From the IMG/VR virus record IMGVR_UViG_3300029305_004466: a stretch of DNA of 64,000 bases; one strand, written 5' to 3'. The notes under the pieces are model-generated. The model saw nothing but the letters and a program-made list of their open reading frames with translations. It searched no databases and was not told the DNA's origin. The translations under genes were made by a program, and so were the position numbers. Positions 1-64,000 of the stretch are shown here, piece by piece. This stretch comes from a virus. Its lineage: Duplodnaviria > Caudoviricetes. The first letter of the stretch is position 1, and every line of letters starts with the position of its first letter.

Positions 1-134
1 AAAACAGACTGATATCCCAGATTGTATTTGGGAGGATAAGACGAAAACACGTTACGTATGGGGTAAACCATTTATTTCTAAGATGCACGAAGATGTAGTT
101 ATTGATTTCAATGATAATAAGGAGGTGAAATAAT

Positions 135-272
135 ATGTTAGATTGGTATTGGATTGAGGAAGGTGCTGTTTGTGTATTCACTGTTAATGATGAAGAGATT
201 GAAAGATGTGATGATGATGAGTTTGATAAGGTGCATGATAGACTGGCATCTAAATATCCAACAAGGAGGTAA
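135..272 (+). CDS. small hypothetical protein (45 aa)
   Basis: GGAGGTG RBS, ATG 135, TAA 270-272; below the ORF-track cutoff. Confidence 0.6.
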   Translation: MLDWYWIEEGAVCVFTVNDEEIERCDDDEFDKVHDRLASKYPTRR

Positions 273-277
273 TTATT

Positions 278-487
278 ATGAATAGATTTAAGAAGGAATT
301 AAAGAAACACGGTGTTATGTTAGAACATGAATACGACTATTTACCATATCCGGTTGGTGGTAATGTTGTTTTAGAGGGGGTGATTGTTAATGCAGAGACT
401 GCTACAGTTGCTACTTACTACAATACTATTGCTCTCTTTGACCATTACGGCAGAGACTTTAGTGTTGTTGAGCAAGATTTCGATTAG
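278..487 (+). CDS. hypothetical protein
   Basis: AGGAGG RBS, 69 aa ORF. Confidence 0.7.
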   Translation: MNRFKKELKKHGVMLEHEYDYLPYPVGGNVVLEGVIVNAETATVATYYNTIALFDHYGRDFSVVEQDFD

Positions 488-644
488 TCCAACCCTTCGG
501 GACGGCTTCCCCCGTGGTGTACTGTCATGCAAGAGCCCCCCGCAAGGGGGGCGTTGGGGGGAGGCACGGCTTTTGGTTTGGGTTTCCCCCGTGAGGGGGA
601 TGCAAGGGGGCGGTCTGGCTCTTGAAAAAGACACGGCTTTATAT

Positions 645-1028
645 ATGTCCACTTGACGGGACATTATAGATATATTATAATTGTCCTGTCGATGAGACAT
701 AATAATAATTTAGGAGGTGTCCTATGAACGAGACACAACAAAGAATATTTAACTTTATTAATTATTTATGCAACTCATGTTTATTACATGATGATAATGG
801 TAATAAACTAAATAATATGCCTGTCCTGTTGACGAGACATGCCATTGCTAGAAAGTTATGTCTCTCCGAGAAGACAGTGCAAAGGAATTTGGATTGGCTT
901 GTTAATAATAAACATATATATAGAATAAGTCTATCTGGTGTCTATATATATAATACTAAACCTATAACTAATGTTAATGATGTTATCTGTAGGATAAGGT
1001 ATAGTTAAATGTCCCTTCGGGAGGACAT
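645..1028. repeat. five 20-bp imperfect palindromes (TGTCY-N8-RGACA), putative operator/iteron sites
   Basis: copies at 645, 681, 821, 858, 1009. Confidence 0.7.
724..1008 (+). CDS. helix-turn-helix (winged-helix-like) DNA-binding protein
   Basis: LTRHAIARKLCLSEKTVQRNLDWL HTH pattern; AGGAGG RBS. Confidence 0.75.
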   Translation: MNETQQRIFNFINYLCNSCLLHDDNGNKLNNMPVLLTRHAIARKLCLSEKTVQRNLDWLVNNKHIYRISLSGVYIYNTKPITNVNDVICRIRYS

Positions 1029-1705
1029 ATTATTATAGATTAGATAGGTTATATAGATAATAGTATGTATTGGTATATATAAGATATATAATATAACCGT
1101 ATATCGAAGTCTATATTCGACTGCTTATATATAATATGTTGTTAAGAGTGCTTTGTATCTCTTAATTTTATTATATTATATATAGGCGGTTCGAGAGGAG
1201 GCTACCTGCCCTTTTGATACTTATTATTGGCTTTTACAATTAAAATTGTAACATTTATCATCTATATGTATCTATTATATATAGGTGTTCTTATATATGG
1301 CTATAGGCTATATAGGTATTCATCTTATATAGGGTATTAATAGGTATTCATTATCTATTATTATTCTCTATATATGATGTTGTTATATATTTTTTTAATA
1401 AGACTCTACGGAGATAAGGCTCTATTTATAGTATCTCTTAGGGTCTTTTTATTATATATATCTTTATACTTTACGACTAGTAATTGTTATATGATTACTG
1501 GTTGTTTTTATTCTATATTTCATTCATTTTGATGTTCTTTTTATTCAAAATGTGTGTTTAATATACATGTCACTTTTTGATTTAGTAGTTTTGTTGTTAA
1601 AGATTTTTACAACAGTGCTACATTATATTACTTTAATTTATGTGCATATGCCCTCCCGTTCGGGAGGGCTAAAATAATTTTTACTTTTGAAAGGAGTATT
1701 ATATT

Positions 1706-4700
1706 ATGAGTATTTTATTAACAATCAACGAATTACGTAGCAAGGTGTGGAACACAGTAAAGAATGCAGGTAAGCATACATGGAAGGATATTTGCTCCAT
1801 GAACCGTAAAGAGCTTGAGGATTTAAACGTTCCTAGCTATTTAGAGAAGTTTGCTGAATCCGAAACTATTGGTGGTGTTACTTTTACTGGTAAGAGACTT
1901 TCTCCTGCTATTGTTGAGGAGAACTACAAGAACATGTGCTCTAAGCTTTCTCAGTTTGAGATTGACAGAGCAAAGGCAGAGATTGAGGCTTCCGCTAAGA
2001 AGGCAGGATGTACACCTAACTTAACATGGCAGGAAATCTGGGCAACTCATAAGGATTTTCAGCACCGTGTATCTCACCAGAAGAGAGAGATTACTTCCCA
2101 GACTAAGGTGTGTGGATATAATATCACTCCAGATGAAAAGCGTGAGTATTACACAATGGATTTAAGCAAGAAAATGGAAGTTAAGGACATTGACCGCAAT
2201 ACCAATATTAAAGATTGGTTATTTGATGTTGCAGTTCCTTATGCTGATTTAATGGAAACAGCAGAGAATCTGGGTGTTAACTTAGTTACTTTTGACCCAG
2301 AAGGTTTTGAAGTTCCAGAGTGTGACAATAAAGACCAGATGCTTAAGCAGTTGTTAACTCATGCTTACAAGTACGGTATTATTGATGTATCTACTGGCGA
2401 TAAGTATTTCCCAGTAGGTTTATCTGCTTCCAAGGCACGTTCTGGTGGTGTTATTTGGCTTGCAAATACAGGTAACTGGGCAAACATGGAGAAGTTCCGT
2501 GCTCAGGTTCTTCATGTTACAGACGAAGAGTATGCAAACATGAAGAAAGACCCATGTGTTATCGCTAAGTTCGAGACTGGTTCTATCGGTATGAGAACAT
2601 CTAGCGTTATTAATGTATCTAAAGCTGGTGCTAAGCTTCGTGGTGATAACAGCGTTTTAAGCAACATCAGATGTAAAGTTGTTCCAGATATTGTTGCTGA
2701 AATCCCTCTTACAACATTAGAACCGAATAAGGGTGCTGTAGGTGCATTAAAGCCATTTGAATTCGTTATGAGCGAAAGAATATATGAAGTGAATTATTCG
2801 GACGGTTGTAGCTTAATTAAGTTACAGACATTCGTTGATATTCTTCATCAGGCTGGTGAAATTACTGATAAGCAGTATCAGACATTCACAACAAAGTGGC
2901 GTGAATATGGCTTTGATTCCAAGATGCTTATTGAGGATGAAGAATTATACAGATTCCTCACATCTAAGGATTTCAAATCCGTTATGCAGGTTCGTTTCTT
3001 CGGTGGTGTAAAGGGTATGGTTATCCCTGTTGCTGAAATGGACGGAGATGAAAGACTTGCTGAAGTGGACATGCTTGTTTTCAAGAAGTCTGCTAAGTAT
3101 ATCTCTAAAGACGCTCCGTTTGAAGTTATTAACTTCTCCAAAGCTAAAAAGGGTATGGCTATGCTGAACTTCCAGTTCATTCAGGCTACTGTTACAGACG
3201 GCAACGTACTTATTAAGGGTGCTCAGAGAGCTTTTGAAATCGTAAAGAATGCTCTTAATGACCCAGCTGGTGCTTTAAAGTTCATCGCAGGCGTTAGAAA
3301 CTTAAACGATGACGGTGAAGAATTAGCTACCAAGATTGCAAATGACTTAGAAGTAGAGCCACGTTTAGTTACTGAACATTACCATCATGCTCAGCTTCTT
3401 GAAAAGGTTAAGAAGTATGTGCATAACGTAGGTTTTGGTAAGATTCCTGTTGACGGTGCATTCCAGTATATTGTAACAGACCCATTAAACCTTTATCACA
3501 AGGCTATGGGTGATGAATTTGAATCTGCTCTTAATGCAGGTGAAATTTATTACAATGGTATTGACGGTATTCAGGCTGGTATGTGGAGAAGCCCAATGAT
3601 TCACTACAGCGAGCCTCAGAGAGCTCTTTGTAAGCATGTTGATTACCTCTGGATGTATAAGGACATTATTGTTCTTAATCCAAGAGATGCCATTGCACCT
3701 GCTCTCGGTGGTGCCGACTATGACGGAGACAAATTCTTACTTTTATTGGATAAAAATGACAATTCCTTTGAAAGTGATTTTGTTAAACAGATTCAGATGC
3801 CGGGTTATGTTATCTATGATGAAGGCAATACTGCTCCTAAGGTAGATAACAATATTGAAAACCGTATTAAGTATTATGTTGCTTTATCCACTCCTAACCG
3901 TACAGGACAGATTACAAACTGGGCAACCTGTATCACAGACTTAATGATTAACGAACAGTTAAAAGGCAATATGAAAGCCTACAACTGGTACAAGAGAGTT
4001 CTTGTTCGTTTAAGATTTGCTCAGGGTTGGGAAATCGACCTTCCTAAGACTGGTATCAGTGCAGACGGTCCACAGGGCGACATGCTTCCTACAAAGTATT
4101 GTAAGCCTTCTATGAAGCCACAGTGGTTTGTAGACATGAGAACCTTCGAAGGTAGAGAAGTTTCTACAACTGATAAAGACGGTAATAATATTGTTTATAC
4201 TGGCAACTCTCCAATGGAACAGTTACATCAGTATGCTATTCAGTTCTGGAATCAGATTGTTGCAGGATATATTGTAACACCTAGAACTATGCTTGATGTA
4301 TTCCGTGCAACCTTTAATCAGGTAGAAAGCAATGCTTTTGAATCCATTAAGGGTCAGGTTATTGAATATGAACGCCTTTACAGAACTGAAAGTAAGAATA
4401 TTAACGGCTTACTTGATGCAGGTGTTATTTCCGAGCAGGAACAGAAAGATATGTTCGAAAAGCTGATTGAAACACATCACACATCTCTTAATTCCTTACT
4501 GGGTGGCAATGTAACTACAGATGTTATTGCATATGCTTGTTACTATGCCGCAAACTTTAGAAAGGATAAGAATGATAATAATACCAAGGTTACTGGTAAG
4601 AGAAGTTATGGTTGGGTATGCTATTATGCTGAAACCTTAGCTCTTTTATACCGTAATAATAATGGTATGAGCCTTGTTGCACTTCCAGACAAGGAAATGG

Positions 4701-5347
4701 ATAATATTGAAATCGTTAATGGTGAATTACTTATTGACGGCAACTATATTAAGTCCGTAGAGTATCCAGACGGTTCTTATTCCATTAAGGTTATTGAGAA
4801 CAAGCCGTTTATCGTTGTTCCTAAAACTCTTCCAATTATTACAGAGGAAGAAAAGAGAAGTTTTGAAATTGCTTATGCTAATAAACAGTTCAGCTTCGAA
4901 TGTACTAAGTTTACTGCTTACAATCAGAAACTTAATTCCGAACAGTTTATTGAAACCATCAAGAATAATAGCAACAGCTTTGATGTTGTGTTATTAACAG
5001 ACGGTTCCGTAAACATTTGCATGAACGGTTTGGTTTACGCATCTATTATCGAGTGTCCTAAGGAGCTCGTCAATAAGAAAGTAACTCTTGTAAGTCATAG
5101 TGAATTGACATTCGTTCCTAAGGCTAAGAGAGCTACAACTCTTATGAAAGACGAAACTAATGCTTATAGCAAAATGTTACGCTTTACTGTAATGATTAAT
5201 GTTGGCGAAGAAATTAACACCAACATTACCATTGCACAGACACCGACATATTGCTCTAATAGCAATGCTGATTATGATTATGGCGTAGAAGACCCTTCTA
5301 TGTACTATGATTATGATGCTCTTGCTAAGATGTATGAAAACGAATAG
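1706..5347 (+). CDS. single-chain two-barrel RNA polymerase, YonO-like (related to eukaryotic RdRP family)
   Basis: 1213 aa; catalytic GGADYDGD, upstream R-S-P motif, DG-S and QVR...KG motifs typical of YonO/RdRP-like enzymes. Confidence 0.88.
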   Translation: MSILLTINELRSKVWNTVKNAGKHTWKDICSMNRKELEDLNVPSYLEKFAESETIGGVTFTGKRLSPAIVEENYKNMCSKLSQFEIDRAKAEIEASAKKAGCTPNLTWQEIWATHKDFQHRVSHQKREITSQTKVCGYNITPDEKREYYTMDLSKKMEVKDIDRNTNIKDWLFDVAVPYADLMETAENLGVNLVTFDPEGFEVPECDNKDQMLKQLLTHAYKYGIIDVSTGDKYFPVGLSASKARSGGVIWLANTGNWANMEKFRAQVLHVTDEEYANMKKDPCVIAKFETGSIGMRTSSVINVSKAGAKLRGDNSVLSNIRCKVVPDIVAEIPLTTLEPNKGAVGALKPFEFVMSERIYEVNYSDGCSLIKLQTFVDILHQAGEITDKQYQTFTTKWREYGFDSKMLIEDEELYRFLTSKDFKSVMQVRFFGGVKGMVIPVAEMDGDERLAEVDMLVFKKSAKYISKDAPFEVINFSKAKKGMAMLNFQFIQATVTDGNVLIKGAQRAFEIVKNALNDPAGALKFIAGVRNLNDDGEELATKIANDLEVEPRLVTEHYHHAQLLEKVKKYVHNVGFGKIPVDGAFQYIVTDPLNLYHKAMGDEFESALNAGEIYYNGIDGIQAGMWRSPMIHYSEPQRALCKHVDYLWMYKDIIVLNPRDAIAPALGGADYDGDKFLLLLDKNDNSFESDFVKQIQMPGYVIYDEGNTAPKVDNNIENRIKYYVALSTPNRTGQITNWATCITDLMINEQLKGNMKAYNWYKRVLVRLRFAQGWEIDLPKTGISADGPQGDMLPTKYCKPSMKPQWFVDMRTFEGREVSTTDKDGNNIVYTGNSPMEQLHQYAIQFWNQIVAGYIVTPRTMLDVFRATFNQVESNAFESIKGQVIEYERLYRTESKNINGLLDAGVISEQEQKDMFEKLIETHHTSLNSLLGGNVTTDVIAYACYYAANFRKDKNDNNTKVTGKRSYGWVCYYAETLALLYRNNNGMSLVALPDKEMDNIEIVNGELLIDGNYIKSVEYPDGSYSIKVIENKPFIVVPKTLPIITEEEKRSFEIAYANKQFSFECTKFTAYNQKLNSEQFIETIKNNSNSFDVVLLTDGSVNICMNGLVYASIIECPKELVNKKVTLVSHSELTFVPKAKRATTLMKDETNAYSKMLRFTVMINVGEEINTNITIAQTPTYCSNSNADYDYGVEDPSMYYDYDALAKMYENE

Positions 5348-5361
5348 TTTTATAACTACCT

Positions 5362-5387
5362 CAGTCCCATTCGGGACTGGGGTAGTA
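5362..5387 (+). promoter_or_regulatory. hairpin motif CCC(R)TTCGGG-N7-TAG, putative phage-RNAP promoter (representative copy)
   Basis: same motif and spacing at 6885, 8851, 9905, 10433, 10468, 13219, 13259, 19961, 39514, 45811; variant at 61877. Confidence 0.65.
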
Positions 5388-5407
5388 TTTTTTGAAAGGA
5401 GTACGTT

Positions 5408-5749
5408 ATGAATATTAACACGACTATTAATCATCTTGATATTGCATGGCAGAATAAAGAAATGGGTATGATAGTGAGAAAACACATTATCTGTAAAGAC
5501 GGCTTTGAACTATCTGTACAAGGTAGTAAATACCATTATTGTTACCCTAGAGAAACCCAGAAGTATTATAAAGAACTTGAAATAATGTGTGACATTTCTA
5601 TGGATAAGCCATTACTTGAACCTTATTATGACGGTTCGGTTTGCCCTTATGTTCCAGTTGCTGTTATTGAAAAAGTTATTCTTCATCACGGTGGCATTAA
5701 CTGGAACTTAACTCAGAAAAGGAGGAAAGAAAATGTATATTCCAGATAA
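5408..5749 (+). CDS. conserved phage hypothetical protein
   Basis: GAAAGGAG RBS; CKDGFELSVQGS..HYC.PR motif seen in phage proteins. Confidence 0.75.
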   Translation: MNINTTINHLDIAWQNKEMGMIVRKHIICKDGFELSVQGSKYHYCYPRETQKYYKELEIMCDISMDKPLLEPYYDGSVCPYVPVAVIEKVILHHGGINWNLTQKRRKENVYSR

Positions 5750-6083
5750 GATTTACCATGCTACAAAATGGGAGAATTTATTATCCATTATGGCTACTGG
5801 TCTTGAGCCAAGAAATATGGAGCATTTAATTTATTTTGCAGACAGTTTTGCAGGTGCAAATGTCTTTCTGTATTTGCATGGTGTTCCGTTAAACGACATT
5901 ATTGTTGTTGAAATAGATACGAAAGACCTTGATAAGGATTTATTTGATTATGGTGGAGACCATAATGAATCGTTCTTTAAAGATATAAAGGTTTATACGT
6001 ATCCAATAGTAATTTCTCCAAAACATATATCTGGTTATTTGCAAATAGACACTGATTCTTTGGATAAGAATTTATTCAAATAG
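5733..6083 (+). CDS. ADP-ribosyltransferase-fold protein (DarT/KptA-like)
   Basis: N-terminal YHAT...NLLSIMATGL.P motif followed by IYFA. Confidence 0.6.
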   Translation: MYIPDKIYHATKWENLLSIMATGLEPRNMEHLIYFADSFAGANVFLYLHGVPLNDIIVVEIDTKDLDKDLFDYGGDHNESFFKDIKVYTYPIVISPKHISGYLQIDTDSLDKNLFK

Positions 6084-6090
6084 GAGGATT

Positions 6091-6873
6091 TTGATGTTTT
6101 TTAGAGATGAATATGCTTTTCTTAGTAATATGTATGAAACTCCTGTAAGATTTATAAGAGAAGGTGTTCCATATACTTTTCGATGCGTTGAAAGTGCATT
6201 CCAAGCTTGCAAATGTCCTAGCAGAATGAATGAATTTCTTAACCTTAATGGTTATGATGCTAAGAAACTAGGCAGACAAGTAAAACTTAGACCAGACTGG
6301 GAAGACATTAAAATTGATTTAATGAAGTTCCTTTTGAAACTTAAGTTTAACCAGAATATCCTTTTAAAGACAAAGCTTGCAAACTTAAAAGGAGATATCG
6401 TTGAACATAATACATGGGGCGATAAATTCTGGGGAGTATATAATGGAGTTGGAGAAAACCATTTAGGTAAAATACTAATGGATTTAAGAGACTCTTATAA
6501 CCCATTTTATTGTCTGGTTGTTGGTTCTAGAAGTTTTAACGATTTTTCTTTGATGTGCGAAAAACTTGACTTTTTATTACGAGATAAGAAATATGTTACA
6601 ATCGTTTCTGGCGGTGCAGAAGGAGCTGATAAATTAGCTGAAAGATATGCCATAGAACATGGATATGAATTAAAAGTGTTTAATGCAGATTGGGATACTT
6701 ATGGTAAATCAGCAGGCTATAAACGTAATGAAGAAATGCATAATTTCATATCCGTCCCTTCGGGACGAGACAGAATTGTTGTAGCATTTTGGGACGGTTC
6801 TTCTAAAGGAACTGCCCATAGTTTTGAGCTTGCAACAAAATATAATAATCCTATTGAGGTTTATAAGTATTGA
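6091..6873 (+). CDS. NADAR domain fused to SLOG/YspA-like (DUF2493) domain
   Basis: FLSNMY, ESAFQACK, WGDKFWG, GENHLGKILM (NADAR); VVGSRSF, VSGGAEGAD, AGYKRN, FWDGSSKGT (SLOG). Confidence 0.88.
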   Translation: MMFFRDEYAFLSNMYETPVRFIREGVPYTFRCVESAFQACKCPSRMNEFLNLNGYDAKKLGRQVKLRPDWEDIKIDLMKFLLKLKFNQNILLKTKLANLKGDIVEHNTWGDKFWGVYNGVGENHLGKILMDLRDSYNPFYCLVVGSRSFNDFSLMCEKLDFLLRDKKYVTIVSGGAEGADKLAERYAIEHGYELKVFNADWDTYGKSAGYKRNEEMHNFISVPSGRDRIVVAFWDGSSKGTAHSFELATKYNNPIEVYKY

Positions 6874-6979
6874 TAATTACCTTCGCTCCCATTCGGGAGC
6901 TTAATAGTAGTCATAATAGACTATTCCTTTCCTTCAACCCATGTACACTTTCGCAACAGCATGGGTTGTTGACAGTTCT

Positions 6980-7009
6980 GGCAGGCAGCTTCGCTGCCTG
7001 CCTTTTTTT
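6980..7009 (+). terminator. intrinsic terminator
   Basis: GGCAGGCAGC/GCTGCCTGCC stem followed by T7. Confidence 0.85.
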
Positions 7010-7025
7010 ATAAAGATTACCGGAG

Positions 7026-7301
7026 GTGTGGCTTTTGAACAGGCCAGTAATGAATTTAAAGAAACAAGAATATAAAGGTGTCCCACTGTTTCTAATTAAC
7101 AGAAACTATACAGGTTATAACGCTATGCGTTTTATGTTAGGTTCAAGAACATCTGGACAAAACATTTGGATACCTAATTGTTATCTACAAGAAGACGGAA
7201 CTTTAAAGACAAATATCAATATTGATTTTATCTTTAAAAAAGCATACTGGCAGAAGAAGTTTGAATATGCTAAAATAGATGTAAATCCGTTATTATGGTA
7301 A
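7026..7301 (+). CDS. hypothetical protein
   Basis: 91 aa ORF; start uncertain. Confidence 0.65.
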   Translation: MWLLNRPVMNLKKQEYKGVPLFLINRNYTGYNAMRFMLGSRTSGQNIWIPNCYLQEDGTLKTNINIDFIFKKAYWQKKFEYAKIDVNPLLW

Positions 7302-7313
7302 GGAGGTAAAAAC

Positions 7314-7640
7314 ATGGAAGAAATCTTAAGTACATTACAAGAGAATCATGCGTATGTTATTGCATCTGTTAATGGAGTAGGTAATTATGTTGGCAGAATC
7401 AAAGGCATAACATATGATGCAAACAATACTCCTATTATTGAGGTAGATATAGACAGTGTATCTTGTACAAAAACAATGCAAGTAAGCCAAACAGAAATTG
7501 AACTGTTAGCAAAAGACTGGTGCATTGAGCACGGTAAAACCTACAAAGGAAATGATGATAATGGTGTTTATTATATAAATGAAGATAGTACAACATCATA
7601 TCATAGTCTTATTGCAGAGGAGGCAACTAATGAAAATTAA
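7314..7640 (+). CDS. hypothetical protein
   Basis: AGGAGG RBS, 108 aa. Confidence 0.7.
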   Translation: MEEILSTLQENHAYVIASVNGVGNYVGRIKGITYDANNTPIIEVDIDSVSCTKTMQVSQTEIELLAKDWCIEHGKTYKGNDDNGVYYINEDSTTSYHSLIAEEATNEN

Positions 7641-7782
7641 ACCATATTTTAGCGTTAATTTCTGCTATAAGTGTAAAGCTCCAGTTCCGAGACTGGGGCT
7701 TTCTTTACGCACAAAAGCAGGCAATGTTTCTGTAAATACTCCTTTTATCTGCCCTAATTGCAGAAGAAAGAAAAAGAGGTGA
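7630..7782 (+). CDS. small zinc-ribbon protein
   Basis: CYKC...CPNC; GAGGAGG RBS before ATG 7630. Confidence 0.6.
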   Translation: MKIKPYFSVNFCYKCKAPVPRLGLSLRTKAGNVSVNTPFICPNCRRKKKR

Positions 7783-7786
7783 TTAT

Positions 7787-8017
7787 ATGAAACGTTATTT
7801 ATTACGTTGGAAATTCCATAAGTACAACATTGCGTTACAGGAAACAGGTGTAGAAGATAGAGAACAGTATTTTGATAAGTTCGAAGACCTTCTTAAATGT
7901 TATCGAGAAAAGAAAAAAGCAATGGTTGCAGGTTGTATTTATTACAATACCGATTTTGAAGTTTACACATTTGTTCTTGAAAAGCATGATATTGCTCAAC
8001 TTGATGCTTTATTATAG
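7787..8017 (+). CDS. hypothetical protein
   Basis: GAGGTG RBS. Confidence 0.65.
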   Translation: MKRYLLRWKFHKYNIALQETGVEDREQYFDKFEDLLKCYREKKKAMVAGCIYYNTDFEVYTFVLEKHDIAQLDALL

Positions 8018-8028
8018 GAGGTGAAATC

Positions 8029-8355
8029 ATGTTAGATGCAAAACAAGTTATTGCAAAAATGAATGAGAGAGGCTTTACAGAAACTATGCGGTCTGTTAAA
8101 GACGGATATACTCCAGTTACTATTACATTCATGACCATGAGATTAGACGGTACAGACATTTCATGTACTGTTAACCTTGAAGAAGAAACTTTTGCTTTTA
8201 TGTGGGGCGTACCATGTTCTATCAACAGATTATCTACGCCACCTTGTAGCCCTGTTCTTGATGACAATCAGTTTAACCGTATTTATCGTAAGATACTTAA
8301 ACATGTACGGTTGTTGTACACTGAATTACAAAGAGAGGGTGATGTTCCATGTTAG
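8029..8355 (+). CDS. hypothetical protein
   Basis: AGGAGGTG RBS. Confidence 0.7.
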   Translation: MLDAKQVIAKMNERGFTETMRSVKDGYTPVTITFMTMRLDGTDISCTVNLEEETFAFMWGVPCSINRLSTPPCSPVLDDNQFNRIYRKILKHVRLLYTELQREGDVPC

Positions 8356-8843
8356 AACTCAGAGGTAATTACAATATTTTTGAATTACCGCAAAATCCAT
8401 CCGAGGCTATGTGTATTACAACAAATGGTATTGTAAAGAAAGACGGAAAAGCCGTTATGGGAGCAGGTATTGCAAAGCAAGCTAATTCTTTTTACCATAT
8501 TGATGACCTTTTAGGGAAATACATTACCCAGTATGGTAATCGTGCTTTTAATTTAGGTGTATATCCACGACTATATCTAAATAATAGCGTAGTATTCCGC
8601 CTTTTTACTTTTCCAACTAAACATCACTGGAAAGACGATAGCGATATTAATTTAATCGTCAAGTCATGTGAACAGTTGGTAGAAATGTGTGCCAAGTTTA
8701 GCATTACCAAATGCTATCTACCACCAGCAGGCTGTGGTTGTGGCAATCTTGACTACGAAACTACAGTTAAACCATGGATAAGTCAAATTCTTGACGATAG
8801 GTTTATAGTAGTTTTGTCGTCCCTTCGGGACGGAACCTTTTAA
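8349..8843 (+). CDS. macro domain ADP-ribose hydrolase (DarG/Appr-1-p-like)
   Basis: ITTNG...AVMGAGIA, FPTKHHW, PPAGCGCGNL. Confidence 0.85.
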   Translation: MLELRGNYNIFELPQNPSEAMCITTNGIVKKDGKAVMGAGIAKQANSFYHIDDLLGKYITQYGNRAFNLGVYPRLYLNNSVVFRLFTFPTKHHWKDDSDINLIVKSCEQLVEMCAKFSITKCYLPPAGCGCGNLDYETTVKPWISQILDDRFIVVLSSLRDGTF

Positions 8844-8901
8844 GTCATATTGCCCCATTCGGGGCATTAATAGAAATATTACATGAGAAAGGAGTATAAT
8901 C

Positions 8902-9261
8902 ATGAAGATTAGCTTAAATTGCAAAGAGGTTTTAGCACTTAACAATATTATGGAAAGTGTAGAAAAGGATTCTGTAAAAGAACTTAGCGAATCCTTAAAG
9001 CGTAATAATCTTATCAAGGTTAGTCTTGATATTCCTACAAGTACTCTTAACGTTGACATTGACGAAGAGTATTCTGTAGAATTCCTTGAAGTGTACGGTA
9101 AGTACCTTGATGTTCTGATTAGTCAGGCAAAAACCATGTATAAGACCATGGTTCTGCTTACGGAAGAGACAGAAAAGGTTGTCGTTAAGCATATGGCTAA
9201 GAATGCCAAGAATGCTGAAGAAAAGACAGAAGAAACTTCTGAAGATACCAAGGAGGAATAA
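8902..9261 (+). CDS. hypothetical protein
   Basis: GAAAGGAG RBS, downstream of hairpin motif. Confidence 0.75.
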   Translation: MKISLNCKEVLALNNIMESVEKDSVKELSESLKRNNLIKVSLDIPTSTLNVDIDEEYSVEFLEVYGKYLDVLISQAKTMYKTMVLLTEETEKVVVKHMAKNAKNAEEKTEETSEDTKEE

Positions 9262-9265
9262 GACA

Positions 9266-9421
9266 ATGCCAACATGTGCAAACTTAAGAGATATCCAGAG
9301 AGCAATCAGAGACAATTATGAATCTGATAATTACGGTTCTAGAGATGATTATCCAGACCATTATTATGATATTAAGCCTGCTTTAGAAAGAGAGGATGTA
9401 TTGTGTTCGGAACTCTTCTAA
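9266..9421 (+). CDS. small hypothetical protein
   Basis: GGAGG RBS before ATG 9266. Confidence 0.55.
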   Translation: MPTCANLRDIQRAIRDNYESDNYGSRDDYPDHYYDIKPALEREDVLCSELF

Positions 9422-9502
9422 TAACAGGTATTTGTTGCAAAGTGAGCCCCGTTTTGGGGCTCTTTTGCTTTTGTGTTTTAACTTTTAAGTGAGGTGAAAT
9501 AA

Positions 9503-9901
9503 ATGAATAGTCAGAAAAACTCTGTCATTCGGTGTCCTCAGTGCGGTAACGCTTGTAATAAAACAGAAACACCACTTACTCATGAGCATTCTATCGAATG
9601 CAGAGTTTGTGGCTATCAGGAAATAAACACCGTTGACAGTAAAGAAGTGTTTAAAGGATATGGTTCACTTGTAACAGATAGTATATCTGTAATATTCCAT
9701 GAGCCTATCTCTTTTGAAAAAGAACAGGAGATTTTACAAAGCATCTCCAATGTATCAAATGCTCTTTTTGTGAAATATACAGATGAGTTTGGTTTAACAG
9801 TTCTTAAAGGAGAACTTCCGCAAGATTTAACAGATGAAGAAGAAGAACAGATTAAACATCTGTTATCTGAACATGAATATTATAACAGTATACGTTATTA
9901 A
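9503..9901 (+). CDS. zinc-ribbon hypothetical protein
   Basis: CPQC...CRVCG. Confidence 0.75.
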   Translation: MNSQKNSVIRCPQCGNACNKTETPLTHEHSIECRVCGYQEINTVDSKEVFKGYGSLVTDSISVIFHEPISFEKEQEILQSISNVSNALFVKYTDEFGLTVLKGELPQDLTDEEEEQIKHLLSEHEYYNSIRY

Positions 9902-9962
9902 ATAACGCCCCGTTCGGGGCGTTTATAGTAGTTGTTATTTTTATAGAAAGGAGAGATACTCT

Positions 9963-10424
9963 ATGGAAACTGTAAAAGTTTCTGGTGCTGATTGCATCAA
10001 TGTAACCGTAACACCAATTGACGCTACTGCTGATACTCCTGTTGTAGAGGCTAAGGTAGAAGTTAATGATGAATTTCTTAATAAGTTCAGTGATGAACCA
10101 TTAACTGAAGACCCAGCAAAAGCTAAGAGAAAATTAAAGAACCTTATTAAGTTTCTCAAGTCTGATAAATTTGAAGACAGAGTTAATAGAGAGGCTTACA
10201 AGAGAGGCATTCCACCAAAACAGGTTGCTACTAATGCTATCTCCAAAGCCTTCGGCATCGTTGGCGATATCTTAGGTATTGCAGTTGATACTGTAAACCA
10301 TACTCTTAATGGGCTTATCACAATGTTAACAGATATTTTGCACGGTACTGTTAATATGATTACAAGAGCAGTAAATGCTTTATGTAGAATTCTCACTTTT
10401 AATCAGAGTGCTGTATGTGCATAA
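9963..10424 (+). CDS. hypothetical protein
   Basis: GAAAGGAG RBS. Confidence 0.75.
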   Translation: METVKVSGADCINVTVTPIDATADTPVVEAKVEVNDEFLNKFSDEPLTEDPAKAKRKLKNLIKFLKSDKFEDRVNREAYKRGIPPKQVATNAISKAFGIVGDILGIAVDTVNHTLNGLITMLTDILHGTVNMITRAVNALCRILTFNQSAVCA

Positions 10425-10569
10425 CAACTAACGGCTCCCGTTCGGGAGCCTAATAGTAACTTTAAGTGCTCCCATTCGGGAGCTTAGTAGAAAATCAAAA
10501 CACTTTATTTTTGTGGGCTAACCCTTCCACAATAAATAACTAGGGTACGCATAAGGAGGCGTAATAATT

Positions 10570-11289
10570 ATGTTTAGAAGTAATGCAGAAGTTAGAACAG
10601 TATGGGTTAAGGATTTGGTTACAGAAAAGCGTCAGGGACCAAACGGTGAGTTTGATGCGAAGAGCATTTTATTCCGTGTTGCATCCAATCGTAACTATAC
10701 CCGTACAGTACTTAAGGACGGTCAGCAGGTTGAAGAGTATCCTACAGACTTTATCCTTTGCCGTGCTAACGGTAAGACAGCGGAAGTTATCGCTAACAAC
10801 TGTAAGGCAGTTGATGAGACAGGCAAGCCTATCAGCCGTCACTTAAATATTTACGGTCACATTGAAACTTTCGTACAGGACAGAACCTTTAAGGTTGAAA
10901 ATCTTCCTGTTGGTATCAATGGTCAGACCTACAATCTTACATTTGATACTACTCAGAAAGTTGACGGACACATCTTTATCGTTGATGAAGTTGAGTTCCT
11001 TGACCCTAAGCCACAGCCAAAGGTTGTCGCTAGTAACGGTGCTACAGTAAGCAATGTTCAGGTTCAGCCTGCTAATGTTGCTACTACTACCGCTACCGAT
11101 AACGCTAATGTTGCTGTAAATGCACAGCCAGCACAGGTTGCTGTTCAGCCTCAGGCTACAGAACAGACAACAACAGTTGCTTCACAGCCAGCACAGCCTC
11201 AGGCTACAGTTGCTCAGACTGTTGTTGCTGGTATGATGAACCCACCTACAGTTCCAGAGGGTTATACTGGAGAACATTGTGCGTGGTAA
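10570..11289 (+). CDS. SSB-like OB-fold protein with low-complexity A/Q/T tail
   Basis: FRVASNR..., TDFILCRANGKTAE, IVDEVEFLD pattern. Confidence 0.7.
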   Translation: MFRSNAEVRTVWVKDLVTEKRQGPNGEFDAKSILFRVASNRNYTRTVLKDGQQVEEYPTDFILCRANGKTAEVIANNCKAVDETGKPISRHLNIYGHIETFVQDRTFKVENLPVGINGQTYNLTFDTTQKVDGHIFIVDEVEFLDPKPQPKVVASNGATVSNVQVQPANVATTTATDNANVAVNAQPAQVAVQPQATEQTTTVASQPAQPQATVAQTVVAGMMNPPTVPEGYTGEHCAW

Positions 11290-11377
11290 TACCTTTAATG
11301 TAGTGTAAGATTTTGTTGCTTTTTCCTTCCAGTCGGGTTATACTTTATGTATAATACCGACTGGAAGGAGATTTTCT

Positions 11378-11935
11378 ATGAAAGAGGAAAGTAAAATGTT
11401 AGATATGAATCTGGAACAGACATTACTGGAAGACGAACACTTCAAGGAGGGTGCTAATGAATATGAAAGAATCATGGAGCAATCCATGGTAATTTCAGAG
11501 GAAATTACATCAGCACTTATAAAGGAGATTGTAAAGACAACCGAAACCGGAGAGAAGGCTAATACACTTACTCTTACAACAGCTATCGCTGCTACGGCAA
11601 AGACGCTTATTAACCTTGTATCTTATGTGTATGAAACAGAAGATGAGTTAAAAGACATTGTTCTTAAATCAAGAGAGGCAGTTGTTAATACTGTTATCCC
11701 AGCATTACTTAATCCACAGCCATGTGGTGAATGTCCAGAATGTAAGAATGGACAGCCATGTTCTAATCCTAATATGGATACAGAACTGTTGCAGACAAAA
11801 TCTCTCCCTGTTCTTTGTGCCGAAATCTTAGAATATGATTTATGGAACAAGACCATGTATATGTATACACAGGGAAGAGAATTATTAAGTCAAGACGGCT
11901 CCGGAGACAAGGCTCAGGAAGAAGGTGAGGCATAA
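11378..11935 (+). CDS. hypothetical protein with Cys cluster
   Basis: CGECPECKNGQPC. Confidence 0.7.
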   Translation: MKEESKMLDMNLEQTLLEDEHFKEGANEYERIMEQSMVISEEITSALIKEIVKTTETGEKANTLTLTTAIAATAKTLINLVSYVYETEDELKDIVLKSREAVVNTVIPALLNPQPCGECPECKNGQPCSNPNMDTELLQTKSLPVLCAEILEYDLWNKTMYMYTQGRELLSQDGSGDKAQEEGEA

Positions 11936-12402
11936 TGCTTACAGAAAGAATTTCAAATCAGTTAAACATAATGCCAGAGAAGTTTTACTTTGACACTTTA
12001 AGACCTTCGTTATACAAGGTTTTAGAAGTTATTAAATTTGACCCAATCCTTGTCAGCACATCTGAAGAAGTAATGAACAAAGCAGACGGTTATGCTGTTC
12101 GTAAAGAGTATAGCAATTTAAAAACAGTATTAGTTCCGTTATCCAATGTTATTTTAGGCAAGAACTATTTCAAAACAGATGCATTTGTTCGTGCAGACGA
12201 AGAAGAAAAAGCTCTTGTCCGTAAGTTATCCAAAGATATGCAGGATATACTTACAATACTTACTTGTACTGAAGAACCTGCTAAAAAAGAAGGTAAAGCA
12301 TCCAGAGAAAGATTAGGATATGACAGTACAAGAAAAGAAAACGTTGTTAAGGATTCTTACAAAGAACCAAAACAAAAGCCGAGAATACCAAATTATAATT
12401 AA
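11935..12402 (+). CDS. hypothetical protein
   Basis: translationally coupled (TAATG). Confidence 0.7.
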   Translation: MLTERISNQLNIMPEKFYFDTLRPSLYKVLEVIKFDPILVSTSEEVMNKADGYAVRKEYSNLKTVLVPLSNVILGKNYFKTDAFVRADEEEKALVRKLSKDMQDILTILTCTEEPAKKEGKASRERLGYDSTRKENVVKDSYKEPKQKPRIPNYN

Positions 12403-12421
12403 ATAAAAAGGAGACTTTATC

Positions 12422-13213
12422 ATGGATGGAATGCCAATTTTTAATTCTATTGAAGATGTAAAGTCCTATCTCAGCAGCACTGATGCACAGCACAGTGCTG
12501 CTGTTATTATGGGCGAAAAAGGACCAATACCTATACCTTTCACAGTTCTTGTAGAGAAATTAGGTATCGACAAAGCCGCAGAGTTTATCTTTGAAACTCA
12601 TGACAAAGGAAAAGAACATGGAATTTCAAAAGAAGAATACTTTGCTATGAAAGAAAAAGCTTTGAAAGACCCAGAATCTCTTACCGAAGAAGAAAAACAG
12701 ATTTTTGTCGTTGCTCACAACATCTTTGAAGGTAAAGACCATCATTTTGATGTAATGAATGATGTTTTAGCTATTGTAACAAAAACCTTTATGGATTTAG
12801 ATTACATTGGTCATTATGGTTCTTTACTGGCTGTATTTTTAACTATGGCTGAAGGTTTGTTAATCACAAATTCCGAAAAGCTTTCTGGTTATCATGAAAA
12901 TCCGGCTATTTACAAAGAAGTGTTGGAAAGTGCAAAAGCTCAGATTAGTTTCCCAGAAGATATGGATGATGAACTTCTTTTGCTTGGTCTGCTTGAAATA
13001 ATCGGAGACCGCTTTATTGTAAAAGATTCTCCTGTATCAAGAAGGAAGAGCGATTACAAAAAGTTTGCAGAAAGACTTGAACTTAATTCAGACATCATTA
13101 ACGATACCTTTTTAGGTAATGAAGAGAATTTTGAAAAAGAAAACCTTTCTGAAACTTCCGAAGAAAAAAGTAAAGTTATTGATGTTAGAAGTCGCATGAA
13201 GGGCTTAAGTTAA
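12422..13213 (+). CDS. hypothetical protein
   Basis: 263 aa, AGGAG RBS. Confidence 0.75.
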   Translation: MDGMPIFNSIEDVKSYLSSTDAQHSAAVIMGEKGPIPIPFTVLVEKLGIDKAAEFIFETHDKGKEHGISKEEYFAMKEKALKDPESLTEEEKQIFVVAHNIFEGKDHHFDVMNDVLAIVTKTFMDLDYIGHYGSLLAVFLTMAEGLLITNSEKLSGYHENPAIYKEVLESAKAQISFPEDMDDELLLLGLLEIIGDRFIVKDSPVSRRKSDYKKFAERLELNSDIINDTFLGNEENFEKENLSETSEEKSKVIDVRSRMKGLS

Positions 13214-13291
13214 TTCTTAAGCCCCTTCGGGGCTTTAATAGTATTTTTATTTTCTTTTAGTCCCTTCGGGACTTTAATAGTATTTTGGGTG

Positions 13292-13320
13292 TTGACACAC
13301 TTTTCTTATTGTGGTAACAT
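13292..13320 (+). promoter_or_regulatory. sigma-A-type promoter
   Basis: TTGACA-17-TAACAT with extended TG. Confidence 0.7.
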
Positions 13321-13336
13321 TCCAATAACAAAATGT

Positions 13337-14004
13337 TACATATTGTATGTTAAGAAACATACATGAATAACCATGTGCATAAGATATCTAATCAATATCG
13401 TCATGGATAAGCCGTATGATAGAGAGAATCATGTGACTGATAGGTTGCATAGATGCTCCTTGTATTAGTAGTAATGTTAATACAGAAGAGGGGAACCCCT
13501 CAACATCAAGGTTTAGTGTATGTTTATACTGTTTGTTAGTGCAGAATGCTTTTGGCAGGAGCAATAGACGCTTACCCGAAAGGTAAGAAGAATCCATTAA
13601 AGCGGTAGCCTGAGAAACTATCACACCTAATGGAACTCTCAAACAATCCTGTTTGTCGTGAATGGAAGAAATTCCAGTATAACAAAAGCATCGCTGGTAG
13701 TAGCCCAAGACAATAAAAGATTTTATTTAATGAAAAAGTGAATCATATAAATAAAAACATTCTGAATGATGGGTGAGGCTTGGAGGTATCAGTCCTCTAT
13801 GAGTTTAAGGTTATAGCTAAGTATGACGAGTATGAGATGCCCTTCGAGGAGCATGTGATACCGCATGGCTGGTTGGCTAGGGTAAGAAGCTTACAGATGA
13901 CGATTTGTAGGTTCAGACTTATTCTCTCATTCGCATAATAAGCATAAGGTATAAACAATAGGATGAAGGTCCATTCTTGTATGTTTCTTAGGGTACAATA
14001 TGTA
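13337..14004 (+). ncRNA. large structured ncRNA, ROOL-like
   Basis: ~670 nt with no credible ORF; 13337-13363 pairs with 13978-14004; follows a promoter and precedes the tRNA cluster. Confidence 0.55.
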
Positions 14005-14156
14005 CCTTGCGACTTTGAATTCGTGTTAAATGCGAGTTCCTTTCAAAGGTTTTTTCCAATAACATTCTAGTGTATAGACCTCTGTTTTCGGACATGTTCG
14101 CACACTGCTATTAGGGTTTTTGCATAGCTTAGGCTTTGGTAGCAGGAGAAAAACCT

Positions 14157-14228
<72 letters not shown>

Positions 14229-14543
14229 TTATCCTCTTAGTAACTTTGCAGAGTTATCTAAGAAAAAGACATAATTAAAGTCTTAGTAAAGTCCTGCAAG
14301 ACTGAAAAGACAATGACAACAACCTTGTGTCTTAGTGGTTCTAATTTGGTTGTAGATGTCAAAGGATTCTGTATCATGATGTGCTGACCTACCAATTTGT
14401 AGGGCTATGATGAGAAGTCTATAGTGGGACTCCTTCTCCAAGTCAGGCTATGTGCAGATGGTAAAAGAGTTGAACCTCACCTAACAGTTGCAGTTTGGCA
14501 GTTTGAATGGCAGCAGGGTGTTAATTAAGAAAAAACTGTCAAT

Positions 14544-14615
14544 GGCTCCTTGGTCAAGTGGTTAAGACATCGCCCTTTCACGGCGGTAACGCTGGTTCAA
14601 ACCCAGTAGGAGTCA
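14544..14615 (+). tRNA. tRNA-Glu(TTC)
   Basis: cloverleaf, loop CTTTCAC. Confidence 0.9.
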
Positions 14616-14730
14616 TTTGGAGAAGAGGTAGGTAAGGTGGCAGGGATGGTTCCCATTGTGTTAGCAGTCGGTCAGAACGCTTTGACGGCAGTACCGCAGC
14701 TTAAAAATCAGTTTAGCTTCTCCAATACAT

Positions 14731-14804
14731 AGCGGGGTGGAGCAGTCCGGAAGCTCGTCAGGCTCATAACCTGAAGGTCGCAAGTTCAAATCTTGCCCCC
14801 GCCT
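14731..14804 (+). tRNA. tRNA-Met(CAT), initiator-like
   Basis: GCGGGGTGGAGCAG 5' end, mismatched 1:72 pair, loop CTCATAA. Confidence 0.88.
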
Positions 14805-14881
14805 CTGTAAGTTAATCCATTGACTTACACCTCACCTTATACCGCAGGCGTTCTTTGTAGCTTTCTCCTGCGGTATATAAT

Positions 14882-14967
14882 GGTAAGATGTCCGAGTGGC
14901 TTAAGGAGCTGGTCTTGAAAACCAGTGATGCGTAACTGCACCGTGAGTTCGAATCTCACTCTTACCG
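14882..14967 (+). tRNA. tRNA-Ser(TGA)
   Basis: long variable arm, loop CTTGAAA. Confidence 0.9.
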
Positions 14968-15182
14968 TTCTAAGTTCGAAAGGTCTTAGTTAAAAAACCT
15001 TAAACGTAAGGATTACAGAGGGCTATGGGTTGACGACCATAGAGCTTACGTTGTGAGAAAACCACAGGTGGCTAATCTGCTTTGTTCTATTAGCATGGAA
15101 AAATAGGAGAGTTAATTGAGCAATTTGTCTCACACAATATTGCTTAGGGCGGCAACCTCATGTCAAAGAAATAGCCAAACAC

Positions 15183-15268
15183 GGAGATTTACTCAAGTGG
15201 TTGAAGAGGAGGACTTGCTAAGTCTTTAGTATCGTAAGGTAGCGAAGGTTCGAATCCTTCAATCTCCG
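15183..15268 (+). tRNA. tRNA-Ser(GCT)
   Basis: long variable arm, loop TTGCTAA. Confidence 0.88.
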
Positions 15269-15514
15269 CTGAGCTGAGGTGCTAGAACTCAACTCTATGT
15301 AATAGACACACCTGTAAAAGATGTTTTGAGATTTAAGACTTCTTTTTGAAAGAAGCCACTGAATCAAAGTACATATCTACCTTGACCAGCTAGGTACGAC
15401 ATCAGTAGGAGGAAGTTACATAGATATGTTGGCAGTACGAAGAACTGTCTGCTTGGAAAATGAAGAATGATGGTCATTCCCGTTTCTACCATTTCTGTAC
15501 GTTAACAGAATTAA

Positions 15515-15588
15515 CGAGATGTAGGTCAGCTTGGTAGACCGCTTGATTTGGGTTCAAGAAGTCGCACGTTCGAATCGTGTCATCTCGA
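15515..15588 (+). tRNA. tRNA-Pro(TGG)
   Basis: cloverleaf, loop TTTGGGT. Confidence 0.88.
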
Positions 15589-16182
15589 CTAGCCAGAACA
15601 GAAGACATTTCGAGTTCGGCAAGAAAAAACTACATAGTCTTCATTAAGAAAGGAGGAATGGTATATGATTATTATTGTTGGCGGATTGCTGTGTTGTATG
15701 CTGTTCTTCCTTGAAGAACGTGTAGGCACAATTACTATTATGAATGGAGTGCCAGAGATTAGTCTAACAGCGGTTAAGTGGCTTTTGAGGTTTAGTCACA
15801 TAAATTCTAACTACTGGCATCCTGAGCCCAGAGTGCTCACGACAGCTTTTGTAGGCGGATTTATATGAATAATGACCTCAAAGAAACCTACTACATTGTT
15901 GAAGTGAGCGTTTAATTATAGAATATAGAATATAAACTAAATTAACAGTCAACACCGACATTATGGCAGTGTCACAGTGAAGAAGGAAAACTTATAAAAC
16001 CCGTTAAGATATTAATCCCCACATATGATAAATTAGGGATTGTTCACTTAAATGGTTAGAAAGAAAGAATAAAATATGTTGACAAAGAGAGACGGCTTAA
16101 TGCCATTAAGCCATAGAACGAATAGAATGAATATTATGTAAACCGCCCCGGTCCCGGTTATGATGTCGGGGCGGTATTTTTT

Positions 16183-16294
16183 GGGACGATAGTTTAATTG
16201 GAAAAATACTGGCATTAGCAATAGCCCGGGATTGCTAGAGACGGAGTTGGAACACCGTATCACCAGAGACAGGAGTTCAATTCTCCGAGTCCCA
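16183..16294 (+). ncRNA. tRNA-like RNA with ~50 nt two-hairpin insert replacing the anticodon loop
   Basis: D-arm, CTGG/CCAG stem, GGAGTTCAATTCTCC T-arm, partial acceptor stem. Confidence 0.55.
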
Positions 16295-16610
16295 CTTTCT
16301 CTTTCTGGGTTCCTGAATAGGAGTAGGCACTCATAATGCTTAGAATTCCTTTGTAAGAGAATATTAAAACTTCCATTATTGATACTGAGTATATTGTAAA
16401 CCTTGTTAATTGATGGACGAGGAGCAATTGTTATCTTTATCAATACAAAACCGATTTGATTCGGATAGGTAAATTGCCGAGGCAAGGTAAGTTATTAGTT
16501 TTGGTAGTCTAATAATAAAGAAGATGTGCTAAGAACAAGGATGGCGGTTGCATGATTAGCCATGGACAATGATTATGCAATGAGGCAGCAAATCGGTCTT
16601 AGCGACCTAT

Positions 16611-16684
16611 GGACCTTTAGCTCAGTTGGTTAGAGCGTCCGGCTCATAACCGGATGGTCGTAGGTTCGAGCCCTACAAGGTCCA
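16611..16684 (+). tRNA. tRNA-Ile2/Met(CAT)
   Basis: GGACCTTTAGCTCAG...AGGTCCA resembles Firmicute Ile2 (lysidine) tRNA; loop CTCATAA. Confidence 0.88.
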
Positions 16685-16890
16685 CTATACCGAGGGATGG
16701 TAGACTGATATAACAGTGGATGACAGCAAAGTTTCGTCTGTCGAAGGGATAGGGGCAATACATGTTACCGCCTATCGTGTAGGTATAATATTACAAAGTG
16801 TATTCGAATGAGTATTCTGTTTAACGGAAGAAAGTCAATCTTAAATGTGAAATATCTATTGACGAGGATATAGTAACAGCTTTGTACTGT

Positions 16891-16960
16891 AGGACATTAG
16901 CTTAATGGTAAAGCACACGACTGATAATCGTGGTCAGCAGTTCGATTCTGTTATGTTCTA
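16891..16960 (+). tRNA. tRNA-Ile(GAT)
   Basis: CACGA-CTGATAA-TCGTG anticodon arm; short variable loop. Confidence 0.78.
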
Positions 16961-17108
16961 TTCGGTGAAAAGCTGATAGATTACTGTCGATAGGGAGGCA
17001 GTTGCCCAGTGAAGGTAGCCGCCAGCTAACGCAGAGTAAATATGAGTATGGAGAACAAGTCCCCTATGATTTGCCATAAGCATACGAAATGGTTAGCTGG
17101 ATTAACCT

Positions 17109-17201
17109 CGGAGAGTAGCTCAGTGGGCAGAGCTTCTTGCTTAGAATGGGTAACTGCAAGTGAAATCCCGTTGGTCATGAGTTCGAATCTCATCTCTCCG
17201 T
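17109..17201 (+). ncRNA. tRNA-like RNA with a possible pseudoknot in place of the anticodon arm
   Basis: perfect acceptor, D and T arms; middle segment has CTTGC/GCAAG and AATGGG/CCCGTT pairings. Confidence 0.6.
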
Positions 17202-17323
17202 CTTTGTAAAGGTAAGTTATGGATGCATAATACTAGGATGAAAGGACTTAACTTTAAATGTCAATCTTCAAAACAGTAAGCGACAGCCTTTACAAAATTG
17301 TATCTTGAAAGGAACATATTTTT

Positions 17324-17548
17324 ATGAATGTTGCATTTGCATCAAAAATTGCTAATCTTATTAAAACTGGTCATTATTGGTCATATGCACATATTGCTGA
17401 AGAGTTGCATATAAATAAAAACACAGTAGCTCGTATTGGGAAAATTTATAAAGATGCCCGATGGAGCATTTATAGTGTTGACCAATTAGCACAGAAGCAT
17501 CACGTTAGCAAAAATGTTATTCGGGCTATTCGTGGTACTAAAGTCTGA
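17324..17548 (+). CDS. small HTH-like protein
   Basis: SYAHIAEELHINKNTVARI and SVDQLAQKHHVSKNVIRAI; GAAAGGA RBS. Confidence 0.65.
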   Translation: MNVAFASKIANLIKTGHYWSYAHIAEELHINKNTVARIGKIYKDARWSIYSVDQLAQKHHVSKNVIRAIRGTKV

Positions 17549-18158
17549 AAAAGTGACACATAATTATTCACAAAAGGGTGAATAACTAATGTTTATTAGT
17601 TTGAAACGGGTTCAAATCCTGATGTGTCACCTCAAGGGGCGATATATGAAAAAAGGTTTACTAAATCGCAAAGGGGCGGTTTTACTGCGGTAATAACTTT
17701 AATCATAATCACAGCTCCCGTGGGATAGATGGCTAAGGGATAGCTAAATCCCAATAGCAGGTTCCAATCGCAAGTTGTCCTGCCAAAAACCAAAAGGTTA
17801 TTGTGATAAGTATCATTTGTATGGAAACATACATGTGAGAAAAAACATCAGTGCTTGACATGCCAAAATACAAGCTGAATGAAGGTTGGTAAATGTATAC
17901 GCCAAAATACATAAGAGGTATATAAATATTAAAATAAATTGGATAATATTCATGATAAAACCGATTTAATATGTGAATTAACACAAGCAGTATATGTACC
18001 CGTTTGTCCAGTGAAGAATGAAGTATGTAACAAGTTGCATATACCATTGGATAGATTCAACCTTCAAGGTTGCCGTGAGACAAAAAGTAGGTATTTAGTA
18101 TGCAAAAGATATCAATGGCACGATAAATGAGTGAAATTCTCATCACTGATGTCAACTT

Positions 18159-18266
18159 GGAGAATTAGCTCAGTTGGCTAGAGCCCTACGAGGAGTTTCG
18201 ATTGGGTGAGCAATATGCTCCTAGACACCAGAAGAAACAGCCCCAGTTCGAATCTGGGATTCTCCA
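18159..18266 (+). ncRNA. tRNA-like RNA with expanded anticodon region
   Basis: GGAGAAT/ATTCTCC acceptor, canonical D-arm, CCCAG-TTCGAAT-CTGGG T-arm, ~55 nt middle. Confidence 0.6.
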
Positions 18267-18631
18267 ATATGACGTTTTAGGGTTTGGGCTCTTACGTAGA
18301 GTTGTTGTCAAATACCCTCATCGCTTCTTATCAGGCGGAAAGAAAACGGGACAACAAGTAGAGGGGGCTGATAATCTCTTCGAAAGTACCGAATATCATT
18401 GATTCTAACAATTGCTAATGTTGCATGAAGCGTGTGCTTCTCTAGCTTCCAACTAGGGCTTAGCCGCTTATAGAATCACAAATGAATGAGTGTGGAAAAC
18501 TCAGGTAGGTGTAACCCCTACTATTCGGTTTGGAAGCATATACCCATTGTGCTTCTTGCCATTATGTGTAAGCCTTTTTTCGGCTAAAGAGAAGGAAACT
18601 CTTAAAAACCAAATTATAGCATTATACATCA

Positions 18632-18661
18632 TTGACACATTTTGTTGCAGTGGTGTATAAT
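18632..18661 (+). promoter_or_regulatory. sigma-A-type promoter within an inverted repeat
   Basis: TTGACA-18-TATAAT. Confidence 0.65.
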
Positions 18662-18971
18662 GCTATTAGTTTTTATGGGAAGGAAACCCTATAATAAACC
18701 GTTAAGAAATTTTCATGTGGATATTTAAAACAAGAGCATGAAGGAGTCGGCATGGTAGCGAAAAAAGCCGAAAGCCTGTCTAATTTCACTTAAATGAAAG
18801 AAAGAAAAGACGAAAGGAAACCTCTACCAATCCCAGTCTAATATTTTGCAAAGGTATAAACTGAACCTGTTATCTATATATCCTAACATCTATACATTAG
18901 GTTTAAGTCGGGCCTGCATTAAAGTAGTCATTAAGTATAGAAATGTTTAAAACTACTGTATTGGACAACTT

Positions 18972-19102
18972 GCCGGAATATGCAAGCGGGTTGCAAGCAG
19001 CTATTTTTTAATAGTGAGTGAAACACATGAGTATAACTTGTGCTGTGACTGTCCTATGTGGGAGTAGGACATTAAAAGGGAGTTCGAATCTTCTATCCGG
19101 CA
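18972..19102 (+). ncRNA. degenerate tRNA-like RNA with large insertion
   Basis: GCCGGA/TCCGGC acceptor and GTTCGAATC T-loop. Confidence 0.45.
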
Positions 19103-19136
19103 CTTACATAATCTTATGGAAAGGAGAAAAATCACT

Positions 19137-19415
19137 ATGAACAAGACTGAATTAGTTAAGGTTATTGCTGATACTCAGGGTATTGCAGTGAAAGATGCTG
19201 AAAAGGCTATTAATGGCTTCATGGAAGTTGTTAAGACCGAAGTAGCAAAAGGCAATCCTGTACAGTTAGTTGGTTTTGGTACATTTACTGTAAGTAAACG
19301 TGCTGAAAAGACTGGTATCAATCCTCAGACTAAGGAAAAGATGGTTATTCCTGCTTGCAATGCACCTAAATTCAAAGCTGGCGAAAAGTTTAAGCAGATG
19401 GTTAAAGAAGCATAA
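19137..19415 (+). CDS. hup: HU family DNA-binding protein
   Basis: MNKTELV..., VQLVGFGTF, RAEKTGINPQT, PKFKAG. Confidence 0.95.
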   Translation: MNKTELVKVIADTQGIAVKDAEKAINGFMEVVKTEVAKGNPVQLVGFGTFTVSKRAEKTGINPQTKEKMVIPACNAPKFKAGEKFKQMVKEA

Positions 19416-19494
19416 TTTCCGGTAGTTAGCGGTGGACGTTTTTACTTTTCTATTTTCATCATCGCTTTATAAAACAAGGACAAGATAGATAGTT

Positions 19495-19569
19495 GTATGT
19501 GTAAGCTCAGTTGGGAGAGCTGGGGCGGAGAACCCGCCTTGTGCGAAGGTTCGAGTCCTTCCATGTGCA
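19495..19569 (+). tRNA. atypical/pseudo tRNA (noncanonical anticodon loop)
   Basis: D and T arms canonical; anticodon loop lacks U33. Confidence 0.5.
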
Positions 19570-19697
19570 ATATTAGCCACTGGTATTATTTTAAATGTAA
19601 CCTAATAACCATTTTAAAAATCTTTGGTAGGCTACATAATCACACCTAACCACAATACTTAATGCCAGTGGTTACTTAAAAAAGGAGGAATTCAAAA

Positions 19698-19856
19698 ATG
19701 AACAGAAACAGAAAGTTAAGCACAGCTACCTATGGACCAAGACACGTACAGCCACACAACCCTTATTCTATGGCTACAAAGTCAGGTATGAAGAAGATGC
19801 ACACAGATAAGACTCGTGGCGGTAATCCTGATGGTAGAGCAAACAGAGATATGTAA
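19698..19856 (+). CDS. small basic protein (52 aa)
   Basis: AGGAGG RBS, ATG 19698, TAA 19854-19856. Confidence 0.6.
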   Translation: MNRNRKLSTATYGPRHVQPHNPYSMATKSGMKKMHTDKTRGGNPDGRANRDM

Positions 19857-19884
19857 TTACATAGCAGGTCTATGACCTGCAAAT

Positions 19885-19957
19885 GGGTCACTAGCTCAGT
19901 AGGTAGAGCACTAGACTTTTAATCTAGGTGTCACGGGTTCGAACCCCGTGTGGCTCA
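19885..19957 (+). tRNA. tRNA-Lys(TTT)
   Basis: cloverleaf, loop CTTTTAA. Confidence 0.9.
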
Positions 19958-20042
19958 CTAGCCCCTTCGGGGCATTAATAGTAACTATTAATAGACGGGT
20001 TTACCGTCTTTTTTATTGGTTTTACAGAAAGGAAAGAGTATA

Positions 20043-20516
20043 ATGGAAAAAACAAAAGAATTGTGTAGCAAGATATACATGCATTGGTTCTTAGAAGAAA
20101 TGAAAGACCCCAAAATGCCTTACAAAGAAATTGATGAGGAATTTCTACAGAACTCTTTTATCACAAAGATTCTTCTTACAAAATTTAAATCGTTTGATGT
20201 TGATATTCATTTACCAATGCCTCTGTTAGCATTATTATCATTGTGTACAGATGAAAATCCGGGCATGTCTCAAATCATTCTTAAGGATTTACTTAATAGC
20301 ATTAAATCACGCATGGGAGCTATACCAAAAGGCTACGTTATTACGTCTACAGATTTTGCTTTTTGTTTCCCAAATAGTTTCCCTATAATTGCTAACGAGC
20401 AAATTTATGAGAAGTATATTAAATTATGGGATGGACAAAAACGTGAAAGACCAAATGAAATGGCAAGTGATAACTTGTGTGACACACCTGAATGGTGGAA
20501 AGAGGTTATGCAATGA
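20043..20516 (+). CDS. hypothetical protein
   Basis: GAAAGGA RBS before ATG 20043. Confidence 0.7.
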   Translation: MEKTKELCSKIYMHWFLEEMKDPKMPYKEIDEEFLQNSFITKILLTKFKSFDVDIHLPMPLLALLSLCTDENPGMSQIILKDLLNSIKSRMGAIPKGYVITSTDFAFCFPNSFPIIANEQIYEKYIKLWDGQKRERPNEMASDNLCDTPEWWKEVMQ

Positions 20517-20698
20517 AAAGAAAAGTAAACAGGTTTTTTAAGGCATTGTTGGCGGGGACAGCTGTTTTTGCAATAGCTACAACATTCGCATTACTTATTA
20601 GCTATTTTGTTAAGAACTCTTCAGCGATAGGCATCTTAGGAGTGATATTCATTCTTGTATTGGTAGTCGGTTATGCCTTAACTTCAGACCTGCCTTAA
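20513..20698 (+). CDS. small membrane protein (2 TM)
   Basis: two hydrophobic segments; ATGA overlap with upstream gene. Confidence 0.65.
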   Translation: MKRKVNRFFKALLAGTAVFAIATTFALLISYFVKNSSAIGILGVIFILVLVVGYALTSDLP

Positions 20699-20836
20699 AT
20701 AAAAAGGAGGAAAAGAGTATGAAAAAGAAGGATAAGAAACGCAAATGGAGTAATCGTGATAACATATTTGTTATTACAGCTATAATAATCCTGATAATTT
20801 CGACTGCACTAATTATTATACGTTAGGAGAAAAAAC

Positions 20837-21343
20837 ATGGCGATAATGGGTGAATGGATTCCGCATTGTGGATTCAAATCAAAAGCTGATGCTCACAAAG
20901 TAGCGTTAGAGCTTGAAAGCATCGGATATGATAATGGCACCGATGAATTTAATACACAAGAAATTGTAGATTTTGCACGTAATAATCCCACTTGTGAAAT
21001 TCATAAGTTATTAGAATGGGACGATAAAATAGCTGCTGAAGCTCATCGTAATGAGCAAGCGAGAGAGATTCTTCGTTTTCTTAAAATCACTGTTGTAACA
21101 ACACAGGAAGACAATCCAGTATTTCAGCCAACAAAAGTAAGATACTTTGTTAATACTGGTAAACATGATGGAACATATAAGAAAACTGAAGTCGTATTCC
21201 AGAATGCTAGTGAAGCAGACAGAATTATGGAAGGTATGAGGCGTGATGCTGAGAATTTTATTAACAGATATCAGATTTATGCTCATCTTAATCCGAATAT
21301 TCCTGCTGCTATTCAGGCATTACAAGCAGTAATCAATCCTTAA
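20837..21343 (+). CDS. conserved phage protein (EWDD..AAE..R..QAR family), putative accessory of the adjacent RAMP system
   Basis: IVDFARNNPTCEIHKLLEWDDKIAAEAHRNEQAREIL; abuts the pentamer array. Confidence 0.75.
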   Translation: MAIMGEWIPHCGFKSKADAHKVALELESIGYDNGTDEFNTQEIVDFARNNPTCEIHKLLEWDDKIAAEAHRNEQAREILRFLKITVVTTQEDNPVFQPTKVRYFVNTGKHDGTYKKTEVVFQNASEADRIMEGMRRDAENFINRYQIYAHLNPNIPAAIQALQAVINP

Positions 21344-21357
21344 TAAGTTGATGTTTT

Positions 21358-21952
21358 CTCTTGCATATATATTGGCTTAAATGCCAATGACAATAAGGCA
21401 ATTCATTGCACATAATTTCATAACAGGACAGCACAAAATACGTCAACATAGGCTAAGACATGTTAGCTCACATGGCTCTTTTGAGCCAATATATATGTAA
21501 GAGAGGACAGGACAACTCAGTGCATTTTACCACAATGAATGACAATCTATAACATGACAGAGGGGCGAGGACACTCGCCCCATTTTTATAAGTATAAATA
21601 TTGGCTTTAATTAGTCAATGAATATATTACAATACAAATGCACGATAGCTTAATACTGAACAGAATAGCATAATGCATGATACAATAAAACACATGGCTC
21701 TTAGAGCCTTTATTTATGCTTATAAATAGTAGGATTATGAATACATATATTGGCTTTAATGGTCAATGAAAACAAAATAAGTAAGCTGATTATTGTACAG
21801 AACAGCCCAGCCCACTACAAAACAGTACAGGACAAAACAAATGGCTCTTAGAGCCTTTATATGTGTTCATAAACACAAGCACAAAGACAGCAGAATACAT
21901 GTCAGTGCAACATAGGATATTACAAAACATTTAAATCCTATCAAAAGATAGG
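21358..21952 (+). ncRNA. array of structured guide-like RNAs containing five pentamer (NN+NYA) repeat tracts
   Basis: three cassettes (21358-21503, 21586-21725, 21735-21872), each outer stem + ATTGGC hairpin + CAATGA + 14-16 pentamers + ATGGCTCTT..GAGCC hairpin; extra tracts at 21505-21559 and 21873-21929. Confidence 0.85.
21562..21587 (+). terminator. intrinsic terminator within the array
   Basis: GGGGCGAG/CTCGCCCC stem + ATTTTT. Confidence 0.7.
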
Positions 21953-21970
21953 TAGAAGGAGACACACATT

Positions 21971-22645
21971 ATGGCAACAAAGAAAAACACAACCCCAGAA
22001 GTACAGGTAGTAGAAACTGAATTACAGAATAAGATTCGTTTCGCTACAGCAACAATCACCATTCAGGGTGATAGCGATTTAATTCTTAACAAGATGAGAG
22101 ACAGTACTACACAGCAGCTTGCAGATAAGCAGGAAGGTAAAGTACAGGGTACTAAGGCTCCTGTTAATATGTATGAGCATCTTGTTGGTTCTATTCACTG
22201 GTTAAAGGGTGAAGAAACTAACTATACAGAAGAAGGATGGAAAAATGCATTAGCAAACAATACTCCGGGTTATCCATCTTCTGGTTTAAAGAAAGCTCTT
22301 TGCGATGCAGTTGTTCGTGTATTAGGTGAAACATATAGCACGAAATTTAATGCAAATATGCAGATTCTTGATAGTTTCCTGCCGATTAAGTTTGCGGCAA
22401 GCACATATGATAAGTCTTTATTTAGTCCACAGAAGGGCAGTCCTGTCCTTTGTTACAGAAATGTATTCAAAGACTGGGAAACAACTTTCACAATCAAGTA
22501 CATTCCAGATAACTATTCTCTGGACCAGATTCTTGAAGTTATCAATTGTGCAGGCTTTGCATGTGGTATTGGTAGCCACAGACCATCTAGTAAGGGCGGT
22601 TCCAATGGTATGTTCCATGTAGCAAAGGTTGTAGAAATGGTATAG
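21971..22645 (+). CDS. stand-alone RAMP/Cas7-like RNA-binding protein
   Basis: N-terminal beta strand (ATITIQGDSDL), PGYPSSGLKKAL (compare RAMP IPGSSLKGAL), C-terminal glycine-rich loop GFACGIGSHRPSSKGGSNGMFHV. Confidence 0.8.
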   Translation: MATKKNTTPEVQVVETELQNKIRFATATITIQGDSDLILNKMRDSTTQQLADKQEGKVQGTKAPVNMYEHLVGSIHWLKGEETNYTEEGWKNALANNTPGYPSSGLKKALCDAVVRVLGETYSTKFNANMQILDSFLPIKFAASTYDKSLFSPQKGSPVLCYRNVFKDWETTFTIKYIPDNYSLDQILEVINCAGFACGIGSHRPSSKGGSNGMFHVAKVVEMV

Positions 22646-22652
22646 GTGTTTT

Positions 22653-23111
22653 ATGGCTGATTCAAAGAAAAGATTATATTCAAGAGAAACCATTAACAAG
22701 CATTACAGCGATTTTATTGAACAGGTAAAAACTTATAATGAAAAAGGCTTTCCTGATAAAATACTTGATGTTGTTATTTTTGGTTCGTACATTAATACAA
22801 ACAACCCTAAAATGCACGACTTGGATATAGGAATAAGATTTGAAAAACATCCAGAACTGTATGAGGATTACAAAAAGAAAATGTCAAAAGAGCAATTGGA
22901 GAAATATGCAAACAGATGTTTTTTGGACAGATTAGTAATACCTCATACAGAGGAAATTAGATTTTTAAAAGCAAAGCATGGAACTATTTCTCTATATGAT
23001 ATTGATTATGACAAAGAATATATCTTTAATGATAAACATTTGTACATAGTAAAAAATGGCGAGCTAATAGAAGATGCATTACCTATTCCTTTGAATTTGC
23101 AAACCAAATAA
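22653..23111 (+). CDS. minimal nucleotidyltransferase (Pol-beta superfamily)
   Basis: VVIFGSY...DLDIGI motif. Confidence 0.8.
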   Translation: MADSKKRLYSRETINKHYSDFIEQVKTYNEKGFPDKILDVVIFGSYINTNNPKMHDLDIGIRFEKHPELYEDYKKKMSKEQLEKYANRCFLDRLVIPHTEEIRFLKAKHGTISLYDIDYDKEYIFNDKHLYIVKNGELIEDALPIPLNLQTK

Positions 23112-23119
23112 GGTGAAAA

Positions 23120-23332
23120 ATGATGAGTATTAACAAAAACCGTTATATAGGAAAAAAGATAGGTTTTTATTACGACAGTAAAAAAGCCGTACATGAAGTA
23201 GAAGCTATTATAAAAGACGTAAGTATTTTAGGTATACTGGTAAGAGTTACCAAAAGTAGTAATGTATTTTACAATGTAAGCAACCAGTATCTTATTCCGC
23301 TAAATGCAAGTTTTGTATACAAATTCTTATAA
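23120..23332 (+). CDS. hypothetical protein
   Basis: AAGGTG RBS. Confidence 0.6.
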   Translation: MMSINKNRYIGKKIGFYYDSKKAVHEVEAIIKDVSILGILVRVTKSSNVFYNVSNQYLIPLNASFVYKFL

Positions 23333-23342
23333 GGAGGTACAT

Positions 23343-23591
23343 ATGTCACCGATTGAAATTCAGGAAATCACAAACAGAGTAAATGCTATGACTGAAGAAG
23401 AACAGGTTTTAGTCGCTTCTCTGTTACCTGTACAGCTTATGTTAGATGCAATTAATGCTAAGTATAACGCTGTTGCAGATGAATTAGATGAAATGAACGA
23501 ACTCATGAGAATTAAGAATAACCAGATTACAAGAGCAGCAGGTACTACAAGAACACTTACACATGTTCTTAATGAAATAGCGGCTGGTTAA
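23343..23591 (+). CDS. hypothetical protein
   Basis: AAGGAGG RBS before ATG 23343. Confidence 0.7.
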   Translation: MSPIEIQEITNRVNAMTEEEQVLVASLLPVQLMLDAINAKYNAVADELDEMNELMRIKNNQITRAAGTTRTLTHVLNEIAAG

Positions 23592-23598
23592 ATTTCTG

Positions 23599-23627
23599 TT
23601 GACACAAAATGTTACAAGCATTATAAT
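23599..23627 (+). promoter_or_regulatory. consensus sigma-A promoter with ACAAAATGTTACA operator in the spacer
   Basis: TTGACA-17-TATAAT. Confidence 0.8.
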
Positions 23628-23858
23628 GTCATTATCCTTAATATGAGTTCATGAATTGGTTACTGTAATGCTCAGTATTAAATCATGGTTGCCTCTCGAT
23701 TGGCATTAAAAGGTCAGCCATAGCCAAAAACATTTCTACCTATCAGGTGGGTTAGGGGATTATCCCCGCTTACTAAAAAACTTTTGTACGCTGGAAGTTC
23801 CGTAGGGGTGTCTGTTAGCTTAGGGCGAAACAGAGGGTAGTTTATAAAGCGTACACCT

Positions 23859-23931
23859 TGGGCTATCGCCAAGCGGTAAGGCACAGCACTTTGACTGCTG
23901 CATTTCGTTGGTTCAAATCCAACTAGCCCAG
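23859..23931 (+). tRNA. tRNA-Gln(TTG)
   Basis: TGGGCTA/TAGCCCA acceptor, loop CTTTGAC. Confidence 0.9.
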
Positions 23932-24059
23932 TTCGAGATGAAAATCTCGCAGAAACCTTTATTATGTTGTTTGTTGATTAATAATATAATTCGTGTTTCT
24001 ACTTCCTTTCTGGCAGGGGCGTGTATAACGCCCCAATTTTATTATATGGAGGACATATC

Positions 24060-24497
24060 ATGAATGTTGAAGAATACATAAAACAACATGATGAAATAAA
24101 TTATTGTGAAGCTATTATTTATCCTGATGGTACTATAGAAGATGCTATTCCAAGTCATTTAGAAAAACTTAAAAAGATAACTAATCTACCAAGAAAAGTT
24201 CTTAATAAGATGATGCCTATGAATGCTTCTCCGGTAGATTGGTTATTAGGATATACAAAATGTATAGCAGTATGGTGGGGATTGTTTAAATACGATTCTA
24301 TAACACCTGAACAGTTAAATACCATCCAAGAATTAGTAAACCATGGAGTTATGCATGAACTTTCAAGAGGGTATGAAACAGATGAATATTTAAGATGTGC
24401 ATTAATTGATAAGTATTACAAAGGTGAAATATCATTTGAGGATATACCAGATAAGAGAAATGGAAAAATTTGCGTTACAAAGCAGACAACCACTTGA
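24060..24497 (+). CDS. conserved phage hypothetical protein
   Basis: GGAGG RBS; INYCEAII.PDG.I..AIPSH. Confidence 0.75.
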   Translation: MNVEEYIKQHDEINYCEAIIYPDGTIEDAIPSHLEKLKKITNLPRKVLNKMMPMNASPVDWLLGYTKCIAVWWGLFKYDSITPEQLNTIQELVNHGVMHELSRGYETDEYLRCALIDKYYKGEISFEDIPDKRNGKICVTKQTTT

Positions 24498-24635
24498 CAT
24501 TATTTTCTTATAGGATTAATATAATAGTGGTTCGTTTGGTTGCATTTTTCATTTTTGGTATCTCCCTTCAATCCCCCTCTGCCGATTTCTTCGGTTAGAG
24601 GGGGATTTACTTTTATTAAATTTAGGAGGATAAAT

Positions 24636-24905
24636 ATGATAGATGTTTACTATGCTTTTGAAACAGAAAACAAACTTAGAGAGCCAGCATTAGTCTGGGT
24701 AGAAAAGTATTTTTATGACAAGTTTGGCTACTTCGATGATGGTGGTACAAATTTTGACAAAATAAATGATGCACTTTTGGACATTGGATGCTATGAACTT
24801 ATGGAAGCATGTTCAGGGATGCCAATGTCAGAAGAAGCAATGGTTTCTGCAATGCAGCTTAAAGGTTTTAATATGATTTTCAATCCAAATATTTTAGGAG
24901 GTTAA
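24636..24905 (+). CDS. hypothetical protein
   Basis: AGGAGG RBS before ATG 24636. Confidence 0.7.
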   Translation: MIDVYYAFETENKLREPALVWVEKYFYDKFGYFDDGGTNFDKINDALLDIGCYELMEACSGMPMSEEAMVSAMQLKGFNMIFNPNILGG

Positions 24906-24906
24906 T

Positions 24907-25257
24907 ATGGGAAGAAAAAATAATCGTTTAGTTGCAATACCAGATAAGAAATTTGACAAGTTTGTTAAATCTTTTATGGAAGAACAAAGGCAACAAAAAG
25001 AAGAAAAAGAACACAGAAGACCAATTTATTTCAGACCAGAACAAGATTACAGAAAAGAACGTCTTGAATATGCTATTCAGCAGTTAGAAGCTAATGGTAT
25101 TCCTTATCATGTTATTAACGAAGAAAAAACATTTATGGAATGTCAGAGAAAAAATTATCCTAATCAATGGATTAAATTCTATGCATCTTCAGGATACATT
25201 ATGGGTTCTGAATCCAGAGGTATTAGGTCATTAATCAATTTATTATTGGAGGTATAA
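24907..25257 (+). CDS. hypothetical protein
   Basis: AGGAGG RBS. Confidence 0.7.
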   Translation: MGRKNNRLVAIPDKKFDKFVKSFMEEQRQQKEEKEHRRPIYFRPEQDYRKERLEYAIQQLEANGIPYHVINEEKTFMECQRKNYPNQWIKFYASSGYIMGSESRGIRSLINLLLEV

Positions 25258-25259
25258 TT

Positions 25260-25637
25260 ATGGTTTCATTTAAAGATTTAACTCCAGAAGAACAGCAATC
25301 TATACTTGCTGAAGCTCGTGAAATGGTTGAACAGGAAAACATTCAAAAGAATGCCAGAGCTGTGTTCGCTCAGAAGAAAAAAGAACTTACCGAAAAGAAT
25401 TTAGATGAGATTTATAAGGAATTTCATATTCTTGCTACTTCACATAAAAAGGCAATGCAACAGAAATATGTAGGTATGGTAAATATGCTTTACAGAATGA
25501 ATCGTATGGGACTTAGAGGCATTGATGCAACTGGTATAAATCAGATTACTACTCAGAGTGAATGGTTTGATTATGAGCAGATTGCAAATGCAACTAAGGA
25601 TTACATTATTTCATGTCATAAAAAGTTCATACCGTAG
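25260..25637 (+). CDS. hypothetical protein
   Basis: GGAGG RBS. Confidence 0.7.
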   Translation: MVSFKDLTPEEQQSILAEAREMVEQENIQKNARAVFAQKKKELTEKNLDEIYKEFHILATSHKKAMQQKYVGMVNMLYRMNRMGLRGIDATGINQITTQSEWFDYEQIANATKDYIISCHKKFIP

Positions 25638-25645
25638 GAGGAAAT

Positions 25646-25825
25646 ATGCTTAGTAATGTACTTACTGCCATTGGGATTGTTCTTGCAATTCCAGTGGCTT
25701 CTTTATTGTCTATATTTTTATTTTGTTGTTTAAAGGCATTAGTCGCTAAAGAAATTGAAAATATGGACAAAGAATTTGAACTTATCAACAATTTACTTAC
25801 AAACGAGGAGGTGCAAAATGGCTGA
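25646..25825 (+). CDS. small membrane protein (59 aa)
   Basis: AGGAGG RBS, N-terminal TM segment. Confidence 0.55.
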   Translation: MLSNVLTAIGIVLAIPVASLLSIFLFCCLKALVAKEIENMDKEFELINNLLTNEEVQNG

Positions 25826-26087
25826 TACTAACATTGTTACGTTAAATACTAGCTCTTATAATCAGATAAAGAGCGATAACTTCCGTTTGGAAATGTTCGT
25901 AGAAAACATTTTACTTAATGCAAGATTATCTGATGACCATCAGAAACTTGAATTTGATAGTGATGATATTGTTACGGCATTAAATTTCTGTTTTGCAGAA
26001 AGATACAAAAAGAAGTTAGCTTATCTTAAAACACAATACAATCGTAATGGACTCTCAACTAAGAAGGAGGAAGAAGAAAATGGCTAA
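25818..26087 (+). CDS. hypothetical protein
   Basis: GAGGAGG RBS before ATG 25818. Confidence 0.7.
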   Translation: MADTNIVTLNTSSYNQIKSDNFRLEMFVENILLNARLSDDHQKLEFDSDDIVTALNFCFAERYKKKLAYLKTQYNRNGLSTKKEEEENG

Positions 26088-26532
26088 ATACAATATTTAT
26101 GCAGTTGCCTATGGTTTAGACCCAAAAACTAAAGAACCAGTAAGTGGTCTTAAATTCCGTGCTTGGGACGAATGTAAGCCTTATATTACTGGCGTTGAAG
26201 GAGCTAAATTTAAAGGCTTTTTAACTGAGGCTGAAGCTGATGTATGGTTAGCTAAAACAGCAGAAGTACAGACCGAAAAAGAGCCAATTAAAAAGACAGT
26301 TTCTGGTTCTTATGAGATGGACGCAGATAATATCAAGAAAGTAACAAAAGCATTGGAAGAGAATTATAACTCTTCTTGTACTAGCTTGTTACCTGATTTC
26401 GCTAAGACATGTGAAGAACTTGGTGTTAATCCTGTTTCTGTAGCATTAGCATTACAGATGCAGTTTGTTTCTCAGCAGAAGCTTTTAAAGACAATGAAAG
26501 CTACCGCTGAATCAGACTTACCATTTATTTAA
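26080..26532 (+). CDS. RNase H1 N-terminal hybrid-binding (viroplasmin-like) domain protein
   Basis: YAVAYG...WDECKPYITGVEGAKFKGFLTEAEA. Confidence 0.75.
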   Translation: MAKYNIYAVAYGLDPKTKEPVSGLKFRAWDECKPYITGVEGAKFKGFLTEAEADVWLAKTAEVQTEKEPIKKTVSGSYEMDADNIKKVTKALEENYNSSCTSLLPDFAKTCEELGVNPVSVALALQMQFVSQQKLLKTMKATAESDLPFI

Positions 26533-26546
26533 AGGAGGGTAAACCA

Positions 26547-26756
26547 ATGGCAACCAAATGTGCTAGTTGTGTACACGAAGAAGTGTGCAGATACAGAGAG
26601 AACATGATAAAGTTCGAAGACCATATCAAAGAACAGACTAAGCTTATGGAATTCAGTAATTTTTCAGCAGATGTTAAATGTAATAACTTCAAATCTAAAA
26701 CAACTAAGGAAGAAGGAGTTACCATCCCGGCATTCATGCGTCCAATGGGAGGTTGA
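26547..26756 (+). CDS. small Cys-rich protein
   Basis: CASCVHEEVC; AGGAGG RBS. Confidence 0.65.
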   Translation: MATKCASCVHEEVCRYRENMIKFEDHIKEQTKLMEFSNFSADVKCNNFKSKTTKEEGVTIPAFMRPMGG

Positions 26757-26757
26757 G

Positions 26758-27129
26758 ATGGCATTTAATTTTTCTACCTTAACAAAAATCGCTAAAGCAG
26801 TATTACAAGAATCTGGTATGAGTATGACAAGATTTGCTAAAATGCATAATCTACCATTTGGTAATATACAAAGAATGTTGAATCAAGATTATGATTACAG
26901 AATTTATTGTGACAATATGTATATTTTGATTAAAGAATTAAGTACGATTCCTGCAATTCAGAACCGTACTTTTGACTTTACACCATTTGTTACAGAGCCA
27001 GATGGACCAGAAATGATTGGATATTTCTTAGGTATTGCATACAGTGAAGACTTGGGGAAACTTTATACCAAAATTCAACTTACTGACCATATTAATGCGT
27101 TGACTGAAATTTTACGCAAAGTACAATAG
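26758..27129 (+). CDS. possible XRE-like HTH protein
   Basis: GMSMTRFAKMHNLPFGNIQRML; GGGAGG RBS. Confidence 0.55.
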   Translation: MAFNFSTLTKIAKAVLQESGMSMTRFAKMHNLPFGNIQRMLNQDYDYRIYCDNMYILIKELSTIPAIQNRTFDFTPFVTEPDGPEMIGYFLGIAYSEDLGKLYTKIQLTDHINALTEILRKVQ

Positions 27130-27139
27130 GAGGCTAATA

Positions 27140-27322
27140 ATGGGAAAGAAAATTCAACAGTTTATATGCAGAGATATTGATAACTTGGTAGTAATCGAAG
27201 ATAGTGTTAACAAATTTATGGAAAAACATAATGTACTTGATATTAAAGTAAATGTTGTTAATACCAATATTCGTTATGGAGATTTTGCTATCATCTATAC
27301 AGTGGTTTATCAAGATGAATAA
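27140..27322 (+). CDS. small hypothetical protein
   Basis: AGGAGG RBS. Confidence 0.6.
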   Translation: MGKKIQQFICRDIDNLVVIEDSVNKFMEKHNVLDIKVNVVNTNIRYGDFAIIYTVVYQDE

Positions 27323-27593
27323 ACCTGTAATAGGAGTTATTGGTAATCATGATGGAGTAAGACAAACATTGTCTGAAATGATAAAATCCAATGACCCTGA
27401 TTATCAAATAGTTCTTGATGAAGAACCATATATACCAAGAAAAAGAGTATGCTGTAACTGTGGTAATAACAAAAGAATCAAAGACGATAAAGGTATGGTT
27501 ATTGAAAACAGATGTGCTATTGATAACCATTACATAGGTTATTGTGAATGTTTTGACCACTGGTGTAACCGATGGAGAAAAGAAAGAAATTAA
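27315..27593 (+). CDS. Cys-rich hypothetical protein
   Basis: overlaps upstream stop; CCNC...C...C..C. Confidence 0.6.
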   Translation: MNKPVIGVIGNHDGVRQTLSEMIKSNDPDYQIVLDEEPYIPRKRVCCNCGNNKRIKDDKGMVIENRCAIDNHYIGYCECFDHWCNRWRKERN

Positions 27594-27615
27594 AAACAAG
27601 CAAATATGCTAGTGC

Positions 27616-27660
27616 AAAAGGACACAGTTTCCCCTACGAAAGGGGTGGAACTGTGTCCTT
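27616..27660 (-). terminator. intrinsic terminator
   Basis: AAGGACACAGTT/AACTGTGTCCTT stem; U-tract on the minus strand. Confidence 0.7.
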
Positions 27661-28327
27661 AAAACTTTATGCAAACATGCCATTAGCTTTTGGACAGTAT
27701 CTTCAGTCTGTATGACTCCTGATTCGTCTTCTCCTCAGGTACAGCGAATACCCAAACCTGTACAACACCCCCGTACAGGCAGACCCCTAAGTAATAACAA
27801 CCACTATATGCATCCATATAGGCTCCTGTGTTAAAACTATCCTTGGAATCAAGGTATAAGTCCCCATAAAAGGCGTTCCCTTAAACTACTCGAAACACCA
27901 GCCCTTGTTTATTCGGAAAGAAAAGGTCAAAGCTAGGAACCTCTCATCTACGCATGTAAGATACGCCATAACGTAGGGAACGGGATTTTCTGAATAGGCT
28001 CTCGTTTATCCACCACCGTTTTTTGTATCTGAGTTCGTCCTCTCAGTCATTTATTATACAGGTTCATTCCTGTCATACACAAACGAATAACAATAAGTTA
28101 TCAAAATGGGTGGCATAACTCTTATCGGTGGTGCTCCCCGTACCGTCATTTTCCTGTTAGGTTGGATTTTATATGCAGCTTCAGGATTATCTACATACTG
28201 ATAAGTTTATCACTAATCATTTTTGATGTGTATAATTTCTGCTATGTATACCCATGTCTGGGTAATTAAAAATAGTAGAGCAAGCCCCGGACATGGACCT
28301 ACTCTACTATTTTTAAGGAGAACTTTA

Positions 28328-28356
28328 TTGACACCATCAAATGTTAGTGGTATAAT
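28328..28356 (+). promoter_or_regulatory. consensus sigma-A promoter
   Basis: TTGACA-17-TATAAT with extended TG. Confidence 0.8.
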
Positions 28357-28362
28357 TTACTC

Positions 28363-28434
28363 AAATAGTTACTGAACAGGTGCGTGTTCGGTTTCTATAT
28401 CCTCTAACAATTGCAGTTGTTAGAGGATTTTTTT
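28363..28434 (+). ncRNA. ~72 nt small RNA, cis-antisense to the 5' end of the minus-strand transcript
   Basis: lies between the perfect promoter and terminator ATCCTCTAACAA/TTGTTAGAGGAT-T tract. Confidence 0.65.
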
Positions 28435-28450
28435 ATGCTCTTTTATTAGG

Positions 28451-28479
28451 ATTATATAGTACGATTTCTGATAAGTCAA
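28451..28479 (-). promoter_or_regulatory. sigma-A promoter on the minus strand
   Basis: reverse complement TTGACT-17-TATAAT. Confidence 0.75.
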
Positions 28480-28582
28480 GAGCAAAGATTTGTGAATATA
28501 ATTATTCCTTTCGGAATATTTTTAATATATTTTTCATTTTAAAGAAGAAGAAAGGTTTATCAAAATGGAGGTAAATGTAAAT

Positions 28583-29038
28583 ATGATAGAGATTTATGAT
28601 TATGCTGATTTAGGTAATAAACGTTCTTGGGATTATAGTATGAACGGTAAAACACCTAAAGAAGATGGTATTGCACCAATCTGTACTACAGATAAAGAAA
28701 TAGAAATGGGTGATGTATTAGTAATTAATAAAAAAGCATATTCCATTTGTGCGTTAACATGCAAAGGACAAAAATGCAGAATGGCTTTTGTTCACGCTAT
28801 TACTAATAGACATTTTCTTGATTTCATTAACGATACTGATGAACCAGAAAGTATTTATGATGAAGATGTTTTAATATGTCCTTACTGTGGTAACAACGAA
28901 GAATCGTTTGAATTACCTGATGAGAATGAAGAACACAAATGTCCTAACTGTGGAAGCATTTTTGCTTATGAAAGAATAGTATCTGTTACTTATGATAGCC
29001 GACCTGTTAAAAAAACAGATTCAATTATTGTATTGTAG
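28583..29038 (+). CDS. zinc-ribbon hypothetical protein
   Basis: CPYCG...CPNCG; GGAGG RBS. Confidence 0.7.
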   Translation: MIEIYDYADLGNKRSWDYSMNGKTPKEDGIAPICTTDKEIEMGDVLVINKKAYSICALTCKGQKCRMAFVHAITNRHFLDFINDTDEPESIYDEDVLICPYCGNNEESFELPDENEEHKCPNCGSIFAYERIVSVTYDSRPVKKTDSIIVL

Positions 29039-29046
29039 GAGGTATT

Positions 29047-29253
29047 ATGGCAAACACAATAAGAACTTCAAACTCTAAAATGTTTGTTACTTGGAGACAA
29101 AGTGTGACAAAATCAGACGGGCATGTATTAAACTTGACATTACATGGTCCAAACGATACTATAATAGGTAAGGCAAAGCTAACTGCTGACCAGCTTGCCA
29201 ACTATGTATTAAAAAAGAACGGAATTGCTATTCCAGAAAAGGAGGAAACATGA
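29047..29253 (+). CDS. hypothetical protein
   Basis: AGGAGG RBS. Confidence 0.65.
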
Positions 29254-30917
29254 AACAGGAAGAGAAAAAGAAAAAAACAGGGAGCATAGCTACCAAACTT
29301 ACCGCATTGGCAATAGCCGCAATGATAACAGTTGTCACTATTACATCAGGTGCAGGAGCAGTTCTTGTAGGCAGTAAAATGATGAATGGCAGAAAAGATT
29401 ACTTAGGATTAGCAACATATACAATAGCAGTAGAAACATCTATGATGAGTGAAGAAAATACATCAGCTGAAACAATACAAAAGTTATTGGATAATTTCAA
29501 AAAAGAAAATACCGCAGATGTAACTATTTTTGCTTATAACGAAAGAAAATTCACCACTTTAGAAGGTGTAAAAGTTGGTTCAACAATGGATGGCGAAATA
29601 TGGAAAGCTATTCAATATGGCGACCCTTATTTTAATAAGGCAACGTATATAAATGGTATTAAATATTACGCCTATTACAAGCCTATCATGATAAATGGTG
29701 AATGTGTTGGTGCTATCTTTGCAGGTTTACCAGCAAAGGAAGTAGATAATTCTATTGGCATAGCAATGGCTAACATGATGATGATTGGTATATTGGGCAA
29801 TTTAATTTTTATTACGATATTTTTAAAATTCTCTCGTAGAATAGCAATGAAACTTAGCAGATTAAAACAAGTGATAGATATATTGACAGCCAACAATTTA
29901 TCTGTAAAGTTTGAAAGATATACAAAAATGAGAGATGAAATTGAAGAAATTAGTAATGAAGCAGCTGATTTTACCGTTCAACTCCATGGCATGATTGAAG
30001 ATATTGCTATTTTAGCTGATGCATTAGATAAAGTAGCAACTATACTTGGTGAAGGAATGATGACAGCTAATAATAGCTCTACTGAGATTTCTGAAGCCGT
30101 TGACAGTATTGCAAAAGGTGCTGAAAACCAAACTGACGATACACAAAATATTACAGAACGTATCGAAGAAATGGGTCGTCATATTGATAATATGAAAGAC
30201 TTTGTAGACATCTTATCGGCAACTGCTACAAGAATGCAGAAAATCGAAGAAGAAACCTTTAAAAATATGCAATTGGCAGAAAGAGAAAATACAGTTATCA
30301 AAACAGACATCGAAGAAGTAAATAAACAGATTGATGTTACAAACCAAAGCATGGAAGAAATTAGAGGTTTTGTTGGTACTATCAATAATATTGCAAAGCA
30401 AACTAATCTGTTATCTCTTAACGCTTCTATTGAAGCTGCAAGAGCAGGTGAGCAAGGTAGAGGATTTGCAGTAGTTGCAGAAGAGGTTAAGAACTTAGCA
30501 GAACAAAGTGCTAAGTCTGCTACACAGATTGAAGAAACAATAACCACTTTGTTAAATGGTTATGAAATGATTATTCAGAAAATGCTTGTAACAACAGAAA
30601 ACATCCAAAAGCAGAATGAACAAATCATTAAGACTAAGGATGCTTTTGTTACACTGGATAACGACACCAAGGATACAGCAAAACAGGTTGAGGAAATCAC
30701 AAAAGCCGCAAGCTCTCTTGATAACATGAAGAGATATATTGTAGACAGTATTTGTTCTTTATCCGCAGTAAGTGAAGAAAATTCTGCTGCCACACAGCAA
30801 ACTACAGCTTCTGTATTGCAGTTAAATGAAATTATTGCAGAAGCGGCTAATAGTGCTCAAGAAGTAGAAGAAAAAGCAAAAGCATTAAAAGAATACGTTA
30901 GTATATTTAAACTGTAA
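29250..30917 (+). CDS. methyl-accepting chemotaxis protein (TM-Cache-TM-HAMP-MA)
   Basis: [40 protein letters not shown] signalling motif; Cache-like YYAYYKPI...VGAIFAG. Confidence 0.95.
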
Positions 30918-30922
30918 TTATG

Positions 30923-30948
30923 AAGGGGCATCTTTGGATGCCCTTTTT
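30923..30948 (+). terminator. intrinsic terminator
   Basis: GGGCATC/GATGCCC stem + T tract. Confidence 0.75.
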
Positions 30949-30967
30949 ATTATGAAATGGAGGTAAT

Positions 30968-31588
30968 ATGGTACTATTTAGTACAAAAGTACTTATACAG
31001 CCCAAAGATGTCTATGAATATTTTCTGGAACATAAAGATGGTTTAGAAAACAGAATGGACATTATAGCGGAAAGTAATACAGATGACTTCAGTAAGAAGT
31101 CTTTTTTGTTTTTAACAACCGATTTCGAAGAAAAAGGTCAATTATTTCTTTCCCTTGAAGCTCCAGATGTAATTGTTGATAGTGAAACATGTACCGATAT
31201 TAGTGATGTAGAGAAAACAGTAGAAGATTTCATAAAGCAGTTGGATAAATTACAACCAATTGTTTTAATGGAAGATGACTATGGACCATTCTTAGAAAAT
31301 AATATATGTAATGCAATTAGTAAACACTGTTTATTTCCCGAACACTTTGACATTGCAATAATGCGAGGTACTAAAACTGAATTTACTAATGACCCACATA
31401 TCTTTTATATCTATAATAGATTAGAAAGTGGCACTATTGGTCGTATTTTAACAAACGATGATGATATAATCATAGATTTAATATTTTATGAACAACATCT
31501 TCATCGTTTTAGTTTAGATGTATTAGACCTTAGAGAAGAACTTGTGGGTTATAAATTAGAAATTCAAATGAAGGAGCAGGAAACATGA
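30968..31588 (+). CDS. hypothetical protein
   Basis: GGAGG RBS, 206 aa. Confidence 0.7.
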   Translation: MVLFSTKVLIQPKDVYEYFLEHKDGLENRMDIIAESNTDDFSKKSFLFLTTDFEEKGQLFLSLEAPDVIVDSETCTDISDVEKTVEDFIKQLDKLQPIVLMEDDYGPFLENNICNAISKHCLFPEHFDIAIMRGTKTEFTNDPHIFYIYNRLESGTIGRILTNDDDIIIDLIFYEQHLHRFSLDVLDLREELVGYKLEIQMKEQET

Positions 31589-31705
31589 AATCTAACAATC
31601 CTAAATATCCTTGCAAAGGCTGCGTATATTTTAAAACGTGTGGCTCATCAACAAGAACACATCCTTGCAATGGAAGACAATTAAAATCAGAAAGGAAGAA
31701 AAATA

Positions 31706-32284
31706 ATGCCAGATATTATCCAACAGCTTGAAGCTGGTAAAAAAATGCAGGAAGAAGAAGGCATTGATGCCGCTTCCCTTAGAACTAAGATTGGTTCTGA
31801 TGAAGAAGAGCCTCAGAAAGAAAAGAAAAAGCGTGGCAGAAAAAAGAAAGAAGAGCCCGTTGAACAACAGGAACAACCACCTGTAACAGATGAGGACCCA
31901 TTCGCTCAAGCTGAGAGAATGATGAAAGAAAATGAAACAAAAGAAGAAGTCCCTAAAGACGTAGAAAATCCAGAATTCGATTTTAATGATTATTATGAAA
32001 AAGGACAGGAAATTTTCTATATAAAAATAAATAAAGTTCTGGGTACTAAAGATTTTTACGCTTTAAAGATAAGAACAATATATCCAAGAATGATAGTAGC
32101 TTGTGAAGAAGGTAAAGCTGTACAATGCATTGGGTATGATACTAAGGATAAAATCTTTACAAGTAGGTCTATCGCAAGACAAGAATATAATAAAATTGAA
32201 ATCTCGCCTAGATTTACACCAAAGCTTAAATTAGAAGAGGAGGTTGAAGAAGAAAATGAAGAAAGTAAAGATACTGATAGTTGA
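31706..32284 (+). CDS. hypothetical acidic protein
   Basis: 192 aa ORF. Confidence 0.7.
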   Translation: MPDIIQQLEAGKKMQEEEGIDAASLRTKIGSDEEEPQKEKKKRGRKKKEEPVEQQEQPPVTDEDPFAQAERMMKENETKEEVPKDVENPEFDFNDYYEKGQEIFYIKINKVLGTKDFYALKIRTIYPRMIVACEEGKAVQCIGYDTKDKIFTSRSIARQEYNKIEISPRFTPKLKLEEEVEEENEESKDTDS

Positions 32285-33044
32285 TGATAACAACTACAAG
32301 TCTAAAAAATTGGAAGAAACTCTTAATGCATTCGAAGAATTCGATGTTTATAATAGAGTTGAGGATGGCGTAACAGCATTAGATAGTATTAAAGCTACCG
32401 AACCAGATGTTGTACTGTTAGATTTAATTTTACCAAAGGTGGATGGTTTAGATTTAATAAAAATCGTAAAAGAAGATGATACAATAACCAAAAAGCCTAT
32501 TCTTATTGTAGTTACCAATGTTGAAAGACAGGATTTTGTATCTATGGCACTTAATTTTGGTGCTGATTATTATATGATAAATCCGTCTCATTCTACTATA
32601 ATTGATAAGATAAGACAGTTAATATCTATCAAAAATATGACATTTAACAGTGCAAATGTTTTAGTGAATCATACTCCGGCTCCAAATAATGATATATATG
32701 TAATGGTTACAAGTGTTTTGCGTGAAATAGGTGTTCCTGCTCATCTTAAAGGATACAACTATTTAAGAGATTGCATTGTAGACTTATTAAAAACAAATGA
32801 ACAGGTGCATCTGGTTAAACAACTGTATCCTGACATTGCTAAGAAATATAAGGCAAATTTTGCTCAAGTAGAACGTTCTATACGTCATGCAATTGAAGTT
32901 ACTTGGAAAAAGGGAGACAATGAAAAGTTAAATGCAATGTTTGGTTTTGTTATAGACCAATATAAGAGTAGACCTACAAACTCCGCATTCATTAAAACTT
33001 TGGTAGACAATATTAGATTACAGAATTTACAGGAGGTATCATGA
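32256..33044 (+). CDS. spo0A: Spo0A homolog (receiver + Spo0A C-terminal DNA-binding domain)
   Basis: ILIVDD...VLLDLILPKVDGL receiver; IGVPAHLKGYNYLR, LYPDIAKKY, VERSIRHAIEV, RPTNSAFI. Confidence 0.92.
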   Translation: MKKVKILIVDDNNYKSKKLEETLNAFEEFDVYNRVEDGVTALDSIKATEPDVVLLDLILPKVDGLDLIKIVKEDDTITKKPILIVVTNVERQDFVSMALNFGADYYMINPSHSTIIDKIRQLISIKNMTFNSANVLVNHTPAPNNDIYVMVTSVLREIGVPAHLKGYNYLRDCIVDLLKTNEQVHLVKQLYPDIAKKYKANFAQVERSIRHAIEVTWKKGDNEKLNAMFGFVIDQYKSRPTNSAFIKTLVDNIRLQNLQEVS

Positions 33045-33610
33045 ATACATGGGCTAACGTAGGAGATTTGGTTTTTGTTTTAGGAAGAAATAATGAACCA
33101 GTCCCTTGTAAAGTTATAAATGAGTTGGGTACTGGTAGTAATACTCAGTTATTCTTTGAAATAATCGAAGATGACGATAAAAAGAAAGTGCCTAAAAACA
33201 GACTTAAGGCTTTTATTAATCAGGTTGGTTATGCAGGAGGATTTGTCTTTAAAGAAAAGCAGAATGCTTTAGATTACCTTGATTCTCTTGAAAAGAATAA
33301 TGGTAAATTTAATATGTCTTCTGTACTTACTAATAAGACAAAAAGAATTCAACAGAGAACTGCTCAAAAAACACGTTTTAATCCTGCCAATACCATTGAC
33401 CGAATTAGAGAAGAAGTAGCTCAGAATACGATTAATCAGGTTCAAAAAGTTATGATTTCTGCAATGTTAGTTGCATTGAATACAAAACTGGGTATTGGAC
33501 CGAAACGTGGTGCTGAAATAGTAGATGAGATTAATCGTCTTATCGAAGAAATTCCACGAGATGAACTGGTTAAAATGGCAGAAGAAAAGATGAAAATCAA
33601 AATAGGGTGA
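33041..33610 (+). CDS. hypothetical protein
   Basis: AGGAGG RBS; ATGA overlap. Confidence 0.7.
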   Translation: MNTWANVGDLVFVLGRNNEPVPCKVINELGTGSNTQLFFEIIEDDDKKKVPKNRLKAFINQVGYAGGFVFKEKQNALDYLDSLEKNNGKFNMSSVLTNKTKRIQQRTAQKTRFNPANTIDRIREEVAQNTINQVQKVMISAMLVALNTKLGIGPKRGAEIVDEINRLIEEIPRDELVKMAEEKMKIKIG

Positions 33611-34173
33611 TAATTATGTTTGATGATGATTATGAAGTACCTATTCCAGACCATTACACCTTCGTTTACGAAGATGAAAGCGAAGGTTGGTGGTTAAAAA
33701 TAAGTGACCCAGAAGTATTGTGTTATTATCATTTGCATGTAAACCACTGGAGTAAAGCACTTAAAGATTATTTGCACAATAATAATGCACATTATACAAA
33801 TAAGTTAACATATGCCATTGTAATGTATGCTGAAAAAAGAAATATTAGTTTTCTTGATGCCTTAGTTCAATTCAGGATGAAGGTATTCCACGAACAATAT
33901 ATGGCTATTAAAGAGTATGGAGCTATTTGTATTAACAAATCTGGAGGCTATCATGGAGTTAAGGAATACAGTCAATTTGTTAACAGGAAAGAAATGCTAT
34001 GGCCTGATTATAAACAGGATGACATTAAGATAACTCAGTTTCCGGGCGGAACTCATTGGTATGTCAGAATAAACGATTTTGAAGTACGTGAAAATGACAA
34101 AATCAAATGGGACACTTATGAAGAAGCATATGAAATCGCCAAGAAATTCATAAAGGAGAACGGTAATGATTAG
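33607..34173 (+). CDS. hypothetical protein
   Basis: 188 aa ORF, start uncertain. Confidence 0.7.
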   Translation: MIIMFDDDYEVPIPDHYTFVYEDESEGWWLKISDPEVLCYYHLHVNHWSKALKDYLHNNNAHYTNKLTYAIVMYAEKRNISFLDALVQFRMKVFHEQYMAIKEYGAICINKSGGYHGVKEYSQFVNRKEMLWPDYKQDDIKITQFPGGTHWYVRINDFEVRENDKIKWDTYEEAYEIAKKFIKENGND

Positions 34174-34488
34174 AGCTAGTTTTAAATGTGACCTAAGAAA
34201 TTGGTTTACAGGCTTTGAAGTATGGTTTCCTGAAGAGCATGGCGAAGATAAAGCATTAATTAGAATAGGGTTCTTATGTTTTCGTGTGCTCATTTTAATA
34301 AAAGGAGAAAGTAATGGATAAGCAGTGTAAGGAATTCATTGAAAAATGTGAAGCCAGTCATACAACAGTGGCTGTCTTTATTAGATTGGCTGGCATGTGG
34401 AGTCGGCTTAATTCAGACCAAAGAGGAGAAATTATTGACCACGAAATTGAAGCAGGACGCTTAGTAGTGGACAAATAAGGAGTTTATT

Positions 34489-34707
34489 ATGAAAGTAAAA
34501 GCAAAATTTAATGGAACTCTTGTTAAAAAAGGCGAAGTTTATTCTGTAATCAATATATTTGAGAAAAAGATAGCTCATACAGCTCCACCGATTATTGCTA
34601 TGTTTATAGTATATAAAAATCGTTTACTTGAGGTACAATGTACGGACATAAAGGATTTTAATAATCGTTGGGAATTTATCCAAAGGGAGGAACAAAATGA
34701 GGCTTGA
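34489..34707 (+). CDS. hypothetical protein
   Basis: AAGGAG RBS. Confidence 0.6.
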   Translation: MKVKAKFNGTLVKKGEVYSVINIFEKKIAHTAPPIIAMFIVYKNRLLEVQCTDIKDFNNRWEFIQREEQNEA

Positions 34708-35116
34708 AAAAGAAGTAAATGGCATTAAACTTTATATCAACTTTCCAGTAGAAAAACTCTTAGAAGAGATTTCAAATCGAAGAGGAGATTGGATGGATAG
34801 TTATAATCAGGAAGTAGGAGAGGATTATGAAACCTACGCTGATATAAATCCTGATGACATTGCAAAGGACATTGATAAGTTAATCGAAAAGATTGCTTAT
34901 TATCAGACACCAAACGGCATTGACAAATTGTTTGATTTATTACCGTTAAAGAAAAACAATAAGTTAAATAAGGTTACAAAACCTATATTGCACTCTTTGA
35001 ATTATGGATATTATATCGAAGAATGCTATGGTTGGAAAACAACACAATTGCGTATGGCTGCACGTAATGAATTAGAAGCAGATGTATATCTGGATGATAC
35101 CATTATTCATTATTAG
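34697..35116 (+). CDS. hypothetical protein
   Basis: GGGAGG RBS. Confidence 0.7.
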   Translation: MRLEKEVNGIKLYINFPVEKLLEEISNRRGDWMDSYNQEVGEDYETYADINPDDIAKDIDKLIEKIAYYQTPNGIDKLFDLLPLKKNNKLNKVTKPILHSLNYGYYIEECYGWKTTQLRMAARNELEADVYLDDTIIHY

Positions 35117-35127
35117 AAAGGTATTTT

Positions 35128-35529
35128 ATGAAAAAGCAACTTAATAACATCGCTGATGCTATTATTACAACCCTAAAAGCCAATGGATTTTCCATACACA
35201 GGTACGATGCTTACTCTACTAATAGTATCTATCTTAAACTTGATTATGGTGTATGTAACAGTATAAGAATTAGCGACCACATAGGAAAGCAACATTTAAA
35301 GTACAGATACAATGTTATCATTAATGGTAAGAACGAATTTGTACAAGATAAGTATCCGAGATATTATTACAATCAAGATTCACTAAATGAGTTGTTGTCT
35401 AAAATTATCTTGGATAGAGAGCAGAAAGTATCGAAGTATGGACCAGTCGCATATGATAGGTATATGAGACAAAATAATCAACAATCACACGATAAGAAAG
35501 GTTTCTGGGCTCAAGCAAAATTGATATAA
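35128..35529 (+). CDS. conserved phage hypothetical protein
   Basis: STNSIYLKLDYG...SIRISDH motif. Confidence 0.75.
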   Translation: MKKQLNNIADAIITTLKANGFSIHRYDAYSTNSIYLKLDYGVCNSIRISDHIGKQHLKYRYNVIINGKNEFVQDKYPRYYYNQDSLNELLSKIILDREQKVSKYGPVAYDRYMRQNNQQSHDKKGFWAQAKLI

Positions 35530-35543
35530 TAAGGAGAAAAATT

Positions 35544-35777
35544 ATGATAGAAAATTTGAAAGTCCAGTTACCAGTAAACAAAGAACTTCACCATCATGCA
35601 TTATACAACAATAAAGACAATACCCACCTTGGACTCATTGATATGAATAAAGATAAAGAATTAATTGATGAGTTAATGCAGGGCAAGGAAATTTCTTATT
35701 GCAAAGTAGAAATGGAAAATGGTAGAATAATTAAGGTCTTAGACCACATTACAGAAAAAGAATTTTTGGAGGGTTAA
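35544..35777 (+). CDS. hypothetical protein
   Basis: AAGGAG RBS. Confidence 0.65.
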   Translation: MIENLKVQLPVNKELHHHALYNNKDNTHLGLIDMNKDKELIDELMQGKEISYCKVEMENGRIIKVLDHITEKEFLEG

Positions 35778-35780
35778 TTT

Positions 35781-36323
35781 ATGCCTAAAGTAGTAGCAAG
35801 ATTTGAAAAGGTATCCTTGGAGCAATTCAGTAAAGACTTGACAGCAGCGATTGAAGAAGGAAAACTTCTGAGAACACAGGCTACCGAAACAGCATTGGCT
35901 CATTTAGAAGCTACGTACAATGAAATTGTTTTACCTCACAGAAAGACAAAGGGTGCAGGTGGACATGATTTCATTGCACCATTTGATATTATCATCAATC
36001 CGGGACAGACAGCTGTTATTCCTACAGGAATCAGATGTATGATTGATGAAGGTTATACTCTTGATTTATTCCCTAGAAGTGGTCAGGGATTCAAATTCAG
36101 ATTAAGACTTAATAATACTGTTGGCATCATTGATGAGGATTATTATTTCTCTGATAATGAAGGTCACATTATGGTTAAGCTTTCTAACGAAGGCGATAAA
36201 GTATTCGAATGCCAGAAGGGTACGGGCTTCTGTCAGGGATTATTCCATGAATACTGTATTGCTGAAGGTAATGAAGACCCAGAAGCAACAAGAAATGGCG
36301 GTATGGGTAGTACAGGAATGTAA
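35781..36323 (+). CDS. dut: trimeric dUTPase
   Basis: AGGHDF, PRSG, GIIDEDYY, QG, RNGGMGSTG motifs 1-5. Confidence 0.93.
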   Translation: MPKVVARFEKVSLEQFSKDLTAAIEEGKLLRTQATETALAHLEATYNEIVLPHRKTKGAGGHDFIAPFDIIINPGQTAVIPTGIRCMIDEGYTLDLFPRSGQGFKFRLRLNNTVGIIDEDYYFSDNEGHIMVKLSNEGDKVFECQKGTGFCQGLFHEYCIAEGNEDPEATRNGGMGSTGM

Positions 36324-36440
36324 CAGACTTAGGGAGTCCGAAAGGACTCCCTTAATTTATGATGTGTTCCATCTTGTAAAAAATATGTTTACAACTTATA
36401 ATAGTTTTTACCAGAAAAGAATTAGAAAGGAAAAAATTTT

Positions 36441-38774
36441 ATGGAAAAACTAGTAGTCGCTAAAAGAGATGGAAGAATTGTTGATTTTGACCAATATAAA
36501 ATCAGAGATGCAATTCTTAAAGCTTTTAAGGAGGTTGATAAACAAATAACCTCTGAAACGATACAAAAGGCGAACAACATAGTAAGTAGTGTTGTGAAGC
36601 AGTTGGAAACATATGATAAAGTTTCTGTAGAAGAAATACAGGATAAGGTTGAAATTTCTTTAATGAGAACCAACAGAAAAGATGTAGCTAAAGCTTACAT
36701 TATTTACAGAAACAAAAGAACAGAAGTAAGACAAAGAAATACTAAATTATCTAAAGCAATCTCTGAAAAGATAAAAGCATCTAATGTAGAAAATCAAAAT
36801 GCCAACGTAGATGAAAAATCTTTTGGTGGTAGAATGGGAGCTGTTAATAGCGAAGTACTGAAAGATTATGCACTTAACAACTGTATGTCTATAAAAGCAA
36901 GAACAAATCATTTGAGAAATAGAATTTATACTCATGATTTGGACCACTATGCTGCTGGCGACCATAATTGCTTATCCGTTCCTTTGGATAAAGTATTGAA
37001 AGGTTTTAACACAAGACAGACAGATGTAAGAGGTGCAAATTCCGCTAGTACTGCATGTCAATTGATTGCAGTTGTTTTCCAGCTTCAAAGCTTACAACAG
37101 TTTGGCGGTGTATCAGCAACCCATTTAGACTGGACATTAGTTCCATATGTAAGAAAATCTTTCTTCAAACATTATGTTGTTATGTATTTAAAATCAACAC
37201 CAGACTTCTTGGTTTTAGACCTTATGGGTATGTTATTTGATAATTATGAAGACAAAGTTGGTATTATCAGAAACAGATTCGATGACTGGGTTGAAGAAAA
37301 TAAGCAAAGATTCTTAGACAAGTTTGGCTTAAAAGAAGAAGATTTCTACTTTGGAAATGAAAATCTGGATAGAACATTTTATCAAAGTGCTCTGTACGAT
37401 ACCATTGTTGAAGTTAAACAGGCAGTCGAAGCTATGTATCATAATCTGAATACGCTTCAGTCAAGAAGCGGTAATCAGTTACCGTTTACTTCAATTAACT
37501 ATGGTACTTGTACTAGTCCAGAAGGAAGACTGATAATAAAAGCGTTACTTGACGGTTCTATTAAGGGAACTGGTAAGTTACATAGAACATCAATCTTCCC
37601 TTGTGGTATCTTCCAATGTATGAGAGGCGTTAATCGTAAACCGGGAGACCCAAACTATGACCTGTATAGACTTGCGTTAAGGTCTACAGCTCAGAGATTA
37701 TATCCGAATTACGCTAACGTAGATTGGTCAGGTAATGCGGGTTATGATAGAAATGACCCAAGAACATATTTCAGCACCATGGGCTGCCGTACAGCAAATG
37801 GTTGGGATGTCAATGGTTTAGGACAGTTAAAGGACGGTAGAGGTAATATTTGTCCAGTAACTATTATTATGCCTACATTGGCTATGGAAGCTAAGAACAT
37901 GGAATCTTCAGTAGATGATGAATGGCGTGTTAAGAACTTCTTAGACATCCTGAATGAAGCTATTCATGATGCAAAAGACATTTTAATCGAAAGATTCGAA
38001 TGGATTTGTAGTCAATCCCCAGACTCAGCTAAATTCATGTATGAAAATGGTTTAATGGAAGGTTATATTCCAGAAGAAGGTATTCGTTCAGCTCTTAAGC
38101 ACGGTACGCTTGCAATTGGTCAGTTAGGTTTAGCTGAAACTCTTCAAATCTTAATTGGTTGTAACCATACTACAGCTAAGGGTATGGAAGTGGCAAAACA
38201 GATTGAAAGCTTATTTAAGACAAGATGTGCTGAATTTAAAGAGTTGTATAAATTAAACTTTGGTGTATATTACACTCCAGCAGAAAACTTATGTCATACT
38301 GCTATGAAGAAGTTTAAAGCAGAATATGGAGAAATTCCAAATGTATCTGATAAATCCTTCTTTACTAACTCAATGCATGTACCAGTATGGGAAAAGATGA
38401 CTCCATTCCAAAAGATTGACATTGAATCTCAATTAACTGGATACAGTTCAGCAGGTTGTATCACTTATGTTGAACTTGAATCAAGCATCAAGAACAACAT
38501 TGACGCATTAGAAACTATCGTTAACTATGCTATGGACCATGATATTCCTTATTTTGCTGTTAACGTGCCAAATGATATGTGTACAAATTGTGGATACACT
38601 GATGAAATTGGTGATGAATGTCCTATATGTGGTTGCAAAGAAATAAAAAGATTACGCAGAGTAACTGGTTATCTTACTGGCGACTACGAAGAGGCATTTA
38701 ACGAAGGCAAACAGGATGAGGTAAGACATCGTGTTAAGCATGGCATTGAGATTAATTTTAAGGAGCTTGAATGA
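36441..38774 (+). CDS. nrdD: anaerobic (class III) ribonucleotide reductase with ATP cone
   Basis: KRDGRIVDFD ATP cone, TMGCRT, TPAENL, CTNCG..CPICG, RRVTGYL glycyl-radical motif. Confidence 0.96.
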   Translation: MEKLVVAKRDGRIVDFDQYKIRDAILKAFKEVDKQITSETIQKANNIVSSVVKQLETYDKVSVEEIQDKVEISLMRTNRKDVAKAYIIYRNKRTEVRQRNTKLSKAISEKIKASNVENQNANVDEKSFGGRMGAVNSEVLKDYALNNCMSIKARTNHLRNRIYTHDLDHYAAGDHNCLSVPLDKVLKGFNTRQTDVRGANSASTACQLIAVVFQLQSLQQFGGVSATHLDWTLVPYVRKSFFKHYVVMYLKSTPDFLVLDLMGMLFDNYEDKVGIIRNRFDDWVEENKQRFLDKFGLKEEDFYFGNENLDRTFYQSALYDTIVEVKQAVEAMYHNLNTLQSRSGNQLPFTSINYGTCTSPEGRLIIKALLDGSIKGTGKLHRTSIFPCGIFQCMRGVNRKPGDPNYDLYRLALRSTAQRLYPNYANVDWSGNAGYDRNDPRTYFSTMGCRTANGWDVNGLGQLKDGRGNICPVTIIMPTLAMEAKNMESSVDDEWRVKNFLDILNEAIHDAKDILIERFEWICSQSPDSAKFMYENGLMEGYIPEEGIRSALKHGTLAIGQLGLAETLQILIGCNHTTAKGMEVAKQIESLFKTRCAEFKELYKLNFGVYYTPAENLCHTAMKKFKAEYGEIPNVSDKSFFTNSMHVPVWEKMTPFQKIDIESQLTGYSSAGCITYVELESSIKNNIDALETIVNYAMDHDIPYFAVNVPNDMCTNCGYTDEIGDECPICGCKEIKRLRRVTGYLTGDYEEAFNEGKQDEVRHRVKHGIEINFKELE

Positions 38775-39325
38775 GATATGCAAGTATAGAAGCAGAAGTG
38801 GTAAATGGAAATGATTATGGTATAAGTTTATACGTACAGGGTTGTCATTTCCATTGCCAAGGCTGTTTTAATCAAAAGACTTGGGATTTTAACGGTGGTG
38901 AAGAATGGACCGAAAATGTAAAAGAAGGTTTCTTCACCCACGTTAATAATTCTTATGTTAAAAGGATTACTATACTTGGCGGAGAACCATTAGCAGATGA
39001 AAATTTAGATGATGTGTTATCTTTAATCGAAGAAATCCATAAACGGTTTCCAGATAAAAAGATATGGTTATATACTGGGTATACTTGGAATGAACTTGTA
39101 TACCCAGTAGTTCCGCCTATGTTTAGTCTTAAAGAATATGAGTGCTTAAAGAAACGTAAAAATATCGTTTCTTTGTGTGATGTGCTCATAGATGGTCGTT
39201 TTGAAGAAGATAAAAAAGACCTCACATTGCAGTTCAGAGGCAGTTCAAATCAACGTTTAATTGACGTTCAAAAGACTCTGAACGATAACAATAAAATAGT
39301 CCTATGGACGGATAGAGGAAAATAA
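38771..39325 (+). CDS. nrdG: anaerobic RNR activating radical SAM enzyme
   Basis: GCHFHCQGCFN, LGGEP, FRGSSNQR. Confidence 0.95.
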   Translation: MRYASIEAEVVNGNDYGISLYVQGCHFHCQGCFNQKTWDFNGGEEWTENVKEGFFTHVNNSYVKRITILGGEPLADENLDDVLSLIEEIHKRFPDKKIWLYTGYTWNELVYPVVPPMFSLKEYECLKKRKNIVSLCDVLIDGRFEEDKKDLTLQFRGSSNQRLIDVQKTLNDNNKIVLWTDRGK

Positions 39326-39623
39326 CATGCTAGATAAGCAAGAGATGGAAATCATTGTGAATATGATATGTGAAAAACAAACTTCGCTTATCAAAAAGCA
39401 CAAATATGATTCTGAAGAGTATATAAAGCTGGAGCAAATAAAGGTAAAATTGAGAGATGCGTTAACTGAAATAAGGATGAGTACCCCAATTAACCCGTTT
39501 GCATAGCTTTTTTAATCCCTTCGGGATTTTACTAGTTCTTAATACACTATTTTTACATTAATTTTACACTAAATGAAGATTATGCTATACTTACTATATA
39601 AAAATATAGGAAGGATGATAGCT

Positions 39624-40481
39624 ATGTCTAGTGAATCCAAAAGACAAGCAATTGTTGACAAAGGATTATCACGTAAGGGTAAAAACCAATATACCCAAGG
39701 TTCCAAGCGTACTCAGGTTGGTTCTGGTTATGGTGATTGCTCTTCAACTGTAAGATGGTGTTATCAACAGATTTTAGGAATTGATATTGGACTTAATACA
39801 GAAGCTCAAATCAAATCTAAGAAATTAAAAGATGTTGAAGTACCAATTAAAAATGGTGTACCAGATGAATCTTATCTCAGAAAAGCGGATTTATTGTATT
39901 TTAGAGGTAATGATACATCAAGAACTAAGGGCGTTGGTCACGTTGAAATGTATATAGGAAATGGTAAACTCCTTGGGCATGGAGGCGGTACTGGACCAAC
40001 AGAGAAGAAACTGGTAGGCTATTGCCAATCAATGCAAGGTACTAAATGTAATAATGGAAACAGAGGATTAATATGTGTTAGAAGAGCTATTGAAGATGAT
40101 GATAATAGCAAACCAAGCACACCTACTGTTAATACAGATAAGAAGGTTGAAAATGATGAAGACTTCTATACTGTAAAACCAAAAGATACTTTAGGTAAAA
40201 TTGCAAAGCAGTTTAAAACAACTGTAGACGAGCTCGCAAGAATTAACAACATCAAAAATAAAGATTTAATATACATAGGTCAAAAGATTCGTATCGTAGA
40301 TTATTCAACATTATTATCTGGATACAAGGGTCATTCGATTGTTGATGGGTTCCGTTTCAAGAAATTAGATTCATCTTTCAGTAACAGAAAGAAGTATGCT
40401 GAAAAAGTTGGAATCAAGAATTATGAAGGAACAGCATCACAGAACATAGAGTTGTTAAATCTCTTAGGAGCAAATAAGTAA
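39624..40481 (+). CDS. NlpC/P60 peptidoglycan hydrolase with LysM domain
   Basis: DCSS, GHVEMYIG, YTVKPKDTLGKIA...LIYIGQKI. Confidence 0.88.
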   Translation: MSSESKRQAIVDKGLSRKGKNQYTQGSKRTQVGSGYGDCSSTVRWCYQQILGIDIGLNTEAQIKSKKLKDVEVPIKNGVPDESYLRKADLLYFRGNDTSRTKGVGHVEMYIGNGKLLGHGGGTGPTEKKLVGYCQSMQGTKCNNGNRGLICVRRAIEDDDNSKPSTPTVNTDKKVENDEDFYTVKPKDTLGKIAKQFKTTVDELARINNIKNKDLIYIGQKIRIVDYSTLLSGYKGHSIVDGFRFKKLDSSFSNRKKYAEKVGIKNYEGTASQNIELLNLLGANK

Positions 40482-40537
40482 TAACACACCTTTATAGGGT
40501 GTTAAATATTTTTTCAAAGAAAAAGGAGAAAAGTACA

Positions 40538-41194
40538 ATGGAAACAACAAAAAACACAAACCCAATCGAGAACAATGTAGTAACCCTTACAGGCGAAATC
40601 GTATCTGAAGGCAGATTCAGTCATGATGTGTTCGGTGAAAAGTTTTACATCTATGACGTTAATGTTGCCAGATTAAGCGAACAGACTGATATTCTTCCTG
40701 TAACCATTTCTGAAAGATTATTAAATCTTGATGATTTAGCTATCGGTTCTAAGATTGCAGTAACCGGACAGTTCCGTTCTTACAACAAGCACGAAGAATC
40801 ATTCAACCGTCTCATTCTTTCCGTGTTTGCACGTACTGTTGACATCTTAACTGAGGAAACCGATGAAAAGGATGCTAACAGCGTAACTTTAAGAGGTTTT
40901 GTCTGCAAGAAACCAAGTTATCGCAAGACTCCATTAGGAAGAGAAATTTCTGATGTATTATTAGCGGTTAATCGTCCATATGGTAAGAGCGATTATATTC
41001 CATGTATCTGCTGGGGTAGAAACGCCAGATTTGCTGATAACTTTAATGTAGGCGATGAAGTTATCATGCATGGTAGAATTCAGAGCCGTACTTATGCTAA
41101 GAAGATTTCCGAAACAGAGACTGAAAACAGAACAGCATACGAAGTATCTGTATCTAAGATTGAGCTCTTAACAGAAAACTACGATGCAGAATAA
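40538..41194 (+). CDS. ssb: single-stranded DNA-binding protein, double-OB clostridial type
   Basis: RLSEQTDILPV, RKTPLGREI, SDYIPCICWGRNA, GRIQSR. Confidence 0.88.
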   Translation: METTKNTNPIENNVVTLTGEIVSEGRFSHDVFGEKFYIYDVNVARLSEQTDILPVTISERLLNLDDLAIGSKIAVTGQFRSYNKHEESFNRLILSVFARTVDILTEETDEKDANSVTLRGFVCKKPSYRKTPLGREISDVLLAVNRPYGKSDYIPCICWGRNARFADNFNVGDEVIMHGRIQSRTYAKKISETETENRTAYEVSVSKIELLTENYDAE

Positions 41195-41375
41195 GAACGA
41201 TGACGAAGAACGGATATGTTCTAAGTCACCTACAATTGATGTTGCTGTGCAACGTAATTTAGCAGAAACAGCTAAAACAATGAATCCAATGCTTACACAG
41301 GAAGAAGCTAAACAGATACTTCTTGTGTATGCAATGGCGATTGACAGAATCTTAAAGGAAAATGATTTAGAGTAA
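41184..41375 (+). CDS. small hypothetical protein
   Basis: overlapping ORF, 63 aa. Confidence 0.45.
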   Translation: MQNKNDDEERICSKSPTIDVAVQRNLAETAKTMNPMLTQEEAKQILLVYAMAIDRILKENDLE

Positions 41376-41435
41376 AGTTATTACGGCTGTGTGAAAGCAC
41401 AGCCGTATAATTTCTCTGTAGAAAGGAACGTTATC

Positions 41436-43217
41436 ATGTTAACTGTAACACAATCTCAAGATGGGCAGTATTTATATATTAAGGCTCATTACTTTTATTC
41501 TGCTAGAATAAGAAATTTACCTTCTGCCACTTGGGACCCAAATAACAAGATATGGCAAATAAATTCATGTTATGCTCAGTACTTAGATAATGAGTTCCAT
41601 GATGAAATTTATTACAAGACTCCAAAATGGGTAATCTTTAAAACTCCAAAACCAGATTACTCTAAATTATATACTCTCGATAATAATATAGTAGCACCGC
41701 AGTTGAAACAACCATACAAATTATATGATTATCAGGAGTTTGGAGCAAAATTTGCAATTGATAGAATTAAAAAACATGGTTTTTGTATCATAGCAGACGA
41801 TGTAGGATTAGGTAAAACTCCTCAGGCAATCTCTGTACTTATGGACAAAGTTAATAGCGGTGCAAATAGAATTCTTATTATTTGTAAAAAGTCCATTAAA
41901 GCACAATGGAAAGAAGAAATCGAAAAATTTACCGATATCGGTTTGACATACGATATTCAGGTTACTGGAGATACCGCTAAAAAACGCCAGAAGGCTTATA
42001 CAGAGATTAAAAATTGTACACATGGAATTCTTATCACTAATTATCAAACCTTCCTAAATGACGAATTTAAGATTGATAATTTAGGTTTTGATTTCGTGAT
42101 TATTGATGAAGCACATGTAGTTAGTGGTTATAACACAAAAACTAACTCTGCAATCAGTAGAGTTGTAATGAATAAGCCTTGTTTATTCTTAACAGGAACT
42201 CCAGTAATGAATAAACCAGAACAGGTATATGGAATTGTAAACATTGCAAATCCATTTTACTTTGGCTCTTGGAAGGCTTTCAAATTAGAGTTTATTGTTG
42301 AGCAACTTCAGGGTAATTACATGGCTACAATCGGAGCTAAGAATTTATCTAAGCTTAGAAGTATGATTCAGGAAGTCATTATAAGACGTACAGAATATGA
42401 AGTAGCTGTGTCTTTGCCAAAAACAATTGAAATAAATGTTAACTGTCCTTTGGATGGCGTACAAACACAACTTATCTTTGAAATAAATAAAAAGAGAGAA
42501 GAATTGTTAGGACAGTTTGAAACATTAGCAGCACAATATAAAGTAAACCCTAATCAGTTCTTACAGGAAAAGATGCAACAGACTGATGCTCAGATTAAAG
42601 GATTAATCGCTGCTACGCAAGCAACAGCAGATGACCCTAGAATGTTTAGTATGTCTTCTTCTAATTACCTTAAAAAGAACTTCCTGCAATTTATCCCAGA
42701 TAACTATAAAGAATCATCAAAAATTGAAAGACTTGTGGATACTGTGGATAACATTGTGGATAGTGGTCATAAAGTAATCATATTCACTAAGTTCCGAACA
42801 TCTGCATTATTGATACAGGAACAGTTGCAGAAGGATTTAAAGATTAATTGCGTTTTATATACTGGTCAGGAAAATGATAATGTAAGAACACAAAATCTGA
42901 ATTCCTTTAAATATGATGATGATTATCCTGTACTGATAGGAACGGAAGCTATGGCTGAAGGTCTTAATATTACTCAGGCAAGATATGTTATTAATTTTAA
43001 TCTTCCAGATACAGCAGCTATTTATGTACAGCGTATCGGAAGAGTAAGGCGTGTATCAAGTACCTTTAGCAATGTTACAGTCTATAATTTATTAACAGAA
43101 GGTTCTAAAGATATGGAACGCTGGGATAATATAGAACGTAACAAAAACCTTGAAGGAGCATTAATTGACATTGATGAGGAACAGCGTAAGGTTTTGCTTC
43201 AACAAATGAATAATTAG
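41436..43217 (+). CDS. SNF2-family (DEAH) helicase/translocase
   Basis: ADDVGLGKT, DEAH, LTGTP, EGLNI, QRIGRVRR. Confidence 0.92.
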   Translation: MLTVTQSQDGQYLYIKAHYFYSARIRNLPSATWDPNNKIWQINSCYAQYLDNEFHDEIYYKTPKWVIFKTPKPDYSKLYTLDNNIVAPQLKQPYKLYDYQEFGAKFAIDRIKKHGFCIIADDVGLGKTPQAISVLMDKVNSGANRILIICKKSIKAQWKEEIEKFTDIGLTYDIQVTGDTAKKRQKAYTEIKNCTHGILITNYQTFLNDEFKIDNLGFDFVIIDEAHVVSGYNTKTNSAISRVVMNKPCLFLTGTPVMNKPEQVYGIVNIANPFYFGSWKAFKLEFIVEQLQGNYMATIGAKNLSKLRSMIQEVIIRRTEYEVAVSLPKTIEINVNCPLDGVQTQLIFEINKKREELLGQFETLAAQYKVNPNQFLQEKMQQTDAQIKGLIAATQATADDPRMFSMSSSNYLKKNFLQFIPDNYKESSKIERLVDTVDNIVDSGHKVIIFTKFRTSALLIQEQLQKDLKINCVLYTGQENDNVRTQNLNSFKYDDDYPVLIGTEAMAEGLNITQARYVINFNLPDTAAIYVQRIGRVRRVSSTFSNVTVYNLLTEGSKDMERWDNIERNKNLEGALIDIDEEQRKVLLQQMNN

Positions 43218-43225
43218 GAGGTATT

Positions 43226-43615
43226 ATGAGAAGAGAAACTATGTCATTTAAAAGAAGAAGAAAAACAATGACAATAATGTATATTGCGTATATATTGTTA
43301 TTGGTAATAATGGGCGTAGGTATTAGCTCAGTAATAACCTTTAATGACCATGAATATACAGTCACTATCACAGATAAGGATAGAGTCATTACCAGTGACT
43401 CTTCCAAATATCTTGTGTATACAGAAGACATACATGGTAATACCATGGTGTTTGAAAATACAGACTGTGCTATGAGATTGAAATTTAATAGTTCCAATAT
43501 TCAAGGTCAATTAAAGGTTGGTCATACATATAAAGTAACAGTAATAGGTTATAGAGTACCTTTCTTTAGTATGTATGAAAACATTTTAAAAATACAGGAG
43601 GTCAATAATGGATAA
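43226..43615 (+). CDS. membrane-anchored hypothetical protein (DUF1523-like)
   Basis: TM segment, then VFENTD...KFNSSNIQGQL...GYRVPFFSMYENI. Confidence 0.7.
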   Translation: MRRETMSFKRRRKTMTIMYIAYILLLVIMGVGISSVITFNDHEYTVTITDKDRVITSDSSKYLVYTEDIHGNTMVFENTDCAMRLKFNSSNIQGQLKVGHTYKVTVIGYRVPFFSMYENILKIQEVNNG

Positions 43616-44030
43616 CACAAACAAAGAAATTGACTGGATGATTCATTATGTAAGTAATAAGTTTTGTGCTTGCTGTAATCCAGAGGAAAGCCCTATCAGT
43701 TTTCCGTTATTTGCAAATGTTCACACTCATGGTCTGAATAGATACGGACATCAAGAGTTATGTATTCCACTTGAATTAGATTTTGAAATAGCTTGTGGAA
43801 TCTTAAATCAGTGTGGATTAAAAATCAAATATGATGGCGTAAAATATGCACCGGGAAAATGTGATGATGTCATTAAAGATTTTCCGGTGCTTTTTCATGA
43901 ATTTCCAGATTCGGATAAGTTATACATGATTATGCCAGACCCTAATGGGAAATTCCCAGATGATGAAGACTGTGAATTCCCATATAATAAGCAGTTAATT
44001 TATGCTCAGATTATCGAAGAAGACAAATAA
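43608..44030 (+). CDS. hypothetical protein
   Basis: NVHTHGL..GHQEL...PDPNGKFP. Confidence 0.7.
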   Translation: MDNTNKEIDWMIHYVSNKFCACCNPEESPISFPLFANVHTHGLNRYGHQELCIPLELDFEIACGILNQCGLKIKYDGVKYAPGKCDDVIKDFPVLFHEFPDSDKLYMIMPDPNGKFPDDEDCEFPYNKQLIYAQIIEEDK

Positions 44031-44050
44031 AGAAAGAAGAGGGAAAAATA

Positions 44051-44818
44051 ATGAGTAAGAAAAATACAAATAAGGCAATCGAAGTAGAAGTAATTGAAAC
44101 AGCTGTAGAAGAAACTGTTGTAGAAGAAACAACACAGGTAGCAACTTTAATGCCAGACGTTTTTAAGGATATTGATTTCTCAGGCTTAAATAAGACTATT
44201 ACAGCTCTTGGTAGTTCCAGTAAGCAGCTGGACGAAAAAGAAAAGAAGGCAGCTGTTGAAGCAATTAAGGTTTGGGAAGAAAGCGTTATCGAAAGAATTC
44301 AAGAAAAGAAATATGAGGCAACTCAGTTCCTGAATACTTTAAGTATTGAATCGAATACAATGTGCTCTTATGGCACACAGGACGAAGAATTCGAAACATT
44401 GGTTAATGCAGTGGGATTGCAGGCTCTTTATGAAGATTATTTGCATAAAGTAGACGCTATTGAAATGCACAAAACAGAATCTCCTGAATATCCTGAAATT
44501 GATGAGCTAAACATGACTTTAAAAGAACAGTTAACATTAAAGAAGGATTACGATTTAGCTAATGCTATTTATTGCAAAGAACATGAAAAGCTTAAAAGAG
44601 ATGCTTACAATGCTATGCGTAAATTAAAGGTAGACCTCAACGCAGATGAAAGAGTTCAGGAATTAGTTAAGCGATTAAAGAAATACGAAAAAAATACTTC
44701 CACTTTTATTAACCAGTGTAAAGAAAAATCTCAGCTGGCAAAGATTAGCGTATCCATTACATCTGAAAGCGTTAGAGATTCTCTGAAGGAGTTATTGAAC
44801 TTTTCTATTTCTATTTAA
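44051..44818 (+). CDS. coiled-coil hypothetical protein
   Basis: 255 aa ORF. Confidence 0.75.
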   Translation: MSKKNTNKAIEVEVIETAVEETVVEETTQVATLMPDVFKDIDFSGLNKTITALGSSSKQLDEKEKKAAVEAIKVWEESVIERIQEKKYEATQFLNTLSIESNTMCSYGTQDEEFETLVNAVGLQALYEDYLHKVDAIEMHKTESPEYPEIDELNMTLKEQLTLKKDYDLANAIYCKEHEKLKRDAYNAMRKLKVDLNADERVQELVKRLKKYEKNTSTFINQCKEKSQLAKISVSITSESVRDSLKELLNFSISI

Positions 44819-44838
44819 GGTTAAGATAGGAGTTACAA

Positions 44839-45789
44839 ATGAACAATGATAATAGATTACATTACTTTCTTTCCAAACCTGAACAAGAATATTATTGTTT
44901 ATATTATTCTATATTAAGACTGGAAAAAGTTAATGGTTGTGAAGAAATTGTATCTGAATTAACAAAAAAGCTTGAAGAATTATTTGCCAATGTTCCAGAA
45001 CATGAATGTGTAAAGGAACTTGATAACTTGATTTATTATGAAAATGGTTTAATTGAAAGAAGGGGAGACTACGGAGGTGTTATAGCCTCCCCTTGGAAAT
45101 CTACTGTTGTAATAAAAGAGCCAACAGCAAAAAAGCAAAAGCCAAAGAAACATTCGTTTTATTATTTAAAGTACCAGCTAAAAAGAGGTCAGCGTTATAG
45201 TCGTTATTATGATACAGTCAGATTGGGTATATCCTTATTTTATCAGATGCGTTTATATAACAAATCAAGTATAGCATATAGTAAGCTTAAAATTGATTTC
45301 GTAAGTTTCCTCAAAAAGGCTGAAGCTTTTACAATGCTTTCAAAAGAAGAAAGAATGTTAACTGGAATTTATTTTCCGTTAGAAAGCATGTACAAGATAT
45401 TCCACGAATTAAAAGAATTTTTAGGTGAAGGTAATTATTTTTCAGATGCTCAATGTGAAGACATAATGCTGATATATGATACCTTTCCAGATAAAGATAT
45501 CGCAGAAAGTTGGCGAAGCAATGAACTCACTGAAAATTGTGATAAGTATTTGAGAAATAGTACCTTATACAACATTGGTAAAGATTTTAATAAAGTAAAT
45601 AAGTACATTAACAACCTTAATAAAACTGATGACTTATTTTATGAAAAAATCATTAATTGTTCTGTAGAAGTATACAAAGAATTGTATAACATAAAGGAAA
45701 CAAACATGAGAACATTGTTGTTAAAGCTTGGAATAATCGAAGAAGGTTATATACCATTTGATAATTCATCAGAAAAAGCAAGTGAATAA
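44839..45789 (+). CDS. hypothetical protein
   Basis: 316 aa ORF. Confidence 0.75.
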   Translation: MNNDNRLHYFLSKPEQEYYCLYYSILRLEKVNGCEEIVSELTKKLEELFANVPEHECVKELDNLIYYENGLIERRGDYGGVIASPWKSTVVIKEPTAKKQKPKKHSFYYLKYQLKRGQRYSRYYDTVRLGISLFYQMRLYNKSSIAYSKLKIDFVSFLKKAEAFTMLSKEERMLTGIYFPLESMYKIFHELKEFLGEGNYFSDAQCEDIMLIYDTFPDKDIAESWRSNELTENCDKYLRNSTLYNIGKDFNKVNKYINNLNKTDDLFYEKIINCSVEVYKELYNIKETNMRTLLLKLGIIEEGYIPFDNSSEKASE

Positions 45790-45855
45790 ACGCTTGCTGT
45801 AAAAAATATTAAACCCATTCGGGTTTTTTATAGATTATTATAAGGAGGTTTAGAA

Positions 45856-46632
45856 ATGGTAATACATGACATTGATTTCTCTTGTCCACATGATGAATTC
45901 ATGGACGGCTTGAGAGATTTCTTAAACAACTGGGGAAATAACAATATGAAAGCTACTTCAGTTGAGAATGCCACAAAGAACGGTAGATATATGTATAAGA
46001 TTGAAGTCACCAATAATGATGACAACAATATTACCACAATGGTATTTGAAAAGAATGCCAATAATGGTGACATTATCTTCGTCCCAAGTGGATTTGGTAG
46101 TTTTGGTGGAACATTCCACAAGACAGAACATCTTCAGGATGATATAAAGGGTGGTGCAGATGATACGTCTATGGCATTTCTTGATTATCTTGAAAAGATA
46201 GCAAAGGAAAAGAAAGGTAAATTCGTTGCTAAGAACAACCATGGTGGTATTGTTTGTATTGTAAACGGTAATAGCAAAACCGCAAAGGAATGTGTAGTAG
46301 ACAGTAATGGCAGTGTTTACGGTTCCAAAGAAGTAAAGTCCGTTTCATTATTGGATGGCAGTGCATCCAGTCAGGTAAATTTTAACACCAAGATTGGTGA
46401 CTGGAACAAGCAAAGAAAGCTTGAAGACCCAGAATTCGCCAGAGTATTAGGCGATGCAAGTATGTCTATGACAGATAAAATGCATTATATCGGTAAGTAT
46501 GTAATGGAACTTAAGCTTAACGATGAAATCGAATCAGAAGAATTTAAGGATGTCTTTGTTCAGGCAGGTTTATTTACTTCTGGTTTCAGTAACAACAAAA
46601 CATTAAGCATGATGTACAAATTATTAAATTAG
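45856..46632 (+). CDS. hypothetical protein, first gene of the MoxR/VWA operon
   Basis: AGGAGG RBS downstream of hairpin motif at 45811. Confidence 0.75.
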   Translation: MVIHDIDFSCPHDEFMDGLRDFLNNWGNNNMKATSVENATKNGRYMYKIEVTNNDDNNITTMVFEKNANNGDIIFVPSGFGSFGGTFHKTEHLQDDIKGGADDTSMAFLDYLEKIAKEKKGKFVAKNNHGGIVCIVNGNSKTAKECVVDSNGSVYGSKEVKSVSLLDGSASSQVNFNTKIGDWNKQRKLEDPEFARVLGDASMSMTDKMHYIGKYVMELKLNDEIESEEFKDVFVQAGLFTSGFSNNKTLSMMYKLLN

Positions 46633-46642
46633 GAGGCTATTT

Positions 46643-47992
46643 ATGAGCGAAGCAGCTAACAACATTTTTGAAGGTTTTGAAGAATTATTCAATGATTTAG
46701 GTAATCCGGCAACATCTGCCGAGGCGGAACAGGGAGTAACAGCTCAGCCTGTCGCTGTTGCTAATAGCAGCGTTGAAATCGAAAACACAAATAATTCCAA
46801 TTTGGTTCCGGGAGCTCAGGCAAAGCTCACCATGATTAAGAGAGAATTAAATGATTTATTCATGGAAAGAGATAACGTTATTGACTGTATGTTATATGCC
46901 CTTGTTTCTGGTCAGTCTTTACTTATGCTTGGTAATCCGGGTACAGCTAAGAGTGCTATCACTTATGAAATGTGTAACCGTATTGAGAACGGCAAGTATT
47001 TCCAGTGGATGTTAAATAAGACTTCCGACCCATCTGAACTGTTAGGACCATATTCCATCAAGGAAATGGAAAACGATAAGTTCATGAGAATTACAACAGG
47101 TAAGCTTCCAGAAGCACACATCGCCTTTATTGATGAATGTTTTAAGGCGAATGCACCTGTATTAAACATTCTGTTACCAATCATGAATGAAAAGATTTTC
47201 TACAATGACGGTAAGCCAAACAACATTCCGTTAATGACTATGATTGGTGCTTCAAATGAAGGTCCAGAAGACGAATCCCTTGCAGCGTTCTATGATAGAT
47301 TCTTATTCAGAATCAATGTTCATTATGTAAAGGATGCCGCTAACAAGAAGCGTATGTACACAAACTACATCAACAATCGTAGAGGTCTTAACAATCTTGC
47401 AGGTAAGACAACTATTACTATTGATGAATTAAAGGCTCTTGCTGAAGCAAGTAAGCTTGTTCCTGTTCCAAAGGAAATCATCAATAAGTTCATCAAGTTC
47501 ATCAATGATTTGGAAAAGCAGTCCATTCATGTTTCCGACAGAAGACAGAATGAATGTCTTAAGATTTTACAGGCATCTGCTGTTGTACATGGTAGACAGC
47601 AGGTTGGTATTGATGATTTCAAGTCCTTAATCTATGTATTGTGGGACAAGGAAGAACAGATTCCGTTCATCGAAGCTACTATCACTAAGATGATTAATCC
47701 ATATGATGACCAGTTTAAGCAGTTTACAGACAGCTTTAACAGCATTAAGAAGGACATTGATAACTGCACAGACGAAAATGAAAAGTCTGCTAAGTCTCTT
47801 GAAGCAAAGGGTAGCATCGAAAAGCTTACTTCTAAGTTGAACAAGCTTATCAATGAAGCTTCTAAGAATGGTAAGGATATCACAGATTTCGCTAAGTTCA
47901 GAGACGAAATGGTAGCATATTCTAACAAGGTTGTTCAGGATGCTCTCGGTGCTTCTCTGGGTATCTCCAGTGATGGGAGCGACTTATTCTAA
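46643..47992 (+). CDS. MoxR/RavA-like AAA+ ATPase
   Basis: GNPGTAKS Walker A, FIDECFKAN Walker B, GASNE, AFYDRF. Confidence 0.92.
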   Translation: MSEAANNIFEGFEELFNDLGNPATSAEAEQGVTAQPVAVANSSVEIENTNNSNLVPGAQAKLTMIKRELNDLFMERDNVIDCMLYALVSGQSLLMLGNPGTAKSAITYEMCNRIENGKYFQWMLNKTSDPSELLGPYSIKEMENDKFMRITTGKLPEAHIAFIDECFKANAPVLNILLPIMNEKIFYNDGKPNNIPLMTMIGASNEGPEDESLAAFYDRFLFRINVHYVKDAANKKRMYTNYINNRRGLNNLAGKTTITIDELKALAEASKLVPVPKEIINKFIKFINDLEKQSIHVSDRRQNECLKILQASAVVHGRQQVGIDDFKSLIYVLWDKEEQIPFIEATITKMINPYDDQFKQFTDSFNSIKKDIDNCTDENEKSAKSLEAKGSIEKLTSKLNKLINEASKNGKDITDFAKFRDEMVAYSNKVVQDALGASLGISSDGSDLF

Positions 47993-48122
47993 TACGTACA
48001 AGTATAAGATTAAATATTCTTTAGACGAATTAAAAGTAGCTTTCCAAAAAATAGATAGTGCGATAGGGGCGTTAGACCCTAATGACCCCTATTTCACTGC
48101 AATATAGAAAAGGAGATAAACC

Positions 48123-49982
48123 ATGGGTGATGATGAATTATTTGATGATGATTTGTTTGACGACTTAGAAGATTTGGAAGACGATTATGACGGGTCTGCA
48201 AGCACTGATTCATTACATCAGACTGGTACAAGTGCTTTAGCAAGTAAACACGGTCTGGGCGGTTTTGAAAACATGACTGAAAAAGACATGGAAGATTTCA
48301 AAAACTCAGATGAATTCCAGAAATACAGTGCTGAAGTTGTTGGAACAGAACAGATTAAAGGCAATATGCAGGGTAAAACCGTACAGGAAATCTTAGGTCT
48401 TACCAGTATGAAACAGGCTATTAAACAGTCCTTTAATGCCTTTGAACATTATGATATCGACTTGGAATTCTTTCAAGATATCGTAGATACTTCACCAGTA
48501 ATGCAACAAACTATCGAAGAAGGTAATGAAATTTTACCTACATTCGAATATATGTATCAGGATATTTTCTTATCTTTGTATAAGTATAAAGCAAAACTGT
48601 TGCCAGAACACGAAATGCACATGTCTACAAGACTTAACAGAAAGTTCGCTGAGTGTTATCTGAATACACCAGAGTACATTAAATTAAGACAGACATGTAG
48701 ACTTGACCAGTTTAATGCTGCTCTTGGTACAGAAATTATTGGTAAGAAGCTTCTTAGTGTTGTAAGAGATGTAGTAAACAACATGAAAGAAGCAGAAGAA
48801 GCAAGACAGAAAATGCTTGAACTTATGAAGAAAGAACAGGAAATGGACGAACTCATTGAAGAAAATGAGGAAATGGATGAAATGTTACAGACATTACAGG
48901 CTAATGGCATGGGTAACAGTCAGCAGGCACAGCAGTTGCAGGCTCAGATGAACAGCAATATGGCAGCTAAACAGGCAATCCAGAAGATGGCTAATAAGAT
49001 TGCTGAAGAAATGGATGAACTTGTTCAGGAAGACGACCTTGCAAATGAGATTCATCAGAGAACAGGTAAGACATTTGATGAAGCATCTATGCAGGTTGCT
49101 GAAACATCTGATATGGTTGAAGCATGGGGTCTTGGCGAAGGAGAAAGATGTCGTGTATCTTATCAGAATAAGAAAGATGCTATCGAAAGAATTCGTAGGT
49201 CTTCTAAACTTAGAAAACTTACAGACCTTATTGGTAGATTTAAAGAATCCGCTATTACAGAGCAGAAAAAGAAAACCAAAAATGGTGCAGTAGAAATTGA
49301 ATCTGTTACTCTCGGTAATAAGATTGAAGATGTTTTACCATCCGAAAAGATGTTACTGTCTAATGAGGCAACCAAGAAAGATTTCTATAACAAGTATACT
49401 GAAAACCGTAACATGGTATATTCTAAGGAATCCAATAAGTCCAAGAATAAGGGACCTATTATCATTTGTTGTGATGAATCTGGTTCCATGGACGGTGACA
49501 GAGAAACATGGTCAAAGGCGTTTACCATGGGTGTACTTGAAATTGCTCAGATACAGAAAAGAGATTTCGCATTTATTGCTTATGACAGCAGAGCAAATGA
49601 CCCTATTATTATTAAGAAGGGTGAAGTATCTCCAGACAAGGTAATCACTATTTGTGAAGAATTCTTGGATGGTGGTACAAACTTTGAAGCTCCATTAAGA
49701 AAAGCATTGGAGCTCATTAAGAACTCTATATTTAAGAATGCAGATATTTTCTTCGTAACCGATGGTGATTGTGGCGTTTCTGATGGTTTTAAGAAAGAGT
49801 TCAAGAAGATAAAAGAAGAAAAAGAGTTTACATGTAAGGGAATTCTTGTAGACATGGGTGGTTATCGTTCTAGCGATTCCACATTGAGAGAGTTCTGCGA
49901 TGATGTTGTAAGAATCAGTAGCGTTGCAGACTTAAAGAATGGTGACTCTGAGGTTAATAAACAGTTATTCGGTTCCATCTAA
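48123..49982 (+). CDS. VWA-domain protein (ViaA-like)
   Basis: CCDESGSM MIDAS, GGTNF, VTDG. Confidence 0.9.
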   Translation: MGDDELFDDDLFDDLEDLEDDYDGSASTDSLHQTGTSALASKHGLGGFENMTEKDMEDFKNSDEFQKYSAEVVGTEQIKGNMQGKTVQEILGLTSMKQAIKQSFNAFEHYDIDLEFFQDIVDTSPVMQQTIEEGNEILPTFEYMYQDIFLSLYKYKAKLLPEHEMHMSTRLNRKFAECYLNTPEYIKLRQTCRLDQFNAALGTEIIGKKLLSVVRDVVNNMKEAEEARQKMLELMKKEQEMDELIEENEEMDEMLQTLQANGMGNSQQAQQLQAQMNSNMAAKQAIQKMANKIAEEMDELVQEDDLANEIHQRTGKTFDEASMQVAETSDMVEAWGLGEGERCRVSYQNKKDAIERIRRSSKLRKLTDLIGRFKESAITEQKKKTKNGAVEIESVTLGNKIEDVLPSEKMLLSNEATKKDFYNKYTENRNMVYSKESNKSKNKGPIIICCDESGSMDGDRETWSKAFTMGVLEIAQIQKRDFAFIAYDSRANDPIIIKKGEVSPDKVITICEEFLDGGTNFEAPLRKALELIKNSIFKNADIFFVTDGDCGVSDGFKKEFKKIKEEKEFTCKGILVDMGGYRSSDSTLREFCDDVVRISSVADLKNGDSEVNKQLFGSI

Positions 49983-50011
49983 TGGAACCGAATGATTTTT
50001 AGGAGGTTAAT

Positions 50012-50629
50012 ATGGATTTCAAGAAAATTATTATGAGTGCAAAAGACTTCATTAAGGACTTTTGTACAAAAATCATGTCAGCAGATATGGTTGACTCTGC
50101 TAAGCAGGTATACTTTTTAGATAACCAGAAGCAGATTAGAGAAACAATGGAAAACCTTAACAGTGTTAAGACTTATTTCGATAACCTTGGTATCGAACTT
50201 GAAGATGGTTCTGAAGAACAGCAGGCTTATGAAATGTGCTGTGGTCTTATGCAGAAGCTTACAAAAACGCTTACTGACTATAAGAACAGTCAGTCGGCTA
50301 TTAAAAATGATGTAACTGTAGAAGAAACAACTGCTGTTGTAACAGAAGAAACAATCGCTAATGCGGCTCAGAATAACTCTTCCACAAAGCAGATTATTAA
50401 GGATATGAACGAATTAAACGAAAAGGCAAGCGTTGCTCAATTGCAGGAATTCACTCATGCGATTTTTGCTGGAAAAAAACCGGGGGTGTACGTAAAAGCA
50501 ACAACGGTTCAGGAGTTAAATGCGTTCATAAACACAGTCGCAGAAGAAAATCCAAACGAAAAAATCACCGTATGTGAAGTAATCTTCAATCCGATTCCGT
50601 TAAAACGTAAGACCGTTTATACGGTATAA
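50012..50629 (+). CDS. hypothetical protein
   Basis: AGGAGG RBS. Confidence 0.75.
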   Translation: MDFKKIIMSAKDFIKDFCTKIMSADMVDSAKQVYFLDNQKQIRETMENLNSVKTYFDNLGIELEDGSEEQQAYEMCCGLMQKLTKTLTDYKNSQSAIKNDVTVEETTAVVTEETIANAAQNNSSTKQIIKDMNELNEKASVAQLQEFTHAIFAGKKPGVYVKATTVQELNAFINTVAEENPNEKITVCEVIFNPIPLKRKTVYTV

Positions 50630-50651
50630 AAATCATAAAGGAGGAATATAT

Positions 50652-51635
50652 ATGGCAGGAGCTATTTGCCAAACTAATAAAGATATTCCTGTAGATATGA
50701 CTTTAGGTAATCTTTTATATTACTCTTTATCTGATGTTAAAATCAAAGAACAGGAGCTAATGGATTTATTCTCTATGAATAAAATCCCTACAAGTTATAT
50801 CAGAAAAATATCTACTCCAGATGCTTTTAGAAGAGCAAGTTCAAGCGTTAAGAACACAACAATATTTATCACAGATTCTACCACTGGTGAAACTTTAAAG
50901 ACAAAGATAGAAGTAGATGAAGTGAAATCAGATGACATTGGCATTAAACGTATCATCGGAATTAAGGCTATCAATGAAAAGAATGAGGATATTTCTTATA
51001 TTCCAGTTGCCAGTGTTGAATTCTTTAGAAAGAATGAAACCGTAGCAACTTATGTAGAGCCAGCATACGCTTCCAATCAGGATATTTGCGATTTATGTGA
51101 TGAAATCGAAAACAAATATGCTGAATGGTCAGTGTATCATACAAAAGATACGGTAAGAAATACTATCTTGAGAATTATTAACGATACTCATCCCGTATCA
51201 TTAACACCAACAGGATTATGTAAATTCGTTCCTAGAAGTCATACAGATTTATTGTATTCTTTAAAAGAAGCATTAGCAGATATGGAGAACTTCTGTCAGA
51301 ATCCGGGAGAACATAATTTCATGGAAATTATCCCTGTAATCAATACAGAAGAACAGCAGAATCTTATCATGGATGCTTCAAAAAGAGAAATTAAAGAAGA
51401 GCTGTTTGGTTTTACGCAGGAACTGAAAGATGTATTACAAGCAAGACAGACACTCTCCTCAAGAACTGTTTCTTCTTATCTTGAGAGATTTAAGGCTTTA
51501 TCTGAAAAGGTAAGCGATTATGAAAGCTTGCTTGGTAATTATTTAAGCTTCCTTAAAGTACAGATTACAGATGCTGTAAAGTTAGTTAATGACAGCTCAG
51601 AAGATAACGTAGAGGAAGACCCTGTTTATGTATGA
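50652..51635 (+). CDS. DUF6744-like protein associated with MoxR/VWA loci
   Basis: LGNLLYYSL...DAFRRAS...GLCKFVP pattern. Confidence 0.6.
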   Translation: MAGAICQTNKDIPVDMTLGNLLYYSLSDVKIKEQELMDLFSMNKIPTSYIRKISTPDAFRRASSSVKNTTIFITDSTTGETLKTKIEVDEVKSDDIGIKRIIGIKAINEKNEDISYIPVASVEFFRKNETVATYVEPAYASNQDICDLCDEIENKYAEWSVYHTKDTVRNTILRIINDTHPVSLTPTGLCKFVPRSHTDLLYSLKEALADMENFCQNPGEHNFMEIIPVINTEEQQNLIMDASKREIKEELFGFTQELKDVLQARQTLSSRTVSSYLERFKALSEKVSDYESLLGNYLSFLKVQITDAVKLVNDSSEDNVEEDPVYV

Positions 51636-52029
51636 ATACATTAAGGGTAAGAAAATACAATTAGATGAACATATGTTATCATCATCTGAGTTAGCTACAA
51701 TGTATGGATTACAGACTGAAAATGGGCAACCACACAGTCTTATGGTATCTGCTATATTAAGAGAATACGCTCGTAAGACTAATCTTAATATAGCGGAATA
51801 CTACTATGCACATAACAGAGGATGTATGAGAGTTTACCCAGAATTGTTGTGGAAGCCAGCAATGTCTGAATTTGCATATCATAATGACATAGATATTGAC
51901 AATGGTAAACAGACAAGAATTTATAAGATTGATTACGAAAAGAAAAAGTTTGCTTATGTTGTTAATAAGAACATAAAGCAACAAAAAATTATAGATTTAA
52001 AAGAAAGGATGAAACGTAATGGGTATTAA
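51628..52029 (+). CDS. hypothetical, possibly DNA-binding protein
   Basis: LSSSELATMYGL. Confidence 0.65.
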   Translation: MYEYIKGKKIQLDEHMLSSSELATMYGLQTENGQPHSLMVSAILREYARKTNLNIAEYYYAHNRGCMRVYPELLWKPAMSEFAYHNDIDIDNGKQTRIYKIDYEKKKFAYVVNKNIKQQKIIDLKERMKRNGY

Positions 52030-52852
52030 GAGATGTCCAACTTGCGGTAGTACAAAATTACTTGCAAGAAAAATAACAGGTGTACAGGTAGAATCCATAG
52101 AAAATGAATTTAAGATTAACGCTGAAGGTAAGAGCTATCAGATTGAAATCGTTGGATGTGCTCACTGTAAAGCAAATCTTAACGAATCTCAGCTTGTAGA
52201 AATGGTACAGTGTAAGAAGTGTGGCAAGTTTACAGAACCTGCAAATCTTGACGCTAACGGAGAATGCGATGTATGTAGAGCAATTCAGGAGAGACCAGAC
52301 CTTGCAAATATGTCCAGAGAAGACCTTATTCGCATGATGTTAAAGCTTGAAAGAACCGTACCACCAGTACCAGCACCTGTAACTCCAATTACAGCAGTTG
52401 ATACAGCAACTCCTACAACAAGTACAGTAGCTCAGGAAAAGATGGAAGCTGCAAGAAATGCTATGGCTAATGCAGGCGATACATTCTCCAAACAAATTGT
52501 AAAAGAAACTCAGGAAGAAGTAACAGAAATTCAACAAAATGTAAAGCAAATGCAGGAAGCTATGAATCCACCAGAAGAAGCAACAACTGATGACGCAGCT
52601 CCTAAGAGAAAAAGAGGACCACGTAAAAAGAGTGATGCCGTAACAGAAGAGGCAACAGAAGAACAGGTAAATGAATCCGCAGAAGCTATGTCCGATTTAC
52701 AGGAAGCACCGTTTCCAGAACAGGACGAAACATTAAAGGAAGTTTTTGCTCAGCAGGAAGTAGTGGTAGAACCTCAGCCTCAGGCTGTAACACCACAGGC
52801 TGCGGCTCCAAGTATGGGATTTACAATGTTTGATAACGAACAATCATTTTAG
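52019..52852 (+). CDS. zinc-finger protein with acidic low-complexity tail
   Basis: four CxxC pairs. Confidence 0.75.
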   Translation: MGIKRCPTCGSTKLLARKITGVQVESIENEFKINAEGKSYQIEIVGCAHCKANLNESQLVEMVQCKKCGKFTEPANLDANGECDVCRAIQERPDLANMSREDLIRMMLKLERTVPPVPAPVTPITAVDTATPTTSTVAQEKMEAARNAMANAGDTFSKQIVKETQEEVTEIQQNVKQMQEAMNPPEEATTDDAAPKRKRGPRKKSDAVTEEATEEQVNESAEAMSDLQEAPFPEQDETLKEVFAQQEVVVEPQPQAVTPQAAAPSMGFTMFDNEQSF

Positions 52853-52860
52853 GAGGTACT

Positions 52861-53598
52861 ATGAGTTCTGATACAATAGAATTTAAGGATGATAAAATTG
52901 TCATTCATAAAAAACAAGTAATAGACAGACTTACTGGAAAAATAACCGATGAAGATATAATGCTCAGTAAGTCATTAGTTGATAGGAATATTGCTAATAG
53001 AATGCTTACGCTGGATATTATGACTGGAAAAGGCTGTCAAGGTTGTTCAGAACTCAACAGTGAATACTTTCAGAAATGTACAAACAGAGTTTTACCATAT
53101 GGTAATTTCTCATCAAATATTATGTTTGTAAGCAAAATTCCTTCAGTGTCTGAATGTGCAAGTACTGTTACGCATTCGGATGCTGAAGGACATACATTAA
53201 TGTTGATACTTAGCAGAATGGGATTTAGTCCAGATAATCTTTACTTTACAGACTTTATAAAATGTCCAAGTAAAGCTATTTCTGTAGATGAGTGTTTACA
53301 TTGTGCAATGACTTACTTTGCAAAAGAAGTATATCAAATACAACCTAAGGCAATTGTATTTCAGGGTATTTCAGCAATGAATCTTTTATACGAAAATAAG
53401 ATTTTATTAAATCCACCAGATAAAGTGAATTACGGGATTATTTATGATTCTTATTTCGTAACAGAGGACAGACCAGTAAAAGTAATTGGCTTATACGATA
53501 TGGATGTTGTTCTTAAAAAAGAAGGTGCTGATTTGCAGCAATGCAAAAATGTAATATGGCATAACTTAACAAGTCTTGTAAAAACAATTCAGGGCTGA
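52861..53598 (+). CDS. uracil-DNA glycosylase family-4-like protein, degenerate
   Basis: CQGCSEL...YFTDFIKC...C Fe-S pattern; catalytic GEAPG replaced by SKIPS. Confidence 0.65.
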   Translation: MSSDTIEFKDDKIVIHKKQVIDRLTGKITDEDIMLSKSLVDRNIANRMLTLDIMTGKGCQGCSELNSEYFQKCTNRVLPYGNFSSNIMFVSKIPSVSECASTVTHSDAEGHTLMLILSRMGFSPDNLYFTDFIKCPSKAISVDECLHCAMTYFAKEVYQIQPKAIVFQGISAMNLLYENKILLNPPDKVNYGIIYDSYFVTEDRPVKVIGLYDMDVVLKKEGADLQQCKNVIWHNLTSLVKTIQG

Positions 53599-53644
53599 TA
53601 TACTAAAGGAGTATTTTAATAACCTATAGAAAGGCGGTAGTATT

Positions 53645-54448
53645 ATGGGTTTTACAAATAGTCCTTTAGTAACTTATACCAACATTACAAAAAACAAGAC
53701 AAGTCCAAGAAAGCATAAGATTGATACCATTACTATTCATTGTATTGTAGGACAATGGACAGCAAAACAAGGTTGTGATTATTTTGCTACTACCGATAGG
53801 GAATGTTCTGCAAACTATGTTGTAGGTAAAGATGGTTCGATTGGTCTTTGTGTGGAAGAAAAGGATAGGTCTTGGTGTTCTGGTGGACCTAATAAGGTTA
53901 ATGGAATTTCTGGAAGCGAGAATGACCACAGAGCAATAACCATTGAAGTTGCATCTGATAAAACTGCTCCGTATGCGGTAACAGACGAAGCTTATGAAGC
54001 ATTGATTAAGCTTGTTGCTGATATTTGCAAGAGAAACGATATCAAAGAACTAAAATGGCAAGCTGATAAAAACTTAGTTGGGCAAGTAAACAAACAGAAT
54101 ATGACTGTTCATAGATGGTTTGCCAATAAGTCTTGTCCGGGAGATTATCTGTATGAAAGACATGCAGATATAGCTGAAAAAGTTAATGCAATATTAAATC
54201 CACCAAAGAAAAAGACCACCTTATATCGTGTACAAATTGGAGCTTATTCTGTAGAAAAGAACGCTTATGTACAATTAGATAAGGTTAAAAAAGCAGGTTT
54301 TACCGATGCATTCATTGCTCATGTAGGCAAATACCATAAGATACAGGTAGGGGCTTATTCTGTCAAAAAGAATGCTGATGCAATGCTTGCAAAAGTAAAG
54401 GCAAAAGGTTTTGATGCCTTTGTTACAAAAGTTGTTAAGGAGGAATAA
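53645..54448 (+). CDS. N-acetylmuramoyl-L-alanine amidase (Amidase_2) with SPOR repeats
   Basis: ITIHC, SANY, TIEVA, HRWFANKSCPG; two VQ.GAYS..KNA repeats. Confidence 0.9.
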   Translation: MGFTNSPLVTYTNITKNKTSPRKHKIDTITIHCIVGQWTAKQGCDYFATTDRECSANYVVGKDGSIGLCVEEKDRSWCSGGPNKVNGISGSENDHRAITIEVASDKTAPYAVTDEAYEALIKLVADICKRNDIKELKWQADKNLVGQVNKQNMTVHRWFANKSCPGDYLYERHADIAEKVNAILNPPKKKTTLYRVQIGAYSVEKNAYVQLDKVKKAGFTDAFIAHVGKYHKIQVGAYSVKKNADAMLAKVKAKGFDAFVTKVVKEE

Positions 54449-54450
54449 AA

Positions 54451-54765
54451 ATGACAGCACAGGAAAGATTTAAGATTTTAGGTGCAAGATGTCTTGTACA
54501 GGAAATCAAGAACAATGGCGAAACAGAAAGTGGTATCGTACTTCCGGGCAAAGAAAAGGAACAGACAAACAAGGGTATTGTACTTGCAGTTGGTGATGGT
54601 GCTATTCTTGAAGATGGTACGAAGGTTCCAATGAAAGTTGCCGTTGGCGACCATGTTCTTTATTCCAGCTTTAGCGGTTCTCCTGTTAAAGTAAATTCTA
54701 ATGATGCTGATACATATCTTGTTCTTAATGAAAGAGATATTTTCTGTATTTACAATCCTGATTAG
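54451..54765 (+). CDS. groES: co-chaperonin GroES
   Basis: TESGIVLP..EK...G.VLAVGDG...PMKVAVGD...LNERDI. Confidence 0.92.
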   Translation: MTAQERFKILGARCLVQEIKNNGETESGIVLPGKEKEQTNKGIVLAVGDGAILEDGTKVPMKVAVGDHVLYSSFSGSPVKVNSNDADTYLVLNERDIFCIYNPD

Positions 54766-54776
54766 GAGATGAAACA

Positions 54777-55520
54777 ATGTTAATTAAAATTACAGATAAG
54801 TGTAACATGGGGTGCAGTCACTGTTTAAGTGACTGCACCCCTAATTTACATGACATGAAATTAAAAACTTTCATTGATGCAATGAAATTTCATGACAAGT
54901 ATTGTTTTGAAAGACCAATTATCATTTCTGGTGGAGAGCCAACTGAAAGTAGCATATTCTTAGATGTTATAGAATATTTAACTGACAATAAAACAGTTGC
55001 TCCTGTTACCGTAACGACAAATGGACTTTGGTTATCACAGAATGAATGGCTTGTAGAAGAAGTAGAAACGTATTTTCCTCTATGCTTCTTTCAGATTGTT
55101 GTTGATGATAGGTACTATCCAACTCATGTAGATGAGTCAAGTCCTATTTTCAAGCATGAAAACGTAACGCTTTGTCGTGACGTAATGCAAATATATCCTC
55201 AAGGAAGGGCTTTGCAAAATAATCTGCCCTTTCGGGCAAAAGCATCAAAGTGTTTTAATGTGCGAGCATTAACGAAGCAAATTCCAAATGTAACGTTATC
55301 CAAGCTGTTTGACACTTTAAATGCAAATGCAAAATTTTGTACGCCTCACATAGATATAGACGGGAACATTAAACTAGGTGAAAGCAGATTATGCCCTGTC
55401 TGTTCTAATATTTATAAATCAGAAGAGGAAATCATTAAAGACATTGTTAATTTTAAATGTCATCAGTGTGATTTCATCAATGATAAGTTACCAGATTTAT
55501 ATAAAAGATTTGTTGAATAG
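54777..55520 (+). CDS. radical SAM protein
   Basis: CNMGCSHC, SGGEP, TTNG. Confidence 0.88.
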   Translation: MLIKITDKCNMGCSHCLSDCTPNLHDMKLKTFIDAMKFHDKYCFERPIIISGGEPTESSIFLDVIEYLTDNKTVAPVTVTTNGLWLSQNEWLVEEVETYFPLCFFQIVVDDRYYPTHVDESSPIFKHENVTLCRDVMQIYPQGRALQNNLPFRAKASKCFNVRALTKQIPNVTLSKLFDTLNANAKFCTPHIDIDGNIKLGESRLCPVCSNIYKSEEEIIKDIVNFKCHQCDFINDKLPDLYKRFVE

Positions 55521-55529
55521 GAGATTGAT

Positions 55530-56333
55530 ATGGCAGATTACAAAGAACTGGAATCTCTAAAAGATTTCGAAATATTCGATGGAACATTCGAAAGTATTAA
55601 GAATCATTTATTCATGAGATTATTCAATAAGTATAATTTACCTTTAGGAAAAGAGGTAGACAGTGTTCCTCATTTTCAACATGCAGATATGGTTGCTACT
55701 TTTTCAGTAGAAGTAAAAAAATATTTCACTGGAAGAAAAGGAGTATGCTGTTACATGATTACAAATGAAGATATTGAACAGTTTGGAATCACAAAAGAAG
55801 AACTAAAGAAAATAGCAGTTAAAAACTTACAAGATAAAAATTCAGCAAGAATAGAAACAGTAAACCAACATCTTGTTAGAGCAAATATCCTTAGTCCATT
55901 AGTTAACAAAGAAGAGTTTAATGCAACAGTGCAGTTGGCTGGACCGCCAAAACAAACAGAAATTAATACGGTATTCTCAGGAGAGCAGTTTGGTCCATTA
56001 ACTTTTCAGAAAAACAAAGATGTTATGCTAATTTCTAACAGAACACAAACCTTTGCTTCCATTAACCTTGTTATTCCGGGAGTATTAAGTGAAGTTTATA
56101 ATACATTTGAAGAGAACTTTTATATTGTTCCGTCTTCAGTGCATGAATTGATTTGTGTAAAGTCTAGTTTTATTACAGACGATGGTGAAAGACCAGAAAA
56201 GCAGGCAATCGAAGACTTATCGGATATGTTAGAGCATATAAATGATGTTGTTCAAAAGAACGAAAGAAATATCTTATCCTATGGCATTTATTGTTATGTC
56301 CATGAAGATAATGGTGTAATAAAAGTATCTTGA
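55530..56333 (+). CDS. DUF5688-like protein
   Basis: FYIVPSSVHELI, ILS..IY.Y. Confidence 0.7.
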   Translation: MADYKELESLKDFEIFDGTFESIKNHLFMRLFNKYNLPLGKEVDSVPHFQHADMVATFSVEVKKYFTGRKGVCCYMITNEDIEQFGITKEELKKIAVKNLQDKNSARIETVNQHLVRANILSPLVNKEEFNATVQLAGPPKQTEINTVFSGEQFGPLTFQKNKDVMLISNRTQTFASINLVIPGVLSEVYNTFEENFYIVPSSVHELICVKSSFITDDGERPEKQAIEDLSDMLEHINDVVQKNERNILSYGIYCYVHEDNGVIKVS

Positions 56334-56347
56334 AAAGGAGAGTAAAC

Positions 56348-57541
56348 ATGTTTGAAGTAGTTATTTTACAAAGTGTTTTAAAGACAGCATTAGACTACTT
56401 AGCCCCAACTGTCGGGAAAAATTCACAGAACTTAGGGGATGACTGCATTTCCTTAGAAGCAACTGACGTTGGTAGTTGTATTTTGTATACGACTAACACA
56501 ATTGAATCCTCAGTATTAGAGGTTGTGTGTTCAAATGCTACAAAGGCAGCTACAGCACCTTATGTTAATTTTAAAAGATTTAAAGGTATTATTGAAAGCA
56601 TTCCTTCTAATGAATACGTTACAATTAAAGAAGGTGTAAATCAGTTGTTGATTAGCTTCTCTATGAGAAAGTCACCTATTGTAATCAATGCAGATAATAA
56701 CGGTATGATTGCAAAGCCATCTATTATTGGCTCATTGCCAACAGATATGGCTGAAATTCCAGTTCACTTCTTTAATAGTGTTATCACAAAAGCCAACTCT
56801 ATTATCAGAGAAGGGGCAACAGCACAGATAATGAATTGTGTAAAGTTAACCATCGGTAATCCATCTGTTACAGCGGAAGCAATAGACGTTACATCAAAAA
56901 GAACGTTTATGATGACAGATGATTTCGGTATTAATAGTACTCCACAGACTTTCTTGATTGAAACGTCTAAAATGGCTAAGTCATTAAAGTTGCTTGAATA
57001 TTATAGTACCTTTGAAATTGGAAGCGATAATGCGTTTATCGTTATTCGTGGCATTAAGCCAATTAATACTAGCGGTAATATTATCGACAGTTATTATGTT
57101 TTGAGAAAACTGAGTGGCTCATTCCCAAATGTAGCACAGTATTATGGAGCACAATATGCCCCTGCTGAATATATCACCGTTAGCAAAAACGATATTCTGA
57201 ATTCTATTGCTAGAATAAAAGCAATTGGTGATGATACCAGTTTTGGAACAGGTATTTCAATTAAGGCAGACAAGAGTGAGTTTGGTGTTTCATTTAATTC
57301 TCAGTACGGTCAGTTAGATGACCCAGTTGACGTATACAACGGAATCAAGGGCTCTTTTAGTATGACCTTTAATCACAAAGAATTTGAAGAAGTCCTCAAG
57401 AACATTACTACAGATTATGTTGATATCGGCTTAATGGCTGGTACAGCTAGTAATTTTATCATTAAACCTTCCGGCTCATCATATACAGGTACAGACAAAT
57501 TTACAATGATTTCAAGGGCAACTCATCAGCAAACTCCTTAA
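56348..57541 (+). CDS. dnaN: DNA sliding clamp (DnaN-like)
   Basis: ~400 aa beta-rich; LSGSFPN and MTFNHKEFEEVLKNI clamp patterns; upstream of dnaE. Confidence 0.65.
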   Translation: MFEVVILQSVLKTALDYLAPTVGKNSQNLGDDCISLEATDVGSCILYTTNTIESSVLEVVCSNATKAATAPYVNFKRFKGIIESIPSNEYVTIKEGVNQLLISFSMRKSPIVINADNNGMIAKPSIIGSLPTDMAEIPVHFFNSVITKANSIIREGATAQIMNCVKLTIGNPSVTAEAIDVTSKRTFMMTDDFGINSTPQTFLIETSKMAKSLKLLEYYSTFEIGSDNAFIVIRGIKPINTSGNIIDSYYVLRKLSGSFPNVAQYYGAQYAPAEYITVSKNDILNSIARIKAIGDDTSFGTGISIKADKSEFGVSFNSQYGQLDDPVDVYNGIKGSFSMTFNHKEFEEVLKNITTDYVDIGLMAGTASNFIIKPSGSSYTGTDKFTMISRATHQQTP

Positions 57542-57566
57542 ACTTTAAATAAAGAAAGGCGTTTTT

Positions 57567-58079
57567 ATTAGTTCTCGGAAAAGCCCAAAGGTCATTGCTG
57601 TCGTAGATGCAAGCGGAAAGTTTTTAAGTTTTTGTTCTAGAGAAAAAGCAAAGAAATTAGTACAAGAGCATAAAGCTTATTATATAGGCGATAAAACACT
57701 AAAGTTAAAAGTATCTAAAGTAAGAGAAGCAAGAGAGAAAAAAGAAATTGTTAAAAGTGCAAAACGTATTTGCTATATATGCAATAGAAAGATATCAGAA
57801 AAAGAAACAGCTACAGTAGACCATGTAATTCCAAAGTCAAGGAACGAATTTGCTTCCAATAAGTTTAACTTGAAATGCTGTTGTGAACGTTGTAATAATG
57901 ACAAAGCTGATATGACTCTTCTTGAGTATGTTCAACACATGAGATATAATAGAAAAGCTTACAGCTATATTTCAGATAAGAGATTAGATTATCTGGAGCA
58001 GTATGCGAAAACATACGAAAAAGACTATTATAATTTTTACATTAAGTATTTAGACAAGTTAGGGGGAGTTTATGAGTAA
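57567..58079 (+). CDS. HNH endonuclease with N-terminal PLMP/RRXRR-like domain (probable ATT start)
   Basis: frame is open upstream of track ORF 57870; CYIC...TVDHVIPKS...NLKCCCERCNNDK; GAAAGGCG RBS before ATT 57567. Confidence 0.75.
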   Translation: MSSRKSPKVIAVVDASGKFLSFCSREKAKKLVQEHKAYYIGDKTLKLKVSKVREAREKKEIVKSAKRICYICNRKISEKETATVDHVIPKSRNEFASNKFNLKCCCERCNNDKADMTLLEYVQHMRYNRKAYSYISDKRLDYLEQYAKTYEKDYYNFYIKYLDKLGGVYE

Positions 58080-61000
58080 AATTGATTTTGCACATATCCA
58101 TTGCCATACCTGTTATTCTATACAGGATGCAATGCCACAGCTAAAAGATTATGTTAATGCAATATATAAACAGAATCAGAATAGCAGTAAATATAACATT
58201 GTAGGTTTTGCAATGACTGACCATGGTGTACTTCATGGTATTACGGACCATTATCGTGCTTGTAATGAACCAGATTTTCCAGAAAGAAAAACAAAAGCTT
58301 TGTATGGTATTGAAGTTTATCATTGCGAAGATATTAATAATAATCCGAACAAAGATAGATTTCACTTGGTTCTTATAGCAAAAGATGATACAGGTCTTCA
58401 CAATATTTATAAAATAGCTTCCCATGCAGGAATGAATCTGATTGAAGGTAGACAAAAGAATTTCCCTACAACAGATTTTAATTTTCTAAAAGCACATGGA
58501 AAAGGAATAATAGCAAGTTCTGCTTGCTTAGGTGGAATTATCCCTAAACTTATAACAGATGGTCGTTATGATGATGCTAAATCATGGGCAATATCGTTTA
58601 GGGAAATCTTTGACGAATTCTATCTTGAAATACAGGCGTTAGATTGTACAGAACAGTTAATTGTAAATGCTGGACTTGTACAGATGAGCAATGAAACGGG
58701 AATCCCTTTAGTAATTACTTCTGATAGTCATTATATAAATAAAGGCGATGCTGCTTATCATAATATCTTAAAGGATATTTCACATCAGTTAAAATTCTCA
58801 GAACCAGCTCATTTAAAAACTCCAGAAGAGTTGGAAGACTATTGTATGCTTCATAATATTCCTTTGAGCTGTTTATCTAATACCGGTGTAATAGCAAGTC
58901 ATTGTACTGCTAATCCAAAGCCTGTAAATAATAGATATTTGTTACCAGTATTCCCATGTCCACAAGGTTATACGGAAGAAACTTATTTGAGAAAGTTAGC
59001 CTTTGAAGAGTTAAAAAAGAAACTTATCAAGAATAAAATACCGAATCCAACTAAGTATATCAAGGAAATGCTCTATGAATTAGAGGTTATTTGTAATGCA
59101 GGTTATGCTGGTTATTTCTTGATATTGTGGGATTGGTTTAAATGGTGTCGTGAAAATGACATATTGACTGGACCGGGAAGAGGCAGTGCTGCTGCAAGTA
59201 TTGTCTCTTATGCATTGGATATTACAAAGGTAGACCCTGTTAAGAATGGTTTCATTTTTGAAAGATTCTTAAATCCGGGAAGATTATCATTCCCAGATAT
59301 TGATACCGATATTCCAAGAAGTAAACGTGGTGAAGCTATTGCTTATTTACAGCAAAGATACGGATTTGATAATGTATCTCAGATTATTACTTTCGGTAAG
59401 TACAAACTGAAGAATGTAACTAAAGATGTCATGTCAAATCTGGGTTGCCCATTCCAAGAAGCAAATGCAATAACTAAAGATATTCCTGATATGATTGACG
59501 GTAAAGAAGTAACATGGGATTTAATTGAAGGTATTGCTACAGACCCTTCTAACGAAAAGTATACAAACTTTACCGAACAAGAAAAAGCACAGGTTGCAAA
59601 TATTTATAATAAGTATCAAGACCTGTTTAGGAAGTATCCTACAGTTTATGATGCTATTAAGTCTATTTGTGGATGTATTAAGAGTACTGGTATTCATGCA
59701 GGTGGTGTAATTGTTTGTAGAGAACCTATTAAGAATCATATGGGTATTCTTGCTCCTACTGGTTCTGCTGTATTACCTATCATTCAGATAGCGATGAATG
59801 ATTTGGAGTTCTATGGTTTTCTTAAGATAGACGCATTGGGATTATCTACTCTTGATGTAATCAAAGAAGCCATGGATTTAGCAGGGCTTGATTATGATTG
59901 GTATGATTCAGAAGACTATTCAGACTCTAAGGTATATGAAATGCTTCGTAATGATGAAACTACCGATATATTCCAGATGGCGGGTTATATGGCAACTAAG
60001 TTAATCAATGACTTTAAAGTTGATGACATAGAAGGTCTTACAGCTGTTAATGCTGGTAATAGACCGGGACCTCTTGAAAAAGACCCTAAGACTGGTAAAT
60101 CTATGACGGATTTATATACCGAAAGAAGACAAACTGGTGTAGTTCCTAGTATCGACCCAAGAATTGACCCGTTACTTACTAAAACATTTGGTTGTATCTG
60201 GTATCAGGAAGACTGTATGAACTTAGGAAAAGTAATGGCAGGTTATGATGCAGGTGGAGCAGACAGTCGTATTCGTACAGTTCTGGGTAAGAAAAAGATG
60301 AAAATGATACCAGAAATACGAAACGAATTCGTATACGGTAAAGCGTCTATATTTAATGAAAAGCATGAAGTTACTGGCATGTCAGAAGATAATTCTAAAT
60401 GGTGTGCTGGTGCTATCAATCATGGCTTCTCTGAAGAACTCGCAAAGCAAATCTTCGAATCCATGGAAGCATTTGCTAAGTATTCTTTTAATAAAAGTCA
60501 TGCTTTCTGTTATGCTGTAGTAGCGTATAAGACTGCTTATTTGTCTTTGTATTATCCTGTTGAATTTGCTATTGCAAACTGTACGGTAAATGAAGAAGAA
60601 GAGAAGATAGTTGCAACGTTATCTTTAGCCAAGAAAAGAAAAATACCTGTTCTAGCCCCAGACATTAACAAATCTGGTACTGGATTTAGTTATGAAATGG
60701 ATGGAGTAAAAGAGTGTGTAAGATATGGCTTAAAGGCTATTAAAGGTGTTGGGGCTAAAGTTGTGGAGTTTATATCCAAGTATAAGCAATTAACAAAAAC
60801 CACGTTCGCAGACTTCGATGATTTTTACAATAAGATTCATGCAGACGATGCTATCGTAAACAATTTGGTTAACGAAATAAGAGTGCAGACAGGAAAGAAC
60901 AGCCCTAATCCTATGAAGAAAGACGTAGAAGTAGCATTAATTCTTTCTGGTGCATTTGATTATTGTGAGCCAAATAGATACAAACTTCTCAATCATTATG

Positions 61001-61545
61001 TTATAGACATCAAGAAAGAGAAGGAGTTAAAAATGTTAGGAGAGGCAACTCCAAGACAATTCCCACTTAAAGAAAAAGATTATAAGCGTAAAGATAAACT
61101 TGCACTTGAGAAATTTTACATGGGCAGTTATATATCTGAACATCCATTGGATAGTTTCGCTTATGAAGATTTCCAGAGTGCCAATGAAAATCAGTTAATA
61201 AAGAGTACATTTATAGTAAGTGCTGCTTCTCTTAAGGAAACAAAAAAGAAAAAGAAGTATTTATCCATTAAGTGTACTGATAAAACTGATTCGGAAACAA
61301 CTATTAATGTCTTCAATGAAAATTTAGCGTTAACTCTTAAATCTGATATTAAAAAGAACAGCATTATAATTGTTGAAGGAAATGTAAACCATCAGTTCAA
61401 CAATATAAATGCTAAGAATGTTAAGATAGCAATGAAAAAGATTGTAGATACTGAAGACATGGATATTCCAGAATATGAAAGAATAGATGAAACTCCTGTA
61501 TCTCAGGAACCAGAAGATGTTTTAAAGAGTATCTTTGGAATATAA
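58072..61545 (+). CDS. dnaE: DNA polymerase III alpha subunit (family C)
   Basis: PHP HIHCH/TDHG/SDSH, GPGRGSAA, PDIDTD, HAGG, KIDALGL, YSFNKSH. Confidence 0.96.
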   Translation: MSKIDFAHIHCHTCYSIQDAMPQLKDYVNAIYKQNQNSSKYNIVGFAMTDHGVLHGITDHYRACNEPDFPERKTKALYGIEVYHCEDINNNPNKDRFHLVLIAKDDTGLHNIYKIASHAGMNLIEGRQKNFPTTDFNFLKAHGKGIIASSACLGGIIPKLITDGRYDDAKSWAISFREIFDEFYLEIQALDCTEQLIVNAGLVQMSNETGIPLVITSDSHYINKGDAAYHNILKDISHQLKFSEPAHLKTPEELEDYCMLHNIPLSCLSNTGVIASHCTANPKPVNNRYLLPVFPCPQGYTEETYLRKLAFEELKKKLIKNKIPNPTKYIKEMLYELEVICNAGYAGYFLILWDWFKWCRENDILTGPGRGSAAASIVSYALDITKVDPVKNGFIFERFLNPGRLSFPDIDTDIPRSKRGEAIAYLQQRYGFDNVSQIITFGKYKLKNVTKDVMSNLGCPFQEANAITKDIPDMIDGKEVTWDLIEGIATDPSNEKYTNFTEQEKAQVANIYNKYQDLFRKYPTVYDAIKSICGCIKSTGIHAGGVIVCREPIKNHMGILAPTGSAVLPIIQIAMNDLEFYGFLKIDALGLSTLDVIKEAMDLAGLDYDWYDSEDYSDSKVYEMLRNDETTDIFQMAGYMATKLINDFKVDDIEGLTAVNAGNRPGPLEKDPKTGKSMTDLYTERRQTGVVPSIDPRIDPLLTKTFGCIWYQEDCMNLGKVMAGYDAGGADSRIRTVLGKKKMKMIPEIRNEFVYGKASIFNEKHEVTGMSEDNSKWCAGAINHGFSEELAKQIFESMEAFAKYSFNKSHAFCYAVVAYKTAYLSLYYPVEFAIANCTVNEEEEKIVATLSLAKKRKIPVLAPDINKSGTGFSYEMDGVKECVRYGLKAIKGVGAKVVEFISKYKQLTKTTFADFDDFYNKIHADDAIVNNLVNEIRVQTGKNSPNPMKKDVEVALILSGAFDYCEPNRYKLLNHYVIDIKKEKELKMLGEATPRQFPLKEKDYKRKDKLALEKFYMGSYISEHPLDSFAYEDFQSANENQLIKSTFIVSAASLKETKKKKKYLSIKCTDKTDSETTINVFNENLALTLKSDIKKNSIIIVEGNVNHQFNNINAKNVKIAMKKIVDTEDMDIPEYERIDETPVSQEPEDVLKSIFGI

Positions 61546-61549
61546 AAAA

Positions 61550-61578
61550 TTGCTTCCTGTAACATTTTGTGATAGAAT
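61550..61578 (+). promoter_or_regulatory. sigma-A-type promoter with inverted ACAAAATGTTACA operator
   Basis: TTGCTT-17-TAGAAT; TGTAACATTTTGT in spacer. Confidence 0.6.
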
Positions 61579-61611
61579 AGTATTATCACATTGAAAGAGT
61601 AGGTGTATTAA

Positions 61612-61872
61612 ATGCAGAATGAAATTGACGCAGGTTTAATGAATTATATGTTATCCAATGCATACAAACTTCATAAAACAGGTTTAAAAGCCCAGAAGCC
61701 ATTACCAGTTGATGACTTGAATCCAGATGAAGCAATCAAAGTGGCAAATGAATTGATTGAAGTATTGGCAAGGCACAATCTGTCTTATAAAAATGCATAT
61801 AGAATATCGCTTGCTCTTACAACAGCATTAGCTGAAGGTGGTGTAGAGCTTTACAAAAGCGAACATCAATAA
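61612..61872 (+). CDS. hypothetical protein
   Basis: 86 aa ORF. Confidence 0.65.
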   Translation: MQNEIDAGLMNYMLSNAYKLHKTGLKAQKPLPVDDLNPDEAIKVANELIEVLARHNLSYKNAYRISLALTTALAEGGVELYKSEHQ

Positions 61873-61927
61873 ACAAAATCCCTTCGGGATTATAATATAA
61901 ATATTTATTTTAAAGGAGTGAGACATC

Positions 61928-62506
61928 ATGTTAAACATGAACAACATTTGTATCTTCGAAGGAAGAACAACAAGCAACCAGAAATTTTCACAGTTTAACG
62001 GACAAAACGGACCAGTAGATAAGGCGAACTTCAGTATTTCTGTACCAAGAATACTGAGTGCTCAGCAGAAGCAGGACCCAAATGCTAAAAAGGTAGACTT
62101 TATCAATTGTTCTATGATTGGTGCTCAGGTTAAAACCTTACAGCAGCATTTCCCAGCTGGAACACCTATTAAGGTTGTTGCAAAGTACACTGAATATGAA
62201 ACAGTTGACAGTGCTACAGGACAGAAGAAATACGGCAACATCTTCGAAGTAGAAAGCATCGGTTTCGTAACTACTCCAGCACAGAATCAGGGACAGAATG
62301 GTAACGGTGGTAACTATCAGCAGAACAATGGCGGATATCAACAGAATAACAACGGTTATCAGGCTCCTCAGAATAACGGTGGATATCAGCAGAATTATCA
62401 GCAACCTGCACAGAACCAGCCACAGCAGAACTATATGGGACAGCCACAGCAGAATGCACAGCAGGGCAACTTCCAGATGTTCGGAGAAGATAACTTCCCA
62501 TTTTAA
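61928..62506 (+). CDS. ssb: single-stranded DNA-binding protein
   Basis: OB fold (NICIFEGR, ANFSISV, VDFINC), Q/N/G-rich linker, EDNFPF C-terminus. Confidence 0.85.
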   Translation: MLNMNNICIFEGRTTSNQKFSQFNGQNGPVDKANFSISVPRILSAQQKQDPNAKKVDFINCSMIGAQVKTLQQHFPAGTPIKVVAKYTEYETVDSATGQKKYGNIFEVESIGFVTTPAQNQGQNGNGGNYQQNNGGYQQNNNGYQAPQNNGGYQQNYQQPAQNQPQQNYMGQPQQNAQQGNFQMFGEDNFPF

Positions 62507-62522
62507 TTAAAGGAGAGCAGAC

Positions 62523-62873
62523 ATGAATAATAATAAAAATGCAGTAGTAGATATGCTATTTTATTACATTCATTCTCTCATCAGACAAGGTGTTGAAGAC
62601 CCTTTACAAGTTGTCGCTACTGAACTTCCAGAAATGATTCACTGTTCTATGGAACAGATAGAATACGTTAAAATGAATGTTCTGCAAGACGGCAAATTGG
62701 TAGATAATCTTGACTCCTCTATAGGACTTCTTAGTTCTATGGAGGAGTCTAAATCTTTAGACTTGGAAAGTATAAAGATTATAAAGGGCATCCTTGAAAT
62801 TATGAGAGATAATGCAAAGGAATCTTTAGAGAAAGTGTTTGGTGAAGAAAATGACGACAGTGACGAAGAATGA
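62523..62873 (+). CDS. hypothetical protein
   Basis: AAGGAG RBS. Confidence 0.7.
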   Translation: MNNNKNAVVDMLFYYIHSLIRQGVEDPLQVVATELPEMIHCSMEQIEYVKMNVLQDGKLVDNLDSSIGLLSSMEESKSLDLESIKIIKGILEIMRDNAKESLEKVFGEENDDSDEE

Positions 62874-62997
62874 GGAATTTGACCGTTCTGAAGATTTTAG
62901 TCCAGAAGAAATGTATGATGAAGAGCCCGAATACAGATATGTATCTCTTGAAGATAAATTAAGAGATGTTGGTATGAGTATTCGTGACTTTATTTAG
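62851..62997 (+). CDS. small acidic protein (48 aa)
   Basis: ATG 62851 to TAG 62995-62997. Confidence 0.5.
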   Translation: MTTVTKNEEFDRSEDFSPEEMYDEEPEYRYVSLEDKLRDVGMSIRDFI

Positions 62998-63006
62998 GAG
63001 GTAAAC

Positions 63007-64000
63007 ATGGATAACGATAAGCAAAAAGCTCTTAATGATGCTATGAGCAAAATCAATAAAAAGTTTGGAGCTGGTACAGTAACTACAGCCAGCAATGCAA
63101 AAGATAAGCTTACCAAAAGAACCATTAAAACTCCTTCCATTGAGTTTAATAATATGTTAGGTGGCGGTATGAAAGCATTTATTGAACTTTATGGACCGCC
63201 AAGTTCCGGTAAGACTAGTATGGCTATTGAAACGCTTGCGTATAACCAGAAGTTAGACCCTAACTTTGTTGGTGCATGGCTTGAAACAGAAGGTTCTGTT
63301 ACTGAAGAAATTCTTGCTTTGCATGGTGTTGACTTAAATCGTCTTGTATATTGGAATCAGGAAGACGTAGGAGATGCAGAAAATGCATTGGATGTTATTC
63401 GTTCTCTTGTTTCCTCTGGTGCTGTAGATTTGGTAATCGTAAATAGTATTGCAGGTCTGGCACCTAAGACAGAAATGGAAGATGATTTGGAAAAGCAGAA
63501 CATTGCTCTTGTAGCAAGACTGTTAAGTAAATTCTTCAGAGTTATTACTGGTGCAGCGAATAAGAACAAAGTAACTATGATTTTTATCAATCAGGTAAGA
63601 GATAAAGTTGGTGTAATGTTCGGTAATCCAGAAACAACTACTGGTGGACGAGCTATTCCATTCTACATGTCTCAGAGAGTAAGAATGAACAGCCTTAAGA
63701 TTATGGCTGCCGACCCTATTGATGAAAATGAAGGCGTAAAGATTTCCTGTATTGTACAGAAAAACAGATTCGGTAATCCGGGTAACAAAGCCACTTATTA
63801 TGCTAACTATAAGACTGGTATTGATAATATTGTTGTCTTACCTGCATTGTTACAGGAAGCTGGTATTGTAAGACAGGCTGGTGCATGGTGGTATTATGAA
63901 GACGCTAATGGACATCCGTATACAGTTAACGGTGTTGAATGTAAGTTCAAGTCAAAGAATGCTTTCCTTGATGAGTTAAGAACAAATGATGTATTAAGAG
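63007..64000 (+). CDS. recA: RecA recombinase (runs off the window end)
   Basis: MDNDKQKAL...KKFGAG, ELYGPPSSGKTS, FINQVRDKVGVMFGNPETTTGGRA. Confidence 0.95.
   Translation, partial: MDNDKQKALNDAMSKINKKFGAGTVTTASNAKDKLTKRTIKTPSIEFNNMLGGGMKAFIELYGPPSSGKTSMAIETLAYNQKLDPNFVGAWLETEGSVTEEILALHGVDLNRLVYWNQEDVGDAENALDVIRSLVSSGAVDLVIVNSIAGLAPKTEMEDDLEKQNIALVARLLSKFFRVITGAANKNKVTMIFINQVRDKVGVMFGNPETTTGGRAIPFYMSQRVRMNSLKIMAADPIDENEGVKISCIVQKNRFGNPGNKATYYANYKTGIDNIVVLPALLQEAGIVRQAGAWWYYEDANGHPYTVNGVECKFKSKNAFLDELRTNDVLR

What the first reader, a model, noticed from the sequence alone, without database searches (positions are those of the whole stretch)
20837..23111. Putative RNA-guided system: stand-alone Cas7/RAMP-like protein with pentamer-repeat guide cassettes
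Seen: the 630 bp upstream of a RAMP-like gene (21971-22645) holds three homologous cassettes. Each has a 15-19 bp outer stem whose sequence varies while pairing is kept (G-U wobbles favour a + strand RNA), a conserved ATTGGC..CAATGA hairpin, 14-16 pentamers and an ATGGCTCTT..GAGCC hairpin. Two more pentamer tracts lie outside the cassettes. Cassette 1 reads caata aggca attca ttgca cataa tttca taaca ggaca gcaca aaata cgtca acata ggcta agaca tgtta gctca: positions 1-2 vary and positions 4-5 are YA in 15 of 16. Established: Cas7-type RAMPs polymerise along RNA with a fixed footprint per subunit. Inference: one subunit binds each pentamer by its NYA and presents NN for pairing. No cas1/cas2, nuclease or CRISPR array is present in the window. 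This resembles my recollection of recently reported phage VIPR-type systems (GGY/NN repeats; not verifiable here), but the scaffold here is NYA and it sits in hairpin-capped cassettes.
Basis: partly seen in the sequence, partly recalled or inferred. Interest (0 to 1): 0.97.

Follow-up and report, generated by a model that had tools for sequence, protein, structure and literature searches.

The report
Phage VIPR system with AYA/NN guides
A roughly 210 kb phage carries a divergent member of the recently described VIPR RNA-guided systems: its guide RNAs use AYA/NN five-base units instead of GGY/NN, and two of the five guides match, with one base skipped after each pair, the DNA polymerase and cytosine methylase genes of other phages.

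Summary
The 627 nt between 21344 and 21970 carry five tracts of 5-nt units (NN-D-Y-A). Three of them sit in homologous cassettes closed by covarying 15-20 bp stems. The gene at 21971-22645 has a Cas7/RAMP fold and matches the solved SUSP1 Vipr protein by sequence (E 5e-5; profile 1e-6).

This is a VIPR system, a kind published in April-October 2026, so it is not categorically new. It differs in three ways:
- The fixed trinucleotide is AYA, not GGY. Across 81 loci the unit is NN-A(81%)-Y-A(98%).
- The Vipr residues that read the two guanines in SUSP1 (D177, W178) are S and H here.
- The guides sit in stem-closed cassettes.

New here: under the published one-base-skip rule, guide 1 matches family A DNA polymerase genes in more than 106 viral contigs (up to 31/32 positions, variable bases on codon positions 1-2). 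Guide 2, allowing one U·G pair, matches motif X of C5 cytosine methylases (41 hits, all in frame). Complete relatives of this phage lack both genes.

A 168-aa upstream gene is conserved in 78 of 80 loci and is the likely accessory. The downstream nucleotidyltransferase is not conserved.

The scan's first-stage notes had already proposed both targets. Expression, RNP formation and silencing are untested.

The parts
20837..21343 (+). 168-aa candidate Vipr-accessory (vap-like) gene
   Evidence: Homologues lie upstream of the array and vipr, in the same order, in 78 of 80 related loci. It matches phrog_15946, of unknown function. In the AF2 model (pLDDT 78), residues about 14-120 give only weak winged-helix-like matches (Z 5.3-6.0), which is inconclusive.
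21352..21509 (+). Cassette 1: closing stem, 5' and 3' conserved elements, guide 1
   Evidence: The inverted-repeat arms are 30 nt long and 87% complementary. The RNA fold has z = -7.1 on the + strand and -4.3 on the - strand.
21391..21470 (+). Guide 1: 16 units; matches family A DNA polymerase genes of other phages
   Evidence: Units 6-16, read as NN plus one skipped base, match more than 106 viral contigs. All 14 ORFs listed carry the motif QFYGANRTGRWA, with NN on codon positions 1-2; three were confirmed as PF00476 and two as phrog_17. The full guide matches 26-31 of 32 positions. Five bacterial genomes or MAGs of Lachnospiraceae/Clostridia match at 31/32.
21505..21559 (+). Guide 2: 11 units outside the cassettes; matches motif X of C5 cytosine methylases (antisense orientation)
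   Evidence: The exact pattern gave 0 hits. With one guide-U/target-G position allowed, it gave 1 viral and 40 metagenome hits. All are in frame as Q/H-Y-I/M-QIGNAVPP, and the four ORFs tested are PF00145. The guide is conserved, with motif-compatible changes, in L001 and L002.
21562..21581 (+). G+C-rich hairpin followed by a T run: terminator and 3' cap of guide 2
   Evidence: 8-bp stem with 7 G-C pairs, followed by ATTTTTAT on the + strand only. Conserved, with a changed loop, in L001 and L002.
21585..21726 (+). Cassette 2 with guide 3 (21622-21692: 3 units, a 1-nt slip, 11 units); target not found
   Evidence: Inverted repeat I2. Fold z = -4.6 on + and -1.8 on -. Its scaffold is almost identical to L002 cassette 3, but the guide differs. 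The pattern scans gave 0 hits.
21735..21872 (+). Cassette 3 with guide 4 (21770-21839; the last 9 units are clean); target uncertain
   Evidence: Inverted repeat I3. Fold z = -5.3 on + and -2.0 on -. The scaffold is identical to L002 cassette 4 and L001 cassette 2, with unrelated guides. The 9-unit pattern hits 5 contigs, in frame, in two groups of large ORFs; the one ORF tested from each group was tail-fibre-like in one case and of unknown function in the other. This is close to my rough chance estimate.
21885..21929 (+). Guide 5: 9 units outside the cassettes, conserved in relatives; target not found
   Evidence: The NN series is the same in the window, L001 and L002. It gave a single viral hit, which is not significant.
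21937..21952 (+). Hairpin between guide 5 and the vipr ribosome-binding site
   Evidence: The stem is CCTATC/GATAGG. In L001 and L002 the stem sequence differs but still pairs (direct reading).
21971..22645 (+). vipr gene: 224-aa stand-alone RAMP protein
   Evidence: phmmer hits PDB 36pp_D 'SUSP1 Vipr protein' at E 4.9e-5, and the family profile at 1e-6. AF2 pLDDT is 83.8. The top Foldseek hits are all Cas7-type proteins such as Csm3 and Cmr4 (E about 1e-6, probability 1.0). The family has a G-rich loop, AGFxxGIGSxR.

Best explanation
This is a VIPR (Viral Interference Programmable Repeat) system of a divergent clade, carried by a phage of about 210 kb.

How it most likely works:
- The + strand of 21344-21970 is transcribed into five guide RNAs (vrRNAs) made of 5-nt units.
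- In each unit the Vipr protein (21971-22645) holds a fixed trinucleotide (A-Y-A; D-Y-A in this window) and exposes the two variable bases.
- Vipr subunits polymerise one per unit.
- The exposed dinucleotides pair with double-stranded DNA that reads NN-x-NN-x, the published one-base-skip code. A guide can therefore follow codon positions 1-2 of a conserved protein motif and ignore the wobble base.
- Guide 1 is aimed at the family A DNA polymerase gene, and guide 2 at the C5 cytosine methylase gene, of competing phages or prophages of Clostridia/Lachnospiraceae. Binding would silence those genes.
- Three guides sit in cassettes whose ends pair into a 25-30 bp imperfect stem. This stem probably directs excision of each vrRNA by a double-strand-specific RNase such as host RNase III, or caps the filament.
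- The conserved 168-aa upstream gene is the likely accessory protein.

Shown here: protein homology and fold, array anatomy, strand, family-wide conservation, and target matches. Inferred: transcription, RNP assembly, DNA binding, silencing and the processing route.
For: Protein:
- It matches the solved SUSP1 Vipr by sequence (E 4.9e-5 alone, 1e-6 as a profile).
- It has a Cas7-type fold and a G-rich loop.

Array:
- The window holds five significant NN-D-Y-A tracts and no comparable tract elsewhere.
- In 81 loci there are 325 tracts on the gene's strand and 3 on the other, almost all within 1.5 kb upstream of vipr. The logo is N N A(81%) C/T A(98%), with 7-20 units per tract.
- Scaffolds are identical between relatives while the guides are unrelated.

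Strand:
- Stems show 12 G·U and 0 A·C pairs.
- The terminator exists on the + strand only.
- Fold z-scores are stronger on the + strand.

Code and targets:
- Guide 1 (22 specified bases) gave more than 106 viral hits, in family A polymerase ORFs at one motif and in codon register wherever I checked the ORF and family. Extension to all 16 units gives up to 31/32.
- In two named phage polymerase genes chosen by protein homology, not by the pattern, skip 1 gives 27/32 and 25/32. Skips 0, 2 and 3 give 17-19/32.
- Guide 2 with one U·G pair gave 41 hits, all at motif X of C5 methylases.
- Three other patterns of equal or higher information content gave 0 hits, which serves as an empirical null.
- Guide 1 has the sense of the polymerase mRNA and guide 2 is antisense to the methylase mRNA, so DNA rather than mRNA must be the target of at least one.
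- Complete relatives of 208 and 213 kb encode neither target family.

The published mechanism is described in bioRxiv 10.64898/2026.04.26.720920 and .720927.
Against: - There are no expression, RNP or binding data for this clade.
- Three of the five guides have no convincing target.
- A clean 12-unit guide from a distant relative (L004) had no exact hit.
- No 32/32 match was found for guide 1, and guide 2 needs a U·G pair in every hit.
- The collection scans accept exact patterns only. No shuffled-guide scan of a whole collection was run, and the collection sizes are not known to me, so chance expectations are rough.
- The RNase III idea rests only on stem length.
- The accessory's fold match to winged-helix domains is weak.
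Confidence: 0.85

Rival explanations
1. The tracts act as DNA, not RNA: they are iteron-like binding sites or a regulatory region for the upstream (possibly winged-helix) protein, and the RAMP gene is merely adjacent.
For: The upstream gene is always next to the array and gives weak winged-helix-like matches. A 5-nt period is half a helical turn.
Against: The stems keep pairing through G·U pairs on one strand only (12 against 0), which is a property of RNA. Guides vary freely at exactly two positions per unit. Two guides decode to conserved motifs of foreign genes under the VIPR rule. The adjacent protein is a Vipr homologue.
Confidence: 0.03
2. It is an RNA-guided system that targets mRNA (an antisense or type III-like mode) rather than double-stranded DNA.
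For: The closest solved folds are Csm3/Cmr4, the backbone subunits of RNA-targeting type III complexes. Guide 2 is antisense to the methylase mRNA.
Against: Guide 1 has the same sense as the polymerase mRNA and cannot pair with it. The nearest sequence relative, SUSP1 Vipr, binds dsDNA. The one-base-skip register is the published DNA code.
Confidence: 0.06
3. The system is an ordinary VIPR member already catalogued. The AYA/NN motif would be the reverse-strand reading of the 'WGT/NN' or 'TGH/NN' non-canonical clusters reported in October 2026, so nothing about the repeat is new.
For: The preprint 10.64898/2026.10.21.760802 reports 21 non-canonical VIPR-like clusters, found with strand-agnostic embeddings and oriented with about 80% success. 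The reverse complement of TGH is DCA, and of WGT is ACW.
Against: Its figure S10 and cluster lists are not held, so the identity cannot be checked. The text I searched and read in that paper mentions no targets, stem-closed cassettes or accessory gene for those clusters.
Confidence: 0.4

Closest known systems
Type II VIPR of Escherichia phage SUSP1 (Vipr + vap1 + vrRNAs; bioRxiv 10.64898/2026.04.26.720920, .720927; PDB 36pp)
   Same: - Stand-alone RAMP protein with detectable sequence homology.
- Phage-borne, with no CRISPR repeat family found in the window.
- Guide tracts of 7-20 five-base units (9-16 in SUSP1), each with three fixed and two variable bases.
- The array lies in the intergenic DNA flanking vipr, and there is one small accessory gene.
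- Target matches follow NN plus one skipped base, with the skip on the codon wobble position.
- Targets lie on either strand, in genes of other mobile elements.
   Different: - The fixed trinucleotide is A-Y-A rather than G-G-Y, and the most invariant base is the one just 5' of NN.
- The G-loop residues that read the guanines in SUSP1 (D177, W178) align to S and H here, and to S and G in most of the family.
- All guides lie upstream of vipr.
- Three guides are enclosed by covarying closing stems instead of carrying a 3' pseudoknot tail.
- The accessory lies upstream and has no detectable similarity to a solved structure.
- The targets are polymerase and methylase catalytic motifs rather than a satellite recombinase or lysogeny regulators.
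Non-canonical VIPR-like arrays (GAC/NN, CAC/NN, WGT/NN, TGH/NN) from the COMPASS intergenic atlas (bioRxiv 10.64898/2026.10.21.760802)
   Same: Five-base periodic arrays with a fixed trinucleotide other than GGY, next to a Vipr-like fold. TGH and WGT are reverse complements of DCA and ACW, which overlap the motif seen here.
   Different: In the parts of that paper I searched and read, those clusters are described by motif and neighbouring fold only, with no strand assignment by G·U pairs, no natural targets, no skip rule and no cassette structure. Whether this family is among them could not be checked.
Cas7 backbone subunits of class 1 CRISPR effectors (Csm3, Cmr4, Cas7 of Cascade)
   Same: RRM core, G-rich loop and thumb hairpin. 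One subunit binds per fixed stretch of guide, and the thumb interrupts guide-target pairing periodically.
   Different: The footprint is 5 nt rather than 6. Three guide bases are flipped per unit rather than one. There is no CRISPR repeat-spacer array and no acquisition genes are known for VIPR. The protein is a single RAMP with no large or small subunit.

Membership tests
VIPR system | Vipr protein: a minimal RAMP (RRM core, G-rich loop, thumb) homologous to described Vipr proteins | tested here: met
   phmmer hits PDB 36pp_D SUSP1 Vipr at E 4.9e-5, and the 28-sequence profile at E 1e-6. The top Foldseek hits are Cas7-type proteins. The G-loop AGFxxGIGSxR is conserved.
VIPR system | vrRNA genes: tandem 5-nt units with a fixed trinucleotide alternating with a hypervariable dinucleotide, about 9-16 units, in intergenic DNA beside vipr | tested here: met
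   Five tracts of 7-16 units lie upstream of vipr. The family logo is N N A Y A over 144 unique tracts of 7-20 units. Guides differ between identical scaffolds.
VIPR system | The fixed trinucleotide is GGY, or one of the related consensuses listed in the discovery paper (NNNGG, YNNNG, NNNNG) | tested here: not met
   The fixed part is A-Y-A on the transcribed strand, or T-R-T on the other, with no conserved G. This makes it a variant. Non-GGY VIPR arrays have since been reported.
VIPR system | Targets are recognised by the NN dinucleotides with one skipped base (xNN), with the skip on the codon wobble position, on either strand of another mobile element | tested here: met
   By sequence matching only. 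Guide 1 matches family A polymerase genes. Guide 2 matches C5 methylase motif X. Skips 0, 2 and 3 give background scores. Guides 3-5 are unresolved.
VIPR system | A minimal locus with a vap accessory gene and without a CRISPR array or cas genes | tested here: inconclusive
   A conserved 168-aa neighbour is present in 78 of 80 loci, but no link to the published vap1-6 could be tested. Rfam found no CRISPR repeat family in the window. The window's ORFs were not all scanned for cas genes.
VIPR system | vrRNAs are expressed, co-purify with Vipr, and the RNP binds and silences dsDNA | not testable with these tools
   Needs small-RNA sequencing, pull-down and reporter assays.
CRISPR-Cas class 1 effector | The Cas7 subunit works with crRNAs from a repeat-spacer array, together with other cas genes | tested here: not met
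   There is no CRISPR repeat family in the window. In 80 related loci only the small upstream gene is conserved beside the RAMP gene.

The most novel reading that the evidence does not exclude
This clade is an undescribed VIPR type in three respects.
- The protein reads an A-Y-A trinucleotide instead of G-G-Y while keeping the one-base-skip DNA code, which would make it an orthogonal programmable scaffold.
- Its guides are released from stem-closed cassettes by a host double-strand RNase.
- Its natural guides are written against invariant catalytic motifs (polymerase, methylase) shared by many competing phages. One guide would then disarm a whole class of rivals, with U·G pairs tolerated.
Probability: 0.45. 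Interest if true: 0.7.

Novelty: new variant of a known kind. Interest (0 to 1): 0.62.

Why it matters
VIPR is a months-old discovery, and its recognition code has been shown experimentally only for GGY/NN guides.

A natural clade with a completely different fixed trinucleotide, but whose target matches follow the same skip-one rule, would show that the code (two read, one skipped) is separable from how the protein grips the guide. That points to orthogonal VIPR scaffolds for multiplexed DNA targeting.

The targets also say something about phage ecology. A large phage of gut or rumen Clostridia appears to aim single guides at the most conserved codons of rivals' replication and anti-restriction genes. 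This is an escape-resistant, broad-spectrum form of inter-phage interference.

The stem-closed cassettes suggest a further way of maturing guide arrays, beside the pseudoknot tails, staggered arrays and hammerhead ribozymes already described.

Tried and rejected
- Pfam and Rfam gave nothing for the RAMP gene or the intergenic region.
- A local search of 135 guides from 81 loci against the loci themselves, and a second search of 131 guides from the 80 related loci against the polymerase loci, showed no excess over shuffled guides for skips 0-2. Relatives' guides therefore do not target each other's VIPR loci or the polymerase neighbourhoods.
- No other called guide in the 80 loci carries the polymerase or methylase motif. 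The guide 2 homologues in L001 and L002 are missed by the caller because of a 6-nt unit, and I read them by eye.
- Exact scans gave nothing for guide 2, guide 3 in viral and metagenome contigs and the L004 guide.
- Guide 4 (18 specified bases) hit five contigs, in frame at VDAALKVGN, in two groups of large ORFs; the one ORF tested from each group was tail-fibre-like in one case and of unknown function in the other. The five upstream units match only 3/10 and the hit count is near my rough chance estimate, so I left it open.
- Guide 5 gave one hit, which is not significant.
- The nucleotidyltransferase at 22653-23111 (PF01909) was rejected as a system component. No related locus keeps it.
- Accessory protein: no solved or annotated relative was found.
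- Gordonia phage UmaThurman gp39 is a distant homologue (26% identity). Its 116-nt upstream spacer shows no obvious pentamer array, and its upstream gene is unrelated to the accessory.
- No whole genome is held for the window, so self-targeting was tested on two complete relatives instead.
Full report
**What is in the sequence**

Between a 168-aa ORF (20837-21343) and a 224-aa ORF (21971-22645), both on the + strand, lie 627 nt of non-coding DNA.

This DNA contains three homologous cassettes. Each is bracketed by a long-range inverted repeat: 21352-21381/21480-21509, 21585-21610/21701-21726 and 21735-21759/21848-21872. Each carries a conserved 5' element (ATTGGC..CAATGA) and a conserved 3' element (ATGGCTCTT..GAGCC).

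Inside and between the cassettes are five tracts of 5-nt units ending in YA:
- 21391-21470 (16 units)
- 21505-21559 (11 units)
- 21638-21692 (11 units, preceded by 3 more before a 1-nt slip)
- 21795-21839 (9 clean units, or 14 in frame from 21770)
- 21895-21929 (7 units, or 9 from 21885)

The same caller finds nothing on the minus strand and only two marginal 6-unit runs in the other 63 kb. Only 16 of 1000 dinucleotide-preserving shuffles give any tract scoring 7 or more, and none exceeds 8. The observed scores are 13, 9, 8, 8 and 7.

**Strand and RNA structure**

Over 10 cassettes from the window and two close relatives, the outer stems are 15-20 bp, differ in sequence and stay paired. The count is 158 Watson-Crick pairs, 12 G·U pairs as read on the + strand, no A·C and 4 mismatches. 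On the other strand the G·U pairs would be A·C mismatches, so the RNA is the + strand.

Two more results point the same way. A G+C-rich hairpin followed by a T run (21562-21581) exists on the + strand only. The cassettes fold with z-scores of -7.1, -4.6 and -5.3 on the + strand, against -4.3, -1.8 and -2.0 on the minus strand.

In the minimum-energy folds the closing helix runs on through the conserved elements (GGCUUUAA with UUAGAGCC). This gives an imperfect stem of about 25-30 bp around a loop of about 70-80 nt that holds the pentamers.

**The protein**

Pfam finds nothing. However, phmmer against PDB sequences hits 'SUSP1 Vipr protein' (36pp_D) at E 4.9e-5, and a 28-sequence family profile hits it at E 1e-6. 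The match covers the thumb-to-G-loop region.

The AlphaFold model (pLDDT 83.8) finds Cas7-type subunits (Csm3, Cmr4, type VII Cas7, Cascade Cas7) as its top matches, at E about 1e-6 and probability 1.0. So the RAMP fold is met.

In SUSP1 Vipr, D177 and W178 of the G-loop read the two guanines and R179 helps hold the pyrimidine. In the alignment these positions are S, H and R here, and S, G and R in most of the family. This fits a change of the fixed bases, but that link is an inference.

**The family**

Eighty viral contigs encode homologues at 42-96% identity. Two are complete relatives of 208 and 213 kb, and most of the rest are contigs of 50-90 kb.

In these loci plus the window, the tract caller finds 325 tracts on the gene's strand and 3 on the other, nearly all within 1.5 kb upstream of the gene. 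Position 3 was not used for calling, yet it is A in 81% of units (61% in the window). Position 4 is C 75% and T 22%. Position 5 is A 98%. Positions 1-2 are near-random. The unit is therefore NN-AYA: three fixed and two variable bases, like GGY/NN.

Cassettes in the window, L001 and L002 share identical 5' and 3' scaffolds and stems but have unrelated guides. This is what a programmable guide would look like.

The 168-aa upstream gene is present in the same order in 78 of 80 loci. The downstream nucleotidyltransferase (PF01909) is present in none. The accessory's model gives only weak winged-helix-like matches and no annotated relative.

**Literature**

VIPR systems were reported in April 2026 (bioRxiv 10.64898/2026.04.26.720920). 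They consist of a phage-borne stand-alone RAMP, vrRNAs of 9-16 YNNGG units, and a vap gene. They recognise dsDNA through the NN dinucleotides with one target base skipped, usually the codon wobble base, and their natural targets lie in competing phages and satellites. Seven types are described, with alternative consensuses NNNGG, YNNNG and NNNNG. Arrays are simple, staggered or interspersed with hammerhead ribozymes.

The structural paper (.720927) shows one protomer per unit, with GGY flipped out and NN presented.

An October 2026 preprint (10.64898/2026.10.21.760802) lists 21 non-canonical clusters (for example GAC/NN, CAC/NN, WGT/NN, TGH/NN) beside Vipr-like folds, found with strand-agnostic embeddings. 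TGH and WGT are the reverse complements of DCA and ACW. This family may therefore already be in that catalogue, read on the other strand. The figure is not held, so I could not check.

**Targets**

I wrote each guide's NN series with one wildcard between pairs and scanned public collections for exact matches.

Guide 1:
- All 14 ORFs I listed are 378-753 codons long and carry the motif QFYGANRTGRWA, with the guide's NN on codon positions 1-2. Three are PF00476 and two are phrog_17.
- Extending to all 16 units gives 26-31 of 32 matches. The five unforced units match 8-9 of 10 positions in the best hits.
- A full-length scan of one genome per species found five hits at 31/32. All are Lachnospiraceae or Clostridia, including the isolate Lachnospiraceae bacterium AC2029 and a sheep-duodenum MAG.
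- In two named phage polymerase genes picked by protein similarity, not by the pattern, skip 1 scores 27/32 (Ruminococcus phage NatCom_38182) and 25/32 (Terrisporobacter phage TPDSL_ph1). Skips 0, 2 and 3 score 17-19/32.

Guide 2:
- The exact pattern gave no hit.
- A first-stage note of this scan suggested that its reverse complement reads C5 methylase motif X with one guide U opposite a target G.
- Allowing R at that one position gave 1 viral and 40 metagenome hits. All are in frame as Q/H-Y-I/M-QIGNAVPP, all have G at the relaxed position, and the four ORFs tested are PF00145.
- In L001 and L002 the homologous guide carries a 6-nt unit and an AT-to-AC change in one NN. This reads QVGN instead of QIGN, a common variant of the same motif (direct reading).

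Null and self checks:
- Three other patterns with 22-24 specified bases gave zero hits, which gives an empirical null.
- Guide 1 has the sense of its target's mRNA and guide 2 is antisense to its target's mRNA, so DNA must be the target for at least one.
- The window has neither motif. The two complete relatives encode neither that polymerase family nor any PF00145 gene, so the targets are non-self.

Guides 3-5 remain open.

**Mechanism proposed**

The + strand is transcribed and vrRNAs are cut out or capped at the closing stems. The stem length suggests a double-strand RNase such as RNase III, but that is an inference. Vipr polymerises one subunit per 5-nt unit, holding AYA and presenting NN. 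The filament binds dsDNA in NN-x register and blocks transcription of rivals' polymerase and methylase genes.

The last step is by analogy with SUSP1. No nuclease is conserved in the locus.

**Verdict**

This is a real, well-supported VIPR system of a divergent clade: a new variant of a recently published kind.

The scan's own first-stage notes had already guessed both targets. Here they were tested against public collections and they held.

Noticed in passing
window 13347-13991 (+): Full-length ROOL RNA (RF03087, 305 bits). This is a large ornate RNA of unknown function, here on a phage genome just upstream of a tRNA array.
   Followed up: no
window 14157-23931 (+): Eleven tRNA genes, most between 14157 and 19957 and one at 23859-23931 downstream of the VIPR locus. 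A first-stage note also reports tRNA-shaped RNAs with replaced anticodon arms at 16183-19570.
   Followed up: no
window 22653-23111 (+): A 152-aa nucleotidyltransferase-fold protein (PF01909, E 4e-6) lies directly after vipr, but is absent from all 80 related loci, including the 96%-identical relative. It looks like a strain-specific insertion of unknown role.
   Followed up: partly
L001 about 2565-2575 and L002 about 2470-2480 (homologues of window 21525-21529): The guide 2 homologues contain one 6-nt unit (TTTCTA in place of TTTTA), yet the decoded methylase motif stays in register. An extra base in the fixed part therefore seems to be tolerated. The 1-nt slip in window guide 3 (after 21636) may be the same thing.
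   Followed up: partly
L239 (Gordonia phage UmaThurman, NC_031249.1 32723-33346): gp39 is a distant homologue of the Vipr-like protein (26% identity over 95% of its length, E 4e-9). It sits two genes from the excise gene, next to the integrase and immunity-repressor genes. Its 116-nt upstream spacer shows no obvious 5-nt array.
   Followed up: partly
L187-L191 (IMG/VR contigs): The last nine units of guide 4 match five contigs exactly and in frame at the peptide VDAALKVGN. The ORFs are large and fall into two sequence groups; the one ORF tested from each group was tail-fibre-like (phrog_28766, PF13884) in one case and of unknown function (phrog_5906) in the other. The number of hits is close to my rough chance estimate, so it stays open.
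   Followed up: partly
window 20492-20698 and 20721-20828 (+): Two very small ORFs lie just upstream of the accessory gene. Their reading frames look hydrophobic, like membrane peptides (direct reading). They are not conserved in related loci.
   Followed up: no

What the first reader, a model, noticed from the sequence alone, without database searches (positions are those of the whole stretch)
21391..21470. Guide 1 decodes to a phage DNA polymerase A motif when every third target base is skipped
Seen: the NN dinucleotides are ca ag at tt ca tt ta gg gc aa cg ac gg ag tg gc. Read as codon positions 1-2 (NNx), pentamers 3-16 give (M/I)(F/L)(Q/H)(F/L)Y G A (N/K) R T G (R/S)(W/C) A. Established: SPO2-like family-A polymerases of Firmicute phages and prophages carry G(L/M)(L/F)QFYGANRTGRWAGR. 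The third pentamer base does not follow the code (TAA at the Tyr position), so only NN is informative. Inference: the guide recognises a gapped target in a competitor's polymerase gene, ignores wobble positions and so resists synonymous escape. This window encodes DnaE, not PolA, so no self-target is evident here.
Basis: partly seen in the sequence, partly recalled or inferred. Interest (0 to 1): 0.95.

Follow-up and report, generated by a model that had tools for sequence, protein, structure and literature searches.

The report
Variant VIPR guide RNA targeting phage polymerase
This 80-base tract is a guide RNA of a phage-borne VIPR system, a CRISPR-like silencing machine first described in 2026 preprints, and it reads only the first two bases of each codon of a conserved DNA polymerase motif in rival phages; it uses an unusual AYA handle instead of the published GGY.

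Summary
Window 21391-21470 is 16 pentamers of the form NN-N-Y-A.

**Target match.** The NN pairs of pentamers 3-16, spaced by one free base, match 104 IMG/VR viral contigs and 55 prokaryote genomes exactly. Every match is in frame and in the sense orientation, and encodes (M/I)(F/L)QFYGANRTGRWA in a family-A DNA polymerase. The same pairs with no gap or a two-base gap give no hits.

**What the system is.**
- The gene just downstream (21971-22645) has a Cas7-like RAMP fold.
- It shows sequence similarity to the tested Vipr protein of phage SUSP1.
- A 168-aa gene upstream is conserved in 78 of 80 related loci.

So this is a VIPR system (bioRxiv 10.64898/2026.04.26.720920), and the kind is already known.

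**What differs.**
- The fixed triplet is AYA, not GGY, and the guanine-contacting G-loop residues are replaced.
- Guides sit inside cassettes closed by a ~24-bp stem.
- The accessory protein is unrelated to SUSP1 vap1.

**Wider support.** Cassette 3 matches a phage recombination-module gene at 14 of 14 pairs. Guides from three distant relatives also decode to polymerase motifs.

Binding and silencing are inferred, not shown. Other first-reader notes from this scan flagged the same locus on this same genome.

The parts
20837..21343 (+). 168-aa accessory (vap-like) gene directly upstream of the guide array
   Evidence: A homologue lies upstream of the array in 78 of 80 related IMG/VR loci. It has no match in Pfam, PADLOC or NCBIfam; its only family is phrog_15946, of unknown function. 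The AF2 model has pLDDT 78. Residues 14-120 weakly resemble winged-helix domains (Z 5.3-6.2, within noise) and are followed by a C-terminal helical hairpin. It shows no similarity to SUSP1 vap1 (hhalign probability 0.5%).
21358..21503 (+). vrRNA cassette 1: ~24-bp closing stem, 5' hairpin (21372-21387), guide tract, 3' hairpin (21474-21487)
   Evidence: The arms are 30 nt and 87% complementary (I1). The fold gives -47.8 kcal/mol, z -7.5. The loop is hypervariable among close relatives while the scaffold is kept.
21391..21470 (+). Guide 1: 16 pentamers NN-N-Y-A. The NN of units 3-16 equal codon positions 1-2 of (M/I)(F/L)QFYGANRTGRWA in family-A polymerase genes
   Evidence: The target gene L006:6608-8563 matches PF00476 at 4e-25 and phrog_17.
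21495..21590 (+). Open pentamer tract (about 21495-21559), conserved including its NN, followed by an intrinsic terminator (21562-21590)
   Evidence: It is nearly identical in L105 and L106. The terminator appears. It has no closing stem. No exact gapped target was found in IMG/VR and no self-target in the window. Its function is unresolved.
21583..21728 (+). vrRNA cassette 2 (guide 21622-21692, with a 1-nt register slip after unit 3)
   Evidence: Closing stem I2. The fold has z -5.0. The 3' hairpin plus T-run is terminator-like. No exact target was found in IMG/VR for the 11 NN after the slip.
21733..21875 (+). vrRNA cassette 3 (guide 21770-21839, 14 pentamers)
   Evidence: Closing stem I3; z -5.4. 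All 14 NN (28 of 28 bases) match, in frame and in sense, KKRALVDAALNVGN of a 295-300-aa phage protein in 4 metagenome contigs. Two of those NN were not in the search pattern. In L241 that gene lies next to a RecE-like exonuclease gene.
21885..21934 (+). Open pentamer tract in the leader of the vipr-like gene, conserved including its NN, followed by a small hairpin and the ribosome-binding site
   Evidence: Conserved in L105 and L106. No closing stem. No exact IMG/VR target. Function unresolved.
21971..22645 (+). Vipr-like gene: 224-aa single-domain RAMP (Cas7-like) protein
   Evidence: AF2 pLDDT 85.4. Foldseek top hits are all Csm3/Cmr4/Cas7, best E 4.8e-7, probability 1.0. VIA Z is 11.2 to Cmr4. 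BLASTP to the SUSP1 Vipr gives E 5e-10 over the G-loop region, and hhalign gives 96.6%. Pentamer tracts lie upstream on the same strand in most sampled related loci (7 of 10; 169 unique tracts from 81 sources).

Best explanation
The tract is the guide portion of a vrRNA of a non-canonical VIPR (Viral Interference Programmable Repeat) system, carried by a roughly 210-kb phage.

Inferred by analogy with SUSP1: one Vipr-like RAMP protomer (gene 21971-22645) binds each pentamer. It sequesters the fixed A-Y-A triplet and presents the two variable bases.

Shown at the sequence level: the 14-16 presented dinucleotides are identical to the coding strand, so they would pair with the template strand of double-stranded DNA. 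One target base is skipped after each pair, and that base falls on the codon's wobble position. Guide 1 therefore fits the conserved MFQFYGANRTGRWA motif of the family-A DNA polymerase of temperate Bacillota phages, whatever their synonymous codon choices.

Inferred: binding silences or blocks that gene and so disables a competing or resident phage. The locus holds no nuclease, so repression is more likely than cleavage. The long perfect stems around each guide probably serve as processing sites, perhaps for RNase III, that release individual vrRNAs.
For: **Gapped code.** 104 IMG/VR and 55 genome matches with a 1-nt gap, against 0 with a 0-nt or 2-nt gap. All 159 are in frame in PF00476 polymerase genes.

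**A second guide of the same array obeys the rule.** Cassette 3 matches 28 of 28 bases in frame in a phage gene, against a permuted-control maximum of 19.

**Independent convergence.** Guides from loci whose Vipr-like proteins are only 42-44% identical to this one decode in frame, on the same target loci, to:
- QFYGANRTGRWAG (23 of 26 bases);
- ADFSAIEARVIAWFA (28 of 30);
- MGALDMGLS (18 of 18).

**Protein.** It has a Cas7-like RAMP fold. It shows direct sequence similarity to the SUSP1 Vipr, whose gene I confirmed is flanked by GGY/NN arrays.

**Family logo**, from 169 unique tracts. The NN positions have entropy 1.92-1.96 bits. Position 3 is A in 79% (not used for detection). Position 4 is a pyrimidine in 94% and position 5 is A in 96%; these two were used for detection. 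Tracts hold 9-22 units, mostly 10-16.

**Hypervariability.** The loops vary while the scaffold is conserved among close relatives.

**No self-target**.

**Published mechanism for the kind:** 1-nt skip rule, wobble alignment, silencing, and the filament and R-loop triplex structure.
Against: - No experiment on this system exists. Expression, processing, RNP formation, DNA binding and silencing are all inferred.
- The fixed triplet AYA shares no position with GGY. The SUSP1 residues that read the two guanines are not conserved: D177 and W178 correspond to S202 and H203 here, and H17 to N40 by my manual alignment. How the handle is read is therefore unknown.
- The sequence match to SUSP1 Vipr covers only about 62 C-terminal columns.
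- Cassette 2 and the two conserved open tracts have no identified target.
- All five decoded guides are sense-oriented, whereas SUSP1 targets lie on both strands. The sample is small and not independent.
Confidence: 0.87

Rival explanations
1. The recognition is the same, but the outcome differs. The RNP marks the polymerase gene for destruction or blocks replication, by recruiting the 168-aa accessory protein or a host nuclease, as proposed for VIPR types III-V. It does not merely repress transcription.
For: The accessory protein has an unknown fold class and is conserved in 78 of 80 loci. The discovery paper reports nuclease- or helicase-associated VIPR types. The targets are replication and recombination genes.
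Against: No nuclease or helicase motif was found in either conserved protein by Pfam, PADLOC, NCBIfam or fold search. The weak resemblance of the accessory protein is to winged-helix DNA binders. That matches the repressor-type VIPR types II, VI and VII.
Confidence: 0.1
2. The pentamer tract is only a protein-binding scaffold. It would be a periodic RNA that titrates or assembles an RNA-binding protein, as the GAG repeats do for TRAP, and would have no guide function. The polymerase match would then be fortuitous.
For: The A-Y-A periodicity alone would fit an oligomeric RNA-binding protein. Two tracts (21495-21559, 21885-21934) are conserved including their NN and have no target.
Against: A 28-base exact gapped match occurring 159 times, always in one reading frame of one gene family, cannot be chance. 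The controls gave 0 hits. A second guide and three guides from distant loci behave the same way.
Confidence: 0.02
3. The RNA acts on the polymerase mRNA, as an antisense-type regulator or an RNA-targeting RAMP complex like type III CRISPR, rather than on DNA.
For: The closest solved folds are the RNA-targeting Csm3 and Cmr4. SUSP1 VIPR can pair with ssRNA in vitro.
Against: Guide 1, guide 3 and the three decoded guides of relatives all have the same polarity as the mRNA, so they cannot base-pair with it. They can pair only with the template DNA strand or with an antisense transcript.
Confidence: 0.02

Closest known systems
Type II VIPR of Escherichia phage SUSP1 and the P. fulva prophage (bioRxiv 10.64898/2026.04.26.720920 and 10.64898/2026.04.26.720927)
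   Same: - It is phage-borne.
- The locus is minimal: a single-domain RAMP gene, one accessory gene and flanking arrays of ~100-nt RNAs.
- The RNAs are built of 9-16 pentamers in which a fixed trinucleotide alternates with hypervariable NN.
- Natural targets follow the 1-nt skip rule, with the skip at the wobble position of coding sequences in rival mobile elements.
- There is no self-target.
- The C-terminal G-loop region is detectably similar in sequence.
   Different: - The fixed triplet is A-Y-A, not G-G-Y.
- The G-loop reads GIGSHRP here against GVGDWRP in SUSP1.
- Each guide is enclosed by a ~24-bp stem with small 5' and 3' hairpins, rather than followed by a pseudoknotted tail.
- The accessory protein is unrelated to vap1.
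- The hosts are Bacillota phages of roughly 37-90 kb (many of these contigs may be fragments) and ~210 kb.
- The targets are polymerase and recombination genes of temperate phages, rather than satellite or lysogeny genes.
Non-canonical VIPR-like arrays reported from a genomic language model (bioRxiv 10.64898/2026.10.21.760802): 21 clusters with GAC/NN, CAC/NN, WGT/NN or TGH/NN next to Vipr-like folds
   Same: These are period-5 arrays with a non-GGY fixed triplet beside a Vipr-like fold. TGH/NN is the reverse complement of DCA/NN, and strand assignment in that study may not be reliable for every cluster. This family may therefore be among them.
   Different: The text of that paper names no AYA or ACA motif, gives no targets and does not test the skip rule for these clusters. 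Its figure S10 could not be read here, so identity is unconfirmed.
Class 1 CRISPR-Cas backbone subunits (Cas7, Csm3, Cmr4)
   Same: The RAMP fold is the same: Foldseek E 4.8e-7, Z up to 11.2. Binding of a guide RNA as a periodic filament, with bases flipped out at fixed intervals, is inferred here from that fold and from the SUSP1 structures.
   Different: There is no CRISPR array, no other cas genes and no sequence-family match. The period is 5 nt with only 2 pairing bases, rather than 6 nt with 5 pairing bases. The guides are hard-wired, not acquired spacers.

Membership tests
VIPR system | Vipr protein: a stand-alone single-RRM RAMP with a glycine-rich loop, related to characterised Vipr proteins | tested here: met
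   The RAMP fold is clear. BLASTP to the SUSP1 Vipr (L240:28474-29061) gives E 5e-10, and hhalign of the family profile gives 96.6%. The aligned stretch is only the C-terminal ~62 columns.
VIPR system | vrRNA made of 9-16 tandem pentamers, with a fixed trinucleotide alternating with hypervariable NN, on the vipr strand in flanking intergenic DNA | tested here: met
   The three cassettes hold 16, 14 (3 + 11 across a 1-nt slip) and 14 units. In the family logo the NN entropy is about 1.95 bits and the triplet is A 79%, Y 94%, A 96%. The loops are hypervariable among relatives.
VIPR system | The fixed trinucleotide is GGY, or one of the described variants NNNGG, YNNNG, NNNNG | tested here: not met
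   The triplet here is ACA 54%, ATA 17%, GCA 8%, and G is not the consensus at any fixed position. The discovery paper lists only G-containing variants.
VIPR system | Natural targets obey the 1-nt skip rule | tested here: met
   Guide 1 gives 104 hits with a 1-nt gap, 0 with no gap and 0 with a 2-nt gap in IMG/VR. Guide 3 matches 28 of 28 bases.
VIPR system | Skip bases align with codon wobble positions in genes of competing mobile elements, with no self-targeting | tested here: met
   All 159 matches are in frame. The targets are polymerase genes of temperate phages and prophages. There is no match in the window and no family-A polymerase in complete relatives.
VIPR system | A conserved accessory (vap) gene next to vipr | tested here: met
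   The 168-aa gene is present in 78 of 80 related loci. It is not similar to SUSP1 vap1. Its relation to vap2-6 could not be tested because no sequences are held.
VIPR system | Vipr-vrRNA filament forms, binds dsDNA and silences transcription | not testable with these tools
   This needs sRNA-seq, pull-down, binding and reporter assays.
CRISPR-Cas class 1 | A CRISPR repeat-spacer array and a multi-gene cas operon | tested here: not met
   No period-30-plus repeat array is present around the locus. Neighbouring ORFs have no Cas family matches.

The most novel reading that the evidence does not exclude
This would be a previously uncharacterised, orthogonal VIPR lineage with four distinguishing features:
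- Its Vipr reads an A-Y-A handle instead of G-G-Y, through a re-tooled G-loop (S-H or S-G in place of D-W).
- It stores its guides as stem-closed cassettes cut out by a double-strand RNase.
- It uses a new accessory protein.
- It is specialised across many Bacillota phages to silence catalytic motifs of the replication and recombination genes of temperate rivals.

This would give the first evidence that the 1-nt-skip code is independent of handle chemistry.
Probability: 0.5. Interest if true: 0.65.

Novelty: new variant of a known kind. Interest (0 to 1): 0.6.

Why it matters
That is a good sign for the scan. It also means the principle itself is no longer new.

What this locus adds:
- **The code does not depend on the handle.** The same 2-of-3 gapped code holds in a lineage whose handle shares no base with GGY. 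The code therefore looks like a property of the filament geometry rather than of guanine recognition.
- **A possible orthogonal tool.** If the AYA-reading protein ignores GGY RNAs, and the reverse, the two could be used side by side as programmable silencers.
- **A clear example of the escape-proof logic.** Several unrelated loci converge on catalytic motifs of one polymerase family spread across Bacillota prophages. One guide covers 99 distinct target sequences that are only about half identical at the skipped positions.

Tried and rejected
- **Rfam.** No family matched at the gathering threshold or at E up to 10 over 21300-21980. Only noise-level hits appeared.
- **Tandem Repeats Finder.** It does not see the array.
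- **Cassette 2 guide** (11 NN after the slip) and **cassette 3 guide** in IMG/VR: no exact match. Cassette 3 was later found in metagenome contigs.
- **The two conserved open tracts.** No exact IMG/VR match. Nothing above permuted controls in the window, in the polymerase loci or in the cassette-3 target loci.
- **A sibling note's idea** that tract 21505-21559 reads C5-methyltransferase motif X on the antisense strand. The pattern, allowing Thr or Ala and one mismatch, was not found in 5 plus 301 Lachnospiraceae-centred genomes. It is not excluded elsewhere.
- **Accessory protein.** Foldseek gave nothing at E below 1. VIA Z was at most 6.3, which is within noise.
- **Downstream nucleotidyltransferase** (22653-23108) as a system component: rejected, because it is absent from all 80 related loci.
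- **Cultured relatives.** blastn of 20000-24000 against GenBank phages hit only a tRNA-sized stretch.
- **Other guides on the cassette-3 target record.** The whole 86-kb record could not be searched because it is not held.
- **Own genome.** No genome is held for this window.
- **Supplementary tables** of the discovery paper are not held, so I could not check whether this family is among its 664-667 loci.

Full report
**1. The observation**

Window 21391-21470 (+) consists of 16 head-to-tail pentamers.

The tract sits in the loop of a strongly folding unit (21358-21503). A ~24-bp closing stem, a small 5' hairpin and a small 3' hairpin give -47.8 kcal/mol, z -7.5.

Two further units of the same design follow, at 21583-21728 and 21733-21875. 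There are also two pentamer tracts without closing stems, at about 21495-21559 and 21885-21934. All lie on the + strand between a 168-aa gene and a 224-aa gene. A strong + strand terminator lies at 21562-21590.

**2. The polymerase match is real and far beyond chance**

I wrote the NN of pentamers 3-16 with one free base between pairs, which gives 28 specified bases.

- The pattern has 104 exact matches in IMG/VR and 55 in one-genome-per-species prokaryote contigs. The latter are mostly Lachnospiraceae, Oscillospiraceae and other Clostridia, plus Streptococcus infantis, Brevibacillus and Oceanobacillus.
- All 159 matches translate in the frame of the match as MFQFYGANRTGRWA, ILQFYGANRTGRWA or MLQFYGANRTGRWA.
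- The gene is a family-A DNA polymerase: PF00476 at 4e-25 and phrog_17. It is about 94% identical to 'DNA polymerase I' of Streptococcus Javan prophages.

Controls:
- The same NN with no gap gave 0 hits, and with a 2-nt gap gave 0 hits.
- Four other gapped patterns of 20-24 specified bases gave 0 hits in IMG/VR.
- Permuted NN orders reach at most 22 of 32 bases on the target loci, against 31 of 32 observed.

The 159 matches are 99 distinct 41-mers with only 53% mean identity at the skipped positions. The commonest 41-mer occurs 5 times. A contiguous guide could cover only a few percent of what the gapped guide covers.

**3. What the locus is**

The 224-aa gene (21971-22645) has no hit in Pfam, PADLOC or NCBIfam. 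It models confidently (pLDDT 85.4) as a RAMP. Its top structural neighbours are all Csm3, Cmr4 or Cas7 subunits: Foldseek E 4.8e-7 at probability 1.0, and Z up to 11.2.

A literature search found that this architecture was described in 2026 as VIPR. In that system a Vipr RAMP binds vrRNAs made of 9-16 pentamers, in which GGY alternates with variable NN. The RNP recognises dsDNA by a 1-nt skip rule, with the skip base usually at codon wobble positions. It silences competing mobile elements.

I retrieved phage SUSP1 and confirmed GGY/NN arrays on both sides of a two-gene block. I then compared its 195-aa protein with the window's:
- BLASTP gives E 5e-10, with 34% identity over 47 residues spanning the G-loop.
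- hhalign of the family profile gives 96.6% probability.

So the protein shows sequence similarity to an experimentally characterised Vipr, and not only a shared fold.

The upstream 168-aa gene is conserved in 78 of 80 related IMG/VR loci. The downstream nucleotidyltransferase is conserved in none. The system is therefore: accessory gene, vrRNA array, vipr.

The accessory protein is unrelated to SUSP1 vap1. It has only noise-level winged-helix resemblance.

**4. How this lineage differs from described VIPRs**

*Handle.* I collected 169 unique tracts from 81 loci.
- The NN positions have entropy 1.92-1.96 bits.
- Position 3 is A in 79% and was not used to find the tracts.
- Position 4 is a pyrimidine in 94% and position 5 is A in 96%.
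- The triplet is ACA in 54%, ATA in 17% and GCA in 8%.

The handle is therefore AYA. It shares no position with GGY, and it is not among the G-containing variants of the discovery paper (NNNGG, YNNNG, NNNNG).

A later language-model preprint reports 21 clusters with non-GGY triplets beside Vipr-like folds, giving GAC, CAC, WGT and TGH as examples. That study reoriented its clusters computationally, and its own check was only about 80% consistent. TGH is the reverse complement of DCA, so this family may be among those clusters. That paper gives no targets and no test of the rule.

*G-loop residues.* According to the cryo-EM preprint, SUSP1 residues D177 and W178 (G-loop) and H17 contact the two guanines, and R179 and R138 also contact the handle. 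In the BLAST alignment, SUSP1 GVG-D-W-R-P corresponds to GIG-S-H-R-P here.
- The two arginines are kept (R204, R163).
- The guanine readers are replaced (S202, H203).
- The family consensus is GIGSGR.
- H17 corresponds to the nearly invariant N40, by my manual alignment only.

This fits a changed handle specificity, but it is an inference.

*RNA architecture.* Across the family, 75% of tracts have flanks forming a duplex stronger than -20 kcal/mol. The median is -33 kcal/mol against -15.5 for shuffled flanks, and 67% have z below -3. The stem sequences differ between loci. SUSP1 vrRNAs instead end in a pseudoknotted tail.

**5. The rule holds beyond guide 1**

Cassette 3's guide has four exact matches in metagenome contigs. 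All 14 NN match, including two NN left out of the search pattern. The matches are in frame and in sense, encoding KKRALVDAALNVGN in a 295-300-aa phage protein. The permuted-control maximum is 19 of 28 bases.

That protein belongs to phrog_10048 and has a weak C-terminal GemA match. In L241 it lies next to a RecE-like exonuclease gene. I infer that it belongs to a recombination module.

I scored all 169 family guides against the polymerase-bearing loci. Three guides from loci only 42-44% identical in Vipr also decode in frame to conserved polymerase motifs:
- QFYGANRTGRWAG, the same site as guide 1 shifted by two codons (23 of 26 bases);
- ADFSAIEARVIAWFA (28 of 30 bases);
- MGALDMGLS (18 of 18 bases).

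Independent lineages thus converge on one gene family.

**6. No self-target**

The window has no match to guide 1 at up to 3 mismatches. No guide exceeds permuted controls anywhere in the window. Two complete relatives, of 208 kb (with terminal repeats) and 213 kb, carry no family-A polymerase.

**7. Mechanism**

*Shown here:*
- the gapped, frame-locked sequence identity with the coding strand;
- the RAMP fold and the sequence similarity to Vipr;
- the conserved two-gene-plus-array locus;
- the hypervariable NN.

*Inferred from the SUSP1 work:*
- one protomer per pentamer, with the handle sequestered and the NN presented;
- pairing with the template strand in a gapped R-loop;
- transcriptional silencing of the rival's polymerase.

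The guides are sense-oriented, which rules out pairing with the mRNA. There is no nuclease in the locus, which favours repression. RNase III-type processing at the closing stems is my conjecture.

**8. Unresolved**

- Cassette 2, which has a 1-nt register slip after unit 3, has no target yet.
- The two open tracts are conserved including their NN among close relatives. They have no target in IMG/VR or in the window. They may be guides against a conserved target not sampled here, or Vipr-binding elements in the leader of vipr.
- A sibling note suggested C5-methyltransferase motif X for the first open tract. I did not find that pattern in about 300 Lachnospiraceae genomes.

**9. Verdict**

The kind of system is already published as VIPR. 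This is a variant lineage with a different handle, RNA scaffold, accessory protein and target class. It gives computational evidence that the 1-nt-skip code does not depend on GGY.

Other first-reader notes of this scan flagged the same locus on the same genome. I reached the RAMP, VIPR and cassette-3 results before reading them.

Noticed in passing
window 13347-13991: A full-length ROOL RNA (RF03087, 305 bits) lies just upstream of a cluster of tRNA genes.
   Followed up: no
window 14157-23931: Rfam finds eleven tRNA genes on the + strand. One (23859-23931) lies shortly downstream of the VIPR locus. This fits a large phage genome; complete relatives are 208-213 kb.
   Followed up: no
window 21495-21559 and 21885-21934: Two pentamer tracts lack a closing stem. 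Their NN are conserved among close relatives, unlike the hypervariable cassette loops. The second lies in the leader of the vipr-like gene. No target was found.
   Followed up: partly
window 21622-21692: Cassette 2 has a single extra base after its third pentamer. The register therefore shifts by one inside a single loop.
   Followed up: partly
window 22653-23108: A 152-aa nucleotidyltransferase (PF01909; weak MntA-antitoxin-like and PADLOC PDC-S09 hits) lies directly after the vipr-like gene. It is absent from all 80 related loci.
   Followed up: partly
window 19116-19415: An HU-family DNA-binding protein gene (PF00216 at 1e-29) lies in the phage genome.
   Followed up: no
L108:2867-2926 and similar loci (L109-L184): Many contigs of about 37-90 kb carry only one open pentamer tract (12 units) just upstream of their vipr-like gene, for example L108. 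Its NN are largely conserved between loci, for example L108 against L162. This may be a minimal form of the system.
   Followed up: partly
L241:1330-3146: The phage contig targeted by cassette 3 carries a RecE-like exonuclease (phrog_434) and an anti-restriction-like protein (phrog_7245) next to the targeted gene.
   Followed up: no

What the first reader, a model, noticed from the sequence alone, without database searches (positions are those of the whole stretch)
21505..21559. Guide 2 decodes on the antisense strand to C5 DNA methyltransferase motif X
Seen: ggaca ggaca actca gtgca tttta ccaca atgaa tgaca atcta taaca tgaca gives NN = gg gg ac gt tt cc at tg at ta tg. The reverse complement of the gapped pattern is CAn TAn ATn CAn ATn GGn AAn ACn GTn CCn CC, compatible with Q Y (I/M) Q I G N T V P P. 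Established: C5-cytosine MTase motif X is typically QYxQIGNAVPP. The T-for-A difference would be a guide U paired with a target G. A second, independent protein motif under the same rule supports the gapped code and shows either strand can be targeted. Inference: the target is a host restriction-modification MTase or a rival element's MTase.
Basis: partly seen in the sequence, partly recalled or inferred. Interest (0 to 1): 0.9.

Follow-up and report, generated by a model that had tools for sequence, protein, structure and literature searches.

The report
Phage VIPR guide aimed at DNA methyltransferases
This stretch is one guide RNA of a VIPR-type system (a recently described phage relative of CRISPR) in a roughly 210-kb gut phage, and its variable bases spell, codon by codon, the conserved motif X of cytosine-5 DNA methyltransferase genes, so the phage probably silences such genes in rivals or hosts.

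Summary

- **The tract.** Window 21505-21559 holds 11 pentamers of the form NN-A-Y-A. It lies between a long hairpin cassette and an intrinsic terminator. Such tracts occur nowhere else in the 64 kb.
- **The protein.** The gene just downstream (21971-22645) has a Cas7/RAMP fold. It is homologous to the Vipr protein of phage SUSP1.
- **The system.** This is a VIPR system (bioRxiv 2026), but its fixed triplet is AYA, not GGY.
- **Guide 1.** Under the published rule (NN pairs with the target, every third target base skipped), guide 1 gives more than 107 exact viral-contig hits. All are in frame in family-A DNA polymerases.
- **Guide 2.** Read literally (Thr codon), it has no coding hit. With one guide-U/target-G wobble it hits 9 viral contigs, at least 119 genomes and 40 metagenome contigs. 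All are in frame at motif X (QY[IM]Q[IV]GNAVPP). A backwards control gave 0.
- **A relative.** In a related phage the homologous guide carries GC at that unit and decodes exactly to ..QIGNAVPPLM.

Silencing itself is inferred, not shown. The scan's first readers had already noted this locus as VIPR-like. It is a new variant of a known kind.

The parts
20837..21343 (+). 168-aa candidate accessory (vap-like) gene, directly upstream of the guide array
   Evidence: tblastn finds a homolog upstream of the array, on the same strand, in 84 of 86 related loci. It matches phrog_15946 and no Pfam family. The model has pLDDT 81.5 but no significant PDB match. It shows no similarity to SUSP1 vap1.
21352..21509 (+). 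Cassette 1: a long outer stem (arms 21352-21381 and 21480-21509) enclosing guide 1 (16 pentamers, 21391-21470)
   Evidence: The arms form a 30-nt inverted repeat, 87% complementary. The fold has z = -8.5. Guide 1 decodes on the sense strand to ..MFQFYGANRTGRWA, with more than 107 exact IMG/VR hits in DNA_pol_A ORFs.
21495..21559 (+). Guide 2: 13 pentamers NN-A-Y-A. The finding's 11 units are 21505-21559; the first three units overlap the 3' arm of cassette 1.
   Evidence: On the antisense strand it decodes to [QH]Y[IM][QH][IM]G[KN]TVPPL[IM]. With one U:G wobble it matches C5-MTase motif X exactly.
21562..21590 (+). Intrinsic terminator that closes the guide 2 transcript
   Evidence: An 8-bp stem with 7 GC pairs, a 4-nt loop and a T-run. 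A terminator is conserved at this place in L003, L004 and L378, with different stem sequences.
21585..21726 (+). Cassette 2, with guide 3 (about 21622-21692)
   Evidence: A 26-nt inverted repeat, the fold and the pentamer tract. The target was not determined.
21735..21872 (+). Cassette 3, with guide 4 (about 21770-21839)
   Evidence: A 25-nt inverted repeat, the fold and the pentamer tract. The target was not determined.
21885..21929 (+). Tract 5: 9 pentamers just upstream of the vipr-like gene, nearly identical in close relatives
   Evidence: The 1-nt-skip pattern gave 1 IMG/VR hit, which is about the chance level.
21971..22645 (+). vipr-like gene: a 224-aa stand-alone RAMP/Cas7-fold protein
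   Evidence: AlphaFold model, pLDDT 85. Foldseek to Csm3/Cmr4, E 4e-7. VIA-align Z 11.0 to Cmr4 and 10.4 to Csm3. BLASTP to SUSP1 Vipr, E 5e-10; hhalign 96.6%. AYA-NN tracts lie upstream of homologs in nearly all of 80 IMG/VR loci.

Best explanation
The intergenic region 21344-21970 encodes an array of VIPR guide RNAs (vrRNAs) for the Vipr-like RAMP protein encoded at 21971-22645. By homology with the characterised VIPR systems, one protomer binds each pentamer, holds the fixed triplet (here A-Y-A instead of G-G-Y) and presents the two variable bases. These pair with double-stranded DNA in which every third base is skipped, so a guide reads codon positions 1 and 2 and ignores the wobble position. 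Guide 2 (21495/21505-21559) reads the sense strand of cytosine-5 DNA methyltransferase genes at motif X (QY[I/M]Q[I/V]GNAVPP(LM)). It tolerates one rU:dG wobble at the Ala codon, and a second at Val in the commoner QV variant. Binding would block transcription of the methyltransferase gene and of anything downstream in its operon. The carrier is most likely a competing phage or mobile element, or a host defence island. Shown here: the tract, the protein fold and its homology, co-occurrence of the protein with such tracts, and the in-frame target matches. Inferred: RNP assembly, DNA binding, silencing and the biological benefit.
For: 1. Protein. It has a RAMP/Cas7 fold. It shows direct similarity to the experimentally characterised SUSP1 Vipr over the C-terminal strands, helix and G-loop.
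2. RNA. 201 distinct tracts were found in related loci, median 12 units. Positions 1-2 are uninformative (IC 0.03 and 0.09). Position 3 is A in 75%. Positions 4 (C/T 93%) and 5 (A 96%) are inflated, because the detector itself required Y-A there. The tracts lie upstream of the gene in nearly all of 80 loci.
3. The code works here. Guide 1's core gives more than 107 exact in-frame hits, against my estimate of about 0.03 by chance. All are in DNA_pol_A ORFs of about 650 aa.
4. Guide 2. With G for A at one position it gives 9 hits in IMG/VR, at least 119 in GTDB genomes and 40 in metagenomes. Every one is in frame at the C-terminal motif of PF00145 proteins. The backwards control gave 0.
5. Unbiased check. 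A search allowing up to 2 mismatches in 401 Clostridia genomes returned only motif X sites, 2 of them, one in the centre genome itself. The control returned 0.
6. Relatives. In L003 and L004 one unit changes AT to AC (I to V, the commonest natural variant). In L378/L379 the homologous free tract carries GC, giving ..YKQIGNAVPPLM with no wobble. Between the window and L378, NN positions differ at 1 of 16 bases while the 'fixed' triplet positions differ at 8 of 24.
7. No self-target. Two complete related phage genomes have no C5 methyltransferase and no match at up to 3 mismatches, as reported for VIPR.
Against: The literal pattern (ACN, Thr) has no hit in IMG/VR or in the JGI metagenomes, and only one out-of-frame hit among the first 120 GTDB hits. 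The match therefore rests on a wobble or mismatch whose tolerance by this protein is untested. No target was found in the samples that hold the phage. The motif variant is rare in sampled Clostridia genomes. No direct evidence exists for expression, processing, RNP formation or DNA binding. The first three units of the 13-unit version are base-paired in the cassette 1 stem. The G-loop residues that read G1 and G2 in SUSP1 are not conserved, so the binding mode for AYA is only inferred.
Confidence: 0.8

Rival explanations
1. The guide is real, but its true target carries ACN at that codon. That would be a Thr-variant methyltransferase (GNTVPP) or another gene in a rumen or gut element not yet in the databases. 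The canonical Ala-type methyltransferases would then be only near-misses.
For: Window, L003, L004 and two bovine-gut RNA-library contigs all keep GT at this unit, which suggests the U is maintained. The databases sample herbivore-gut mobile elements poorly.
Against: There is no exact hit in three large collections. The 8-unit core with ACN gave 17 IMG/VR hits, mostly out of context, and only one looked like a methyltransferase. The L378 relative has GC, an exact match to Ala.
Confidence: 0.15
2. The resemblance to motix X is a coincidence of 22 bases, and guide 2 has an unrelated or no target.
For: One mismatch had to be allowed. By my estimate, a random 22-base gapped pattern would have a few single-mismatch hits somewhere in about 600 Gb.
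Against: The hits are not scattered. More than 160 hits fall in one conserved protein motif, all in frame with the skipped base at the wobble position. The backwards control gave 0. Two further 5' units extend the same motif. Relatives' guides vary along natural variants of the motif, and one matches it exactly. Guide 1 validates the rule independently.
Confidence: 0.04
3. Guide 2 acts on RNA. Because it is antisense to the methyltransferase mRNA, the RNP or the naked RNA binds the transcript rather than the gene.
For: Guide 2 is complementary to the sense strand. Published structures show that VIPR can pair with ssRNA (10.64898/2026.04.26.720927).
Against: Guide 1 has the same sense as its target's mRNA and can pair only with DNA. 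The published work finds incomplete filaments on RNA and shows silencing through dsDNA binding on either strand.
Confidence: 0.08
4. The pentamer tract is not a guide. It is a periodic protein-binding leader or sponge (TRAP-like, or a decoy for an ACA-specific RNase), or a DNA-level repeat.
For: My first reading was 11 ACA-like triplets with 2-nt spacers between a hairpin and a terminator.
Against: A Vipr homolog is always adjacent. The spacer dinucleotides carry protein-motif information in two independent guides. NN is more conserved than the triplet between relatives.
Confidence: 0.02

Closest known systems
VIPR (Viral Interference Programmable Repeat) systems, e.g. type II of Escherichia phage SUSP1 (bioRxiv 10.64898/2026.04.26.720920, 10.64898/2026.04.26.720927, 10.64898/2026.10.15.759431)
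   Same: Both have a stand-alone RAMP protein homologous to Vipr and are phage-encoded, with no cas genes or CRISPR array. The guides have a 5-nt period, with 3 fixed and 2 variable bases. The target is read with one base skipped, aligned to the codon wobble position. Targets lie on either strand and are genes of competing elements. There is no self-targeting. A second conserved small gene sits in the locus.
   Different: The fixed triplet is A-Y-A, not G-G-Y. SUSP1 G-loop residues D177 and W178, which read the two G's, are S and H here. Most guides sit inside long-stemmed hairpin cassettes with two conserved inner hairpins, or between a cassette and a terminator, instead of carrying a 3' pseudoknot tail. 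The partner gene shows no detectable similarity to vap1. The host is a roughly 210-kb phage of herbivore or human gut anaerobes. The targets are near-universal enzyme motifs (C5 methyltransferase motif X, PolA), not one satellite or prophage locus.
Divergent VIPR arrays with non-canonical repeat units reported by a genomic language-model survey (bioRxiv 10.64898/2026.10.21.760802; 21 clusters, e.g. GAC/NN, CAC/NN, WGT/NN, TGH/NN)
   Same: Both are period-5 arrays with a fixed triplet other than GGY next to a Vipr-like fold.
   Different: The text available to me does not name an AYA/NN (ACA/NN) unit. I could not tell whether this family is among those clusters. That paper reports no targets for them.
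Class 1 CRISPR backbone (Cas7/Csm3/Cmr4 filament on crRNA)
   Same: They share the RAMP fold (Z 9-11) and have one protomer per RNA period, with periodic interruption of the guide-target duplex.
   Different: The period is 5 rather than 6. Only 2 bases pair per unit. There are no repeat-spacer array, no adaptation genes, and no Cas5, Cas6, Cas10 or Cas3.

Membership tests
VIPR system | Vipr protein: a minimal RAMP with an RRM core, thumb and glycine-rich loop | tested here: met
   Model pLDDT 85. Foldseek to Csm3/Cmr4 E 4e-7, prob 1.0. VIA-align Z 11.0, 154 aligned residues, rmsd 3.6. The Gly-rich C-terminal loop is GIGSHRPSSKGGSNG.
VIPR system | Sequence homology to an experimentally characterised Vipr (SUSP1 ALH47069.1) | tested here: met
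   BLASTP E 5e-10, 34% identity over 47 aa. hhalign probability 96.6%, E 4.8e-10 over 62 columns. Only the C-terminal third aligns by sequence.
VIPR system | vrRNA made of tandem pentamers, 3 fixed and 2 hypervariable bases, next to the vipr gene | tested here: met
   There are 5 tracts in the window and none elsewhere in it. 201 distinct tracts were found in related loci, with IC near 0 at positions 1-2. Tracts lie upstream of the gene in nearly all of 80 loci.
VIPR system | Fixed triplet GGY, or the published variants NNNGG, YNNNG and NNNNG | tested here: not met
   The consensus is NN-A-Y-A. G makes up 12%, 2% and 2% of the three fixed positions. The residues that read G1 and G2 in SUSP1 (D177, W178) are replaced.
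VIPR system | Targets follow the 1-nt-skip rule, with the skipped base at the codon wobble position, on either strand | tested here: met
   Guide 1 gives more than 107 exact in-frame hits on the sense strand. Guide 2 gives more than 160 in-frame hits on the antisense strand with one wobble. The backwards control gave 0. The other skip lengths were not scanned.
VIPR system | A minimal locus with an accessory vap gene and no CRISPR array or cas genes | tested here: inconclusive
   A conserved 168-aa gene sits upstream in 84 of 86 loci. Rfam found no CRISPR repeat at gathering score. The partner has no similarity to vap1 and no significant fold match.
VIPR system | A conserved structured 3' tail capping the repeat tract | tested here: inconclusive
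   Cassette guides end in a conserved GGCTCTTAGAGCC hairpin inside a long outer stem. Guide 2 ends in a terminator hairpin whose sequence varies between relatives. No pseudoknot was examined.
VIPR system | vrRNA expressed and bound by Vipr; the RNP binds dsDNA and silences transcription | not testable with these tools
   The only data are short contigs from two bovine-gut RNA libraries of one study. They cover cassette 1 and guide 2 of a close relative, and DNA carry-over cannot be excluded.
C5 cytosine DNA methyltransferase (PF00145), as the target | The matched site lies in frame in a PF00145 protein at the C-terminal conserved motif X (..GNAVPP..) | tested here: met
   L360 and L342 ORFs score PF00145 at E 1e-57, with the match reaching profile position 323 of 324. 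All 9, 119 and 40 hits show ..F.G....QY[IM]Q[IV]GNAVPP.. in ORFs mostly 250-540 aa long.

The most novel reading that the evidence does not exclude
This phage lineage keeps long-lived guides aimed at near-universal catalytic motifs (C5 methyltransferase motif X, PolA) instead of at one particular rival. It also places U where the motif varies between A and G (Ala/Thr, Ile/Val), so that wobble pairing widens the guide's reach. If so, VIPR would serve here as a broad-spectrum weapon. It would strip competing phages or host defence islands of their methylation, or polar-silence RM or DISARM-like operons. It would do this with a Vipr that reads an AYA handle through a G-loop chemistry not yet described.
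Probability: 0.3. Interest if true: 0.8.

Novelty: new variant of a known kind. Interest (0 to 1): 0.62.

Why it matters
VIPR was described only in 2026, and almost entirely from GGY-type systems of Enterobacteria and Pseudomonas phages. This locus gives a second, testable 'handle' chemistry: A-Y-A read by a different G-loop. It also shows a different RNA scaffold and a well-populated family, with over 200 viral contigs and 201 distinct guides in the loci fetched here. That is useful both for understanding how the protein decodes the fixed triplet and for engineering orthogonal programmable repressors. The target is informative too. A guide that reads codon positions 1-2 of methyltransferase motif X cannot be escaped by synonymous change. 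It points to DNA methylation, meaning self-marking against restriction, as a battleground between co-resident mobile elements in gut anaerobes.

Tried and rejected
- **Rfam.** It found nothing in 21250-22050, either at gathering score or at E up to 10 with any sense.
- **First ideas.** I first considered a TRAP-like 11-triplet binding site or an ACA-RNase decoy. I dropped both once the Vipr homolog and the coding-motif matches appeared.
- **Literal guide 2 pattern (ACN).** It gave 0 hits in IMG/VR and 0 in JGI metagenomes. Its 8-unit core gave 17 IMG/VR hits, at or below my rough chance estimate. Nine of these were copies of one out-of-frame sequence, and only one looked like a methyltransferase.
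- **The L378 guide as a 12-unit exact pattern.** It gave 0 IMG/VR hits. Its 10-unit core does occur in metagenome hits such as L342.
- **Tract 5 pattern.** It gave 1 IMG/VR hit, about the chance level, so there is no target call.
- **Self-targeting.** There was no match at up to 3 mismatches in the window or in two complete related genomes. Those two genomes contain no PF00145 gene.
- **Whole genome.** None is held for the window.
- **Cultured phages.** The INPHARED phages share only tRNA-like stretches.
- **The 168-aa partner.** It has no Pfam family, no significant PDB fold match, one uncharacterised viral look-alike, and no similarity to SUSP1 vap1.
- **RNA-library contigs.** They leave parts of the array uncovered. 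I draw nothing from that.

Full report
**What is there**

Each unit is two free bases followed by A, then C or T, then A. In the 64-kb window, 55-nt frames with at least 8 of 11 in-phase Y-A units occur on the + strand only in five tracts between 21381 and 21939. The - strand has one frame, which just reaches 8.

The 627-bp intergenic region holds three homologous cassettes. Each has a 25-30-nt outer stem that encloses a tract (fold z-scores -8.5 and -6.7). There are also two free tracts. Guide 2 is one of them. It lies between the 3' arm of cassette 1 and an intrinsic terminator at 21562-21581.

The surroundings are those of a phage. The window carries a ROOL RNA and 11 tRNA genes. The same gene occurs on contigs of about 210 kb, and one related IMG/VR genome has direct terminal repeats.

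**The neighbouring protein**

The gene at 21971-22645 has no Pfam family. It has 81 homologs in the protein collection and 217 in viral contigs.

- An AlphaFold model built on 38 sequences has pLDDT 85.
- Foldseek places it with Csm3, Cmr4 and type VII Cas7 (E 4e-7).
- An independent aligner gives Z 11.0 to Cmr4 and 10.4 to Csm3.

That led me to three 2026 preprints describing VIPR: a stand-alone RAMP (Vipr) that polymerises on an RNA of GGY/NN pentamers. Vipr presents the NN bases to double-stranded DNA in which every third base is skipped. The result is transcriptional silencing of competing phages and satellites.

I located the SUSP1 locus from its YNNGG tracts and compared proteins. Pairwise BLASTP gives E 5e-10. 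Profile comparison gives 96.6% probability over the last 62 columns. The G-loop aligns, but SUSP1 D177 and W178, which read the two guanines, are Ser and His here.

**The RNA across the family**

AYA-NN tracts lie upstream of the gene, on the same strand, in nearly all of 80 viral loci. This holds down to 42% protein identity. Across 201 distinct tracts (median 12 units):

| Position | Content | Note |
|---|---|---|
| 1-2 | No information (IC 0.03 and 0.09) | variable NN |
| 3 | A in 75% | not part of the detection rule |
| 4 | C or T in 93% | inflated: the detector required Y here |
| 5 | A in 96% | inflated: the detector required A here |

A 168-aa gene is conserved upstream of the array in 84 of 86 loci. 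The downstream nucleotidyltransferase gene is not conserved.

**Does the published code apply?**

Guide 1 (21391-21470), read as codon positions 1-2 on the sense strand, gives ..MFQFYGANRTGRWA. Its 10-unit core has 20 specified bases. Every match is in frame in ORFs of about 650 aa with the motif RG[ML][FL]QFYGANRTGRWAGRL. These ORFs are family-A DNA polymerases. The full 16-unit guide differs from these sites at 1-6 of 32 read bases. So the 1-nt-skip, wobble-aligned rule holds for this AYA-type family.

**Guide 2**

The literal pattern includes ACN (Thr). It has no match in viral contigs or in metagenome contigs. Among the first 120 genome hits there is one, and it is out of frame.

Allowing G for A at that one position corresponds to a guide U facing a target G. 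The results then change:

| Collection | Exact matches |
|---|---|
| Viral contigs | 9 |
| GTDB genomes | 119 of the first 120 hits |
| Metagenome contigs (Ile version) | 40 |

- All of these lie in frame at ..F.G....QY[IM]Q[IV]GNAVPP.. near the C-terminus.
- Two ORFs checked are PF00145 at E 1e-57, matched to the last profile positions.
- The same pattern read backwards found nothing.
- A search allowing any two mismatches in 401 Clostridia genomes returned only two sites, both motif X, one of them in the centre genome itself. The control returned none.
- The two pentamers just 5' of the finding (ATGTA AGAGA) decode to L and [IM]. Nine or more of the 40 Ile-type hits continue with exactly CTN ATG, giving ..VPPLM.

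**Evidence from relatives**

- L003 and L004 (86-96% protein identity) keep the guide with one internal change, AT to AC. This turns Ile into Val, the commonest natural variant.
- L378/L379 (82% identity) carry the homologous free tract before a terminator, with GC where the window has GT. It decodes to ..YKQIGNAVPPLM, the canonical Ala, with no wobble.
- Between the window and L378, the read NN bases of units 3-10 differ at 1 of 16 positions. The nominally fixed triplets differ at 8 of 24 positions plus an indel. Selection therefore appears to act on the bases that specify the target.
- Two complete related genomes contain no C5 methyltransferase and no near-match to the guide.

**Mechanism and its limits**

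By homology, the RNP binds the methyltransferase gene at motif X and blocks transcription. Guide 2 pairs with the sense strand. Guide 1 pairs with the template strand of its own target. This fits DNA targeting, not mRNA targeting.

Whose gene is hit is open. A human-gut example sits in an island with SNF2 helicases, an N6/N4 methylase and ResIII proteins. Another sits beside a second C5 methylase and an endonuclease III-like gene. The variant is rare in sampled Clostridia chromosomes, which favours a mobile carrier.

Expression is not shown. Short contigs from two bovine-gut RNA libraries of one study cover cassette 1 and guide 2 of a close relative, but DNA carry-over cannot be excluded.

**Novelty**

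VIPR, its code, its wobble alignment and its use against conserved catalytic motifs are all published. A later survey reports 21 clusters with non-GGY units, giving GAC, CAC, WGT and TGH as examples. I could not tell whether this AYA family is among them.

What appears new is the A-Y-A handle with altered G-loop residues, the hairpin-cassette scaffold, and methyltransferase motif X and PolA as targets. None of the three VIPR papers mentions a methyltransferase.

Noticed in passing
window 13347-13991: A full-length ROOL RNA (Rfam RF03087, 305 bits) lies just upstream of a cluster of tRNA genes.
   Followed up: no
window 14156-23932: There are eleven tRNA genes (Asn, Glu, Met x2, Ser x2, Pro, Ile, Leu, Lys, Gln). 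tRNA-Gln lies about 1.2 kb downstream of the vipr-like gene.
   Followed up: no
window 21885-21929; L003 3910-3959; L004 3913-3957: Tract 5, directly before the vipr-like gene's ribosome-binding site, is almost identical in all close relatives, although the other guides differ. Its 1-nt-skip pattern has only a chance-level hit. It may be a guide with an unsampled target, or a regulatory leader.
   Followed up: partly
L003 3583-3588, L004 3484-3489, L378 about 1180: Some units in relatives are 6 nt long (TTTCTA, ATTAAA) where the window has 5 nt. The register slips by one inside an otherwise conserved guide. A bovine-gut RNA-library contig shows the same inserted C after window 21527.
   Followed up: partly
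L003 about 3500-3560: In this relative, the cassette in front of the methyltransferase guide has lost its internal guide. It is reduced to a plain hairpin, while the free guide behind it is kept.
   Followed up: no
window 22653-23111: A 152-aa nucleotidyltransferase (PF01909) gene follows the vipr-like gene. It is present in only 2 of 86 related loci, so it is probably not part of the system.
   Followed up: partly
L360 2785-14514: In a human-gut contig, a methyltransferase that matches guide 2 sits in a same-strand block with two SNF2/ResIII helicases, an N6/N4 methylase and a ResIII protein. This looks like a defence island, in which a roadblock at motif X could have polar effects.
   Followed up: partly
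L001 17280-18278; L002 9268-12663: The same phage carries a methyl-accepting chemotaxis-type sensor gene (sCache_3_3 plus MCPsignal) and a Spo0A-like response regulator. This points to a spore-forming Firmicute host.
   Followed up: no

Follow-up and report, generated by a model that had tools for sequence, protein, structure and literature searches.

The locus described here lies in a window of 64,000 nucleotides, the whole stretch of viral DNA that was analysed, and the virus that carries it belongs to a phage clade found in animal guts, with genomes of ~210 kb. All other genes in the window were on the plus strand, and the RNA locus at 27616-28479 was opposed to every one of its neighbours, in agreement with the first-pass annotation, which had described this segment as the only clear minus-strand unit. 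No open reading frame of at least 50 aa spanned the segment under translation table 11, TAG=Q, table 4, or TAA=Q, which extended to a lower threshold and to four genetic codes the earlier claim that frames of at least 60 aa were lacking. Stop-codon recoding (TAG=Q, table 4, TAA=Q) was considered and set aside, having opened no frame across 27616-28479. The GC content of the segment was 0.44, compared with ~0.31 in its flanks, the GC skew flipped sign locally over it, and the folding z-scores of its minus and plus strands were -7.8 and -5.2, respectively. ARAGORN detected no tRNA or tmRNA in the segment, no iterons or other origin-type repeats were found at the locus, and no paralogue of the RNA was found in the window or in the genomes G001 and G002.

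The features of the locus are collected in Table 1. The elements that the first-pass annotation had read from the letters (a minus-strand promoter, a convergent perfect promoter giving a ~72-nt terminated RNA, an attenuator-like hairpin, and a terminator at the far end) were all recovered. The description of the locus as one large minus-strand unit was confirmed with one correction: covariation and the ratio of G.U to A.C cells (19:1) indicated a minus-strand noncoding RNA, but structural conservation was confined to 27616-28073 and the hairpin at 28250-28263.

Table 1. Positions of the predicted elements of the minus-strand RNA locus and of the neighbouring hybrid-binding protein gene.
Feature	Position	Strand	Details
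Gene for 161-aa protein, RNase H1 N-terminal domain	26047..26532	+	Pfam Cauli_VI, PF01693, E=2e-9
Conserved structured core, ~458 nt	27616..28073	-	Helices P1-P14, pseudoknot PK1, candidate PK2
P14, 3' terminal hairpin/terminator	27616..27660	-	Arms 27618-27634 and 27644-27660, then TTTT
PK2, candidate long-range pairing	27958-27964 with 27697-27703	-	Two invariant 7-mers
Variable spacer between P0 and core	28079..28249	-	Unconserved; missing from L138
Weak promoter-like site TAGATA-16-TAAAAT	28193-28166	-	Inside spacer
P0, 5-bp hairpin with conserved GACA loop	28250..28263	-	Directly after U-run of attenuator
Intrinsic terminator (attenuator), long hairpin and U-run	28266..28316	-	Arms 28266-28287 and 28295-28316
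5' leader of minus-strand RNA	28317..28444	-	First ~80 nt complementary to short plus-strand RNA
Perfect extended sigma-70 promoter TTGACA-17-TG-n-TATAAT	28328-28356	+	12/12 matches and TG; faces minus-strand promoter
Predicted short RNA, ~72 nt	28363..28435	+	Antisense to 5' end of minus-strand leader
Plus-strand terminator	28399-28428, then seven T	+	Ends short RNA
Sigma-70-type promoter TTGACT-17-TATAAT	28479-28451	-	11/12 matches; predicted start near 28444

Three diverged homologues of the RNA were found, one on an ENA metagenome contig (L138) and two in IMG/VR phages with complete genomes, 208 and 213 kb long (L157 and L158), with nhmmer E-values for the core of 7e-67, 2e-27, and 2e-22, respectively. 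The metagenome scan yielded at least one homologue (L138) among the 120 stretches listed, and there may be others; the known set comprised four distinct sequences and, from sequencing-run data only, a partial fifth copy. Within clades the RNA was 72-82% identical, while the adjacent coding sequence was 58% identical, and the neighbouring protein was only 41-49% identical among the four phages. The control layout of promoter, leader, terminator, GACA hairpin, core, and 3' hairpin was common to all four loci. Other strains, too, showed much stronger conservation in the segment than in the genes on either side: strain X9 differed at 2 of 522 nt in the RNA region versus 11 of 308 nt in the next gene, and strain X12 at 13 of 741 nt (a span that includes ~270 nt of the upstream gene) versus 39 of 304 nt in the next gene. 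In one metatranscriptome, an RNA-library contig spanned 27652-27802, a hint of transcription that is weak because the contigs show neither strand nor transcript ends and carry-over of DNA is possible.

The core was modelled with ~14-16 helices and at least one pseudoknot, and its conserved loops and linkers comprised a GC/AGUAUCUUA loop, GAUG and GACG loops, and A-rich linkers. The candidate pairing PK2 would join GUAUCUU, in the loop of P4, to its 7-nt complement AAGAUAC, which precedes P13; both segments were invariant, and therefore covariation lent PK2 no support. The 3' terminal hairpin P14 doubled as the terminator of the convergent plus-strand gene ending at 27593, and its stem was kept in L138 through three compensatory changes. 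In the window it was the minus strand that had the stronger T-run at this hairpin, in L138 it was the plus strand, and the U-run was weak in L157 and L158.

Covariation was assessed within each clade by two tests independent of any hand alignment. For the window and L138, the minus-strand and plus-strand consensus energies were -109.2 and -73.4, versus -61.3 +/- 5.5 in column shuffles, with 22 compensatory pairs versus 10 +/- 2.8 in shuffles. For L157 and L158, the corresponding energies were -119.8 and -102.5, versus -69.2 +/- 6.0 in shuffles, with 14 compensatory pairs versus 4 +/- 1.9. The covariation analysis that had been proposed at the outset as a check of the locus gave compensatory pairs above shuffles in both clades. 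The two clades were also aligned by hand into a four-way helix table of four distinct sequences, in which 40 of 82 pair columns carried compensatory double changes, a proportion that is inflated because the table was drawn by hand from so few sequences. On alignment A1, a 16-helix model left 95.5% of cells paired, versus 25-50% when the partners were slid, and 13 pairs had changed on both sides, versus 6.6 +/- 1.8 in shuffles (0 of 500 reached 13) and at most 2 with slid partners. Substitutions in the core showed no three-base periodicity and were instead compensatory in helices. Among the shared helices there were 19 G.U cells and 1 A.C cell, and this ratio, together with the covariation in the four homologues, assigned the RNA to the minus strand. 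A natural variant at 27761, present in three runs, leaves P11 paired on the minus strand, with U.G in place of a U-A pair.

Upstream of the same leader, L138, L157, and L158 carried TTGACT-17-TACCAT with a TG extension; at each of these three loci the minus-strand -10 element, TACCAT, was thus a poor one. The perfect plus-strand promoter was found, identical and in the same relative place, at 1116-1144 in L138, 7167-7195 in L157, and 7088-7116 in L158, and the sequence around it has diverged among the loci. In total, the leader measured ~190 nt up to the terminator; the short plus-strand RNA overlapped part of it, and beyond this overlap the leader ran antisense across the plus-strand promoter. 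In the homologues, the short RNA was predicted as a ~150-nt version with two stem-loops and a terminator, and the predicted overlaps with the leader were 80-130 nt. The short plus-strand RNA contained no open reading frame and had no Rfam match, and the leader frames at all four loci were 3-12 codons long, unconserved, and without ribosome-binding sites. The leaders of L138, L157, and L158 each folded into two stem-loops, the stem sequences differing between loci with the pairing kept. Folding of all four leaders revealed two conserved stem-loops and no common antiterminator pairing, and mutually exclusive preemptor and terminator folds were not identified in them. Between the short-RNA terminator and the next plus-strand gene no further promoter was recognised, and the plus-strand promoter may simply serve downstream plus-strand genes.

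The leader hairpin carried a T-run on both strands and was therefore terminator-like in both directions. A minus-strand hairpin with a U-run occupied the same place in each of the three homologues (7125-7102 in L157, 7057-7035 in L158, and ~1080-1050 in L138). The first-pass annotation had also noted that the loop of this hairpin (28286-28296) is complementary to 28252-28262; this complementarity is real (10 of 11 positions can pair) but is missing from the three homologues, is for that reason probably not essential, and was left out of the proposed mechanism. In P0, four of the five pairs covaried across the four sequences, and in L157 and L158 one pair was U.G on the minus strand, which corresponds to a C.A mismatch on the plus strand. 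TAGATA sites similar to that in the spacer occurred in L157 and L158 and were missing from L138, in which the GACA hairpin lay ~30 nt from P1 with no spacer between. These candidates matched 9-10 of 12 positions, and such sites were about as common in shuffled sequence (20 found, 13.3 expected); at the three loci that have them, they could initiate transcription of the core without any need for the leader.

A search of 27400-28700 and of L138 against Rfam 15 at E<=10 returned only terminator-hairpin hits or miRNA/snoRNA noise, far below the gathering scores, so that the Infernal/Rfam check put forward with the original description produced no known family. No match at gathering score was obtained to GOLLD, OLE, HEARO, raiA, group I/II introns, RNase P, tmRNA, or 6S, nor to T-box, RNAI, ctRNAs, or CopA, and ROOL (RF03087, gathering score 99.1 bits) was unmatched on both sequences even at E<=10. 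In INPHARED, a set of GenBank phages, no match was obtained with the window region or the L157 RNA as the blastn query, or with the Cauli_VI-domain protein in tblastn. Of the proteins encoded nearby, a 555-aa MCP-like protein and a 157-aa zinc-ribbon protein had no IMG/VR relatives, and the 113-aa upstream protein was found at 15 IMG/VR loci, none of which had the RNA or a comparable ORF-free stretch. Three DNA patterns gave zero true homologues in IMG/VR; the P1-linker pattern recovered only two IMG/VR contigs that were already known and, in 185,579 GTDB species genomes, gave 14 chance matches and no true homologue. No description of the RNA was found in the literature searched. Taken on sequence grounds, these findings indicated that a real, conserved structured RNA of a new family is very probably encoded on the minus strand.

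The gene for the 161-aa protein led to two of the homologues, in that L157 and L158 were found through its relatives, which the RNA directly follows there too. The protein was also 44% identical to the protein encoded directly upstream of the RNA in L138. Domains of the PF01693 type bind RNA-DNA hybrids and double-stranded RNA, and a functional link between the protein and the RNA is only a possibility.

The RNA resembled ROOL (RF03087) and GOLLD in being large, multi-helix, and ORF-free, with conserved loops and pseudoknots, and in being encoded by tRNA-carrying phages of rumen and gut samples. However, it had no sequence or structure homology to either (cmscan, E<=10), was shorter (~460 nt) and far rarer, was counter-oriented to all of its neighbours, and was preceded by a terminator leader and an antisense RNA. 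To our knowledge, a leader of this kind, with a terminator and an antisense RNA, is not known for ROOL or GOLLD. A true ROOL was also present in this phage, elsewhere in the window (13347-13991, 305.5 bits in the Rfam covariance-model search), and in its relative G002. By cryo-EM, ROOL and GOLLD have been shown to assemble, through kissing loops, into multimeric cages made of RNA only (bioRxiv 10.1101/2024.12.08.627333).

The layout of the control region resembled that of the plasmids pT181, pIP501, and pAMbeta1, with a sense promoter, an antisense-covered leader, an intrinsic terminator, and a cargo at all four loci, and with the antisense RNA arising from a strong promoter within the leader. 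The phage locus differed from them in its cargo, an ORF-free structured RNA rather than a rep mRNA, in the lack of a match to any Rfam ctRNA family, and in its setting, a large phage rather than a small plasmid. As with RNA II and RNA I of ColE1, the predicted transcripts included a long untranslated RNA whose 5' part lay under a short antisense RNA, but the phage locus had a leader terminator and a 3' terminator, had no origin signature, and was unmatched by Rfam RNAI (RF00106). Face-to-face promoters with overlapping transcripts are known from prgQ/prgX with Anti-Q of pCF10 and from the CI RNA immunity system of phage P4, in both of which a small RNA promotes early termination of the transcript from the facing promoter. 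By analogy, the face-to-face promoters and overlapping transcripts of the phage locus may be likened to these systems, although it lacked their regulator genes and any sequence similarity to them, and its product would be a large folded RNA.

Several other explanations of the locus were weighed. The leader and the core could be adjacent independent units, a ~190-nt minus-strand RNA and a core transcribed from its own promoter in the spacer, so that the overlap would not control the large RNA; the promoter at 28328-28356 would then be an early promoter of the downstream plus-strand genes, and the leader terminator would be leaky. The TAGATA-type sites between attenuator and core in the window, L157, and L158, the apparent efficiency of the leader terminator, and the lack of another recognisable promoter for the next plus-strand gene after the short-RNA terminator are consistent with such an arrangement. 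We nevertheless consider it unlikely: L138 has neither the spacer nor the TAGATA promoter, the candidate sites match at only 9-10 of 12 positions and are about as frequent in shuffled sequence, and the GACA hairpin covaries and requires the minus strand. This hairpin sits right after the U-run of the terminator, and there is therefore no room for a promoter between them. A further reading, in which conservation acts on the plus strand or on the DNA itself, as a structured 3' UTR of the upstream operon or as protein-binding DNA, and no minus-strand RNA is made, would suit the orientation of every other gene, and Watson-Crick covariation alone is blind to strand; for L157 and L158, moreover, the plus-strand energy (-102.5) was not far from that of the minus strand (-119.8). 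Against it stood the 19 G.U cells versus 1 A.C cell in the shared helices, the variant at 27761, which keeps a pair (U.G) if the minus strand is read but produces an A.C mismatch if the plus strand is, the energy of the window and L138, which strongly favoured the minus strand (-109 vs -73), the local reversal of GC skew, and the hairpin terminator that separates the upstream gene from the core, and we regard this reading as highly improbable.

The first-pass annotation had interpreted the locus as an RNA-based replication or copy-number module, implying a plasmid-like prophage state, or as a new large regulatory RNA. In a ColE1-like form of the former, the minus-strand RNA would be the precursor of a primer and the plus-strand RNA its inhibitor, and the neighbouring hybrid-binding protein would aid formation of the RNA-DNA hybrid. 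This proposal drew on the combination of a long untranslated RNA with a short antisense RNA that has a very strong promoter and ends near the start of the long RNA, and on the PF01693 gene adjoining the RNA in relatives. However, the long RNA ends at a conserved terminator hairpin that it shares with the convergent gene, there were no iterons or origin-type repeats, the Rfam RNAI and ctRNA families were unmatched, an intrinsic terminator in the leader is foreign to the ColE1 mechanism, and the conserved loops and pseudoknots point to an RNA with a compact fold. What lies behind the attenuator is a folded RNA with a terminator hairpin at its end rather than a rep gene or an origin. In G001 (complete, 208 kb), the locus is at ~11 kb and the switches of GC skew and gene strand are at ~63 and ~185 kb, the nearest (~185 kb) being 34 kb away. 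On this evidence, which is indirect, a replication origin or copy-number module is improbable, and that part of the original interpretation, with the plasmid-like prophage state, found no support. Less credible still is a type I toxin-antitoxin system, in which a minus-strand toxin mRNA would be repressed by the short plus-strand RNA. Overlapping convergent transcripts and bidirectional terminators are par/fst-like, but the search for a translated small toxin, named at the outset as the result that would overturn the noncoding reading, found no frame of at least 50 aa under four genetic codes, only unconserved leader frames of 3-12 codons without ribosome-binding sites at the four loci, and changes in the core that were compensatory in helices without codon periodicity. 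Such a system was therefore largely refuted, there being no conserved small open reading frame.

The alternative of a new large regulatory RNA fits, as the layout of antisense RNA and leader terminator was kept in all four loci. The reading that we prefer, with a probability of roughly 0.62, is that the locus is a gene of a new family of large structured noncoding RNA gated by a counter-transcript and a terminator. Under this mechanism, a host sigma-70-type RNA polymerase would initiate at 28479-28451, copy the ~190-nt leader, and meet the intrinsic terminator at 28316-28266, and only transcripts that read through would extend past the GACA hairpin, take in the core, and stop at 27660-27616. 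The short RNA from the promoter at 28328-28356 would pair with the leader, and this pairing, together with convergent transcription, would probably set the fraction of transcripts that terminate, in the manner of plasmid counter-transcripts. That production of the RNA is gated by the leader terminator and the antisense RNA is, taken by itself, slightly favoured over its contrary. The chances appear even that the RNA represents a new class of ornate phage RNA, of ~460 nt with at least 14 helices and one or two pseudoknots, switched by antisense RNA and terminator, unlike ROOL or GOLLD. By analogy with these two, as they are thought to act, the finished core most likely acts in trans as a folded RNA. 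The PK2 7-mers could form an intermolecular kissing contact, and the RNA might assemble into multimers or act with the hybrid-binding protein in early infection.

We know of very few bacterial or phage RNAs longer than ~400 nt with complex conserved folds (OLE, GOLLD, ROOL, HEARO, and raiA), each of which started a line of work, and another family, related to none of these and carried by gut phages of ~210 kb, would provide an additional tractable case. The regulatory cassette of face-to-face promoters, antisense RNA, and leader terminator is compact and conserved, and is not known from the other large RNAs; it hints at a timing of RNA synthesis and offers an experimental handle for switching the RNA on and off. 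If the gate works as proposed, attenuation by a counter-transcript, in the style of plasmids, would in these phages control a noncoding RNA rather than a replication gene.

The sequence and its relatives supported well the presence of a structured RNA on the minus strand, and its mechanism and role are what we infer. All features listed by the first-pass annotation were present in the stretch, including both of the promoters it had named, and its report of a long span free of open reading frames held under every genetic code tried (table 11, TAG=Q, table 4 and TAA=Q), with no ORF of ≥50 aa. GC content was 0.44 in the stretch versus ~0.31 outside, and GC skew changed sign there, making the minus strand G-rich. 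The minus strand folded at -259.6 kcal/mol (z = -7.8) versus -235.3 kcal/mol (z = -5.2) for the plus strand.

Homologues were found through both the RNA and a neighboring gene. A degenerate search pattern, taken from the loose end of a ~85% identical copy in sequencing run X12, yielded at least one true homologue among metagenome contigs, the 1846-nt ENA contig L138, which matched window 27563-28078 (nhmmer E=7e-67, ~72-78% identity). The protein encoded upstream of the RNA in L138 carried an RNase H1 N-terminal domain (Pfam Cauli_VI) and was 44% identical to its window counterpart. Searching IMG/VR with these two proteins led to contigs L157 and L158, in which the nhmmer profile located the RNA (E=2e-27 and E=2e-22, respectively) directly downstream of the Cauli_VI gene on the opposite strand. 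The RNA occurred once per genome. As no further homologue was found in IMG/VR, GTDB species genomes or GenBank phages, the family appears to be a rare one, limited to this phage clade, with at least one match among the metagenome contigs listed and more copies possible there.

Comparative folding was performed within and between clades. In two tests resting on machine-made pairwise alignments alone, the window and L138 gave -109.2 kcal/mol on the minus strand (RNAalifold), versus -73.4 on the plus strand and -61.3 ± 5.5 in 100 column shuffles, with 22 compensatory pairs versus 10 ± 2.8 in shuffles; L157 and L158 gave -119.8 versus -69.2 ± 6.0, with 14 compensatory pairs versus 4 ± 1.9. Between clades, helices were matched by hand using conserved blocks as anchors, and 16 were common to both (P0-P14 without P11, P4 as two segments, plus the pseudoknot PK1, which covaried in each clade). 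Double-sided, pair-keeping changes occupied 40 of the 82 pair columns; 8 were one-sided and 34 invariant. The 328 cells held 19 G.U, 1 A.C and 4 other mismatches, and this 19 to 1 asymmetry of G.U over A.C assigned the RNA to the minus strand. A second count, on alignment A1, used a 16-helix model in window coordinates that omitted P0 and P6, treated P4 as single and added P11, P12b and PK2. There, 95.5% of cells were paired versus 25-50% with partners slid 1-3 columns, and 13 double-sided pair changes were counted versus 6.6 ± 1.8 in shuffles (0/500 reached 13) and ≤2 when slid. The structure was drawn up from the very sequences on which it was scored, and a set of four cannot sustain formal covariation statistics. 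Nearly all unpaired cells fell in the 3' hairpin, where MAFFT had offset L138 by two columns; read directly, the L138 hairpin was intact. Within the P4 loop, the invariant GUAUCUU (27964-27958) was the exact complement of the invariant AAGAUAC (27703-27697), and the two may form a long-range or intermolecular contact (PK2), which has no covariation support because neither side varies.

Features of the RNA locus and its neighboring gene (window coordinates unless a contig is named)
Feature	Position	Strand	Remark
Cauli_VI (PF01693) small protein gene	26047-26532; L138 84-515; L157 6001-6429; L158 6001-6414		kept beside RNA in all relatives
Minus-strand promoter TTGACT-17-TATAAT	28479-28451	-	
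Perfect promoter TTGACA-17-TATAAT, TG extension	28328-28356	+	
Plus-strand terminator, then seven T	28399-28428	+	
Long inverted repeats	28266-28316; 27618-27660		
Hairpin and U-run	28316-28266; L157 7125-7102; L158 7057-7035; L138 ~1080-1050	-	
P0	28263-28250	-	5-bp stem, GACA loop
Variable spacer	28249-28079	-	absent from L138
P1	28073-28058	-	
P2	28046-28029	-	loop includes GACG
Conserved tract GGUGGUGG	between P2 and P3	-	
P3	28006-27979	-	
P4	27976-27948	-	10-nt loop GCGUAUCUUA, almost invariant
P5	27944-27922	-	loop pairs with 27905-27898 (PK1)
P6	between P5/PK1 and P7	-	short hairpin
P7	27857-27853 with 27752-27748	-	closes domain of P8, P9, P10, P11
P10	27821-27804	-	GAUG loop
P12	27744-27708	-	
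Invariant tract ACURAAGAUACUG	between P12 and P13	-	
P13	27696-27678	-	
P14, terminal hairpin	27658-27620	-	

A 28-nt direct repeat, 75% identical and ending in TTATCAAAATGG, joined 28082-28109 to 28541-28568. As the latter copy forms the ribosome-binding site and start of the gene at 28565, the variable spacer beside the core may hold the remnant of a duplication of this gene start.

Contigs from four runs were compared over 27200-28900. The X9 strain differed at 2/522 positions in 27977-28498 versus 11/308 in the next gene, and the X12 strain at 13/741 positions in 27327-28067 versus 39/304. Along with its near-identical copy, the X12 run held a second copy of 27915-28067 (~85% identical; 22 differences, 3 indels) similar to L138, indicating that two lineages of RNA-bearing phage co-occur in one metagenome. 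A variant at 27761 (T>C, plus strand), seen in three runs, would under the helix model change a U-A pair of P11 to U.G on the minus strand versus an A.C mismatch on the plus strand. An RNA-library contig spanning 27652-27802 gave only a hint of core transcription, as contigs are strandless and DNA carry-over is possible. One X9 contig had 527 other letters in place of the 78 bases at 28499-28576, a segment flanked by the minus-strand promoter and the plus-strand gene that follows.

The order of parts was common to all four loci: core, spacer (except in L138), P0, hairpin and U-run, plus-strand promoter, overlap, minus-strand promoter and plus-RNA terminator. The perfect extended plus-strand promoter was identical at all four, as was the minus-strand -35 (TTGACT); for the minus-strand -10, the window has TATAAT, the other three TG-n-TACCAT. 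Some 70-130 nt were predicted to be transcribed from both strands, and the short plus-strand RNA was predicted to end at its hairpin terminator. P0 covaried, required the minus strand (its L157 and L158 versions have a U.G pair) and began 10-15 nt past the U-run of the leader terminator, a gap into which a promoter cannot fit. Read most simply, transcription from the minus-strand promoter upstream would pass through that terminator to make the large RNA. Folding gave two stem-loops in each of the L138, L157 and L158 leaders, the complements of which are stem-loops of the plus-strand RNA, and such mirroring is usual where antisense RNAs recognize their targets through loop-loop contacts. No antiterminator fold common to all four leaders was found.

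The first-pass annotation had proposed an RNA-based replication or copy-number module as one of two readings, a new large regulatory RNA being the other. The control layout matches ColE1 RNA I/RNA II in part, but the evidence was against an origin: no iterons were found, a conserved terminator hairpin ends the RNA, and in G001, a complete phage relative, the RNA lies at ~11 kb, whereas skew and gene orientation switch at ~63 and 185 kb. A mechanism acting through RNA-DNA hybrids had a sole point in its favor, the neighboring Cauli_VI gene, which encodes an RNase H1 N-terminal domain, a binder of RNA-DNA hybrids and of double-stranded RNA. However, that adjacency alone proves little, the phages being syntenic relatives, and in the window a further two genes lie between this gene and the RNA. 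The Cauli_VI protein had no domain assigned in its C-terminal half, belonged to no PHROG family and had no relative in GenBank phages. A coding RNA was rejected, as there were no ORFs and no three-base substitution periodicity (p ~0.4), and the changes were compensatory pairs. A type I toxin-antitoxin locus was likewise rejected, the leader frames being just 3-12 codons long and not conserved. No Rfam family matched the RNA stretch.

The window comes from a large phage; its real-looking ORFs of ≥90 aa were all on the plus strand, with marker genes including DNA polymerase, helicase and NrdD, and 11 tRNA genes. The RNA stretch was present in ~20 public runs from 17 studies, labeled feces, bovine gut or gut metagenome. 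The records of two relatives were complete phages, 208 and 213 kb long. The "terminal repeat" of G001 (208,433 bp) was only a 123-bp overlap of its ends, making a circular or circularly permuted record probable. Its genes formed two blocks, plus from ~185 kb through the record ends to ~63 kb and minus from 63 to 185 kb, and GC skew switched at both boundaries. A full-length methyl-accepting chemotaxis protein gene (29250-30917; MCPsignal E=4e-34, sCache_3_3 sensor domain) lay amid phage genes, two genes downstream of the RNA locus. A full-length ROOL RNA (13347-13991, plus strand, 305 bits) immediately preceded the phage's tRNA array; a relative, G002, also carried ROOL (111891-112584, 231 bits) and G001 did not. 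Phages of this clade thus have as many as two large structured RNAs, unrelated to each other.

As a molecule, the core RNA is closest in kind to ROOL and GOLLD, large ornate phage RNAs with which it shares no homology, and its control layout matches the counter-transcript attenuation of pT181 and pIP501, with a non-coding RNA as the cargo here. On these grounds we rated the locus a new family among the large structured phage RNAs, which, judging from sequence, would be accompanied by a conserved gate of an unusual type, made up of an antisense RNA and a terminator.
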